From Rebecca billardiae RCC1528 (Eukaryota; Protista; Haptophyta): DNA of 64,000 nt. Positions 1 to 64,000 of the stretch are shown here, piece by piece. The translations under genes were made by a program, and so were the position numbers. The stretch covers positions 248,001 through 312,000 of the forward strand of contig OZ251240.1 of NCBI GenBank assembly GCA_965240325.2, written 5' to 3'. The notes under the pieces were generated by a model. The model searched no databases, was not told where the DNA came from, and worked only from the letters and a program-made list of their open reading frames with translations. Each line of letters starts with the position of its first letter. The first letter of the stretch is position 1.

Positions 1-890
1 CGGAGATCCACGAGCGCTTCCGTCGGCTCGCGTACTTGCAGCGCCAGATCGACGTCCACCGCCACCTCCTCGACGGGCAGGAGCGGCTGCTCCGCGCGCA
101 GGCCGTGGCGCCCGCGGACGACGGCGCGGCGATCGATTCGCGCGAGCTGCGCAGGCTGTCGCGCGACGTGCGCGCGCTCTCGGCGTCGATGGACGGCAAC
201 ACGGCGCGGCTCGAGGCGCTGCGCTCGCAGACACGCGCCGTCGGCGACCTCGCCAACGAGGTCTCCGAGCTCGCCTCGAGCGCGACGCGCGCGCTCGTCA
301 CATCGGCCGCGCTCCACTCAGGGCCGGATTCGTGGCGGCTGGCGCGCGAGCAGCCGGCCGGTCCGGGCAGCGCGGCGCAGGCGCAGGGCGGCAGGGGTGC
401 GCTCGGCGCGGAGGACGCGTCGGCCGCCGCCTCGCTCCCGCCGCTGCCCGCCGCGTCGGCGCAGCTGCAGGAGGCGCGGCTGCGGATGGCTGCGCGCGGC
501 CTGCGCGCCACCTCGCCCGCGGCCGGCGGCGACAGCGGCCGGCATCACATGTTCAGACGACTGCGCCGCGAGCCGGGCGGCCCGCGCGCCGCCGCGGCCA
601 TCGCGGCCGTCGCCGCCGCCGCGCTCGCGCCCGACCTCGCCGCGGCCGACGAGCCCGGCGCGGCCGGCGGCGGCATCCCGCGCGCGCGCATGCGCTCTGC
701 GCTCGTGCCGCGCGCGCTCGAGCGGCACGCAGACGACGTGTGCGCCGTGTGCCTGCACGGGATGCGCGCGGGGCAGGAGGTGGTCTCGCTCCCGGCGTGC
801 GCGCACGACTTTCACGTGGCGTGCATCCGCGAGGCGTGCGCGCACCGCGCGGCGTGCCCGCTCTGCCGGACGGCGGTGCGGTGGTGGTGA
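1..890 (+). CDS. RING-H2 (C3H2C3) zinc-finger protein, putative E3 ubiquitin ligase; 5' end lies upstream of the window
   Basis: The frame is open from base 3 (EIHERFRRLAYLQRQ...) to TGA at 888-890. The C-terminus DDVCAVCLHGMRAGQEVVSLPACAHDFHVACIREACAHRAACPLCR has RING-H2 Cys/His spacing. The N-terminal part looks coiled-coil-like. Confidence 0.8.
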   Translation, partial: EIHERFRRLAYLQRQIDVHRHLLDGQERLLRAQAVAPADDGAAIDSRELRRLSRDVRALSASMDGNTARLEALRSQTRAVGDLANEVSELASSATRALVTSAALHSGPDSWRLAREQPAGPGSAAQAQGGRGALGAEDASAAASLPPLPAASAQLQEARLRMAARGLRATSPAAGGDSGRHHMFRRLRREPGGPRAAAAIAAVAAAALAPDLAAADEPGAAGGGIPRARMRSALVPRALERHADDVCAVCLHGMRAGQEVVSLPACAHDFHVACIREACAHRAACPLCRTAVRWW

Positions 891-1456
891 CGCCGCAGAC
901 GGACGCTCCGCCAGAACGGACTCGGACGCGGCCGAGGCCCGTGCCGCCGAGGAGCGGCGGCGCCCCGATGCTTCAACTTGGCGAGCCTGACGAGGCTGCA
1001 GCGCCGCCAGCCGGGTGCAGCCTGCCACGTGCGGCCGGGCGCAGCGAATCCGGGGCGGGTGGTTGTCCCACTTGTCCGTGACCTGGGCTGACTGACTTGG
1101 TCATTGGACTCTTGCCACTTGCTGGTGAAACCCTCGTCAGATCCGACTACCCGGGAATCGGCGCTCGACAATGTTACTAGTAGGCCATTGATCATAGCCA
1201 CATTTAAATGGGAGCCGTTCAATTGACTAACGCCAGTCTGCGTCGGATAGCCCAGATTGGATTCTGATGGACCAGCGGACACGCTCATTGGCTGTTTTGG
1301 CGGCGTGGGTAATCCGCCTACAATTGGCGGGCCTTGGCCCATGACGACGATTCGCGCGGGGCGCCTATCCCCGTTGATTGTCCTTTGCCTGCCCTGCTGC
1401 CCCCTTTTCGTCGTCGCCACCCGCGCTTCCGACCAGCAGGCTCGAGCGCCGTCGCG

Positions 1457-2520
1457 ATGTGCCGGCTGATGGTGTACCGCGGGCCGCCCATCCTGATGGA
1501 GGAGCTGATCACCAAGCCGACGCGCTCGATCACCTCGCAGGCGCTGAAATGTGCGCCGCGCGCGCGCGGCGGCGCGCGCGGCGGCGCCTGCGGCGCCTGC
1601 TGACGCGACGCGCGCGCGCGGCGCGCGGCCCCGGCAGGCCAGGAGCGCACGCAGGGCTCGGTCAACGGCGATGGCTTCGGCATCGGCTGGTACGACGCGC
1701 CCTCGCCCGGCGCGCACGAGGCCGACGGGTGCGGCGCGGGCTCGGACGAGCCCGGGCTGTTCACGTCGGTGCAGCCGGCGTGGAACAACCTCAACCTGGG
1801 CCGGCTGGCGCGGAAGGTGCGCTCGCCGCTGATCTTCGCGCACGTGCGCGCGGCGTACCCCGGCATGCCCGTCGCCGAGGTCAACTGCCACCCGTTCACC
1901 TTCGGCCGGTACATGTGGATGCACAACGGCGGCGTCGCCTTCTTCAAAGGCGTGCGGCGCGCGCTCGAGGCCTCGCTGCGCGACGAGCTGTACGACTCGA
2001 TCTGCGGCAAGTCGGACTCGGAGGCGGCGTTCATGCTCTTCCTCAACCAGCTCGCCGACACGCGCGCGCGCCTGCCGCCCGCCGAGCTGCGCCGCGCCAT
2101 GGTCGCCACCATCCACGCGCTGCAGACGCTCGTGGCGAGCGCTGCGGCCGCGGCGGCGCCGCGCGTGGACGACCCGTCGCTGCTCAACTTCGTGCTGTCG
2201 GACGGGCACACGATCGTGGCGACGCGGTTCGTGGACCACGCGAGCGCGCCCGCCGCCACGCTGTACTACGCCTCGGGCTCCGCCTTCGCCGCGCAGCAGG
2301 TCGGCGGCGAGTCCGAGTACTCGATGGTGCACGGCGGCGTGCAGCAGGAGGCGGTGATCGTCACCTCAGAGCCGCTCTCTGGATCCTCGCACGACTGGCT
2401 GCCGGTGCCGAGGAACCACATGGTGACGATCGTGCCCGAGGCGGCGGGGGCCGGCCCGCGCGGCGGGGGCGCGCACCCCGCCGCGACCGGCTGCGCGCTG
2501 CGCGTGCTCATGGACCCGAT
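1457..2520 (+). other. DUG3: Domain: Dug3/EgtC-family class II GATase (Ntn hydrolase)
   Basis: The motifs MCR, NGDGFGIGWY, PAWNNLNL, FAHVRAA, NCHPF, MWMHNGG, GKSDSE, SLLNFVLSDG, VATRF and SEPL occur in the order known for the Dug3/EgtC/YafJ family. Confidence 0.9.
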
Positions 2521-2559
2521 CCCGCACGCGCACGAGGCGGAGGCGGCGGCGGCGGCCGA

Positions 2560-2592
<33 letters not shown>

Positions 2593-5500
2593 CGGCGAGG
2601 GCGCGGCGGCGCAGGCGGCCGCCGAGGGCGCGGCAGCGGAGGGCGCGGCGGAGGGCGCGGCGGCGGAGGGCGGCGCGGGCGCGCTCCACTCGCCGTGCAA
2701 CCGCCCCGCCGGCCCCGTCTTCAGGCGCGAGGGCTCGTCCTACAAGCCGCACCGCGACCACCGCGACACGGCCGCGCCGGGCGGCGGCGTCGCCGACGGC
2801 GGCGCGACGCCGCTGGGCGCGCGCCGGCCCGGCCTCGGCGCGTGCGCGGGGTGGGGCTCGGATCGCTCGCTGCACGGCGGGCTGGGCAGCGGGTGCAGCT
2901 CGCGCGAAGGCTCGCCGCCCACCCGCGCGCGCTTCGACCTCGCCGACGGCCACGGCCCCGCCTCCGCCGACTCGACGCCGCGGCCGCCGCGCAGCTCGAC
3001 CGAGGCGGGCGGCGGCGGCAGGCGCGCGCACCCGCCCCTCTCTCAGCCGACGATGGCGGTGCGCGCGCACGGCGAGCAGGCGGTGCTCGCGCTGGCGGTG
3101 CACGCGCCGCGCGAGGGGCCGACGCTGCTACTCACCGGCGCCACCTGCGGCGCGCTCCGCGTCTGGACCCTCCCCTTCTACGAGCTGCACCTCGAGCTCA
3201 GCGGCCACACCCGCGCCGTGCTCTCACTGGCTGGCTTCCGGCCGGACCAAGGCGACGCGGCCGCGGGCCGGCTGGCGGGCGTGGACCTGTGCCTGAGCGC
3301 GTCGGCGGACAACTCGGTGCGCGTGTGGGACCTGCGTGACGGCGCGCCGCTGCTCGTGCTCGCGCACCGCGGCATGGTCCACGCCCTCGCCATCGTGCGC
3401 GTCGCGCTGCCGTGCGCCGGCCGGCGCGCGCGCGCCAGGCGCGCGCCCGCGGACGGCGCCGCGGCCGTCGGCGACGGCAGCGCCGCCGCCGGCTCGGCGG
3501 AGGAGGAGGCGGAGGCGGTGCTGTGCTGCGGCTGCCAGGACCTCTCGATCAAGTGCCTCCTGCTGCCCGAGGTGGTCGCCGCCGCCGCCGCCGCCGCGCC
3601 GCAGCAGCTCCCGCCCTCCGCCTCGCCCGAGACTGCGGCCGCGCTCGCCACCGGCGCGGTCGCCGCCACTGGACTGCGCGCCGCGCGGCCGGGCGCGCCC
3701 GCGATCGCAGTCGACGGCGGCAGCTCGGGCGCGGGGCTCGGCGCGTGCAGCAGCTCGCCCTCGTCGGCGGCGGTGCGCCCGGCGCGCCTCGGCCCGCCGC
3801 GCATCGAGCCCTCCCAGTCGTACGGCGGCGGCTCCAGCGGCAGCCTGCCCAGCCCGCCCCCCGGCGTGCAGCAGCACGGCGGCGGCGCGGGGCGGGAAGC
3901 GGCCGCGGGCGGCTCGGAGCAGCGCCGGGCGCGCGCGGGCGCGGACGCGCGCGGCACGGCCGACGGCGGCGCGCGCGCGGAGCCGGGGTGCGAGGTGCGC
4001 GCGGGGGGCACGCGCTCTGCGCCGCACGCGTTCAAGATGGCCTCGCTCGTCGCGTGCACGCTGCAAGGACACTCTGGGTGCGCGTCCTGCGCGCCCGTCC
4101 GTTGCCCGCCCTGCGCGGCGCTGCGCTGCGCTGCGGCGCTGCGCTGCGCTGCGCTGCGCCGCTGCGCTGCGCTGCGCCGCTGGTTGCGACGGCGTGCCGC
4201 GCCGCGCCGCGCCGCGCGCTCGCGCCGCCGCGACGGGCGGCCAAGCTGAGCCGCGCGCGCACCCGCCGCGCCGCGCGCACCCCGCTCGCAGCTACGTCTT
4301 CCACCTGGCCGCGTGCACCGAGCGCTGGCTCTGCTCCGCCGGCGGCGACGGCGCGCTGCTGCTGTGGCGGCGCGCGGACGCTGGGCCGGCGCGCGGCGCG
4401 ACCACAGACGCTGCAGACGCGGACGGCGGCGGCGCGTGGCGCGTGCCCGCCGACGCGGCGGCGGGCTCGGCGCGGCGGCGCGGCGGGTGCTGCGCGTTCG
4501 CGCTGGAGCACACGCTCGCCGCGCACGCCGGCGCCGCGCTCTGCCTCGCGTACCACGCGCCCACCGCCGCCCTCCTCTCCGGAGGCGCTGACTGCTTTGT
4601 GCGCGTGTGGGACGCGTCGAGCGCGGCGCGGGGCGCGGGGCAGAGGCCGACGGCCGTGCGCTCGCTCGCGGGGCACGCGGCGGCGGTGACGAGCATCGGC
4701 GCGACGGGGAGCCTGATCGTCAGCGCGGACGCGGCGGGGGGCTGCCGCGTGTGGCACGCCGAGTCCCTCCTCTGCCTGCAGACCGTCTGCCCCGCAGAGC
4801 TCACGCCGCTCGGCTCGAGAGACGCGCCGCTCACGGCGGCCGGCGGCGCGGCGCGCGCGCGCGCCGGCGCCGAGCGGCCGCTCGCGCTGAGCTCGCGCAC
4901 GCTGCACACGCTGGTGTGCTTCGCGCCGCGCGAGGGCGCCGCGGCCGACGTCGACCCGACGCACGCGCACGCGCTCTGCGTCTTCGGCCTCGCCGACGGC
5001 CTCCTCCTCGCGCACGACCTGCTGCCGCACGGCCGAGCGCGGCCGCAGCCGGGCGCGCAGCCGCCGCCGCCGCCCTCGGCCGGCGCGCTCGGCGGCGCGG
5101 AGGGCGCGTCGGCGCAGGGCGCGCAGCCGGGGTCGGAGGGCGGCGGCGCGGGCGCCGACGCGGCGGACACGTCGCTCGCCGCGATGCTCGAGCAGCTGCG
5201 CGAGCTCGTCGCGCTCCGCTCCGTCTCCTCTGCGCCGGAGCTCGCCTCCGCCGTCGTGTGCTGCGCCAAGCGGCTGCGGCGCGAGCTGGAGGACCTCGGC
5301 GCAGAGACGAGGCTGGTGTGCTCGCTGGGCGGGGCGGCGGAGGAGGGCGGCGCGGCGGAGGGGCGGCGCGACGGCGCGGCGGGGCCGCAGCACCCCGCCG
5401 GCGCCGGCTGCGCCTCCGGCTTCCCCATCGTCCTCGGCCGCATCCGCGTGGACCCGGCGCTGCCGACAGTGGTGCTGTACGCGCACTACGACGTGGTGGG

Positions 5501-7007
5501 CGCGGGCGGGGACCGCTGGCTCACCGACCCGTTCGGCCTGGCGTGCGTCGACGGGTACGTGTACGGCAGGGGCGTGACGGACAACAAGGGGCCGCTCGTC
5601 GCGATGCTCGCGGCCGTGCGCGAGCTGCTCACCGGCTCGTGCCCCGACGCCGCCGCCAACGGCCACGCCGCCGCCTTCGCCAACGGCCACGGCGGCGCCT
5701 TCGCCGACGGCGGCGGCGGCGGCGGCGGCGGCGCGGACGCGTCGGAGCTCGGGCTGCGCTTCAACCTCGCGTTCTGCCTCGACGGGGAGGAGGAGGTGGG
5801 GAGCAAGGGGTTCGAGGCGGCGCTGGCGCGCGAGCGCGACTGGCTCACCGCGGGCACCACCGTCGCGTGCTCCCTCGTGTGCAACACCTACTGGCTCTCA
5901 GACGAGCGCCCCTCTCTGGTGTACGGCCTGCGCGGGGTCGCCCACCTGGACGTGCGGGTGCGGGGCGGCGCGCGCACGCTGCACTCGGGCGTGCACGGCG
6001 GCGCGGTGCACGAGCCGGCGGCGGAGCTGTGCTCGCTGCTCGGCACGCTGCACGACCACGCCACCGGCGCCGTCGCCGTCCCCGGCTTCGACGCCTCCGT
6101 CCGCCCGCTCTCCGCCGACGAGCTGAGCCTGTACGCGCGCGTGCGGCTGAGTGCAGACGAGTATGGCGCGCGCATCTGCGCGCCCGTGCGCGCGCACGCG
6201 CAGCTGCCGCCGCCGAGGGCGGTGCGCGCGTGCGGCTGCGGGCACGCGGAGGGCGGCGAGGCGATCGAGGTGGGCGAGTTTGGCCTGCTCGCCGACGACG
6301 ACGCCGACGACGACGCCGACGACGCCGACGCCGACGCCGCCCCCGCCTCACCAGAGGCGGCGGCGGAGGCGCGCGCGGCGCGTCTGCACGCGCGCCGGCT
6401 GCTGATGGCGCGCTGGCGGCAGCCGTGCCTCTCGATCAACCAGCTCGCGGCGAACGCGAACTCGAGCAACTACTCGGTGATCCCGCGCGCGGCGTACGCG
6501 CACGTCTCCGTCCGCTTCGTCCCCGAGCAGAGCGCCGCGGAGATGGTGGCGCGCGTGAGCGACCACCTGCGCGCCGCGTTCGCCTCGCTCGGCACGCCCA
6601 ACAGCCTCGAGGTGCGCCCGCTGGGCGGCGGCGACTGGTGGCTCGGCGACCCGCGCTCGCGCGAGTACCGCGCGGCGGCGCGCGCGCTCACGCACGTGTG
6701 GGGCGTCGAGCCCGTGTACATCCGCGAGGGCGGCACCATCCCCGTCTCCGCCGCGCTCGAGCGCCTCTTTGGCGGCGCGCCGACCGTGCACCTCTCGCTC
6801 TCGCAGCCGTCGGACAACGCGCACCTCGAGAACGAGCGCATGAGCCTCAAGGCGCTGTACCGCGCGAAGCAGACGGTGAAGCGCTTCCTGCAGGAGCTCG
6901 CGCTCGAGCTCGGGCTCGCGCACGGCGACGGCGCGCGCGCGCGCGGCGCAGCAACCGACGCCGACGGCAACGCCCGCGCCGGCGCCGCGCGCGCCGCACC
7001 GCGCTGA
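1457..7007 (+). CDS. DUG3/DUG2: Dug3-Dug2 fusion protein: class II glutamine amidotransferase + WD40 repeats + M20A peptidase-like domain; join(1457..1550,1638..4077,4292..7007), ~1749 aa
   Basis: ATG 1457 gives MCRLMVYRG (N-terminal Cys nucleophile). Splicing GT-AG introns 1551-1637 and 4078-4291 yields one continuous frame that restores ...ALKCQERTQGSVNGDGFGIGWY... and the WD repeat LQGHSGYVFHLAAC...SAGGDGALLLW. Stop TGA at 7005-7007. Confidence 0.88.
1551..1637 (+). other. Spliceosomal intron 1 of the Dug3-Dug2 gene (phase 1, 87 nt)
   Basis: GTGCGC donor, GCTGAC branch-like site at ~1599, CGGCAG acceptor. Removal joins the MCR start to the NGDGFG motif in frame. Confidence 0.88.
3050..5010 (+). 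other. Domain: WD40 repeats with long Ala/Gly-rich insertions
   Basis: LSGHTRAVLSL...SASADNSVRVWD; LQGHSGYVFHL...SAGGDGALLLW; LAAHAGAALCL...SGGADCFVRVWD; LAGHAAAVTSI...SADAAGGCRVWH. Confidence 0.85.
4078..4291 (+). other. Spliceosomal intron 2 of the Dug3-Dug2 gene (phase 2, 214 nt), containing a degenerate (GCGCT)n tract
   Basis: GTGCGC donor, GCTGAG branch-like site at ~4245, TCGCAG acceptor. Removal joins ORF 1769..4249 to ORF 3336..7007 within a WD repeat. Confidence 0.88.
5180..6910 (+). other. DUG2: Domain: M20A metallopeptidase-like (Dug2/Dug1/CNDP family), Dug2-type
   Basis: YAHYDVV, WLTDPF, YGRGVTDNKGPL, DGEEEVGS, CNTYW, YGLRG, LHSGVHGG, RWRQPCLSI, SVRFVP, IREGGTIP, SDNAHLENER. Confidence 0.88.
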
Positions 7008-7109
7008 CTCAGACGGCAATTGAGTCACCTGGTCGAACGGCGCGGACACGTTCTACGTACGTCTGCTGCTGCACTCAGCCTGACGCCTGCCCGTTGCATG
7101 CCACGTCGT

Positions 7110-7740
7110 GTATATTTATTATAATATTAATTATATATATTTAATCATAATACAATATATTATTATCATAATAACCAAGATAATAATATATAATAGTATA
7201 TATATATGAATAGAGAGAGAGTGAGTAGTAGCCTCATCATATATTAGCTATAGCAGACGGCGACGCAGCGGCCGGCTATACGATATACGCGACGACGAAT
7301 AACGCGATGACTGCGCGCTTATCGTGACTGCATGCGCGCGGCCCGCGCGACAGGGTCAGGGACGTCTGCGTCTCACTACAGTAGCAGCTGCTAGATCAGA
7401 GCAGGCCATCACTGCTGCTGATGAGATATATATATTCATCGCGTCGTCGCATAGTAGTCAGAAGCAGCAGTAGATAGACGAGAGAGCAGATCGAGATGAG
7501 AGAGAGCAGATGACCACTACGAGAAATTCGCGACGAGACGAGATCGAGAGACCGAGAGACGATCGGGCGAGAGATCGATGAGAGATGGAGACGAGATCGA
7601 GCAGACGAGATCGAAAGATCGTCGAATAAAGGGACAGTAGAGACGAGATGAGATCGAGATGAGAGAGAGAGAGAGAGAGAGTTCTTGTGCCATCGTCGCA
7701 CGGCGCGGCATACATCAGATCGCGCGCGGCGGTATTCTTG
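7110..7740. repeat. Low-complexity spacer between convergent 3' ends: AT-rich tract (~7110-7250) followed by purine-rich (GA/GAT/GAC) simple repeats (~7450-7690)
   Basis: Direct inspection shows TATA/ATTA runs, then GAGATCGAG-like iterations and (GA)n at ~7661-7681. Confidence 0.75.
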
Positions 7741-7760
7741 ATGCGATCGATAGATCGACG

Positions 7761-10700
7761 TCACGGCGGACTTAACACAGGCGGCGGGATAAACGTCGAC
7801 GCCGACATGCGAAACAGCGACGCCTGCCACTCGGCAATCAGCCGCGCGACGTCGGCGAGGCTCGCGCGCTCGTTCGGGTCGATGACGAGGATGCACTTGA
7901 CGAGGTCCTTCGCGTGGTCAGAGAGCGGTTGCTGAGGATGCACGGACTTGAACGCGCGATCGATCACCTCACTCACCTGCCTCTGCTGCGCACCGACAGG
8001 GAAGTCCGGCATGTCTGCGACCAGCGTCTCGAACGCGATGATGCCAAACGCCCACACATCGACGCGCGCGTCGTACGGCGCGGCCAGCAGTGTGGGAGAG
8101 TACTGCTCGGGCGCCATGTACCCCGCCGAGCCTGCAAACGTGCGCGCGGAGTTGCCCTCGTTCAGCGGGCGCGTAGCAATGCCGAGATCGCACACCTTGA
8201 CGATACGACGGCCAGCAGCGCCCTCCGCGTCCGGGGCGCCCTTCGGGTCCCGGAGGAGCTGGTGGAGCAGGATGTTCTCGGGCTTGAGGTCGCGGTGGAT
8301 GATCTTGAGCGAGTGCATCGCGCCGAGGCCGCTCGCCAGCTGCTGGAGGAGGTCGGCGGCCTCGATCTCGCTCAGGGGGCCGTGCTCCCTCATGTAGTCG
8401 CGGAGCGTGCCCTGGTTTGCGTACTCAATCTCGAGGTACACGCTCTCCTTGTCGCAAAACGCGCTGTATACTGCGCAGTGCGCGCGCACACATGGCGACG
8501 AGAGTATGACCATGAGGGCATGGATGGGCGCCGTCGCAGCCCGAACAGCACATGCGGTGCGCGCACGCAAAGGGCGCGCACATTTGGCGACGTTATCGTG
8601 GTTGCACATGCGCTGCGTGAGGATCTCGCGCAGGAGGTTCTCGATGTTCTTGTTGTTGCGCAGCCGCTTGAAGGCGATCTGCTTGAGCACCACCATCTGC
8701 GGAGGGTCGCTGCCGTTCACCGTGGCAGCGAAGACATGGTCACTCTGCGCGCCCTCTGCAAATCGTTCTTTCGTTTTGGTGAAGCTGCCCTCGACGGTGC
8801 GCGCAAAGGCCAGCTGGGGCGGCTCCATTTGCGCGGGAAAGCCCTTGACAAGTGCTTGCAGCAGCGTGCACGCCTTGTGATAGTCCCCAGTCGCCAGATG
8901 CGACTCCACCTCCGAAGACAGGCAGTCGACCCACCAGATGCGGTGATTGTCGGTCGGCCCATCGTTCTCTTGGCAGCGCGTGTAGTACTCCGTGTACTCC
9001 TCAAACACCTGTTGGAGGCACATCAACCGCGGCACATCATATCATCACGGATCACGCATCGTCACGGGGCGGGTGGGATGGGAGACGGCAGTAGCAGTAA
9101 GTCAAGCAAGCCGCGTGTGCGCGGCACACACAGGGAGCATGTATTCGGCCTGAGCGCACCTCTTCCATGTTGAGCGCAGGGTTGGCGTCGGCAGCCGCCA
9201 CAATCACCGAAGTAAGCCGGACGTCGCTGAGCCGCGAGCTCACTGTGCTCTCGATGGTCACGGACGGCCTGGGTGCTCGCCAAGCAGAGCCGGCTGCGCC
9301 ACTGCCATCGTGGGACACAGCGAGGCCGAAGTCACTGCTGTTGATTTTGCGAGACGTGCCGGGCGGAAGCGACGACACCGAGCTAGTCGACCCTGGCGGG
9401 CGATCGAAGCAGCCGTCCACGCTGCTGGGCTTGGGCGGACTCGAGCCGCCCGCTGGCTGAGGCTGGAAGAACGGCCACGAAAACAGCTCGCCCTGCTGTG
9501 CGGCGGGTGGCTCGGGCGGGTCGCTCGCGGTCCCCGGCGAGGGTGCGCCTTGCCCGCCGCTTCCCTGCGCGGCGACGGGGGGGGGGCATCGACGTGGTCG
9601 TGGAGAGCGGTGAGTCAGCGACACCGATGGCGCTGCCGGCGGGAGGAGGCGCTGCGGACGGGCGGCCTGCTCGCACAATGCTGTTGATGCGCGATGTAGA
9701 GCTTGTCGCAGCCGAGCTGCCGCCAGCCGGCATCCTCGAGGCGGCCGAGCTGGCGCCGAATCTCGCACCTCGCCCCGCGTCTGCTGATGGCGGGTTGCCG
9801 GTGGAGATGGGGTGAGGCGACGGCGTGGTATCATTGTCCTTCCGCGTCAGCGGCGAGCTCAGGAGGTTGGAGGTGACGCTGGCGGATAGCTCACCGACGC
9901 GCGTGTCTGGCGATGAAGCAGCCCGTGACTCGCTGCGCGCGCCGGCAGCATTCGCGCCATCAGCATCCGTGGGAACAGCCACTGCGTCGGCGGCGGGCTC
10001 CTGCTGCGACACCAGCTTCATCATCACCACCTGCGCGCAGCGTTTGCGCGCGTGTGTGTGGCGTGCGAGCGGCTGCGTGAGCGGCGCTGAGCGGGTGCGG
10101 CGCAGCGCGCGGAGACAGCGAGGTGCGACGCGCGCTGCGCACCGGCGGACTCGACGGCGTCAGCGCGTCCTGCTCCGCCTCCACCTCCATCGGCGCAGCG
10201 CTGCCCGACGCCATCACCACCTGAGCCATACGCATCGGCGGCTGCGCGGATGCAGCTTTGCCACCACCCATCAGCTGCGGCGCCGCCGTTGGCGGCGTCT
10301 CAAGCTGCTGGCTCGGCTGCGCGCTACTTGGCCCGCGGCCCGCGGACTGCTTGGTCTCACCCCCCATCGGCGCAGGGCTGCCCGCGCCAGGCGGCTCGAT
10401 CTGCGCGCGCGCGTGCGCGGCGCGCGAGCGGCTGCGTGAGCGGCGTTGAGCGGATGCGGCGCAGCGCGCGGAGACAGCGAGGTGCGACGTGCGCTGCGCA
10501 CCGGCGGACTCGACGGCGTCAGTGCGCCCAGCTCCGCCTCAACCACCACCGGCGCCTCGCTGCCCGCGCCAGCTGGCGGATGCTCCTGCGCGAAGCCATC
10601 GGCGCGCGCGCGCGCGCATCCGGCCGCAGCCGCTGTGTGAGTAGCGTGCACGGGCGCGGCGCAGTGTGAGGTCACAGCGAGGCGCGACGTGCGCTGCGCA

Positions 10701-12799
10701 CCTTGATTGGCTGCTGCATCTGCACAGCGGACGGCGGCGTGTCCCCCGGGGGGCAGTTGGCGGCATCAGCCGATTGAGGGCTGTGGGACGAGCTGCTGGC
10801 TGTGAGGCATACAGTCTCTGCCGTCGGGCTGCCCGCGCCATCTGGCGTGGTCTCATTGTCCTTCCGCGTCGGCGGCGAGCTCAGGAGGTTGGAGGTGACG
10901 CTTGCGGACAGCTCACCGACGCGCGTGTCTGGCGATGAAGCAACCAGGGACTCGCTGCGCGCGCCGGCAGCATTCGCGCCATCAGCATCCGTCGGAACAG
11001 CAGCCACTGCGGCGGCGGCGGGCTCCTGCTGCGACACCAGCTTCATCATCACCCCCTGCGCGCAGCGTTTGCGTGCGCGTGCGCGGCGCGCGAGCGGCTG
11101 CGTGAGCGGCGCTGAGCGGGTGCGGCGCAGCGCGCGGAGACAGCGAGGTGCGACGCGCGCTGCGCACCGGCGGACTCGACGACGTCAGCGCGTCCTGCTC
11201 CGCCTCCACCACCATCGGCGCAGCGCTGCCCGGTGGGGCCGGTGACGCCATCACCACCTGAGCCATGGGCATCGGCGGCTGCGCGGATGCATCAGCTGAT
11301 GTGCCACAACCCGTCAGCTGCGCCGCCGCCGTTGGCGGCGTCTCAGGCTGCCGGCTCGGCTGCGCGCTGCTTGGCCCGCGGCCCGCGGACTGCTTGGTCT
11401 CACCCCCCATCGGCGCAGGGCTGCCCGCGCCAGGCGGCTTGATCTTCTGCGCGCCCGCGTGCGCGGCGCGCGAGCGGCTGCGTGAGCGGCGTTGAGCGGG
11501 TGCGGCGCAGCGCGCGGAGACAGCGAGGTGCGACGCGCGCTGCGCACCGGCGGCCTCGACGGCGTCAGCGCGTCCTGCTCCGCCTTAGCCCCCATCGGCT
11601 CAGCGCTGCCAGCGGCATGGGGCTGCTGGACCTGCGCGCGCGGGCGCGCGCGGCGCGCGAGCGGCTTCGTGAGCGGCGTTGGGCAGGGGCAGCAAAGTGC
11701 GCGGTGAGGGCGAGGCGCAGCGCGCGCTGCGTACCGGCTGCGACGGCGTCCGCACCGAGCCTGCAGGCTCCACCGCGATCTGCGCCACGCCGGCCTCGCT
11801 GTGTGGCAGCTCTTGCAGCGCCGCCTGCGCAGCTGCCGCACACTCCTCAGCGGCCCGCTGCGGCGTGTTCCACGCGGTGCAGGCGGTGGCATCAGCGGGG
11901 TGTGTGTGGGACGAGCTGCTGCCTGTGAGCACTTCGGTTGCAGCCGAACTGCTCGTGCCATCATCGCGCGCCGGTGGCGTGATGCGCGGAGCGGAGCTGC
12001 GTGGCTGTGGAACAACCGCCACTGCTTCCGCCGCGCGCAGCGCTGTCGGCGGCGTCGCCGAGCAGGCCGCATCCACAGGCAGCAAGCGCTGCTCAGGCGG
12101 TGCGCGCTCGTCCACGAGATCAGCGCCGACGAGGCCCCGCTGGTGCGAGGACACCGCCGCCGGTGTCCCCGGGCAGAGGCGCCGCGCGAGCACGCGCACG
12201 AAGGGCTCGCTGAAGCGCAGGATGTACTTGTCAGCAGGAGACGTCTCCTCCACGAGCAGCTTGTGCTCCAAAAACGGCTCGAGCAGGCCCAACTCGCGCA
12301 GCTCCTTGGCCGCCAGCTGCATCGCCTCGTGCGCGTTGATGTCGCTCCTCGCCGAGATCTCCACGAAGGGCCGGAGGCACGTCTGTTTCCACTGAGTAGC
12401 GCCCTTGAAGCTATCAGGTGTCCGAGGAAAGAGGTGGTGAATCTTGTTCGAGTCAGGCCGCGGTGCGCCCAGAGCAGTGCAAATCGCTACGAGGCGCTGT
12501 TTGCGCACCGTGGTGGGCGGGGCCGCATCGAGCGACTGGGCGAGGATGGCAAGCCCATCGCGCAGCTGCCCTGCATGTCCGCCTGCGACCAGCGTTTCCG
12601 CAGTGAGCATGGTGATCGACGGATGGACGCCGCTCAGCACGCCGACAACCGCGGCGACCACTTCGGGCGCGGAGCCGCATAGCTGACGGCGCTGCCTCTG
12701 GCCGAGCTTGACGTCGGAGATGCGGTCGAACGATTCGAGCGACACGCCGCGCCACAGCTGCGCCTCATCGGGTCCGTCGATCCGGTTGGGCGCCGACAT
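7761..12799 (-). CDS. Ser/Thr protein kinase with C-terminal kinase domain and long repetitive linker; predicted exons (minus) 12799-11735, 11631-11548, 11446-11168, 11055-10702, 10585-10502, 10400-10143, 10030-9677, 9564-9160, 9008-8582, 8470-7761; ~1339 aa
   Basis: Kinase motifs VVLKQI, LLREI, HDNVAKLYSAF (restored by removing intron 8471-8581), LEIEYANQGTL, IIHRDLKPENILL, KVCDLGIA, GSAGYMAPE and DVWAFG are present. Nine GT-AG introns keep one open frame. The start codon (MSAPNRIDG) and the linkage of the upstream exons are less certain than the kinase exons. Confidence 0.75.
7800..8790 (-). other. Domain: eukaryotic protein kinase catalytic domain (interrupted by intron 8471-8581)
   Basis: Subdomains II-XI are recognisable. 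The HRDLKPEN catalytic loop indicates Ser/Thr specificity. Confidence 0.93.
9677..11734 (-). repeat. Intragenic tandem duplication (~1.03-1.05 kb unit = 3 exons + 3 related introns, two copies)
   Basis: Exons VMMKLVSQQEPAA... (10030 and 11055) and ...GGETKQSAGRGPSSAQPS... (10400 and 11446) recur at offsets of 1025-1046 bp. Six introns share the start GT(G/A)CGCAGCGC. Confidence 0.85.
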
Positions 12800-13819
12800 C
12801 CAGCAGTGTACGTGGTGATGTGGGCTCAACCAGGCAGCCACTGCGTCCTCCCTCTGAAGCCGGTGGCCACGAGGACAACTTTTTGGCGGCCACGGGGGCC
12901 GCCCGCAGCATGGCGGCGCGGAAACGCTGACGAATGTCATGGATGAATACTCACAAGGAAGCCGGTCATATATGATCGCGTCGTCTATTCGCCGGGTAAA
13001 ACACATATAATACCCAATCCACTTGATATCAGGATCGAGAAGATATTGAATGACATAACACGCGGGTGCACTGCACGTACTTGCGGGTAAACGCAATAAT
13101 CGTAGCCGATGTGCGCCAGAAGAACATTCCAGGCAGCGGCGGTCTGGCGGCAAGCTGGTGCCACTGCCGATTTGAACGGAGCTGCACATTTCAAAAAGAT
13201 GCATCAGCATCAGTGTGACGAAAACGATGACTACGACGCAACTGCGACCATCGCACAGGCGGTCGTGCGGCGCGAGACACGCGTCGTGCTGGGGGCACGC
13301 CGAGCATTTACAACGTCAGGGCTGCCCGCCATACTCAGAGGGCTCACGACCGGAAGTCTGGCAAGTTCGTGCGCGTGCTCCGCATTGGGGCGCACGAACT
13401 TACCCGGCGAGCACACACAAACTTCCAAGTTCGTGCGTGCGCTGCCAGTGGCGCCACGACTCCTTGGCGCTGGCCGGGGTTTGCCGCGCGCGTGCGCGAG
13501 CGCCCGCGCCGCGTCACCCGTCCTGCGTGCTCTGCGCGCGCTCGGCCGCGTGCGACGCGGCGGAGTCGACACCAACGGCCACATTGCAGGCACGCGTGCA
13601 CTCGCTCGCGCGCACAAAAATGCAAGCGCGGCCATGGGGCGGCACGTGAGTGAGCGATTGGCGGCAGTGATGGCAACGGCCGGGTGGTTGGACGCACGCT
13701 ACCCGTGATGGCCTGTGACAGCAAGCGATGAGAAGAGCACTGCAAGCCTGATGCCACTGCTTTCCGAGCTGCTGCTGCGCTCGTGTCAATCGCGCAGCGC
13801 GAGGCTTGCGAGCAAGATT

Positions 13820-14520
13820 CGCGCCCAAGCCGCAGCCCTGTGGCCGCAGGCCTGCGGTGGCTCGTCAGGCTGCTGCTGCTGCTCGGCACAATCGCGCGTC
13901 ACGAGGCACGCAGACGAGCGGACGGCGAAGATGCTGGTCGTTGCATCCTCGTCAAGACCCATGCTCGCTCCGAGCCGCGCTGCATGCCGCGCAGCCGCTG
14001 CTTCACGGCGCCGCGCCCGCAGGGCTGAGGCTACGCGCCCGAGCCGCGGCCCTGAAGCCGCAGGCCGCCTGCGTTGTCTGAGCAGGCTAGGCTCGTGAGT
14101 GGGCGGGTGGCAGAGGCGCTAGTCTGCGCATCCTCACCAGCCACGCTCGCTTCGAGTAGCCGCGCTGCATGCCGCGGCGCCGCTACTCCTCACGCCCGCG
14201 CGCCCGCAGGGCTGAGGCTCCTCGCCCGAGCCGCTCCTTGGCTCAGTCGTGTGGCGCGAGGTTCGCGGGTGGGCGGGAGGCGGAGGTGCTGGTTGGCGCA
14301 TCCACGCCGCCCATGCTCGCTCCAAGCCGCGCTGCATGCCGCGCCGCCGCTACTCCTCACGGCCGCGCGCCCGCAGGGCTGCGGCTTCGCGCCCGAGCCG
14401 CAGCCCTGCGGCCGCAGGCCTGCGGTGGCCCAGCAGGCTGCTGCTGCTGCTCGGCTCAGTCGCGCGGCGCGAGGCGAGCGGGTGGGCGGGTGGCTTTGGT
14501 GCTGATTGGCGCGTCCTCGC
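13820..14520 (+). repeat. About 3-4 diverged monomers of the same satellite that forms 27260-64000
   Basis: Contains GCCGCAGGCCTGCGGTGG, GGCTGCTGCTGCTGCTCGG and CCCATGCTCGCTCC(G/A)AGCCGCGCTGCATGCCGCG in the same orientation as the main array. The last copy is near consensus. Confidence 0.9.
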
Positions 14521-14582
14521 CAAAGGAATCGATGAGAGATACAGTACTAGTAGGACGGCGGCAACTCCCGGTGCGCCGGAGA

Positions 14583-17347
14583 CCGGCAGCGCTAAATCAG
14601 CCCGGGCTGATTCAACGCTTATCTCAGCCCAGCGGCTCGCGACTTGGCCACCGTCGACTCGGAGCGCACGTCGCGCGTTGCGGCCCGCCCCCTCCATGGC
14701 TGCACGCGCTGCTGTGTGTTCGGTGGCCACAGGGTGAAGTGCGCTGAGTCTAGTGGCGGACGCCCAGCTCCACCCACCCCCTTCTCCCTGGCCCGCCCCG
14801 CCTGCCCTCGCCCGCATCGGATGCATTCCTCGCGTGTGCAACGGCCTCAGTCAACGCCATTGTTCCACCATCGATTCCGCCATCGACGGTCGCGGCTACT
14901 TGTACGTCGTGTACTGTACGTGTTTGTCGTGTGTAATCGCACGCATGTGGCCATGGCCCACGTGCAACAGTCTATACCGTATGCCGTTGCCCTTGTACCG
15001 CGTTGCCAATGTAATTGTATGTGCCGTTCGCGCATTGTTGCGGCCTGTGCTCACCCAGCTTATTGGCATACTTGCCAGTCACGCTCGACGCTGGATCAGC
15101 CAGTCATCGCGATCCCGTCAGATTGAAACGGTCCCTTCGCGCGGCGCACTACTCTGCGCGGTGGCTGCCGGTTGGCGGCTGCCGGTTCACGACCGAGCTT
15201 GGACCATCGGCTGACAGCGCTGTGGTGTGCCGGTGTGCGGCTCGCTGCGTCTCCAGCGCGGCAGGCACTTCGGCAGAGTAATACACTGTCGACGGTCGTG
15301 GCGCCGCAGCTGGTGGGCTCGCCGGAGCCATCGCGTTCGCAGCTTTCGGCGCGCTTGGCGAGCACGCCAAGGTCGCCCACACAACGGCCGCCGCGCGCGC
15401 CGCAGCCTTCTTGCGCGCCGCAGCCGGCGAGCGCGCCGCGGCCGGCGAGCGCGCCGCGGCTGCTGCGCGCGCCTGGCTGGCGAGCGCGCCGCGGCTGCCG
15501 CGCGCGCCGCGGCTGGCGATTGCGCCGCGGCTGCCACGCGCGCTGCGGCCGGTAAGCGCGCCACGGCGGCAGACTAGCGTGCCGCGGCAGTCGCGCCCCG
15601 CGGCCGGCGAGAGCACCGTGGCTGCTGCGCGCGCCGCGGCTGCCGCGCGCGCCGCGGCCGGCGAGCGTGCCGCTGCGGCTAAAGACCCTTCAGGAAAGGT
15701 TGTGGCCCCGGCTTCAGTGGGTTCCCACTGGCGGCATGCCGCCCGGCTCGTCCCGCCAGCGCACCTCGCCTACTGTGCGCGCTCAGAGTCGCGGCGCCAT
15801 CGCCGGATCGTCCGCCGGGGTGGATGGTGGGCAAGTAGACACCAATTGGAAGGGCATGCGCCGCTTCGGCATGCTGTCATCCGTCGTCTCTGCCACCTTG
15901 TCACCGACGCGCGATCTGCAACGCAGTGAACCGCAACAGCTTGCACGCGCTGCTCTTTGCACTACGCCCGAAATAGGCGTGAGTGCGTGCTGATGCCGCC
16001 GGAGCAGCAACACGCAACGCTGTGACGTCTATAGAGAAGAGACGAGTGGCGGATGCGTCCCGTAGCTGCTCCCATTTCTATTTTGAACGGTGTGTGTGAT
16101 GACGATCGGCTCCGATGGCTGCCGCGTTGCTCACGGTGTGGCTTACAGGCTGTCGTGAGAGGCGTGAGAGGGCTACTCGGCCGCATGGTGGGTATGGGGC
16201 GCTGCCAGGGCCTCATTAGCGGCGCTCAGGCCGAACAGCGGCGCGTGACGTTGCACTCACGGCTATTCCGAGCGGCCCTCGTCCGGGCGGTCGCAGTGGG
16301 GCCACAACCTTTCCTGAAGGGTCTTTAGGGAGCGCGCCGCAACCGGCGCGGATGGTGCTGCCAGGGCTTGCACCACCGCGACCGGTGAGCAGGCCGCAGC
16401 CAGCGTGCGTAGGTATTGGCGAGCGCGCCGCCGCAACTGGCGAGCGCGCACCTCACGGGCCACAGATACCCATCATTGGTCCAACGCCGCAGGTGCCCAT
16501 TAAGCCTGGCGTCAACACGTGACAGTTGCGCGATGAGGCTGAGCGTGCTCGCCGGCCGCTGCGCGCTCACTGGCCGTGGCGGCACGCTCGCTATCCGCCA
16601 CAGACTAGCCTTCGGTCGTCGCGCACGCGACGGCCGCGGCGCGCTGGTCAGCCGCGGCGCGCGCGGCGGCCACCGCGCGCGTGGCGCATGCGGCGGCCGC
16701 TGCGTGCGTGCGGACCGCGGCGCACACCGCAACCTTAGCGAGCTGTCCGTGCGCACCAGCCCCCGAGCCGCGGCACGCGCTGCGAGCTTGGCGTGCTCAC
16801 CGTGCGCGCCGACAGCTGCGGGCGTGCCGGCGCCGGCGCGCCCACTAGCCGCAGCGCCATGATCGTCCATGGAGCTGCGCCGGTGCCCTTGCCTGTGCCG
16901 CTGGCACCGGTACGCCCGCGCGCGGCGGCCGCGGTGGCAACGTTCAGCACATTTTGAACAAAGTGCAATGGCAACAGCACACGACCGACTGAAGCGCACG
17001 GGCCGTCTTCACCCGCGTGCGACTACGCGCGCGGACATGGTCAACTGGCGACCGTCGATGGTGCGTCCACGGTGTTGGCTGCATGCTTCTCATGCGGGCA
17101 GCAAGTCCACGAGCCGAGTTGCCGCGGTGGAGTTGCATGCGCGAGGAAGGCATCCGATGCGGGCAAGGGCAGGCGGGGCGGGCCAGGGAGAAGGGGGTGG
17201 GTGGAGCTGGGCGTCCGCCACTAGACTCAGCGCACTTCACCCTGTGGCTGCCCACCGAAGACACAGCAGCGCGTGCAGCCATGGAGCGGGCGGGCCGCAA
17301 CGCGCGACGTGCGCTCCGAGTCGACGGTGGCCAAGTCGCGCTGCCGG
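14583..17347. mobile_element. Foldback-type non-autonomous element (element 2) inserted in the left TIR of element 1
   Basis: Termini CCGGCAGCGC.../...GCGCTGCCGG with ~210-bp TIRs (14583-14842, carrying a ~48-bp insert, vs 17133-17347). Flanking direct repeat CCGGAGA (14576-14582, 17348-17354; 9-bp parse GCCGGAGAC). Further internal inverted pairs at 15291-15376/16782-16867 and 15680-15709/16298-16328. Confidence 0.78.
15390..15680. repeat. Degenerate GC-rich minisatellite (GCGCGCCGCGGC(C/T)G-based units)
   Basis: Repeated GAGCGCGCCGCGGCCGGC / GCGCGCCGCGGCTG units. Confidence 0.65.
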
Positions 17348-17352
17348 CCGGA

Positions 17353-18130
17353 GACCGAGGTCATAATACCGACTCCATCGTGCCGGGGGCCGGCCGAGGG
17401 CCGCTGAGTCCCGAGCGACGCCGAGGCCGCACCCTCCCTCCCGCTCCCGAGCGCCGCTCCGCCGCGGGCGTGCACGCCGCCAATTCGACGCGCGCGGCGC
17501 TGCCATGCTGTGGACGCTTTGGCCGAGTCGTCGGCCGACTGCCGCCGCGCCCGCGCCCGCCGCCGATCCCACCGGGTGCGCCACGCGCCGCGCGGCACGC
17601 GCGGGCGCCGAACCAACCGGCGCCGCCGCGAGCGCCCGCGTGAGGGGCGAGAGAGGGGGAAATTTGCGGGTGTTAAGCTTTGAATGTGGGATTGGGTCCA
17701 CTGATCCCCCCCACAGACCTTCACACCCGCGAAAATGTCCCCAGACCGTGCGCTCACTACGCGCGTATGCTACCTTCCTGAGTGCAACAAAGCTGGTTGT
17801 GCACCTCTGCATGCGCCGTCGCCCGAGTCGAGAGAGCGGATATTTCGCGGGAGTCTTCGTTTGGTCAAGGCCCCTTCCCGCTACTCTGGGTATACATGCC
17901 CGAAGACCCGCGTTCTAGCGTGCGGGGCGCGAGCAGACCACGACGCGCACACGCGGCGCGCCTTGGCACAATGCACCTGGCCATGCGACGCCCGCGCGAG
18001 CGTCGTCCGAGACGAGAGAGGGGGCTATTCGCGGGTGTCTTTGCTGCTTTGGAGCGTTGTGTGCATGCCCTTGGCACGCACACCTTAACACCCGCGATCT
18101 GTCCAAAGATCGCGCGCTCACGACAGCGCG
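17353..18130 (+). repeat. Left long inverted-repeat arm of element 1
   Basis: Reverse complement of 26442-27224. Mirrored ORFs (e.g. 17735..18088+ and 26484..26837-) are nearly identical. Confidence 0.93.
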
Positions 18131-18343
18131 TGCGCGCCGCGCGTTGTAGACAAGCGAATGCAGACCGCCTAGCCCAACCAGCGTTCGGCACTGGCGGATA
18201 TCGACGATGCTGAGTCGCGGTCGGAGAGAGACGATGGCAATCACATGGGTCAGACTGTAGACTCGATCTAGAGTCGGCCGGCACATACAACAAAGGCTTC
18301 GGACTAGCTGCTAGGCAGCGTGCGCAACGATGATGACGGATTG

Positions 18344-20753
<2,410 letters not shown>

Positions 20754-20775
20754 ATATATATATATATATATGATT

Positions 20776-22735
20776 AAACTTTTCTGAGGATAGCGCACCA
20801 GCAATTTCCCTTGACCGTCATCCGGATTTTACGGAGGCCGCGTTTGGACGCAGAAACGCGCGATGGAGAGGCCCGCCCTCGCACGACCGCGCTCGCGAGA
20901 TCGCGACCGTGTGACCTGCGGCGCGGCGCTCGACGCGCTCTTTCTGCTCGGAGGCCGCGAGGACACCCAGGTGCGCCAGCTCGCGAGCGCGCACCTTCCT
21001 CCTCGCCGCGCTCGTCGAGCACGAGCCGATCTGCAGCACATGTGCAAAGAGCCGCATGTGGCCGAGCTCGCGCGCGCGGCACGGCTGCACACGGAAAGGG
21101 TTAGCTGGCCCGATAGTCCGCGATGCAACAATTGCCGGGCGAATAACCGGATCATCGGATTCGGGCCAGCTAACGAAATCTCAGTGTGGCTCATGATGCA
21201 CGCGCAAAGGAGCACTGCACAGGGTGCGATTGGGAGTATTCCTTCTCCCGGGCGGCCACCACGGCCTCGGAGGTGGTGAGGAACGCGTCGGCGACCACGG
21301 CGTGGACCACCTCCGTCGCGCCGGACACTCCGGTCGCCCCTCGCCGGACTCCATCCTCGCTGCGCGCTGACCGTTTGCCGAGCAGGCGGCTCTGCCGCCT
21401 GCCCGGCGCGTGCCCGGGTGGTGCCACAAGGCGGGTGCAGACGTGGCAGCGCGGTGGTGCGTGCGATCGGGGGACCCCACCTGAGCTACGACACGGGCGC
21501 GCGCGCTCATCCGTGCTCATCACGGTGGTGGACGCGCGCGTCGCGCGCTTGTCGGCTGTCATGGGCTGACGGCTGGGCTGCTTTTCGATGTCGGCGGCGG
21601 CCACAGCTCGCTAGTACGGGCGCGATGGAGGCTGCGAGTGGTACGCTGCGTTGCACCAGATCCGTGTGCGTCACGCACGACGCTCAGCCGGCTCGCCCTC
21701 GGACCATTGGCTGAGTTATACTCGCCGCGCGCGCCGCGCGCAGCAGCTGCCCGAGGGCTGCTCGGGGTGCGAAGCGCGCCCCGCGCGCTGAACGTGGGCG
21801 CGACGAGGTGGTGCGGCGAGCATGCGCGGGTGTGTGCGCGTGATGGGCACCCCCATTGCGCTACTTGCCATGCACATCTGCCTCTCGCCAAGCCTTCGAC
21901 ACGATTGCTGCAAGCGCTGCTCGAAGGCGCGCTCGCAGGCTCGCGCGCGTTTGAATCTGGGCTCGGCGGCGATCGCGTGGACGAGGGGCAGCGCGGTGCA
22001 CGGTGGCGGAGCGCGTGCGGAGCGCAGCCTCCACCTCCTACACGCTTCATCCAGACACATCGCGCATGCTCGCGCGACCTCCTCGGTCCATCACGCACGC
22101 CTGCGCGCGCGAGCACGTGTGCAGCCGCCAGGCGCGCGCACGGCGCGCCGCGTTGGCGCGCGCGCACCGATGCCCATGCGCAGCTCGACGAGCGAGCGTG
22201 GTGTGTTTCGATGCGTATGGGGAGGCTCGAATTTACGCGCGCGCACGCGCCGGCCCTCGCCGCCCCTTCGCTCGCCCACGCCTCATCTGTGCGCTCGGCG
22301 TTTGCAGGCAGCTGCTCATCCTTTCCAACACGTGCACAAACGAGCAGATAGCGCTGGGCGAGGTCGATTGGTGCGTCAGATATTCGGCAACGACCAGACC
22401 CGCGCGTGTGCCGCCACTCGTGCTACTCGTGACGACCACCTCTGGCTCCGTCGCGCGCACGAGGCTGCTCGCGGCCCGAATCGTGCCGTGTACCGTCAAG
22501 CTGTACCGTGCGCAGCGAGGCGCATTCAGACGTTGGCATGGGCTCGCATGCGAGGGCCCAACAGTGCGACGCGTCGATGGAGCATGCTCCGGATACGCTT
22601 CGGCGCACTTCCCGACGCGCACGAGCCGCTCGAAGGCGCGGAAGGGCTCCCAAACGGGGCATCCGCCATTTTGCGCCACTTCGGCCCGGATGGCGGTCAA
22701 GGGAAATTGCTGGTGCGCTATCCTCAGAAAAGTTT
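20776..22735. mobile_element. Putative non-autonomous DNA element (element 3) bounded by 50-bp inverted repeats
   Basis: AAACTTTTCTGAGGATAGCGCACCAGCAATTTCCCTTGACCGTCATCCGG (20776-20825) matches the reverse complement at 22686-22735 with one mismatch. No TSD or transposase is visible. Confidence 0.6.
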
Positions 22736-23424
22736 GGCGGGCCGTAGGTCCGCCCCTCGTAGTGCCCGGGAAAAAGATAAGAAAAAGAAAAAGAAAAAAG
22801 AAAATCGCCTCGCAAAGAAAAGAAAATCGCCTCGCTCACTGCCGGGTCGCTTCGCTCGCGACTACCGGGCGCCCTCGCAGCTCCCACTGGGGACGCTCGG
22901 CCAAAACCATCTTCCGCCTGGCGCGGAGCGCGTGGGCGGCGCGCGCCAAATCCAACGCCAGCGCGGACATCGTGAGGGGACTCCCGAACGGTGTTTTCGC
23001 CCGATTCGCGATTGCTGCCCTCGTCGTCTCGCGTGCAGGTCGAACGGGGGCCAAAGTCGACGCGTTTGGAGGCACGCTCGGCGCGTCGACAGGATCGTGC
23101 GACCTGGGGCGGTCCTCGCCCGACTTGCACGTCGAGCGCTCGCACGGGCCATAGCATCAAGCGCTGCGCTCGACAACCACCTCGCGCGATCCACCGCCGC
23201 GCGTCGAGTTCGGTGCGGAGAGGCCCTCATCACGAGGTGTCTCGCGGGCGGGAAGCGCCATCGCACGCGACGCAAGCTTTGGCGCGGCCTTCTGAACTCG
23301 ATCGCCGGAAACGGCGCACCGGACTGTCGCGTGCCACAACTTCTCAAAGCCGGGCGCATGCAAATCCGTTTGCTACAGCTGTACCAGTTCCCGGCCAAGC
23401 CGAAGGGCCGGCCCTTGTCCCGGC

Positions 23425-24538
23425 CAAGGGGAGTCAGGGTACAGCACGTCCAGTTGGGCTGCAGCTGGAGCTTGGGTACAAAAGCTCCCGCGGCGCAGCG
23501 GCACTCGCCGCCGCCGCCGCCGTCAAGGGGCGGTTGTGGCGCGCACGGCGTGAGCCGCTGCGGGCGCTGAGGTGCGCGCGACGGCGGCGCGCCCGGCGGC
23601 GCTGCTGTAGGAGGCCACTGCCCTCCTCTCTGCCCCGCGCGCTTCGCTCGTCGTCGCCGTCTCCGCGCCTGCGACTCAGCGCGCACGCGAGCGCGGCACC
23701 GCCCGGCAGCCGGGGCAATCTCTGCCGTGACTGCGCATGTGCGTCGCGACCTGGTCGGCCCAGCGCGCGAGGCGCGTGCGGGCGAGGTAGGGCCAGTATG
23801 GGCGCGCGCCATGCCGCCTCAAGTAAGCCCATCAGAGCGTACAACAGGGAACTGAGCACGTGTGTCTGGTTGGCCGCTTGGACTGTGTTCAAGCAATGCA
23901 CGGGCCATCGTCGAGGCGATCTCGAGGCACTCAGTCAAAACGTCAGTTCAGCGCGCAGACGACCTGGGCGAGAGTCACTGACAATGTATGACTCGCATGA
24001 TCACAAAAAGCTCTGCAACTATCGCGTCTGTACGCCTACTGCCTCGATCGTGCACACTGACGTCTGCGCTTGGGTGCCGCATTGTTTGTCAACGTTGTCG
24101 ACAGAGATGCAAGGCCCGCGACATGCCCACCGGCGCAAGGTCGAGGCGGCATGGCGCGCGCCCATACTGGCCCTACCTCGCCCGCACGCGCCTCGCGCGC
24201 TGGGCCGACCAGGTCGCGACGCACATGCGCAGTCACGGCAGAGATTGCCCCGGCTGCCGGGCGGTGCCGCGCTCGCGTGCGCGCTGAGTCGCAGGCGCGG
24301 AGACGGCGACGACGAGCGAAGCGCGCGGGGCAGAGAGGAGGGCAGTGGCCTCCTACAGCAGCGCCGCCGGGCGCGCCGCCGTCGCGCGCACCTCAGCGCC
24401 CGCAGCGGCTCACGCCGTGCGCGCCACAACCGCCCCTCGACGGCGGCGGCGGCGGCGAGTGCCGCTGCGCCGCGGGAGCTTTTGTACCCAAGCTCCAGCT
24501 GCAGCCCAACTGGACGTGCTGTACCCTGACTCCCCTTG
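23425..24538. mobile_element. Long-TIR MITE/foldback element (element 4): ~396-bp TIRs, ~320-bp spacer, 7-bp TSD
   Basis: 23425-23820 is a near-perfect reverse complement of 24143-24538. Ends CAAGGGG.../...CCCCTTG. TSD TCCCGGC at 23418-23424 and 24539-24545. Confidence 0.88.
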
Positions 24539-24626
24539 TCCCGGCGATCATCTTTCGCGATCGCGGCCAAAGATCGCTCGGCGCTCGCGGTCCCTCACAG
24601 CCGAAAGCCCACGTCCGGCCTTCAGC

Positions 24627-25210
24627 ATGGCGTCGACGGTGACCAATGCGACGGAGGCGCAGCGCAAAGCGGCGTACGAGGCGCAGCGAACGCAGCTGCC
24701 GTGTCTGTCGCCGTGGCAGGAACCGCGTCTTGGCGAGTCGGCGGCCCTCGTCGCACAGCGCTACAGTATGACCGATCCCAGAGGCGCATCCGCGACGAGC
24801 TGAAACGCCGAGCGTGCAACATTGTCGCCCCATCCTCCACCATGTCACGAGCGCTGCGGGACGAGGCCGACGTCGTGAAGCCAGTGGCACATGCGCTGCG
24901 CTTCCTGTGCCTGCTCGAGCAGCGCGTGCCCACCCTCGATCGCGAGTGGCACACGCTCTCGCACTGCGCGCGCGCGCACCGCCGACAGCTCCTGATACCG
25001 CCGAACGTGTGGGTGCCGGACCTGTCGCGCGAAGCGGCGAGCGCCGACGAGCGCTTGGACCTGGACGCGTTGTTGCGCAGCGTGGCGGCCGTGCACGACG
25101 CCGACGCGACCTTCGCCGAGCCCATCGTGCCCGGAGCGGACATCGGCATCCTCGCGACACACGATCTCAGCTGGCGGCAGGAGGAGATGCTGTCGCGTTA
25201 TTATTCGTCA
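24627..25210 (+). pseudogene. Possible frameshifted gene fragment of unknown function carried inside element 1
   Basis: Protein-like segments MASTVTNATEAQRKAAYEAQ... and ...RIRDELKRR...KPVAHALRFLCLLEQRVPTLDREW...LDLDALLRSVAAVHDAD... lie in different frames. No family was recognised. Confidence 0.3.
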
Positions 25211-25363
25211 GTGAGTCAGGTCGTAGCTCACCATCATCTGTGTGTCGCATTGTTATTCGTCATCCTGCCCGTCAAACCGCTAAATAAAAGGCGCGAACCC
25301 GCTGGGGAAATATTGCGACAGCACTGGCACGGCCCGCCGACCCCCCCGCCCGCCAGGGCAGAG

Positions 25364-25430
25364 TTTATATATATATATCGTTAATATATATATATAGTTT
25401 ATTATATATATATATATATATATTATAACT
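25364..25430. repeat. Interrupted (TA)n microsatellite
   Basis: TA runs with short interruptions. Confidence 0.9.
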
Positions 25431-26441
25431 GCTGATGCATCGGTTATGAGAGCAGAACTCAGCGCCGACCCCGAAGGACCTCTCACGCGGCGTTCCCCGG
25501 CCCGTTTAATTCGCCAGGGTGGCCTCCCGCACCGGGTGCCCCAGTGGAGTGAGTCCGGCTCAGAGCCTCCAGCCCTCGGCAGCGCGATTGATGCGCCGCT
25601 TCGTCGTCGCAAATTATACTGCGAATCGGCACAGGCGCGAGACAGCAGAGCGCGCGAGTGAGCAATGCGGGTCACGCCCGCGCAGGCTCGACGAGCGACC
25701 GCGTGACGGGCTACCGACCCGACGTTCGCAGTCGGCCGCGCCGGCCGGCCCGTGCGCACGGGTGCAAGCTGAAGCTCTCCGGTCTCCCCCTACCCTCGGT
25801 GCGGCGGCGCCGGCGTCGCGGTTGTGCACCCTGCCCTCCCACCCGCTGTCGGTTTCGGCTGATGGCAGGTGGTGCGCATGGCGGGGCACTAGGCTCAGGC
25901 TCGATGGTCTGGGGTTCAGCGGGAGGGGGTTGCTGGGACGGCGGCGGCGGCCAGTCGGCCTCCTGCCCAGTCCTACGGCCCTCCGCGCCCAGACCACGGG
26001 GCTGGCCAGTTGGCCTCTCGAGCGCGAGGGGGTGGGGGGGCGGATGAGTCGGACGCATTCGTGGGTTACTACGTTCGCACTGCCTGCCACCTCCCGCTGC
26101 CGTGTCAGACCCGCTACCAGCGGGGGCGGCGTTGAGTTATGTTCGTTCGGTCGTCTATGATGATGCGAAGTGAAATACGGGCCACTCGGCCGCATCATCA
26201 GATCATGCCATCAGCATATTCGTCGTCATGATGGCATCGGTCATCGATAATCGACGATGATATGAATGGCACGCGCAGCATGCTTACTGCCGGTTTCTCT
26301 GAAGAGGATACGAGCATCTGCCCGCGTTGGGCGACGCTCTCCAGGCTCTAGCGCGTTCAAGGATGGCGCACTTGCTGTTGGCGGTGCTTGCAGCTAGGCG
26401 AGTCCTCCACGACGCGCGGCGCGCGCATGCTGCCGTGAGCG

Positions 26442-27224
26442 CGCGCTGTCGTGAGCGCGCGATCTTTGGACAGATCGCGGGTGTTAAGGTGTGCGTGCCA
26501 AGGGCATGGACACAACGCTCCAAAGCAGCAAAGACACCCGCGAATAGCCCCCTCTCTCGTCTCGGACGACGCTCGCGCGGGCGTCGCATGGCCAGGTGCA
26601 TTGTGCCAAGGCGCGCCGCGTGTGCGCGTCGTGGTCTGCTCGCGCCCCGCACGCTAGAACGCGGGTCTTCGGGCATGTATACCCAGAGTAGCGGGAAGGG
26701 GCCTTGACCAAACGAAGACACCCGCGAAATATCCGCTCTCTCGACTCGGGCGACGGCGCATGCAGAGGTGCACAACCAGCTTTGTTGCACTCAGGAAGGT
26801 AGCATACGCGCGTAGTGAGCGCACGGTCTGGGGACATTTTCGCGGGTGTGAAGGTCTGTGGGGGGGATCAGTGGACCCAATCCCACATTCAAAGCTTAAC
26901 ACCCGCAAATTTCCCCCTCTCTCGTCCCTCACGCGGGCGCTCGCGGCGGCGCCGGTCGGTTCTGCGCCCGCGCGTGCCGCGCGGCGCGTGGCGCACCCGG
27001 TGGGCTCGGCGGCGGGCGCGGGCGCGGCGGCAGTCGGCCGACGACTCGGTCAAAGCGTCCACAGCATGGCAGCGCCACGCGCGTCGAATTGGCGGCGTGG
27101 CGTGCACGCCCGCGGCGGAGCGGCGCTCGGGAGCGGGAGGGAGGGTGCGGCCTCGGCGTCGCTCGGGACTCAGCGGCCCTCGGCCGGCCCCCGGCACGAT
27201 GGAGTCGGTATTATGACCTCGGTC
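26442..27224 (-). repeat. Right long inverted-repeat arm of element 1
   Basis: Reverse complement of 17353-18130. Confidence 0.93.
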
Positions 27225-27259
27225 ATGGAGTTGCCGTCCTATCCCCTTTCATGCCTTTG

Positions 27260-30200
27260 TCCTCGCCGCCCATGCTCGCTCCGAGCCGCGCTGCATGCCG
27301 CGCAGCCGCCACTCCTCACGGCCGCGCGCCCGGAGGGCTGCGACTCCGCGCCCGAGCCGCAGCCCTGCGGCCGCAGGCCTGCGGTGGCTGAGTAGGCTGC
27401 TGCTGCTGCTCGGCTCAGTCGCGCTGCGCGAGGCGATTGGCGCGTCCTCGACGCCCATGCTCGCTCCGAGCCGCGCTGCATGACGCGCCGCCGCCGCTCC
27501 TCACGGCCGCGCGCCCGCAGGGCTGCGGCTCCGCGCCCGAGCCGCAGCCCTGCGGCCGCAGCCCTGCGGCCGCAGCCCTGCGGCCGCAGGCCTGCGGTGG
27601 CCCAGCAAGCTGCTGCTGCTGCTCGGCTCAGTCGCGCTGAGCGAGGCGATTGGCGCGTCCTCGACGCCCATGCTCGCTCCGAGCCGCACTGCATGCCGCG
27701 CCGCTGCCACTCCTCACGGCCGCGCGCCCGCAGGGCTGCGGCTCCGCGCCCGAGCCGCAGCCCTGCGGCCGCAGCCCTGCGGCCGCAGGCCTGCGCTGGC
27801 CCAGCAGGCTGCTGCTGCTGCTCGGCTCAGTCGCGCGGCGCGAGGCGAGCGGGCGGGCGGTAGCCGCGGTGCTGATCGGCGCGTCCTCGACGCCCATGCT
27901 CGCTCCGAGCCGCGCTGCATGACGCGCCGCCGCCGCTCCTCACGGCCGCGCGCCCGCAGGGCTGCGGCTCCGCGCCCGAGCCTCAGCCCTGCGGCCGCAG
28001 GCCTGCGGTGGCCCAGCAAGCTGCTGCTGCTGCTCGGCTCAGTCGTGCTGCGCGAGGCGATTGGCGCGTCCTCGACGCCCAAGCTCGCTCCGAGCCGCGC
28101 TGCACGCCGCGCCGCCGCCACTCCTCACGGCCGCGCGCCCGCAGGGCTGCGGCTTCGCGCCCGAGCCGCAGCCCTGCGGCCGCAGGCCTGCGGCCGCAGG
28201 CCTGCGGTGGCCCAGCAGGCTGCTGCTGCTGCTCGGCTCACTCGCGCGGCGCGAGGCGATTGGCGCGTCCTCGACGCCCATGCTCGCTCCGAGCCGCGCT
28301 GCACGCCGCGCCGCCGCCACTCCTCATGGCCGCGCGCTCGCAGACCTGCGGCTCCGCGACCGAGCCGCAGCCCTGCGGCCGCAGCCCTGCGGCCGCAGGC
28401 CTGCGGCCGCAGGCCTGCGGTGGCCCAGCAGGCTGCTGCTGCTGCTCGGGCCAATCGCGCGGCGCGAGGCGATTGGCGGGTCATCGACGCCCATGCTTGC
28501 TCCGAGCCGCACTGCATGCCGCGCCGCCGCCACTCCTCACGGCCGCGCGCCCACAGGGCTGCGGCTCCGCGACCGAGCCGCAGGGCTGCGGCCGCAGGCC
28601 TGCGGCCGCAGCCCTGCGGAAGCAGGCTGTTGCTGCTGCTCGGCTCAGTCGTGCGGCGCGAGGCGAGCGGGCAGGCGGGTGGCAGCGGTGCTGATTGGCG
28701 CGTCCTCGACGCCCATGCTCGCTCTGAGCCGCGCTGCATGCCGCGCCGCCGCCACTCCTTACGGCCGCGCGCCCGCAGGTCTGCGGCTTCGCGCCCGAGC
28801 CGCAGCCCTGCGGCCGCAGGCCTGCGGCCGCAGGCCTGCGGTGGCCCAGCAGGCTGCTGCTGCTGCTCGGCTCACTCGCGCGGCGCGAGGCGATTGGCGC
28901 GTCCTCGACGCCCATGCTCGCTCCGAGCCGCGCTGCACGCCGCGCCGCCGCCACTCCTCATGGCCGCGCGCTCGCAGACCTGCGGCTCCGCGACCGAGCC
29001 GCAGCCCTGCGGCCGCAGCCCTGCGGCCGCAGGCCTGCGGCCGCAGGCCTGCGGTGGCCCAGCAGGCTGCTGCTGCTGCTCGGGCCAATCGCGCGGCGCG
29101 AGGCGATTGGCGGGTCATCGACGCCCATGCTTGCTCCGAGCCGCACTGCATGCCGCGCCGCCGCCACTCCTCACGGCCGCGCGCCCACAGGGCTGCGGCT
29201 CCGCGACCGAGCCGCAGGGCTGCGGCCGCAGGCCTGCGGCCGCAGCCCTGCGGAAGCAGGCTGTTGCTGCTGCTCGGCTCAGTCGTGCGGCGCGAGGCGA
29301 GCGGGCAGGCGGGTGGCAGCGGTGCTGATTGGCGCGTCCTCGACGCCCATGCTCGCTCTGAGCCGCGCTGCATGCCGCGCCGCCGCCACTCCTTACGGCC
29401 GCGCGCCCGCAGGTCTGCGGCTTCGCGCCCGAGCCGCAGCCCTGCGGCCGCAGGCCTGCGGCCGCAGGCCTGCGGTGGCCCAGCAGGCTGCTGCTGCTGC
29501 TCGGCTCACTCGCGCGGCGCGAGGCGATTGGCGCGTCCTCGACGCCCATGCTCGCTCCGAGCCGCGCTGCACGCCGCGCCGCCGCCACTCCTCATGGCCG
29601 CGCGCTCGCAGACCTGCGGCTCCGCGACCGAGCCGCAGCCCTGCGGCCGCAGCCCTGCGGCCGCAGGCCTGCGGCCGCAGGCCTGCGGTGGCCCAGCAGG
29701 CTGCTGCTGCTGCTCGGGCCAATCGCGCGGCGCGAGGCGATTGGCGGGTCATCGACGCCCATGCTTGCTCCGAGCCGCACTGCATGCCGCGCCGCCGCCA
29801 CTCCTCACGGCCGCGCGCCCACAGGGCTGCGGCTCCGCGACCGAGCCGCAGGGCTGCGGCCGCAGGCCTGCGGCCGCAGCCCTGCGGAAGCAGGCTGCTG
29901 CTGCTGCTCGGCTCAGTCGCGCGGCGCGAGGCGAGCGGGCGGGCGGGTGGCCGCGGTGCTGATTGGCGCGTCCTCAACGCCCATGCTCGCTCCGAGCCGC
30001 GCTGCATGACGCGCCGCCGCCGCTCCTCACGGCCGCACGCCCGCAGGGCTGCGGCTCCGCGCCCGAGCCGCAGCCCTGCGGCCGCAGCCCTGCGGCCGCA
30101 GCCCTGCGGCCGCAGGCCTGCGGTGGCCCAGCAGGCTGCTGCTGCTGCTCGGGCCAGTCGCGCGGCGCGAGGCGATTGGCGTGTCCTCGACGCCCATGCT

Positions 30201-33200
30201 CGCTCCGAGCCGCGCTGCACGCCGCGCCGCCGCCACTCCTCACGGCCGCGCGCCCGCAGGGCTGCGGCTCCGCGCCCGAGCCGCAGCCCTGCGGCCGCAG
30301 CCCTGCGGCCGCAGCCCTGCGGCCGCAGGCCTGCGGTGGCCCAGCAGGCTGCTGCTGCTGCTCGGCCCACTCGCGCGGCGCGAGGCGATCGGCGCGTCCT
30401 CGACGCCCATGCTCGCTCCGAGCCGCACTGCATGCCGCTCCGCCGCCACTCCTCATGGCCGCGCGCCCACAGGGCTGCGGCTCCGCGACCGAGCCGCAGG
30501 GCTGCGGCCGCAGGCCTGCGGCCGCAGCCCTGCGGAAGCAGGCTGCTGCTGCTGCTCGGCTCAGTCGCGCGGCGCGAGGCGAGCGGGCAGGCCGGTGGCA
30601 GCGGTGCTGATTGGCGCGTCTTCGATGCCCATGCTCCCTCCGAGCCGCGCTGCATGCCGCGCCGCCGCCACTCCTCACGGCCGCGCGCCCGCAGCGCTGC
30701 GGCTCCGCGCCCGAGCCGCAGCCCTGCGGCCGCAGCCCTGCGGCCGCAGCCCTGCGGCCGCAGGCCTGCGGTGGCCCAGCAGGCTGCTGCTGCTGCTCGG
30801 CCCACTCGCGCGGCGCGAGGCGATCGGCGCGTCCTCGACGCCCATGCTCGCTCCGAGCCGCACTGCATGCCGCTCCGCCGCCACTCCTCATGGCCGCGCG
30901 CCCACAGGGCTGCGGCTCCGCGACCGAGCCGCAGGGCTGCGGCCGCAGGCCTGCGGCCGCAGCCCTGCGGAAGCAGGCTGCTGCTGCTGCTCGGCTCAGT
31001 CGCGCGGCGCGAGGCGAGCGGGCAGGCCGGTGGCAGCGGTGCTGATTGGCGCGTCTTCGATGCCCATGCTCCCTCCGAGCCGCGCTGCATGCCGCGCCGC
31101 CGCCACTCCTCACGGCCGCGCGCCCGCAGGGCTGCGGCTCCGCGCCCGAGCCGCAGCCCTGCGGCCGCAGCCCTGCGGCCGCAGGCCTGCGGCTGCAGGC
31201 CTGCGGTAGCCCAGCAGGCTGCTGCTGCTGCTCGGCCCACTCGCGCGGCGCGAGGCGATGGGCGCGTCCTCGACGCCCTTGCGCGCTCCGAGCCGCACTG
31301 CACGCCGCGCCGCCGCCACTCCTCACGGCCGCGCGCCCGCAGGGCTGCGGCTCCGCGACCGAGCCGAAGGGCTGCGGCCGCAGGCCTGCGGCCGCAGCCC
31401 TGCGGAAGCAGGCTGATGCTGCTGCTCGGCTCAGTCGCGAAGCGCGAGGCGAGCGGGCAGGCGGGTGGCAGCGGTGCTGATTGGCGCGTCTTCGACGCCC
31501 ATGCTCGCTCCGAGCCGCGCTGCATGCCGCCCCGCCGCCACTCCTCACGGCCGCGCGCCCGCAGGGCTGCGGCTCCGCGCCCGAGCCGCAGCCCTGCGGC
31601 CGCAGCCCTGCGGCCGCAGCCCTGCGGCCGCAGGCCTGCGGTGGCCCAGCAGGCTGCTGCTGCTGCTCGGGCCAGTCGCGCGGCGCGAGGCGATTGGCGT
31701 GTCCTCGACGCCCATGCTCGCTCCGAGCCGCGCTGCACGCCGCGCCGCCGCCACTCCTCACGGCCGCGCGCCCGCAGCGCTGCGGCTCCGCGCCCGAGCC
31801 GCAGCCCTGCGGCCGCAGCCCTGCGGCCGCAGCCCTGCGGCCGCAGGCCTGCGGTGGCCCAGCAGGCTGCTGCTGCTGCTCGGCCCACTCGCGCGGCGCG
31901 AGGCGATCGGCGCGTCCTCGACGCCCATGCTCGCTCCGAGCCGCACTGCATGCCGCTCCGCCGCCACTCCTCATGGCCGCGCGCCCACAGGGCTGCGGCT
32001 CCGCGACCGAGCCGCAGGGCTGCGGCCGCAGGCCTGCGGCCGCAGCCCTGCGGAAGCAGGCTGCTGCTGCTGCTCGGCTCAGTCGCGCGGCGCGAGGCGA
32101 GCGGGCAGGCCGGTGGCAGCGGTGCTGATTGGCGCGTCTTCGATGCCCATGCTCCCTCCGAGCCGCGCTGCATGCCGCGCCGCCGCCACTCCTCACGGCC
32201 GCGCGCCCGCAGCGCTGCGGCTCCGCGCCCGAGCCGCAGCCCTGCGGCCGCAGCCCTGCGGCCGCAGCCCTGCGGCCGCAGGCCTGCGGTGGCCCAGCAG
32301 GCTGCTGCTGCTGCTCGGCCCACTCGCGCGGCGCGAGGCGATCGGCGCGTCCTCGACGCCCATGCTCGCTCCGAGCCGCACTGCATGCCGCTCCGCCGCC
32401 ACTCCTCATGGCCGCGCGCCCACAGGGCTGCGGCTCCGCGACCGAGCCGCAGGGCTGCGGCCGCAGGCCTGCGGCCGCAGCCCTGCGGAAGCAGGCTGCT
32501 GCTGCTGCTCGGCTCAGTCGCGCGGCGCGAGGCGAGCGGGCAGGCCGGTGGCAGCGGTGCTGATTGGCGCGTCTTCGATGCCCATGCTCCCTCCGAGCCG
32601 CGCTGCATGCCGCGCCGCCGCCACTCCTCACGGCCGCGCGCCCGCAGGGCTGCGGCTCCGCGCCCGAGCCGCAGCCCTGCGGCCGCAGCCCTGCGGCCGC
32701 AGGCCTGCGGCTGCAGGCCTGCGGTAGCCCAGCAGGCTGCTGCTGCTGCTCGGCCCATCCGCGCGGCGCGAGGCGATGGGCGCGTCCTCGACGCCCTTGC
32801 GCGCTCCGAGCCGCACTGCACGCCGCGCCGCCGCCACTCCTCACGGCCGCGCGCCCGCAGGGCTGCGGCTCCGCGCCCGAGCCGCAGCCCTGCGGCCGCA
32901 GCCCTGCGGCCGCAGCCCTGCGGCCGCAGGCCTGCGGTGGCCCAGCAGGCTGCTGCTGCTGCTCGGTTCACTCGCGCGGCGCGAGGCGATTGGCGCGTCC
33001 TCGACGCTCATGCTCGCTTCGAGCCGCGCTGCACGCCGCGCCGCTGCCACTCCTCACGGCCGCGCGCCCGCAGGGCTGCGGCTCCGCGCCCGAGCCGCAG
33101 CCCTGCGGCCGCAGCCCTGCGGCCGCAGGCCTGCGGTGGCCCAGCAGGCTGCTGCTGCTGCTCGGCTCAGTCGTGCGGCGCGAGGCGAGCGGGCAGGCGG

Positions 33201-36200
33201 GTGGCACTGGTGCTGATTGGCGCGTCCTCGACGCCCATGCTCGCTCCGAGCCGCGCTGCATGCCGCGCCGCCGCCACTCCTCACGGCCGCGCGCCCGCAG
33301 GGCTGCGGCTCCGCGCCCGAGCCGCAGCCCTGCGGCCGCAGCCCTGCGGCCGCAGCCCTGCGGCCGCAGGCCTGCGGTGGCCCAGCAGGCTGCTGCTGCT
33401 GCTCGGTTCACTCGCGCGGCGCGAGGCGATTGGCGCGTCCTCGACGCCCATGCTCGCTCCGAGCCGCGCTGCACGCCGCGCCGCCGCCACTCCTCACGGC
33501 CGCGCGCCCGCAGGGCTGCGGCTCCGCGCCCGAGCCGCAGCCCTGCGGCCGCAGCCCTGCGGCCGCAGGCCTGCGCTGGCCCAGCATGCTGCTGCTGCTG
33601 CTCGGCTCAGTCGCGCGGCGAGCGGGCAGGCGGCTGGCGGTGGTGCTGGATGGCGCGTCCTCGACGCCCATGCTCGCTCCGATCCGCGCTGCACGCCGCG
33701 CCGCCGCCACTCCTCACGGCCGCGCGCCCGCAGGGCTGCGGCTCCGCGCCCGAGCCGCAGCCCTGCGGCCGCAGCCCTGCGGCCGCAGGCCTGCGGTGGC
33801 CCAGCAGGCTGCTGCTGCTGCTCGGCTCACTCACGCGGCGCGAGGCGATTGGCGCGTCCTCGACGCCCATGCTCGCTCCGAGCCGCGCTGCACGCCGCGC
33901 CGCCGCCACTTCTCACGGCCGCGCGCCCGCAGGGCTGCGGCTCCGCGCCCGAGCCGCAGCCCTGCGGCCGCAGCCCTGCGGCCGCAGGCCTGCGGTGGCC
34001 CAGCAGGCTGCTGCTGCTGCTCGGCTCACTCACGCGGCGCGAGGCGATTGGCGCGTCCTCGACGCCCATGCTCGCTCCGAGCCGCGCTGCACGCCGCGCC
34101 GCCGCCACTTCTCACGGCCGCGCGCCCGCAGGGCTGCGGCTCCGCGCCCGAGCCGCAGCCCTGCGGCCGCAGCCCTGCGGCCGCAGGCCTGCGGTGGCCC
34201 AGCAGGCTGCTGCTGCTGCTCGGTTCACTCGCGCGGCGCGAGGCGATTGGCGCGTCCTCGACGCCCATGCTCGCTCCGAGCCGCACTGCATGCCGCGCCG
34301 CCGCCACTCCTCACGGCCGCGCGCCCGGAGGGCTGCGGCTCCGCGCCCGAGCCGCAGCCCTGCGGCCGCAGCCTTGCGGCCGCAGGCCTGCGGAAGCAGG
34401 CTGCTGCTGCTGCTCGGCTCAGTCGTGCGGCGCGAGGCGAGCGGGCAGGCGGGTGGCAGCGGTGCTGATTGGCGCGTCCCCGACGCCCATGCTCGCTCCA
34501 AGCCGCGCTGCATGACGCGCCGCCGCCGCTCCTCACGGCCGCGCGCCCGCAGGGCTGCGGCTCCGCGCCCGAGCCGCAGCCCTGCGGCCGCAGCCCTGCG
34601 GCCGCAGGCCTGCGGAAGCAGGCTGCTGCTGCTGCTCGGCTTAGTCGTGCGGCAAGAGGCGAGCGGGCAGGCGGGTGGCAGCGGTGCTGATTGGCGCGTC
34701 CCCGACGCCCATGCTCGCTCCGAGCCGCGCTGCATGACGCGCCGCCGCCGCTCCTCACGGCCGCGCGCCCGCAGGGCTGCGGCTTCGCGCCCGAGCCGCA
34801 GCCCTGCGGCGCAGGCCTGCGGCCGCAGCCCTGCGGAAGCAGGCTGCTGCTGCTGCTCGGCTCAGTCGCGCGGCGCGAGGCGAGCGGGCGGGCGGGTGGC
34901 CGCGGTGCTGATTGGCGCGTCTTCGACGCCCATGCTCGCTCCGAGCCGCGCTGCATGACGCGCCGCCGCCGCTCCTCACGGCCGCGCGCCCGCAGGGCTG
35001 CGGCTTCGCGCCCGAGCGGCAGCCCTGCGGCGCAGGCCTGCGGCCGCAGGCCTGCGGAAGCAGGCTGCTGCTGCTGCTCGGCTCAGTCGTGCGGCGCGAG
35101 GCGAGCGGGCAGGCGGGTGGCAGCGGTGCTGATTGGCGCGTCCCCGACGCCCATGCTCGCTCCGAGCCGCGCTGCATGCCGCGCCGCCGCCACTCCTCAC
35201 GGCCGCGCGCCCGCAGGGCTGCGGCTCCGCGCCCGAGCCGCAGCCCTGCGGCCGCAGCCCTGCGGCCGCAGGCCTGCGGTGGCCCAGCAGGCTGCTGCTG
35301 CTGCTCGGCTCACTCGCGCGGCGCGAGGCGATTGGCGCGTCCTCGACGCCCATGCTCGCTCCGAGCCGCGCTGCACGCCGCGCCGCCGCTACTCCTCACG
35401 GCCGCGAGCCCGCAGGGCTGCGGCTCCGCGCCCGAGCCGCAGCCCTGCGGCGCAGCCCTGCGGCCGCAGGCCTGCGGTGGCCCAGCAGGCTGCTGCTGCT
35501 GCTCGGCTCAGTCGTGCGGCGCGAGGCGAGCGGGCAGGCGGGTGGCAGTGGTGCTGATTGGCGCGTCCTCGACGCCCATGCTCGCTCCGAGCCGCGCTGC
35601 ATGCCGCGCCGCCGCCACTCCTCACGGCCGCGCGCCCGCAGGGCTGCGGCTCCGCGCCCGAGCCGCAGCCCTGCGGCCGCAGCCCTGCGGCCGCAGCCCT
35701 GCGGCCGCAGGCCTGCGGTGGCCCAGCAGGCTGCTGCTGCTGCTCGTTTCACTCGCGCGGCGTGAGGCGATTTGCGCGTCCTCGACGCCCATGCGCGCTC
35801 CGTGCCGCGCTGCACGCCGCGCCGCCGCCACTCCTCACGGCCGCGTGCCCGCAGGGCTGCGGCTCCGCGCCCGAGCCGCAGCCCTGCGGCCGCAGCCCTG
35901 CGGCCGCAGGCCTGCGCTGGCCCAGCAGGCTGCTGCTGCTGCTCGGCTCAGTCGCGCGGCGAGCGGGCGGGCGGCTGGCGGTGGTGCTGGATGGCGCGTC
36001 CTCGACGCCCATGCTCGCTCCGAGCCGCGCTGCACGCCGCGCCGCCGCCACTCCTCACGGCCGCGCGCCCGCAGGGCTGCGGCTCCGCGCCCGAGCCGCA
36101 GCCCTGCGGCCGCAGCCCTGCGGCCGCAGGCCTGCGGTGGCCCAGCAGGCTGCTGCTGCTGCTCGGCTCACTCACGCGGCGCGAGGCGATTGGCGCGTCC

Positions 36201-39200
36201 TCGACGCCCATGCTCGCTTCGAGCCGCGCTGCACGCCGCGCCGCCGCCACTCCTCACGGCCGCGTCTCGCAGGGCTGCGGCTCCGCGCCCGAGCCGCAGC
36301 CCTGCGGCCGCAGCGCTGCGGCCGCAGCCCTGCGGCCGCAGGCCTGCGGTGGCCCAGCAGGCTGCTGCTGCTGCTCGGTTCACTCGCGCGGCGCGAGGCG
36401 ATTGGCGCGTCCTCGACACCCATGCTCGCTCCGAGCCGCACTGCATGCCGCGCCGCCGCCACTCCTCACGGCCGCGCGCCCGGAGGGCTGCGGCTCCGCG
36501 CCCGAGCCGCAGCCCTGCGGCCGCAGCCCTGCGGCCGCAGGCCTGCGGCCGCAGGCCTGCGGTGGCCCAGCAGGCTGCTGCTGCTGCTCGATTCACTCGC
36601 GCGGCGCGAGGCGATTTGCGCGTCCTCGACGCCCATGCTCGCTCCGTGCCGCGCTGCACGCCGCGCCGCCGCCACTCCTCACGGCCGCGTGCCCGCAGGG
36701 CTGCGGCTCCGCGCCCGAGCCGCAGCCCTGCGGCCGCAGCCCTGCGGCCGCAGGCCTGCGCTGGCCCAGCAGGCTGCTGCTGCTGCTCGGCTCAGTCGCG
36801 CGGCGAGCGGGCGGGCTGCTGGCGGTGGTGCTGGATGGCGCGTCCTCGACGCCCATGCTCGCTCCGAGCCGCGCTGCACGCCGCGCCGCCGCCACTTCTC
36901 ACGGCCGCGCGCCCGCAGGGCTGCGGCTCCGCGCCCGAGCCGCAGCCCTGCGGCCGCAGCCCTGCGGCTGCAGGCCTGCGGTGGCCCAGCAGGCTGCTGC
37001 TGCTGCTCGGCTCACTCACGCGGCGCGAGGCGATCGGCGCGTCCTCGACGCCCATGCTCGCTTCGAGCCGCGCTGCACGCCGCGCCGCCGCCACTCCTCA
37101 CGGCCGCGCGCCCGCAGGGCTGCGGCTCCGCGCCCGAACCGCAGCCCTGCGGCCGCAGCCCTGCGGCCGCAGCCCTGCGGCCGCAGGCCTGCGGTGGCCC
37201 AGCAGGCTGCTGCTGCTGCTCGGTTCACTCGCGTGGCGCGAGGCGATTGGCGCGTCCTCGACGCCCATGCTCGCTCCGAGCCGCACTGCATGCCGCGCCG
37301 CCGCCACTCCTCACGGCCGCGCGCCCGCAGGGCTGCGGCTCCGCGCCCGAGCCGCAGCCCTGCGGCCGCAGCCCTGCGGCCGCAGGCCTGCGCTGGCCCA
37401 GCAGGCTGCTGCTGCTGCTCGGCTCAGTCGCGCGGCGAGCGGGTGGGCTGCTGGCGGTGGTGCTGGATGGCGCGTCCTCGACGCCCATGCTCGCTCCGAG
37501 CCGCGCTGCACGCCGCGCCGCCGCCACTCCTCACGGCCGCGCGCCCGCAGGGCTGCGGCTCCGCGCCCGAGCCGCAGCCCTGCGGCCGCAGCCCTGCGGC
37601 CGCAGGCCTGCGCTGGCCCAGCAGGCTGCTGCTGCTGCTCGGCTCACTCGCGCGGCGCGAGGCGATTGGCGCGTCCTCGACGCCCATGCTCGCTCCGAGC
37701 CGCACTGCAGCCGCTCCGCCGCCACTCCTCACGGCCGCGCGCCCACAGGGGTGCGGCTCCGCGACCGAGCCGAAGGGCTGCGGCCGCAGGCCTGCGGCCG
37801 CAGGCCTGCGGTGGCCCAGCAGGCTGCTGCTGCTGCTCGGCTCACTCGCGCGGAGCGAGGCGATTGACGCGACCTCGACGCCCATGCTTGCTTCGAGCCG
37901 CACTGCATGCCGCGCCGACGCCACTCCTCACGGCCGCGCGCCCGCAGGGCTGCGGCTCCGCGCCCGAGCCGCAGCCCTGCGGCCGCAGGCCTGCGGTGGC
38001 CCAGCAGGCTGCTGCTGCTGCTCGGCTCAGTGGCGCGGCGAGCGGGCGGGCGGCTGGCGATGGTGCTGGATGGCGCGTCCTCGACGCCCATGCTCGCTCC
38101 GAGCCGCGCTGCACGCCGCGCCGCCGCCACTCCTCACGGCCGCGCGCCCGCAGGGCTGCGGCTCCGCGCCCGAGCCGCAGCCCTGCGGCCGCAGGCCTGC
38201 GGTGGCCCAGCAGGCTGCTGCTGCTGCTCGGCTCAGTCGCGCGGCGAGCGGGCGGGCGGCTGGCGATGGTGCTGGATGGCGCGTCCTCGACGCCCATGCT
38301 CGCTCCGAGCCGCGCTGCACGCCGCGCCGCCGCCACTCCTCACGGCCGCGCGCCCGCAGGGCTGCGGCTCCGCGCCCGAGCCGCAGCCCTGCGGCCGCAG
38401 GCCTGCGGCCGCAGGCCTGCGGTGGCCCAGCAGGCTGCTGCTGCTGCTCGGCTCACTCGCGCGGCGCGAGGCGATTGACGCGTCCTCGACGCCCATGCTC
38501 GCTTCGAGCCGCACTGCATGCCGCGCCGACGCCACTCCTCACGGCCGCGCGCCCGCAGGGCTGCGGCTCCGCGCCCGAGCCGCAGCCCTGCGGCCGCAGC
38601 CCTGCGGCCGCAGGCCTGCGGTGGCCCAGCAGGCTGCTGCTGCTGCTCGGCTCACTCGCGCGGCGCGAGGCGATTGACGCGTCCTCGACGCCCATGCTCG
38701 CTTCAAGCCGCACTGCATGCCGCGCCGCCGCCACTCCTCACGGCCGCGCGCCCGCAGGGCTGCGGCTCCGCGCCCGAGCCGCAGCCCTGCGGCCGCAGCC
38801 CTGCGGCCGCAGGCCTGCGGTGGCCCAGCAGGCTGCTGCTGCTGCTCGGCTCACTCACGCGGCGCGAGGCGATTGGCGCGTCCTCGACGCCCATGCTCGC
38901 TCCGAGCCGCACTGCATGCCGCGCCGACGCCACTCCTCACGGCCGCGCGCCCGCAGGGCTGCGGCTCCGCGCCCGAGCCGCAGCCCTGCGGCCGCAGCCC
39001 TGCGGCCGCAGGCCTGCGCTGGCCCAGCAGGCTGCTGCTGCTGCTCGGCTCACTCGCGCGGCGCGAGGCGATTGGCGCGTCCTCGACGCCCATGCTTGCT
39101 TCGAGCCGCACTGCATGCCGCGCCGACGCCACTCCTCACGGCCGCGCGCCCGCAGGGCTGCGGCTCCGCGCCCGAGCCGCAGCCCTGCGGCCGCAGGCCT

Positions 39201-42200
39201 GCGGTGGCCCAGCAGGCTGCTGCTGCTGCTCGGCTCAGTGGCGCGGCGAGCGGGCGGGCGGCTGGCGATGGTGCTGGATGGCGCGTCCTCGACGCCCATG
39301 CTCGCTCCGAGCCGCGCTGCACGCCGCGCCGCCGCCACTCCTCACGGCCGCGCGCCCGCAGGGCTGCGGCTCCGCGCCCGAGCCGCAGCCCTGCGGCCGC
39401 AGGCCTGCGGTGGCCCAGCAGGCTGCTGCTGCTGCTCGGCTCACTCGCGCGGCGCGAGGCGATTGACGCGTCCTCGACGCCCATGCTCGCTTCAAGCCGC
39501 ACTGCATGCCGCGCCGCCGCCACTCCTCACGGCCGCGCGCCCGCAGGGCTGCGGCTCCGCGCCCGAGCCGCAGCCCTGCGGCCGCAGCCCTGCGGCCGCA
39601 GGCCTGCGGTGGCCCAGCAGGCTGCTGCTGCTGCTCGGCTCACTCACGCGGCGCGAGGCGATTGGCGCGTCCTCGACGCCCATGCTCGCTCCGAGCCGCA
39701 CTGCAGCCGCTCCGCCGCCACTCCTCACGGCCGCGCGCCCACAGGGGTGCGGCTCCGCGACCGAGCCGAAGGGCTGCGGCCGCAGGCCTGCGGCCGCAGG
39801 CCTGCGGTGGCCCAGCAGGCTGCTGCTGCTGCTCGGCTCACTCGCGCGGAGCGAGGCGATTGACGCGACCTCGACGCCCATGCTTGCTTCGAGCCGCACT
39901 GCATGCCGCGCCGACGCCACTCCTCACGGCCGCGCGCCCGCAGGGCTGCGGCTCCGCGCCCGAGCCGCAGCCCTGCGGCCGCAGGCCTGCGGTGGCCCAG
40001 CAGGCTGCTGCTGCTGCTCGGCTCAGTGGCGCGGCGAGCGGGCGGGCGGCTGGCGATGGTGCTGGATGGCGCGTCCTCGACGCCCATGCTCGCTCCGAGC
40101 CGCGCTGCACGCCGCGCCGCCGCCACTCCTCACGGCCGCGCGCCCGCAGGGCTGCGGCTCCGCGCCCGAGCCGCAGCCCTGCGGCCGCAGGCCTGCGGTG
40201 GCCCAGCAGGCTGCTGCTGCTGCTCGGCTCAGTCGCGCGGCGAGCGGGCGGGCGGCTGGCGATGGTGCTGGATGGCGCGTCCTCGACGCCCATGCTCGCT
40301 CCGAGCCGCGCTGCACGCCGCGCCGCCGCCACTCCTCACGGCCGCGCGCCCGCAGGGCTGCGGCTCCGCGCCCGAGCCGCAGCCCTGCGGCCGCAGGCCT
40401 GCGGCCGCAGGCCTGCGGTGGCCCAGCAGGCTGCTGCTGCTGCTCGGCTCACTCGCGCGGCGCGAGGCGATTGACGCGTCCTCGACGCCCATGCTCGCTT
40501 CGAGCCGCACTGCATGCCGCGCCGACGCCACTCCTCACGGCCGCGCGCCCGCAGGGCTGCGGCTCCGCGCCCGAGCCGCAGCCCTGCGGCCGCAGCCCTG
40601 CGGCCGCAGGCCTGCGGTGGCCCAGCAGGCTGCTGCTGCTGCTCGGCTCACTCGCGCGGCGCGAGGCGATTGACGCGTCCTCGACGCCCATGCTCGCTTC
40701 AAGCCGCACTGCATGCCGCGCCGCCGCCACTCCTCACGGCCGCGCGCCCGCAGGGCTGCGGCTCCGCGCCCGAGCCGCAGCCCTGCGGCCGCAGCCCTGC
40801 GGCCGCAGGCCTGCGGTGGCCCAGCAGGCTGCTGCTGCTGCTCGGCTCACTCACGCGGCGCGAGGCGATTGGCGCGTCCTCGACGCCCATGCTCGCTCCG
40901 AGCCGCACTGCATGCCGCGCCGACGCCACTCCTCACGGCCGCGCGCCCGCAGGGCTGCGGCTCCGCGCCCGAGCCGCAGCCCTGCGGCCGCAGCCCTGCG
41001 GCCGCAGGCCTGCGGTGGCCCAGCAGGCTGCTGCTGCTGCTCGGCTCACTCACGCGGCGCGAGGCGATTGGCGCGTCCTCGACGCCCATGCTCGCTCCGA
41101 GCCGCACTGCATGCCGCGCCGACGCCACTCCTCACGGCCGCGCGCCCGCAGGGCTGCGGCTCCGCGCCCGAGCCGCAGCCCTGCGGCCGCAGGCCTGCGG
41201 TGGCCCAGCAGGCTGCTGCTGCTGCTCGGCTCAGTGGCGCGGCGAGCGGGCGGGCGGCTGGCGATGGTGCTGGATGGCGCGTCCTCGACGCCCATGCTCG
41301 CTCCGAGCCGCGCTGCACGCCGCGCCGCCGCCACTCCTCACGGCCGCGCGCCCGCAGGGCTGCGGCTCCGCGCCCGAGCCGCAGCCCTGCGGCCGCAGGC
41401 CTGCGGTGGCCCAGCAGGCTGCTGCTGCTGCTCGGCTCAGTCGCGCGGCGAGAGGGCGGGCGGCTGGCGATGGTGCTGGATGGCGCGTCCTCGACGCCCA
41501 TGCTCGCTCCGAGCCGCGCTGCACGCCGCGCCGCCGCCACTCCTCACGGCCGCGCGCCCGCAGGGCTGCGGCTCCGCGCCCGAGCCGCAGCCCTGCGGCC
41601 GCAGGCCTGCGGCCGCAGGCCTGCGGTGGCCCAGCAGGCTGCTGCTGCTGCTCGGCTCACTCGCGCGGCGCGAGGCGATTGAAGCGTCCTCGACGCCCAT
41701 GCTCGCTTCGAGCCGCACTGCATGCCGCGCCGACGCCACTCCTCACGGCCGCGCGCCCGCAGGGCTGCGGCTCCGCGCCCGAGCCGCAGCCCTGCGGCCG
41801 CAGCCCTGCGGCCGCAGGCCTGCGGTGGCCCAGCAGGCTGCTGCTGCTGCTCGGCTCACTCGCGCGGCGCGAGGCGATTGACGCGTCCTCGACGCCCATG
41901 CTCGCTTCAAGCCGCACTGCATGCCGCGCCGCCGCCACTCCTCACGGCCGCGCGCCCGCAGGGCTGCGGCTCCGCGCCCGAGCCGCAGCCCTGCGGCCGC
42001 AGCCCTGCGGCCGCAGGCCTGCGGTGGCCCAGCAGGCTGCTGCTGCTGCTCGGCTCACTCACGCGGCGCGAGGCGATTGGCGCGTCCTCGACGCCCATGC
42101 TCGCTCCGAGCCGCACTGCATGCCGCGCCGACGCCACTCCTCACGGCCGCGCGCCCGCAGGGCTGCGGCTCCGCGCCCGAGCCGCAGCCCTGCGGCCGCA

Positions 42201-45200
42201 GCCCTGCGGCCGCAGGCCTGCGGTGGCCCAGCAGGCTGCTGCTGCTGCTCGGCTCACTCACGCGGCGCGAGGCGATTGGCGCGTCCTCGACGCCCATGCT
42301 CGCTTCGAGCCGCGCTGCACGCCGCGCCGCCGCCACTCCTCACGGCCGCGCGCCCGCAGGGCTGCGGCTCCGCGCCCGAGCCGCAGCCCTGCGGCCGCAG
42401 CCCTGCGGCCGCAGCCCTGCGGCCGCAGGCCTGCGGTGGCCCAGCAGGCTGCTGCTGCTGCTCGGTTCACTCGCGCGGCGCGAGGCGATTGGCGCGTCCT
42501 CGACGCCCATGCTCGCTCCGAGCCGCACTGCATGCCGCGCCGCCGCCACTCCTCACGGCCGCGCGCCCGGAGGGCTGCGGCTCCGCGCCCGAGCCGCAGC
42601 CCTGCGGCCGCAGCCCTGCGGCCGCAGCCTTGCGGCCGCAGGCCTGCGGTGGCCCAGCAGGCTGCTGCTGCTGCTCGGCTCAGTCGCGCGGCGCGAGGGC
42701 GGGCGGCTGGCGATGGTGCTGGATGGCGCGTCCTCGACGCCCATGCTCGCTCCGAGCCGCGCTGCACGCCGCGCCGCCGCCACTCCTCACGGCCGCGCGC
42801 CCGCAGGGCTGCGGCTCCGCGCCCGAGCCGCAGCCCTGCGGCCGCAGGCCTGCGGCCGCAGGCCTGCGGTGGCCCAGCAGGCTGCTGCTGCTGCTCGGCT
42901 CACTCGCGCGGCGCGAGGCGATTGAAGCGTCCTCGACGCCCATGCTCGCTTCGAGCCGCACTGCATGCCGCGCCGACGCCACTCCTCACGGCCGCGCGCC
43001 CGCAGGGCTGCGGCTCCGCGCCCGAGCCGCAGCCCTGCGGCCGCAGCCCTGCGGCCGCAGGCCTGCGGTGGCCCAGCAGGCTGCTGCTGCTGCTCGGCTC
43101 ACTCGCGCGGCGCGAGGCGATTGACGCGTCCTCGACGCCCATGCTCGCTTCAAGCCGCACTGCATGCCGCGCCGCCGCCACTCCTCACGGCCGCGCGCCC
43201 GCAGGGCTGCGGCTCCGCGCCCGAGCCGCAGCCCTGCGGCCGCAGCCCTGCGGCCGCAGGCCTGCGGTGGCCCAGCAGGCTGCTGCTGCTGCTCGGCTCA
43301 CTCACGCGGCGCGAGGCGATTGGCGCGTCCTCGACGCCCATGCTCGCTCCGAGCCGCACTGCATGCCGCGCCGACGCCACTCCTCACGGCCGCGCGCCCG
43401 CAGGGCTGCGGCTCCGCGCCCGAGCCGCAGCCCTGCGGCCGCAGCCCTGCGGCCGCAGGCCTGCGGTGGCCCAGCAGGCTGCTGCTGCTGCTCGGCTCAC
43501 TCACGCGGCGCGAGGCGATTGGCGCGTCCTCGACGCCCATGCTCGCTTCGAGCCGCGCTGCACGCCGCGCCGCCGCCACTCCTCACGGCCGCGCGCCCGC
43601 AGGGCTGCGGCTCCGCGCCCGAGCCGCAGCCCTGCGGCCGCAGCCCTGCGGCCGCAGCCCTGCGGCCGCAGGCCTGCGGTGGCCCAGCAGGCTGCTGCTG
43701 CTGCTCGGTTCACTCGCGCGGCGCGAGGCGATTGGCGCGTCCTCGACGCCCATGCTCGCTCCGAGCCGCACTGCATGCCGCGCCGCCGCCACTCCTCACG
43801 GCCGCGCGCCCGGAGGGCTGCGGCTCCGCGCCCGAGCCGCAGCCCTGCGGCCGCAGCCCTGCGGCCGCAGCCTTGCGGCCGCAGGCCTGCGGTGGCCCAG
43901 CAGGCTGCTGCTGCTGCTCGGCTCACTCGCGCGGCGCGAGGCGATTGGCGCGTCCTCGACGCCCATGCTCGCTCCGAGCCGCGCTGCATGCCGCGCCGCC
44001 CCCACTCCTCACGGCCGCGCGCCCGCAGGTCTGCGGCTCCGCGCCCGAGCCGCAGCCCTGCGGCCGCAGGCCTGCGGCCGCAGGCCTGCGGTGGCCCAGC
44101 AGGCTGCTGCTGCTGCTCGGCCCACTCGCGCGGCGCGAGCCGATTGGCGGGTCCTCGACGCCCATGCTCGCTCCGAGCCGCACTGCATGCCGCGCCGCCG
44201 CCACTCCTCACGGCCGCGCGCCCACAGGGCTGCGGCTCCGCGACCGAGCCGAAGGGCTGCGGCCGCAGGCCTGCGGCCGCAGCCCTGCGGAAGCAGGCTG
44301 CTGCTGCTGCTCGGCTCAGTCGCGCGGCGCGAGGCGAGCGGGCGGGCGGTTGGCCGCGGTGCTGATTGGCGCGTCCTCGACGCCCATGCTTGCTCCGAGC
44401 CGCGCTGCATGACGCGCCGCCGCCGCTCCTCACGGCCGCGCGCCCGCAGGGCTGCGGCTCCGCGCCCGAGCCGCAGCCCTGCGGCCGCAGCCCTGCGGCC
44501 GCAGCCCTGCGGCCGCAGGCCTGCGGTGGCCCAGCAGGCTGCTGCTGCTGCTCGGCTCAGTCGCGCGGCGCGAGGTGATTGGCGCGTCCTCGACGCCCAT
44601 GCTCGCTCCGAGCCGCGCTGCATGCCGCGCCGCCGCCACTCCTCACGGCCGCGCGCCCGCAGGTCTGCGGCTCCGCGCCCGAGCCGCAGCCCTGCGGCCG
44701 CAGGCCTGCGGCCGCAGGCCTGCGGTGGCCCAGCAGGCTGCTGCTGCTGCTCGGCCCACTCGCGCGGCGCGAGCCGATTGGCGGGTCCTCGACGCCCATG
44801 CTCGCTCCGAGCCGCACTGCATGCCGCGCCGCCGCCACTCCTCACGGCCGCGCGCCCACAGGGCTGCGGCTCCGCGACCGAGCCGAAGGGCTGCGGCCGC
44901 AGGCCTGCGGCCGCAGCCCTGCGGAAGCAGGCTGATGCTGCTGCTCGGCTCAGTCGCGCGGCGCGAGGCGAGCGGGCGGGCGGGTGGCCGTGGTGCTGAT
45001 TGGCGCGTCCTCGACGCCCATGCTTGCTCCGAGCCGCGCTGCATGACGCGCCGCCGCCGCTCCTCACGGCCGCGCGCCCGCAGGGCTGCGGCTCCGCGCC
45101 CGAGCCGCAGCCCTGCGGCCGCAGCCCTGCGGCCGCAGCCCTGCGGCCGCAGGCCTGCGGTGGCCCAGCAGGCTGCTGCTGCTGCTCGGCTCAGTCGCGC

Positions 45201-48200
45201 GGCGCGAGGCGATTGGCGCGTCCTCGACGCCCATGCTCGCTCCGAGCCGCACTGCATGCCGCGCCGCCGCCACTCCTCACGGCCGCGCGCCCACAGGGCT
45301 GCGGCTCCGCGACCGAGCCGAAGGGCTGCGGCCGCAGGCCTGCGGCCGCAGCCCTGCGGAAGCAGGCTGATGCTGCTGCTCGGCTCAGTCGCGCGGCGCG
45401 AGGCGAGCGGGCGGGCGGGTGGCCGCGGTGCTGATTGGCGCGTCCTCGACGCCCATGCTTGCTCCGAGCCGCGCTGCATGACGCGCCGCCGCCGCTCCTC
45501 ACGGCCGCGCGCCCGCAGGGCTGCGGCTCCGCGCCCGAGCCGCAGCCCTGCGGCCGCAGCCCTGCGGCCGCAGCCCTGCGGCCGCAGGCCTGCGGTGGCC
45601 CAGCAGGCTGCTGCTGCTGCTCGGCTCAGTCGCGCGGCGCGAGGCGATTGGCGCGTCCTCGACGCCCATGCTCGCTCCGAGCCGCGCTGCACGCCGCGCC
45701 GCCGCCACTCCTCACGGCCGCGCGCCCGCAGGGCTGCGGCTCCGCGCCCGAGCCGCAGCCCTGCGGCCGCAGCCCTGCGGCCGCAGGCCTGCGGTGGCCC
45801 AGCAGGCTGCTGCTGCTGCTCGGCCCACTCGCGCGGCGCGAGGCGATTGGCGCGTCCTCGACGCCCATGCTCGCTCCGAGCCGCATTGCGTGCCGCGCTT
45901 CCGCCACTCCTCACGGCCGCGCGCCCACAGGGCTGCGGCTCCGCGACCGAGCCGCAGGGCTGCGGCCGCAGGCCTGCGGCCGCAGCCCTGCGGAAGCAGG
46001 CTGCTGCTGCTGCTCGGCTCAGTCGCGCGGCGCGAGGCGAGCGGGCAGGCGGCTGGCAGTGGTGCTGATTGGCGCGTCTTTGTCGCCCATGCTCGCTCCG
46101 AGCCGTGCTGCATGCCGCGCCGCTGCCACTCCTCACGGCCGCGCGCCCGCAGGGCTGCGGCTCCGCGCCCGAGCCGCAGCCCTGCGGCCGCAGCCCTGCG
46201 GCCGCAGGCCTGCGGCTGCAGGCCTGCGGTGGCTCAGCAGGCTGCTGCTGCTGCTCGGCCCACTCGCGCGGCGCGAGGCGATTGGCGCGTCCTCGACGCC
46301 CATGCTCGCTCCGAGCCGCGCTGCACGTCGCGCCGCCGCCACTCCTCACGGCCGCGCGCCCGCAGGGCTGCGGCTCAGCGCCCGAGCCGCAGCCCTGCGG
46401 CCGCAGCCCTGCGGCCGCAGGCCTGCGGCCGCAGGCCTGCGGTGGCCCAGCAGGCTGCTGCTGCTGCTCGGCTCACTCGCGTGGCGCGAGGCGATTGGCG
46501 CGTCCTCGACGCCCATGCTCGCTCCGAGCCGCGCTGCACGCCGCGCCGCCGCCACTCCTCACGGCCGCGCGCCCGCAGGGCTGCGGCTCCGCGCCCGAGC
46601 CGCAGCCCTGCGGCCGCAGCCCTGCGGCCGCAGGCCTGCGGCCGCAGGCCTGCGGCCGCAGGCCTGCGGCCGCAGGCCTGCGGTGGCCCAGAAGGCTGCT
46701 GCTGCTGCTCGGCCCACTCGCGCGGCGCGACGCGATTGGCGCGTCCTCGACGCCCATGCTCGCTCCGAGCCGCACTGCATGCCGCGCCTCCGCCACTCCT
46801 CACGGCCGCGCGCCCGCAGGGCTGCGGCTCCGCGCCCGAGCCGCAGCCCTGCGGCCGCAGCCCTGCGGCCGCAGGCCTGCGGCCGCAGGCCTGCGGTGGC
46901 CCAGCAGGCTGCTGCTGCTGCTCGGCTCACTCGCGTGGCGCGAGGCGATTGGCGCGTCCTCGACGCCCATGCTCGCTCCGAGCCGCGCTGCACGCCGCGC
47001 CGCCGCCACTCCTCACGGCCGCGCGCCCGCAGGGCTGCGGCTCCGCGCCCGAGCCGCAGCCCTGCGGCCGCAGCCCTGCGGCCGCAGGCCTGCGGCCGCA
47101 GCCCTGCGGCCGCAGGCCTGCGGTGGCCCAGAAGGCTGCTGCTGCTGCTCGGCCCACTCGCGCGGCGCGACGCGATTGGCGCGTCCTCGACGCCCATGCT
47201 CGCTCCGAGCCGCACTGCATGCCGCGCCTCCGCCACTCCTCACGGCCGCGCGCCCGCAGGGCTGCGGCTCCGCGCCCGAGCCGCAGCCCTGCGGCCGCAG
47301 CCCTGCGGCCGCAGGCCTGCGGTGGCCCAGCAGGCTGCTGCTGCTGCTCGGCCCACTCGCGCGGCGCGAGGCGATTGGCGCGTCCTCGACGCCCATGCTC
47401 GCTCCGAGCCGCACTGCATGCCGCGCCGCCGCCACTCCTCACGGCCGCGCGCCCACAGGACTGCGGCTCCGCGACCGAGCCGCAGGGCTGCGGCTGCAGG
47501 CCTGCGGCCGCAGCCCTGCGGAAGCAGGCTGATGCTGCTGTGCGGCTCAGTCGCGCGGCGCGAGGCGAGCGGGCGGATGGGTGGCCGCGGTGCTGATTGG
47601 CGCGTCCTCGACGCCCATGCTCGCTCCGAGCCGCGCTGCATGACGCGCCGCCGCCGCTCCTCATGGCCGCGCGCCCGCAGGGCTGCGGCTTCGCGCCCGA
47701 GCCGCAGCCCTGCGGCGCAGGCCTGCGGCCGCAGGCCTGCGGAAGCAGGCTGCTGCTGCTGCTCGGCTCAGTCGTGCGGCGCGAGGCGAGCGGGCAGTCG
47801 GGTGGCATCGGTGCTGATTGGCGCGTCTTCGACGCCCATGCTCGCTCCGAGCCGCGCTGCACGCCGCGCCGCCGCCACTCCTCACGGCCGCGCGCCCGCA
47901 GGTCTGCGGCTTCGCGCCCGAGCCGCAGCCCTGCGACCGCAGGCCTGCGTTGGCCCAGCAGGCTGCTGCTGCTGCTCGGCTCAGTCGCGCGGCGCGAGGC
48001 GATTGGCGCGTCCTCGACGCCCATGCTCGCTCCGAGCCGCGCTGCACGCCGCGCCGCCGCCGCTCCTCACGGCCGCGCGCCCGCAGGGCTGCGGCTCCGC
48101 GCCCGAGCCGCAGCCCTGCGGCCGCAGCCCTGCGGCCGCAGGCCTGCGGTGGCCCAGCAGGCTGCTGCTGCTGCTCGGCTCAGTCGCGCGGCGCGAGGCG

Positions 48201-51200
48201 AGCGGGCGGGCGGTAGCCGCGGTGCTGATTGGCGCGTCCTCGACGCCCATGCTCGCTCCGAGCCGCGCTGCACGCCGCGCCGCCGCCGCTCCTCACGGCC
48301 GCGCGCCCGCAGGGCTGCGGCTCCGCGCCCGAGCCGCAGCCCTGCGGCCGCAGGCCTGCGGCCGCAGGCCTGCGGTGGCCCAGCAGGCTGCTGCTGCTGC
48401 TCGGCCCACTCGCGCTGCGCGAGGCGATTGGCGGGTCCTCGACGCCCATGCTCGCTCCGAGCCGCGCTGCATGCCGCGCCGCCGCCACTCCTCACGGCCG
48501 CGCGCCCGCAGGGCTGCGGCTCAGCGCCCGAGCCGCAGCCCTGCGGCCGCAGCCCTGCGGCCGCAGCCCTGCGGCCGCAGGCCTGCGGTGGCCCAGCAGG
48601 CTGCTGCTGCTGCTCGGCTCAGTCGCGCGGCGCGAGGCGAGCGGGCGGGCGGTAGCTGCGGTGCTGATTGGCGCGTCCTCGACGCCCATGCTCGCTCCGA
48701 GCCGCGCTGCATGACGCGCCGCCGCCGCTAATCACGGCCGCGCGCCCACAGGGCTGCGGCTCCGCGACCGAGCCGCAGCCCTGCGGCCGCAGCCCTGCGG
48801 CCGCAGCCCTGCGGCCGCAGGCCTGCGGTGGCCCAGCAGGCTGCTGCTGCTGCTCGGCTCACTCGCGTGGTGCGAGGCGACTGGCGCGTCCTCGACGCCC
48901 ATGCTCGCTCCGAGCCGCGCTGCACGCCGCGCCGCCGCCACTCCTCACGGCCGCGCGCCCGCAGGGCTGCGGCTCCGCGCCCGAGCCGCCGCCCTGCGGC
49001 CGCAGGCCTGCGGCCGCAGGCCTGCGGTGGCCCAGCAGGCTGCTGCTGCTGCTCGGCCCACTCGCGCTGCGCGAGGCGATTGGCGGGTCCTCGACGCCCA
49101 TGCTCGCTCCGAGCCGCGCTGCATGCCGCGCCGCCGCCACTCCTCACGGCCGCGCGCCCGCAGGGCTGCGGCTCCGCGCCCGAGCCGCAGCCCTGCGGCC
49201 GCAGCCCTGCGGCCGCAGCCCTGCGGCCGCAGGCCTGCGGTTGCCCAGCAGGCTGCTGCTGCTGCTCGGCTCACTCGCGCGGCGCGAGGCGACTGGCGCG
49301 TCCTCGACGCCCATGCTCGCTCCGAGCCGCGCTGCACGCCGCGCCGCCGCCACTCCTCACGGCCGCGCGCCCGCAGGGCTGCGGCTCCGCGCCCGAGCCG
49401 CAGCCCTGCGGCCGCAGCCCTGCGGCCGCAGGCCTGCGCTGGCCCAGCAGGCTGCTGCTGCTGCTCGGCTCAGTCGCGCGGCGAGCGGGCGGGCGGCTGG
49501 CGGTGGTGCTGGATGGCGCGTCCTCGACGCCCATGCTCGCTCCGAGCCGCACTGCATGCCGCGCCGCTGCCACTCCTCACGGCCGCGCGCCCGCAGGGCT
49601 GCGGCTCCGCGCCCGAGCCGCAGCCCTGCGGCCGCAGCCCTGCGGCCGCAGCCCTGCGGCCGCAGGACTGCGGTGGCCCAGCAGGCTGCTGCTGCTGCTC
49701 GGCTCACTCGCGCGGCGCGAGGAGATTGGCGCGTCCTCGACGCCCATGCTCGCTCCGAGCCGCGCTGCACGCCGCGCCGCCGCCACTCCTCACGGCCGCG
49801 CGCCCGCAGGGCTGCGGCTCCGCGCCCCGCAGGCCTGCGCTGGCCCAGCAGGCTGCTGCTGCTGCTCGGCTCAGTCGCGCGGCGAGCGGGCGGGCGGCTG
49901 GCGGTGGTGCTGGATGGCGCGTCCTCGACGCCCATGCTCGCTCCGAGCCGCGCTGCACGCCGCGCCGCCGCCACTCCTCACGGCCGCGCGCCCGCAGGGC
50001 TGCGGCTCCGCGCCCGAGCCGCAGCCCTGCGGCCGCAGCCCTGCGGCCGCAGGCCTGCGGTGGCCCAGCAGGCTGCTGCTGCTGCTCGGCTCACTCACGC
50101 GGCGCGAGGCGAGCGGGCGGGCGGGTGGCAGCGGTGCTGATTGGCGCGTCCTCGACGCCCATGCTCGCCCCGAGCCGCGCTGCATGCCTCGCCGCCGCCA
50201 CTCCTCACGGCCGCGCGCCCGCAGGGCTGCGGCTCCGCGCAAGAGCCGCAGCCCTGCGGCCGCAGCCCTGCGGCCGCAGGCCTGCGGCCGCAGGCCTGCG
50301 GTGGCCCAGCAGGCTGCTGCTGCTGCTCGGCCCACTCGCGCGGCGCGAGGCGATTGGCGCGTCCTCGACGCCCATGCTCGCTCCGAGCCGCACTGCATGC
50401 CGCGCCGCCGCCACTCCTCACGGCCGCGCGCCCACAGGGCTGCGGCTCCGCGACCGAGCCGCAGGGCTGCGGCCGCAGGCCTGCGGCCGCAGCCCTGCGG
50501 AAGCAGGCTGATGCTGCTGCTCGGCTCAGTCGCGCGGCGCGAGGCGAGCGGGCGGGCGGGTGGCAGTGGTGCTGATTGGCGCGTCCTCGACGCCCATGCT
50601 CGCTCCGAGCCGCGCTGCATGCCGCGCCGCCGCCACTCCTCACGGCCGCGCGCCCGCAGGGCTGCGGCTCCGCGCAAGAGCCGCAGCCCTGCGGCCGCAG
50701 CCCTGCGGCCGCAGGCCTGCGGCCGCAGGCCTGCGGTGGCCCAGCAGGCTGCTGCTGCTGCTCGGCCCACTCGCGCGGCGCGAGGCGATTGGTGCGTCCT
50801 CGACGCCCATGCTCGCTCCGAGCCGCGCTGCACGCCGCGCCGCCGCCACTCCTCACGGCCGCGCGCCCGCAGGGCTGCGGCTCCGCGCCCGAGCCGCAGC
50901 CCTGCGGCCGCAGCCCTGCGGCCGCAGCCCTGCGGCCGCAGGCCTGCTGTGGCCCAGCAGGCTGCTGCTGCTGCTCGGCCCACTCGCGCGGCGCGAGGCG
51001 ATTGGTGCGTCCTCGACGCCCATGCTCGCTCCGAGCCGCGCTGCACGCCGCGCCGCCGCCACTCCTCACGGCCGCGCGCCCGCAGGGCTGCGGCTTCGCG
51101 CCCGAGCCGCAGCCCTGCGGCCGCAGGCCTGCGGCCGCAGGCCTGCGGAAGCAGGCTGCTGCTGCTGATCGGCTCAGTCGCGCGGCGCGAGGCGATTGGT

Positions 51201-54200
51201 GCGTCCTCGAAACCCATGCTCGCTCCGAGCCGCGCTGCACGCCGCGCCGCCGCCACTCCTCACGGCCGCGCGCCCGCAGGGCTGCGGCTTCGCGCCCGAG
51301 CCGCAGCCCTGCGGCCGCAGGCCTGCGGCCGCAGCCCTGCGGAAGCAGGCTGCTGCTGCTGCTCGGCTCAGTCGTGCGGCGCGAGGCGAGCGGGCAGGCG
51401 GGTGGCAGTGGTGCTGATTGGCGCGTCCTCGACGCCCATGCTCGCTCCGAGCCGCGCTGCATGCCGCGCCGCCGCCACTCCTCACGGCCGCGCGCCCGCA
51501 GGGCTGCGGCTCCGCGCCCGAGCCGCAGCCCTGCGGCCGCAGCCCTGCGGCCGCAGCCCTGCGGCCGCAGGCCTGCGGTGGCCCAGCAGGCTACTGCTGC
51601 TGCTCGGCTCACTCGCGCGGCGCGAGGCGATTGGCGCGTCCTCGACGCCCATGCTCGCTCCGAGCCGCGCTGCACGCCGCGCCGCCGCCACTCCTCACGG
51701 CCGCGCGCCCGCAGGGCTGCGGCTCCGCGCCCGAGCCGCACCCCTGCGGCCGCAGCCCTGCGGCCGCAGCCCTGCGGCCGCAGGCCTGCGGTGGCCCAGC
51801 AGGCTACTGCTGCTGCTCGGCTCACTCGCGCGGCGCGAGGCGATTGGCGCGTCCTCGACGCCCATGCTCGCTCCGAGCCGCGCTGCACGCCGCGCCGCCG
51901 CCACTCCTCACGGCCGCGCGCCCGCAGGGCTGCGGCTCCGCGCCCGAGCCGCAGCCCTGCGGCCGCAGCCCTGCGGCCGCAGCCCTGCGGCCGCAGGCCT
52001 GCGGTGGCCCAGCAGGCTGCTGCTGCTGCTCGGCCCACTCGCGCGGCGCGAGGCGATTGGTGCGTCCTCGACGCCCATGCTCGCTCCGAGCCGCGCTGCA
52101 CGCCGCGCCGCCGCCACTCCTCACGGCCGCGCGCCCGCAGGGCTGCGGCTCCGCGCCCGAGCCGCAGCCCTGCGGCCGCAGCCCTGCGGCCGCAGGCCTG
52201 CGGTGGCCCAGCAGGCTGCTGCTGCTGCTCGGCCCACTCGCGCGGCGCGAGGCGATTGGTGCGTCCTCGACGCCCATGCTCGCTCCGAGCCGCGCTGCAC
52301 GCCGCGCCGCCGCCACTCCTCACGGCCGCGCGCCCGCAGGGCTGCGGCTTCGCGCCCGAGCCGCAGCCCTGCGGCCGCAGGCCTGCGGCCGCAGGCCTGC
52401 GGAAGCAGGCTGCTGCTGCTGATCGGCTCAGTCGTGCGGCGCGAGGCGAGCGGGCAGGCGGGTGGCAGTGGTGCTGATTGGCGCGTCCTCGACGCCCATG
52501 CTCGCTCCGAGCCGCGCTGCATGCCGCGCCGCCGCCACTCCTCACGGCCGCGCGCCCGCAGGGCTGCGGCTCCGCGCCCGAGCCGCAACCCTGCGGCCGC
52601 AGCCCTGCGGCCGCAGCCCTGCGGCCGCAGGCCTGCGGTGGCCCAGCAGGCTGCTGCTGCTGCTCGGCTCACTCGCGCGGCGCGAGGCGATTGGCGCGTC
52701 CTCGTCGCCCATGCTCGCTCCGAGCCGCGCTGCACGCCGCGCCGCCGCCACTCCTCACGGCCGCGCGCCCGCAGGGCTGCGGCTCCGCGCCCGAGCCGCA
52801 GCCCTGCGGCCGCAGCCCTGCGGCCGCAGGCCTGCGCTGGCCCAGCAGGCTGCTGCTGCTGCTCGGCTCAGTCGCGCGGCGAGCGTGCGGGCGGCTGGCG
52901 GTAGTGCTGGATGGCGCATCCTCGACGCCCATGCTCGCTCCGAGCCGCGCTGCACGCCGCGCCGCCGCCACTCCTCACGGCCGCGCGCCCGCAGGGCTGC
53001 GGCTCCGCGCCCGAGCCGCAGCCCTGCGGCCGCAGCGCTGCGGCCGCAGCCCTGCGGCCGCAGGCCTGCGGTGGCCCAGCAGGCTGCTGCTGCTGCTCGA
53101 TTCACTCGCGCGGCGCGAGGCGATTGGCGGGTCCTCGACGCCCATGCTCGTTCCGAGCCGCACTGCATGCCGCTCCGCCGCCACTCCTCACGGCCGCGCG
53201 CCCACAGGGATGCGGCTCCGCGACCGAGCCGAAGGGCTGCGGCCGCAGGCCTGCGGCCGCAGCCCTGCGGAAGCAGGCTGATGCTGCTGCTCGGCTCAGT
53301 CGCGTGGCGCGAGGCGAGCGGGCGGGCGGTAGCCACGGTGCTGATTGGCGCGTCCTCGACGCCCATGCTCGCTCAGAGCTGCGCTGCATGACGCGCCGCC
53401 GCCGCTCCTCACGGCCGCGCGCCCGCAGGGCTGCGGCTTCGCGCCCGAGCCGCAGGCCTGCGGTGGCCCAGCAGGCTGCTGCTGCTGCTCGGCTCAGTCG
53501 CGTGGCGCGAGGCGATTGGTGCGTCCTCGACGCCCATGCTCGCTCCGAGCCGCGCTGCACGCCGCGCCGCCGCCACTCCTCACGGCCGCGCGCCCGCAGG
53601 GCTGCGGCTCCGCGCCCGAGCCGCAGCCCTGCGGCCGCAGCCCTGCGGCCGCAGCCCTGCGGCCGCAGGCCTGCGGTGGCCCAGCAGGCTGCTGCTGCTG
53701 CTCGGCCCACTCGCGCGGCGCGAGGCGATTGGTGCGTCCTCGACGCCCATGCTCGCTCCGAGCCGCGCTGCACGCCGCGCCGCCGCCACTCCTCACGGCC
53801 GCGCGCCCGCAGGGCTGCGGCTCCGCGCCCGAGCCGCAGCCCTGCGGCCGCAGCCCTGCGGCCGCAGCCCTGCGGCCGCAGGCCTGCGGTGGCCCAGCAG
53901 GCTGCTGCTGCTGCTCGGCCCACTCGCGCGGCGCGAGGCGATTGGTGCGTCCTCGACGCCCATGCTCGCTCCGAGCCGCGCTGCACGCCGCGCCGCCGCC
54001 ACTCCTCACGGCCGCGCGCCCGCAGGGCTGCGGCTTCGCGCCCGAGCCGCAGCCCTGCGGCCGCAGGCCTGCGGCCGCAGGCCTGCGGAAGCAGGCTGCT
54101 GCTGCTGATCGGCTCAGTCGTGCGGCGCGAGGCGAGCGGGCAGGCGGGTGGCAGTGGTGCTGATTGGCGCGTCCTCGACGCCCATGCTCGCTCCGAGCCG

Positions 54201-57200
54201 CGCTGCATGCCGCGCCGCCGCCACTCCTCACGGCCGCGCGCCCGCAGGGCTGCGGCTCCGCGCCCGAGCCGCAACCCTGCGGCCGCAGCCCTGCGGCCGC
54301 AGCCCTGCGGCCGCAGGCCTGCGGTGGCCCAGCAGGCTGCTGCTGCTGCTCGGCTCACTCGCGCGGCGCGAGGCGATTGGCGCGTCCTCGTCGCCCATGC
54401 TCGCTCCGAGCCGCGCTGCACGCCGCGCCGCCGCCACTCCTCACGGCCGCGCGCCCGCAGGGCTGCGGCTCCGCGCCCGAGCCGCAGCCCTGCGGCCGCA
54501 GCCCTGCGGCCGCAGGCCTGCGCTGGCCCAGCAGGCTGCTGCTGCTGCTCGGCTCAGTCGCGCGGCGAGCGTGCGGGCGGCTGGCGGTAGTGCTGGATGG
54601 CGCTTCCTCGACGCCCATGCTCGCTCCGAGCCGCGCTGCACGCCGCGCCGCCGCCACTCCTCACGGCCGCGCGCCCGCAGGGCTGCGGCTCCGCGCCCGA
54701 GCCGCAGCCCTGCGGCCGCAGCGCTGCGGCCGCAGCCCTGCGGCCGCAGGCCTGCGGTGGCCCAGCAGGCTGCTGCTGCTGCTCGATTCACTCGCGCGGC
54801 GCGAGGCGATTGGCGGGTCCTCGACGCCCATGCTCGTTCCGAGCCGCACTGCATGCCGCTCCGCCGCCACTCCTCACGGCCGCGCGCCCACAGGGATGCG
54901 GCTCCGCGACCGAGCCGAAGGGCTGCGGCCGCAGGCCTGCGGCCGCAGCCCTGCGGAAGCAGGCTGATGCTGCTGCTCGGCTCAGTCGCGTGGCGCGAGG
55001 CGAGCGGGCGGGCGGTAGCCACGGTGCTGATTGGCGCGTCCTCGACGCCCATGCTCGCTCAGAGCTGCGCTGCATGACGCGCCGCCGCCGCTCCTCACGG
55101 CCGCGCGCCCGCAGGGCTGCGGCTTCGCGCCCGAGCCGCAGGCCTGCGGTGGCCCAGCAGGCTGCTGCTGCTGCTCGGCTCAGTCGCGTGGCGCGAGGCG
55201 ATTGGTGCGTCCTCGACGCCCATGCTCGCTCGGAGCCGCGCTGCATGCCGCGCCGCCGCCGCTCCTCACTGCCGCGCGCCCGCAGGGCTGCGGCTTCGCG
55301 CCCGAGCCGCAGCCCTGCGGCCGCAGGCCTGCGGCCGCAGGCCTGCGGCCGCAGGCCTGCGGTGGCCCAGCAGGCTGATGCTGCTGCTCGGCTCAGTCGC
55401 GTGGCGCGAGGCGAGCGGGCGGGCGGTAGCCACGGTGCTGATTGGCGCGTCCTCGACGCCCATGCTCGCTCAGAGCTGCGCTGCATGACGCGCCGCCGCC
55501 GCTCCTCACGGCCGCGCGCCCGCAGGGCTGCGGCTTCGCGCCCGAGCCGCAGCCCTGCGGCCGCAGGCCTGCGGCAGCAGGCCTGCGGCCGCAGGCCTGC
55601 GGTGGCCCAGCAGGCTGCTGCTGCTGCTCGGCTCAGTCGCGTGGCGCGAGGCGATTGGCGCGTCCTCGACGCCCATGCTCGCTCCGAGCCGCACTGCATG
55701 CCGCGCCGCCGCCACTCCTCACGGCCGCGCGCCCACAGGGCTGCGGCTCCGCGACCGAGCCGAAGGGCTGCGGCCGCAGGCCTGCTGCCGCAGCCCTGCG
55801 GAAGCAGGCTGATGCTGCTGCTCGGCTCAGTCGCGTGGCGCGAGGCGAGCGGGCGGGCGGTAGCCACGATGCTGATTGGCGCGTCCTCGACGCCCATGCT
55901 CGCTCAGATCCGCGCTGCATGACGCGCCGCCGCCGCTCCTCACGGCCGCGCGCCCGCAGGGCTGCGGCTTCGCGCCCGAGCCGCAGCCCTGCGGCCGCAG
56001 GCCTGCGGCCGCAGGCCTGCGGCCGCAGGCCTGCGGTGGCCCAGCAGGCTGCTGCTGCTGCTCGGCTCAGTCGCGTGGCGCGAGGCGATTGGCGCGTCCT
56101 CGACGCCCATGCTCGCTCCGAGCCGCGCTGCATGCCGCGCCGCCGCCACTCCTCACGGCCGCGCGCCCGCAGGGCTGCGGCTCCGCGCCCGAGCCGCAGC
56201 CCTGCGGCCGCAGCCCTGCGGCCGCAGGCCTGCGGCCGCAGGCCTGCGGTGGCCCAGCAGGCTGCTGCTGCTGCTCGGCCCACTCGCGCGGCGCGCGGCG
56301 ATTGGCGCGTCCTCGACGCCCATGCTCGCTCCGAGCCGCACGGCATGCTGCGCCGCCGCCACTCCTCACGGCCGCGCGCCCACAGGGCTGCGGCTCCGCG
56401 ACCGAGCCGCAGCCCTGCGGCCGCAGCCCTGCGGCCGCAGGCCTGCGGCCGCAGGCCTGCGGTGGCCCAGCAGGCTGCTGCTGCTGCTCGGCTCAGTCGC
56501 GCGGGGCGAGGCGATTGGCGGGTCCTCGACGCCCATGCTCGCTCCGAGCCGCACTGCATGCCGCGCCGCCGCCACTCCTCACGGCCGCGCGCCCGCAGGG
56601 CTGCGGCTCCGCGACCGAGCCGAAGGGCTGCGGCCGCAGGCCTGCGGCCGCAGCCCTGCGGAAGCAGGATGATGCTGCTGCTCGGCTCAGTCGCGCGGCG
56701 CGAGGCGAGCGGGCGGGCGGGTGGCCGCGGTGCTGATTGGTGCGTCCTCGACGCCCATGCTCGCTCCGAGCCGCGCTGCATGCCGCGCCGCCGCCACTCC
56801 TCACGGCCGCGCGCCCGCAGGGCTGCGGCTCCGCGCCCGAGCCGCAGCCCTGCGGCCGCAGCGCTGCGGCCGCAGCCCTGCGGCCGCAGGGCTGCGGTGG
56901 CCCAGCAGGCTGCTGCTGCTGCTCGGCTCACTCGCGCGGCGTGAGGCGATTGGCGCGTCCTCGACGCCCATGCTCGCTCCGAGCCGCACTGCATGCCGCT
57001 CCGCCGCCACTCCTCACGGCCGCGCGCCCACAGGGCTGCGGCTCCGCGACCGAGCCGCAGGGCTGCGGCCGCAGGCCTGCGGCCGCAGCCCTGCGGAAGC
57101 AGGCTGCTGCTGCTGCTCGGCTCAGTCGCGCGGCGCGAGGCGAGCGGGCGGGCGGGTGGCCGCGGTGCTGATTGGTGCGTCCTCGACGCCCATGCTCGCT

Positions 57201-60200
57201 CCGAGCCGCGCTGCATGACGCGCCGCCGCCGCTCCTCACGGCCGCGCGCCCGCAGGGCTGCGGCTCCGCGCCCGAGCCGCAGCCCTGCGGCCGCAGCCCT
57301 GCGGCCGCAGGCCTGCGGTGGCCCAGCAGGCTGCTGCTGCTGCTCGGCTCAGTCGCGCGGCGCGAGGCGATTGGCGCGTCCTCGACGCCCATGCTCGCTC
57401 CGAGCCGCGCTGCACGCCGCGCCGCCGCCACTTCTCACGGCCGCGCGCCCGCAGGGCTGCGGCTCCGCGCCCGAGCCGCAGCCCTGCGGCCGCAGCCCTG
57501 CGGCCGCAGCCCTGCGGCCGCAGGCCTGCGGTGGCCCAGCAGGCTGCTGCTGCTGCTCGGCCCACTCGCTTGCGCGAGGCGATTGGCGCGTCCTCGACGC
57601 CCATGCTCGCTCCGAGCCGCACTGCATGCCGCGCCGCCGCCACTCCTCACGGCCGCGCGCCCACAGGGCTGCGGCTCCGCGACCGAGCCGCAGGGCTGCG
57701 GCCGCAGGCCTGCGGCCGCAGCCCTGCGGAAGCAGGCTGATGCTGCTGCTCGGCTCAGTCGCGCGGCGCGAGGCGAGCGGGCGGGCGGGTGGCCGCGGTG
57801 CCGATTGGCGCGTCCTCGACGCCCATGCTCGCTCCGAGCCGCGCTGCATGCCGCGCCGCCGCCGCTCCTCACGGCCGCGCGCCCGCAGGGCTGCGGCTCC
57901 GCGCCGGAGCCGCAGCCCTGCGGCCGCAGCCCTGCGGCCGCAGCCCTGCAGCCGCAGCCCTGCGGCCGCAGCCCTGCGGCCGCAGCCCTGCGGCCGCAGG
58001 CCTGCGGTGGCCCAGCAGGCTGCTGCTGCTGCTCGGCTCACTCGCGCGGCGCGAGGCGACTGGCGCGTCCTCGACGCCCATGCTCGCTCCGAGCCGCGCT
58101 GCACGCCGCGCCGCCGCCACTCCTCACGGCCGCGCGCCCGCAGGGCTGCGGCTCCGCGCCCGAGCCGCAGCCCTGCGGCCGCAGGCCTGCGGCCGCAGGC
58201 CTGCGGTGGCCCAGCAGGCTCCTGCTGCTGCTCGGCCCACTCGCGCGGCGCGAGGCGATTGGCGGGTCCTGGACGCTCATGCTCGCTCCGAGCCGCGCTG
58301 CACGCCGCGCCGCCGCCACTCCTCACGGCCGCGCGCCCGCAGGGCTGCGGCTCCGCGCCCGAGCCGCAGCCCTGCGGCCGCAGCCCTGCGGCCGCAGGCC
58401 TGCGGTGGCCCAGCAGGCTGCTGCTGCTGCTCGGCTCACTCGCGCGGCGCGAGGCGATTGGCGCGTCCTCGACGCCCATGCTCGCTCCGAGCCGCGCTGC
58501 ACGCCGTGCCGCCGCCACTCCTCACGGCCGCGCGCCCGCAGGGCTGCGGCTCCGCGCCCGAGCCGCAGCCCTGCGGCCGCAGCCCTGCGGCCGCAGGCCT
58601 GCGGTGGCCCAGCAGGCTGCTGCTGCTGCTCGGCCCACTCGCGCGGCGCGAGGCGATTGGCGCGTCCTCGACGCCCATGCTCGCTCCGAGCCGCACTGCA
58701 TGCCGCGCCGCCGCCACTCCTCACGGCCGCGCGCCCACAGGGCTGCGGCTCCGCGACCGAGCCGCAGCCCTGCGGCCGCAGCCCTGCGGCCGCAGGCCTG
58801 CGGCTGCAGGCCTGCGGTGGCTCAGCAGGCTGCTGCTGCTGCTCGGCCCACTCGCGCGGCGCGAGGCGAGCGGCGCGTCTTCGACGCCCATGCTCGCTTC
58901 GAGCCGCGCTGCACGCCACGCCGCCGCCACTCCTCACGGCCGCGCGCCCGCAGGGCTGCGGCTCCGCGCCCCAGCCGCAGCCCTGCGGCCGCAGCGCTGC
59001 GGCCGCAGCCCTGCGGCCGCAGGCCTGCGGCCGCAGGCCTGCGCTGGCCCAGCAGGCTGCTTCTGCTGCTCGGCTCAGTCGCGCGGCGAGCGGGCGGGCG
59101 GCTGGCGGTGGTGCTGGATGGCGCGTCTTCGACGCCATGCTCGCTCCGAGCCGCGCTGCACGCCGCGCCGCCGCTACTCCTCACGGCCGCGCGCCCGCAG
59201 GGCTGCGGCTCCGCGCCCGAGCCGCAGCCCTGCGGCGCAGCCCTGCGGCCGCAGGCCTGCGGAAGCAGGCTGCTGCTGCTGCTCGACTCAGTCGTGCGGC
59301 GCGAGGCGAGCGGGCAAGCGGGTGGCAGTGGTACTGATTGGCGGTTCCTCGGCGCCCATGCTCGCTCCGAGCCGCACTGCATGCCGCGCCGCCGCCACTC
59401 CTCACGGCCGCGAGCCCGCAGGGCTGCGGCTCCGCGCCCGAGCCGCAGCCCTGCGGCCGCAGCCCTGCGGCCGCAGCCCTGCGTCCGCAGGCCTGCGGTG
59501 GCCCAGCAGGCTGCTGCTGCTGCTCGGCTCACTCGCGCAGCGCGAGGCGATTGGCGCGTCCTCGACGCCCATGCTCGCTCCGAGCCGCGCTGCACGCCGC
59601 GCCGCCGCCACTCCTCACGGCCGCGAGCCCGCAGGGCTGCGGCTCCGCGCCCGAGCCGCAGCCCTGCGGCCGCAGCCCTGCGGCCGCAGGCCTGCGGTGG
59701 CTCAGCAGGCTGCTGCTGCTGCTCGGCTCACTCACGCGGCGCGAGGCGATTGGCGCGTCCTCGACGCCCATGCTCGCTTCGAGCCGCGCTGCACGCCGCG
59801 CCGCCGCCACTCCTCACGGCCGCGCGCCCGCAGGGCTGCGGCTCCGCGCCCCAGCCGCAGCCCTGCGGCCGCAGCGCTGCGGCCGCAGCCCTGCGGCAGC
59901 AGGCCTGCGGTGGCCCAGCAGGCTGCTGCTGCTGCTCGGTTCACTCGCGGGGCGCGCAACGATTGGTGCGTCCTTGCCCTCGACGCCCATGCTCGCTCCG
60001 AGCCGCACTGCACGCCGCGCCGCCGCCACTCCTCACGGCCGCGCGCCCGCAGGGCTGCGGCTCCGCGCCCGAGCCGCAGCCCTGCGGCCGCAGCCCTGCG
60101 GCCGCAGGCCTGCGGTGGCCCAGCAGGCTGCTGCTGCTGCTCGGCCCACTCGCGCGGCGCGAGGCGATTGGCGGGTCATCGACGCCCATGCTCGCTCCGA

Positions 60201-63200
60201 GCCGCACTGCATGCCGCTCCGCCGCCACTCCTCACGGCCGCGCGCCCACAGGGCTGCGGCTCCGCGACCGAGCCGCAGGGCTGCGGCCGCAGGCCTGCGG
60301 CCGCAGCCCTGCGGAAGCAGGCTGATGCTGCTGCTCGGCTCAGTCGTGCGGCGCGAGGCGAGCGGGCAGGCGGGTGGCAGCGGTGCTGATTGGCGCGTCC
60401 TCGACGCCCATGCTCGCTCCGAGCCGCGCTGCACGCCGCGCCGCCGCCACTCCTCACGGCCGCGCGCCCGCAGGGCTGCGGCTCCGCGCCCGAGCCGCAG
60501 CCCTGCGGCCGCAGCCCTGCGGCCGCAGCCCTGCGGCCGCAGGCCTGCGCTGGCCCAGCAGGCTGCTGCTGCTGCTCGGCTCACTCACGCGGCGCGAGGC
60601 GATTGGCGCGTCCTCGACGCCCATGCTCGCTCCGAGCCGCGCTGCACGCCGCGCCGCCGCCACTCCTCACGGCCGCGCGCCCGCAGGGCTGCGGCTTCGC
60701 GCCCGAGCCGCAGCCCTGCGGCGCAGGCCTGCGGCCGCAGGCTTGCGGAAGCAGGCTGCTGCTGCTGCTCGGCTCAGTCGTGCGGCGCGAGGCGAGCGGG
60801 CAGGCGGGTGTCAGCGGTGCTGATTGGCGCGTCCTCGACGCCCATGCTCGCTCCGAGCCGCGCTGCATGACGCGCCGCCGCCGCTCCTCACGGCCGCGCG
60901 CCCGCAGGGCTGCGGCTCCGCGCCCGAGCCGCAGCCCTGCGGCCGCAGCCCTGCGGCCGCAGCCCTGCGGCCGCAGGCCTGCGGTGGCCCAGCAGGCTGC
61001 TGCTGCTGCTCGGCTCAGTCGCGCGGCGCGAGGCGATTGGCGCGTCCTCGACGCCCATGCTCGCTCCGAGCCGCGCTGCACGCCGCGCCGCCGCCACTCC
61101 TCACGGCCGCGCGCCCGCAGGGCTGCGGCTCCGCGCCCGAGCCGCAGCCCTGCGGCCGCAGCCCTGCGGCCGCAGCCTTGCGGCCGCAGGCCTGCGGTGG
61201 CCCAGCAGGCTGCTGCTGCTGCTCGGCCCACTCGCGCGGCGCGAGGCGATCGGCGCGTCCTCGACGCCCATGCTCGCTCCGAGCCGCGCTGCACGCCGCG
61301 CCGCCGCCACTCCTCACGGCCGCGCGCCCGCAGGGCTGCGGCTCCGCGCCCGAGCCGCAGCCCTGCGGCCGCAGCCCTGCGGCCGCAGGCCTGCGGTGGC
61401 CCAGCAGGCTGCTGCTGCTGCTCGGCCCACTCGCGCGGCGCGAGGCGATTGGCGCGTCCTCGACGCCCATGCTCGCTCCGAGCCGCACTGCATGCCGCGC
61501 CGCCGCCACTCCTCACGGCCGCGCGCCCACAGGGCTGCGGCTCCGCGACCGAGCCGCAGGGCTGCGGCCGCAGGCCTGCGGCCGCAGCCCTGCGGAAGCA
61601 GGCTGATGCTGCTGCTCGGCTCAGTCGCGCGGCGCGAGGCGAGCGGGCGGGTCCTCGACGCTCATGCTCGCTCCGAGCCGCGCTGCACGCCGCGCCGCCG
61701 CCACTCCTCACGGCCGCGCGCCCGCAGGGCTGCGGCTCCGCGCCCGAGCCGCAGCCCTGCGGCCGCAGCCCTGCGGCCGCAGCCTTGCGGCCGCAGGCCT
61801 GCGGTGGCCCAGCAGGCTGCTGCTGCTGCTCGGCCCACTCGCGCGGCGCGAGGCGATCGGCGCGTCCTCGACGCCCATGCTCGCTCCGAGCCGCGCTGCA
61901 CGCCGCGCCGCCGCCACTCCTCACGGCCGCGCGCCCGCAGGGCTGCGGCTCCGCGCCCGAGCCGCAGCCCTGCGGCCGCAGCCCTGCGGCCGCAGGCCTG
62001 CGGTGGCCCAGCAGGCTCCTGCTGCTGCTCGGCCCACTCGCGCGGCGCGAGGCGATTGGCGGGTCCTCGACGCTCATGCTCGCTCCGAGCCGCGCTGCAC
62101 GCCGCGCCGCCGCCACTCCTCACGGCCGCGCGCCCGCAGGGCTGCGGCTCCGCGCCCGAGCCGCAGCCCTGCGGCCGCAGCCCTGCGGCCGCAGGCCTGC
62201 GGTGGCCCAGCAGGCTGCTGCTGCTGCTCGGCCCACTCGCGCGGCGCGAGGCGATCGGCGCGTCCTCGACGCCCATGCTCGCTCCGAGCCGCGCTGCACG
62301 CCGCGCCGCCGCCACTCCTCACGGCCGCGCGCCCGCAGGGCTGCGGCTCCGCGCCCGAGCCGCAGCCCTGCGGCCGCAGCCCTGCGGCCGCAGGCCTGCG
62401 GTGGCCCAGCAGGCTGCTGCTGCTGCTCGGCCCACTCGCGCGGCGCGAGGCGATTGGCGCGTCCTCGACGCCCATGCTCGCTCCGAGCCGCACTGCATGC
62501 CGCGCCGCCGCCACTCCTCACGGCCGCGCGCCCACAGGGCTGCGGCTCCGCGACCGAGCCGCAGGGCTGCGGCCGCAGGCCTGCGGCCGCAGCCCTGCGG
62601 AAGCAGGCTGATGCTGCTGCTCGGCTCAGTCGCGCGGCGCGAGGCGAGCGGGCGGGCGGGTGGCCGTGGTGCTGATTGGCGCGTCCTCGACGCCCATGCT
62701 CGCTCCGAGCCGCGCTGCATGACGCGCCGCCGCCGCTCCTCACGGCCGCGCGCCCGCAGGGCTGCGGCTCCGCGCCCGAGCCGCAGCCCTGCGGCCGCAG
62801 CCCTGCGGCCGCAGCCCTGCGGCCGCAGGCCTGCGGTGGCCCAGCAGGCTGCTGCTGCTGCTCGGCCCACTCGCGCGGCGCGAGGCGATTGGTGCGTCCT
62901 CGACGCCCATGCTCGCTCCGAGCCGCGCTGCACGCCGCGCCGCCGCCACTCCTCACGGCCGCGCGCCCGCAGGGCTGTGGCTTCGCGCCCGAGCCGTAGC
63001 CCTGCGGCCGCAGCCCTGCGGCCGCAGGCCTGCGGTGGCCCAGCAGGCTGCTGCTGCTGCTCGGCTCAGTCGCGCGGTGAGCGGGCGGGCGGCTGGCGGT
63101 GGTGCTGGATGGCGCGTCCTCGACGCCCATGCTCGCTCCGAGCCGCGCTGCACGCCGCGCCGCCGCCACTTCTCACGGCCGCGCGCCCGCAGGGCTGCGG

Positions 63201-64000
63201 CTTCGCGCCCGAGCCGCAGCCCTGCGGCCGCAGCCCTGCGGCCGCAGGCCTGCGGTGGCCCAGCAGGCTGCTGCTGCTGCTCGGCTCAGTCGCGCAGCAC
63301 GCGGCGAGCGGGCGGGCGGGTGGCAGCGGTGCTGATTGGCGCGTCCTCGACGCCCATGCTCGCCCCGAGCCGCGCTGCATGCCTCGCCGCCGCCACTCCT
63401 CACGGCCGCGCGCCCGCAGGGCTGCGGCTCCGCGCAAGAGCCGCAGCCCTGCGGCCGCAGCCCTGCGGCCGCAGGCCTGCGGCCGCAGGCCTGCGGTGGC
63501 CCAGCAGGCTGCTGCTGCTGCTCGGCCCACTCGCGCGGCGCGAGGCGATTGGCGCGTCCTCGACGCCCATGCTCGCTCCGAGCCGCACTGCATGCCGCGC
63601 CGCCGCCACTCCTCACGGCCGCGCGCCCACAGGGCTGCGGCTCCGCGACCGAGCCGCAGGGCTGCGGCCGCAGGCCTGCGGCCGCAGCCCTGCGGAAGCA
63701 GGCTGATGCTGCTGCTCGGCTCAGTCGCGCGGCGCGAGGCGAGCGGGCGGGCGGGTGGCAGTGGTGCTGATTGGCGCGTCCTCGACGCCCATGCTCGCTC
63801 CGAGCCGCGCTGCATGCCTCGCCGCCGCCACTCCTCACGGCCGCGCGCCCGCAGGGCTGCGGCTCCGCGCAAGAGCCGCAGCCCTGCGGCCGCAGCCCTG
63901 CGGCCGCAGGCCTGCGGCCGCAGGCCTGCGGTGGCCCAGCAGGCTGCTGCTGCTGCTCGGCCCACTCGCGCGGCGCGAGGCGATTGGCGCGTCCTCGACG
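27260..64000 (+). repeat. GC-rich tandem satellite array, >36.7 kb (continues past window end), monomers ~185-240 bp (199, 213, 206, 220-222 common), roughly 170-180 copies; candidate centromeric/pericentromeric satellite
   Basis: Head-to-tail repeats of GATTGGCGCGTCCTCGACGCCCATGCTCGCTCCGAGCCGC(G/A)CTGCA(C/T)GCCGCGCCGCCGCCACTCCTCACGGCCGCGCGCCCGCAGGGCTGCGGCTCCGCGCCCGAGCCGCAG[14-mer]n...GGCCCAGCAGGCTGCTGCTGCTGCTCGG...; single orientation, no insertions seen. Confidence 0.97.

Follow-up and report, generated by a model that had tools for sequence, protein, structure and literature searches.

The gene at positions 1457 to 7007 on the forward strand of the analysed window (the whole 64,000-nucleotide stretch of a contig from the haptophyte Rebecca billardiae) raises the question of whether the two subunits of the yeast glutathione-degrading enzyme, Dug2p and Dug3p, are encoded there as one polypeptide, and whether such an arrangement is peculiar to this alga. 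The yeast Dug2p/Dug3p complex cleaves glutathione and γ-Glu-Met (PMC7617739; PMC9804317). The DUG pathway is presented as fungus-specific and as a two-protein system in PMC7214794 and in PMC9012958. It is quite likely that the gene, with its three exons, encodes a single-chain homologue of the yeast (Dug2p–Dug3p) enzyme that belongs to a widespread fused family, its function being assigned by analogy.

The gene is predicted to be one intact transcription unit of three exons. Removal of two introns leaves a single frame from the ATG at 1457 to the stop codon ending at 7007, and the spliced coding sequence of 5,250 nt specifies 1,749 residues, the terminal stop being the only one. Exon 1 (1457–1550) holds the first 31 codons, including the start codon, plus 1 nt. 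It encodes the protein start MCRLMVY, with Cys2 at codon 1460–1462. Intron 1 (1551–1637; 87 nt, GT..AG, phase 1) is mostly a GC-rich simple repeat, and its retention would introduce an in-frame TGA at 1601–1603. Exon 2 (1638–4077) encodes the remainder of the glutamine amidotransferase (GATase) domain (1638–2452, residues 32–303, assigned from Pfam GATase_4 and an alignment to the related metagenome contig L001), a linker (2453–3055) and the first WD40 blades (3056–4077). The linker comprises approximately 200 low-complexity residues rich in Ala, Gly and Glu between the GATase and the first blade, with GGC-type triplet repeats at 2536–2675. The WD40 part of exon 2 is interrupted by a long low-complexity insert and ends inside the 'GHSG' of a blade; Pfam WD40 and β-propeller matches fall at residues 481–586 of the exon-2 piece. 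Intron 2 (4078–4291; 214 nt, GT..AG, phase 2) contains (CTGCG)n-type repeats, and splicing it out restores a WD40 blade that is unbroken in L001 and in all homologues. Exon 3 (4292–7007) continues with the remaining blades (4292–5027, to about residue 1090, from Pfam WD40), followed by the M20A-like catalytic and dimerization domains (5187–6863, residues 1144–1702, from Pfam and an alignment to CN2) and the C-terminal tail with the stop codon (6864–7007, stop at 7005–7007). The DNA beyond the gene is AT-rich and intergenic, with a GC content of 0.24–0.5 after 7040.

The contig L001 (68% GC) encodes P0007, the only close relative of the window protein, which is likewise fused, with the GATase at residue 1, for the part that the contig covers. 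An intron of 115 nt at 983–1097 of L001 is identical in position and phase to intron 1. The intron-2 site is without an intron in L001, which reads LRGHTGYVLALRAC there, in comparison to 'LQGHSG' spliced to 'YVFHLAAC' here. Identity between the two sequences is 81% in exon 1, 58% in the GATase part of exon 2 and 44% in the WD40 part of exon 3, and the linker at 2453–3055 is roughly twice the length of its L001 counterpart. Alignments to homologues are gap-free at both splice junctions (1550/1638 and 4077/4292); the same junctions, joined in one frame, had been put forward in the preliminary description. The two low-complexity linkers, of about 200 and 160 residues, could conceal in-frame introns.

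The domains are arranged within the one open reading frame in the order class II GATase, WD40, and M20 with its dimerization domain, the GATase beginning at residue 1. Pfam GATase_4 is matched with 43.5 bits (gathering cut-off 23), and the motifs NGDGFG, PAWNN, AHVRAA, NCHPF and MHNG are all present in alignment with homologues. Cys2 is the predicted N-terminal nucleophile of a class II (Ntn) amidotransferase. The MCRLMVY start is colinear with those of fused and fungal Dug3-type proteins, which agrees with the earlier proposal that the GATase comes first and exposes Cys2. Among structures in the PDB the GATase matches 3mdn with an E value of 7e-26, as against 4e-7 for EgtC, and an identity as EgtC was rejected, the score to TIGR03442 being 139.2 bits against an equivalog cut-off of 218.65. 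Pfam WD40 is matched with 40.7 bits in exon 3 (cut-off 27) and with 25.7 bits in exon 2, slightly below that cut-off; the PDB matches of the exon-3 part are WDR5 and designed propellers. The C-terminal region matches Peptidase_M20 with 65.8 bits (cut-off 24.6) and M20_dimer with 23.8 bits (cut-off 21), and mouse CN2 (2zof) is found with an E value of 8e-61 in a PDB sequence search. The WD40–M20 part aligns colinearly with fungal Dug2-like proteins. Identity to fungal proteins is 35–46% in the GATase and about 30% in the WD40/M20 region, while the next-best GATase matches of the window protein are 41–53% identical. Low-complexity inserts make the window protein 400–600 residues longer than most fused members. 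The Pfam order and these alignments bear out the initial view of one polypeptide that joins a Dug3-like GATase to a Dug2-like WD40/M20 region.

The site residues of the M20 domain are H1243, D1275, E1345, E1346, N1376 (codon 5883–5885), H1409 and H1689. Four of the five metal ligands are kept, and N1376 sits where true M20A dipeptidases have an Asp (CN2 D195). This position is occupied by Asn or Ser in all 67 fused proteins and by Asn in 118 of 120 split proteins, the other two having a gap, and by Asp in CN2 and in 11 of 11 prokaryotic M20A proteins. The Asn-for-Asp replacement is used here as a Dug2 signature, a definition derived in the present analysis and not taken from the literature. 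Membership of the Dug1/CNDP2-type dipeptidases was rejected on the incomplete five-ligand set, N1376 replacing CN2 D195. In the M20 tree the Dug2-type proteins are set apart from the prokaryotic M20A dipeptidases at 100/100; the tree was built from sequences other than eukaryotic Dug1/CNDP2, and the separation from the latter is drawn from the signature residue together with the linkage to WD40.

The mechanism envisaged for the fused chain follows that of yeast, with glutathione as the putative substrate. Removal of Met1 would free the N-terminal Cys2 to attack the γ-glutamyl amide of glutathione, or of another γ-Glu peptide, releasing Cys-Gly first and glutamate next. The WD40 propeller would pack on the GATase of the same chain, as the surface of Dug2p holds Dug3p in yeast, and the M20 domain would dimerize the protein to give the equivalent of (Dug2–Dug3)2. 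Kaur et al. are said to have reported in 2012 that the WD40 region of yeast Dug2p binds Dug3p, that the M20 domain dimerizes and that Dug2p is without peptidase activity. The M20 domain of the fused protein probably does not cleave peptides either, given that Asn replaces one of the five metal ligands in nearly all Dug2-type proteins, and Cys-Gly would then be split by a separate Dug1/CNDP2-type dipeptidase. An AF2 model of the Chlorokybus homologue (pLDDT 86.7, pTM 0.82 over 1,147 residues) supports a compact packing of the fused chain.

The fused enzyme may instead act on γ-glutamyl dipeptides, on other γ-glutamyl conjugates or on an amide outside sulfur recycling. The yeast complex itself accepts γ-Glu-Met as well as glutathione (PMC7617739). 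The GATase is kin to EgtC-type γ-glutamyl amidohydrolases and to uncharacterized bacterial stand-alone enzymes, and its identity to fungal Dug3 is rather low (see above). These points have to be set against the orthology indicated by the domain order, the phylogeny and the Dug2 signature residue, and against glutathione being the most abundant γ-glutamyl compound of the eukaryotic cytosol. A substrate other than glutathione is thus considered rather unlikely, and glutathione hydrolysis is retained as the probable activity.

Among 344 retrieved proteins, 73 have the architecture GATase–WD40–M20, always in the same order, and they represent at least seven major lineages of eukaryotes. It is present in green, red and streptophyte algae, Amoebozoa, an apusomonad, Holozoa, alveolates and Euglenozoa. 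The named taxa are Chlorophyta, streptophyte algae, Monosiga, Eimeria, Mesostigma, Caulerpa, Vitrella, Chromera, Planoprotostelium, Hemistasia, Thecamonas, Porphyridium and Cyanidium, together with Soliformovum, Amoebidium, Entosiphon and Diplonema, the last four with complete transcript open reading frames. Many fused proteins are already held by NCBI and UniProt under generic names; entries include Chara braunii CBR_g22949, a Coccomyxa protein, Monosiga MONBRDRAFT_34060, Thecamonas XP_013754763.1, Vitrella CEM25860.1, Eimeria EBH_0060350 and Porphyridium KAA8496877.1 ('putative di- and tripeptidase DUG2'). An MC start is seen in 42 of the 73 database proteins, and most of the others resemble truncated gene models. 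The combination of WD40 and M20 lacking a GATase occurs in 119 proteins, all of Dug2 length, of which the named ones are nearly all fungal; the fungi sampled are all split, and a stand-alone GATase is found in some amoebozoan transcripts (Copromyxa, Paramoeba). Judged by its sequence, the window protein belongs to this fused family, which extends over most eukaryotic supergroups. Literature searches on Dug2/Dug3 fusion, algae, protists and the degradosome returned no description of the fused architecture; a study of Euglena assigns the 'GSH degradosome' to one transcript contig and makes no remark on this (PMC6351624).

In the GATase-half trees the window protein and P0007 form a branch of their own outside the green clade. 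The window protein falls outside this clade in both trees in which it is resolved and is excluded from the fungal clades in each of the three trees, in keeping with its first description as non-fungal. The rooted GATase tree places it within a eukaryotic clade, the bacterial proteins of approximately 285 residues being a separate group, and one member of the outgroup lies in a clearly bacterial gene context. Grouping of the GATase with EgtC, or of the M20 domain with a clade other than Dug2, had been named at the outset as evidence against a Dug-type protein; the GATase was found in the eukaryotic clade with a TIGR03442 score below cut-off, and the M20 domain bears the Dug2-type N1376.

In both domain trees the backbone consists of fused proteins, and fungal Dug3 lies among fused forms in the rooted GATase tree. 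For this half the AU test rejects a single clade of all fused proteins (p = 0.022), a hypothesis that was set after the tree had been seen and a result that relies on the long branch of Thecamonas. The tree of the WD40–M20 half was computed under LG+G4. The first branch of the rooted M20 tree is a fused protein, and for this half a basal split between fungi and all remaining members is not rejected (AU p = 0.32). Relationships among the fused lineages depart from the species tree, with diplonemids beside alveolates in three trees, covering both halves, and Monosiga beside red algae in one of them. Amoebozoa, Apusomonadida and Holozoa are the three sampled lineages that bracket Fungi, and fused genes are present in all three. 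A relic adjacency of DUG3 and DUG2 was sought in early-diverging fungi and none was seen in Calcarisporiella or Gigaspora. Among eukaryotes the fused gene probably came first, fungal DUG2 and DUG3 being the product of a later fission. With all sampled fungi split, a fission in that lineage is the economical account, and the gene trees back it weakly.

A different history would make the split genes ancestral: the fused gene would have formed on one or a few occasions and then passed between eukaryotes by gene transfer. The M20-half tree is compatible with it, as are the departures from the species tree and the stand-alone GATase of Copromyxa and Paramoeba. It would, however, call for several transfers or independent fusions where one fission suffices, and both the fused genes in all three bracketing lineages and the AU result for the GATase half speak against it, so that an ancestral split appears doubtful. 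With modest confidence we favour an ancient, pan-eukaryotic DUG enzyme that was a single chain at or near the root of eukaryotes, gave rise to the fungal pair by fission and is active in algae and protists. As far as our literature searches reach, such an origin has not been stated in print before.

The positions of H1243, D1275, E1345, E1346, H1409 and H1689 are near-invariant among the 120 split and 67 fused members, which suggests selection on the pocket. Four metal ligands are strictly retained and in most members the general-base Glu is too, which suggests that the M20 pocket still has some role. One such role would be that of an active, possibly mono-metal Cys-Gly dipeptidase, making the chain bifunctional and taking glutathione to Glu, Cys and Gly. 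The ligand equivalent to CN2 D195 is, however, never Asp in the family, the general-base Glu is missing from 17 of the 67 fused proteins, and yeast Dug2p is reportedly without peptidase activity. A bifunctional chain is thus improbable, and the M20 domain is better regarded as a putative dimerization module.

No stop codon lies between the GATase and WD40 parts, which share exon 2, as the preliminary description had pointed out. The missing stop is weak evidence because the host DNA, at approximately 80% GC, holds long reading frames in any case (500–1,200 residues in several frames and on both strands). It could be argued on these grounds that the open frame is a by-product of GC content, with a Dug3-like product and a Dug2-like one produced from separate transcription units or isoforms. 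An ATG lies just 5′ of the first WD40 blade, and translation from this internal Met504 might, in principle, give an isoform limited to Dug2. The codon-position signal offers better support for continuity than the missing stop: the GC content of third codon positions (GC3) is 0.92–1.0 in one frame over 1640–4039, linkers included, and 0.96–1.0 in the linker at 2453–3055, in the same frame as the GATase and WD40 regions on either side. The signal is flat in intron 2 and picks up again in the frame of exon 3 as far as 7007. Intergenic dips in GC are seen on both sides of the gene and none within the linker. Furthermore, no stop codon closes the GATase part, L001 spans both domains in one 847-residue frame at its lower GC content, and fused transcripts are known in other taxa. 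Two separate products are thus very unlikely. The single-gene model stands on GC3 in one frame, colinear homologues, the shared intron 1 of L001 and the read-through at its intron-2 site.

A recent joining of separate Dug3 and Dug2 genes in the present alga, the special Rosetta-stone event of the preliminary description, would fit a literature that treats the pathway as fungal and two-protein (PMC7214794 and PMC9012958) but is hardly credible against 73 fused proteins in at least seven lineages, a sole close relative that is fused too, fused forms as the backbone of both domain trees, and complete transcript-derived reading frames that make annotation chimeras unlikely for the other entries. 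The architecture survey and the separate phylogenies of the two halves leave the fused form standing, as a widespread one, and speak against a local fusion event.

In itself the gene adds one ordinary protein to a family that already exists under poor names, and its value is that of a pointer: in papers on glutathione turnover the Dug2/Dug3 route is fungal and takes two proteins, whereas one-chain versions from most eukaryotic supergroups stand in the databases. Should the fused protein hydrolyse glutathione, cytosolic, GGT-independent recycling of this compound would be common among algae and protists. Eukaryotes in which the route has so far gone unstudied (algae, amoebae, apicomplexan relatives and euglenozoans) would then use it, with a bearing on the sulfur and nitrogen economy of phytoplankton and also on parasites, of which Eimeria is one. 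Fused forms would also provide a natural single-chain construct for structural work on a complex that has no solved structure, and fungi would represent a clean case of gene fission in which the interaction was kept.

The window protein shares with the S. cerevisiae (Dug2p–Dug3p)2 complex an N-terminal-Cys class II GATase, a WD40 propeller and an M20A domain, as well as the GATase motif set common to fungal Dug3 and the Asn at the CN2 D195 position. The yeast enzyme consists of two polypeptides, whereas the window protein is predicted to be one, with long low-complexity linkers. Dug1p, CNDP2 (CN2) and CNDP1 (pdb 4g1p, 2zof and 3dlj) are the best structure matches for the C-terminal domain (E values 1e-56 to 1e-61) and also the best by fold for the model of the homologue. 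They have four of the five metal ligands, the general base and the trans His in common with the window protein; however, they are true dipeptidases without WD40 or GATase, and have Asp in place of N1376. EgtC and the bacterial stand-alone class II GATases (3mdn) belong to the same Ntn-hydrolase fold family, EgtC with γ-glutamyl amide chemistry; the bacterial proteins, of approximately 285 residues, lack WD40 and M20 and form a separate group in the tree. The fused database proteins of Chara, Coccomyxa, Monosiga and others share with the window protein the domain order, the MCR start and a colinear alignment.

The gene encoding the window protein is read on the forward strand as three exons. 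Exon 1 (1457–1550, 94 nt) opens with the ATG at 1457 ('MCRLMVY...') and is followed by an intron of 87 nt (1551–1637, with GT at 1551 and AG ending at 1637), the retention of which would introduce an in-frame stop at 1601–1603. Exon 2 (1638–4077) encodes the remainder of the GATase and the first part of the WD40 region. After a second GT..AG intron (4078–4291, 214 nt), exon 3 encodes WD40, M20 and M20_dimer and ends at the stop codon at 7005–7007. The spliced coding sequence of 5,250 nt gives 1,749 residues and no internal stop. Both introns are made up largely of GC-rich simple repeats, namely (GC)n/GCGGCGCGC in the first and (CTGCG)n/(GCCGC)n in the second. The gene region is about 75–85% GC with DNA of lower GC on either side, and these lower-GC spacers part it from a RING-H2 finger protein gene upstream (36–890, forward strand; zf-RING_2, E 7e-9) and a protein kinase gene downstream on the opposite strand (7761–9035; Pkinase, E 2e-42). 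An upstream ORF of 42 codons (1341–1469), with its ATG at 1341 out of frame, overlaps the main start at 1457 and could be a regulatory uORF, provided the 5' UTR extends that far.

Stop-free ORFs of 500–1,200 codons occur in several frames on both strands; at this GC content, a frame without stops counts for little as evidence of a single gene. GC3 is 0.92–1.0 in one unchanged frame from 1640 to 4039, both low-complexity linkers included; the signal is flat over intron 2 and returns in the frame of exon 3 up to 7007, after which overall GC falls to 0.24–0.5. No intergenic-type dip is seen within the gene in the GC profile. Alignments with homologues run without gaps across both splice junctions: junction 1 (SQALKC/QERTQGSVNGDGFG) aligns with fused and fungal proteins at their N-termini, and junction 2 (LQGHSG/YVFHL...SAGGDGALLLW) forms a complete WD40 blade. 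The closest database relative, P0007, is encoded on a JGI metagenome contig (L001, 68% GC) whose exon 1 is 81% identical to that of the window. L001 has an intron at the identical codon and phase to intron 1, of different sequence and length (115 nt versus 87 nt). At the site of intron 2 it has none, reading continuously through LRGHTGYVLALRAC, and it carries GATase and WD40 in a single ORF of 847 aa as far as the contig end. With codon-position composition, homologue colinearity and L001 as a natural control, the predicted gene model is considered firm, confirming the preliminary description that removal of two introns leaves one frame for GATase, WD40 and M20.

The domain assignments were judged against Pfam gathering cut-offs. 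GATase_4 is matched at the start of exon 2 (43.5 bits, cut-off 23), and the same exon also gives a WD40 match slightly below threshold (25.7 bits, cut-off 27). Exon 3 gives matches to WD40 (40.7 bits, cut-off 27), Peptidase_M20 (65.8 bits, cut-off 24.6) and M20_dimer (23.8 bits, cut-off 21). An EgtC identity for the GATase is rejected, as the NCBIfam equivalog model scores 139 bits, far below its cut-off of 218.65. Among solved structures, 3mdn, a class II GATase that stands alone in bacteria, comes closest to this domain (E 7e-26), whereas EgtC is remote (E 4e-7). CN2, CNDP1 and yeast Dug1p match the C-terminal domain with E values of 1e-56 to 1e-61.

Ntn hydrolases require the free amino group of the cysteine to be exposed once methionine is removed, and it therefore matters that Cys2 is present with no N-terminal extension before it. 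In the M20 domain, H1243, D1275, E1345, E1346, H1409 and H1689 correspond to H101, D132, E166, E167, H228 and H445 of CN2, the mouse M20A dipeptidase used as residue reference, in which H228 is contributed by the partner subunit. CN2 D195, which is the fifth metal ligand, corresponds to an asparagine (N1376). Of 67 fused proteins, 63 have Asn here and 4 have Ser; of 120 split proteins, 118 have Asn and 2 have a gap, whereas each of the 11 prokaryotic M20A enzymes of the outgroup has Asp. The non-Asp residue, typically Asn, is thus treated here as a signature of the Dug2-type domain, a definition derived in the present sequence analysis. In the M20 alignment of 187 Dug2-type proteins the general-base glutamate (CN2 E166) is replaced in 17/67 fused proteins, among them those of Chlorokybus, Cymbomonas, Porphyridium, Entosiphon and Amoebidium, compared with 1/120 split proteins; the adjoining metal-binding glutamate is retained in 186/187. 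This pattern fits a domain that would have lost peptide hydrolysis while still being constrained, perhaps through dimerisation, binding of one metal or gripping of the Cys-Gly end of the substrate.

The DUG pathway is still called fungus- or fungi-specific in the literature (PMC9012958, PMC7214794). When only long candidates were admitted, a search with the GATase part yielded dozens of 1,100–1,400-residue proteins containing GATase, WD40 and M20, and the outcome was the same when 1.8 billion cluster representatives were searched exhaustively without a profile. Classification against domain probes placed GATase and M20 together in 73 of the 344 retrieved proteins, all in the order GATase, WD40, M20 and 61 with the GATase at residue 1–3. 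The fused form is found in Chlorophyta (Coccomyxa, Trebouxia, Elliptochloris, Auxenochlorella, Picochlorum, Chloropicon, Bryopsis, Caulerpa, Cymbomonas and one pedinophyte), streptophyte algae (Chlorokybus, Mesostigma, Chara, Spirogloea), red algae (Cyanidium and Porphyridium, the latter annotated 'putative di- and tripeptidase DUG2'), Amoebozoa (Soliformovum, Planoprotostelium), apusomonads (Thecamonas), Holozoa (Monosiga, Amoebidium), alveolates (Eimeria, Vitrella, Chromera) and Euglenozoa (Entosiphon, Diplonema, Hemistasia). The entries of Soliformovum, Amoebidium, Entosiphon and Diplonema are complete transcriptome-assembly ORFs, and the fusion therefore lies on one mRNA in these organisms. 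No land-plant or animal protein is named among the fused or Dug2-type matches listed, which do include streptophyte algae, a choanoflagellate and an ichthyosporean; the gene may thus have been lost in embryophytes and metazoans. The preliminary description was thus correct that the fusion is real and Dug-like, but not that it is an innovation of an alga: judged from these sequences, the fused architecture is a family trait of eukaryotes, already in public databases and unremarked. No description of a fused Dug3-Dug2 protein was found in the searchable literature, and in a Euglena study the 'GSH degradosome' is assigned to a single transcript contig with no further remark (PMC6351624).

All named fungal matches are split, with Dug2-like proteins of about 800–1,000 residues (Mucoromycota, Glomeromycota, Basidiomycota, Ascomycota) and separate Dug3-like entries of about 450–550 residues. 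No GATase gene adjoining DUG2 was found in two early-diverging fungi, Calcarisporiella and Gigaspora. A fungal Dug2 with WD40, sister to Zymoseptoria in the M20 tree (100/99), is encoded on a contig of a 'Ferrimicrobium sp.' MAG (DAHZQE010000468.1), most likely eukaryotic contamination of an actinobacterial bin. The oomycete Aphanomyces invadans has a protein with WD40 and M20 only (P0231, 914 aa, labelled 'variant'), which was not returned by an exact-product look-up confined to the longest isoforms; a longer, possibly fused isoform may exist. Further architectures are built around the same modules (P0100, P0083, P0327, P0024 and P0059), some of which may be gene-model chimeras. A protein of 1,502 aa within the fungal clade has its GATase at residues 1076–1318, GATase is joined to WSC in Ectocarpus and to Exo_endo_phos or PTPA in other retrieved proteins, and one WD40 and M20 protein contains SAM domains.

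In GATase trees the window protein pairs with P0007 (100% support) outside both the green-lineage and fungal clades, and the WD40-M20 tree places it in a group of 22 members (95/99) with Thecamonas, Amoebozoa, Entosiphon and the fungal clade; the results show only that its affinity is neither fungal nor green-algal. The GATase half was rooted on bacterial stand-alone enzymes of about 285 aa, one in an unmistakably bacterial gene neighbourhood. Fused Thecamonas is the first branch, and the fungal Dug3 proteins form a clade placed among fused lineages; a constraint that unites all fused proteins in a single clade lowers the log-likelihood by 13.4 units (AU p = 0.022), in a test framed after tree inspection and with Thecamonas as a long branch. 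Rooting the M20 half on 11 prokaryotic M20A dipeptidases gives a Dug2-type clade (100/100) that includes the window protein, again with Thecamonas first (88/81); here the AU test does not reject (p = 0.32) a tree in which fungi are the sister group of all other members. The gene trees thus lean towards fission without proving it. Taxon distribution is the stronger argument: the fused gene occurs in Amoebozoa, apusomonads and Holozoa, which bracket Fungi, as well as in Archaeplastida, alveolates and Euglenozoa, and one fission on the fungal stem accounts for this. The reverse polarity, with split genes of fungal type first and fusion later, requires several fusions or transfers. On sequence grounds the DUG enzyme appears to have existed in eukaryotes as a single chain from early on and to have been split by fungi, a general point of more interest than this one gene.

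For the compact homologue of Chlorokybus, an AlphaFold2 model based on 49 aligned fused proteins (mean pLDDT 86.7, pTM 0.82 over 1,147 residues) indicates with confidence that the three domains pack into one body and are not strung out like beads. When this model was compared with the PDB by Foldseek, matches were confined to the M20 part (CN2, CNDP1, Dug1p) and generic WD40 propellers, with no solved structure of a Dug2/Dug3-like assembly found. Kaur and colleagues reportedly found in 2012 that the WD40 domain of yeast Dug2p binds Dug3p, that its M20 domain makes a homodimer and that Dug2p has no peptidase activity. By analogy with the yeast enzyme we infer the substrate and activity of the window protein and other fused members: the Cys2 thiol would attack the γ-glutamyl amide, with the GATase supported in cis by the WD40 propeller and two chains paired by their M20 domains. 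Yeast Dug2p and Dug3p jointly split glutathione to Glu and Cys-Gly (PMC9804317), and also cleave γ-Glu-Met (PMC7617739). The window protein would be a covalently linked version of this pair.
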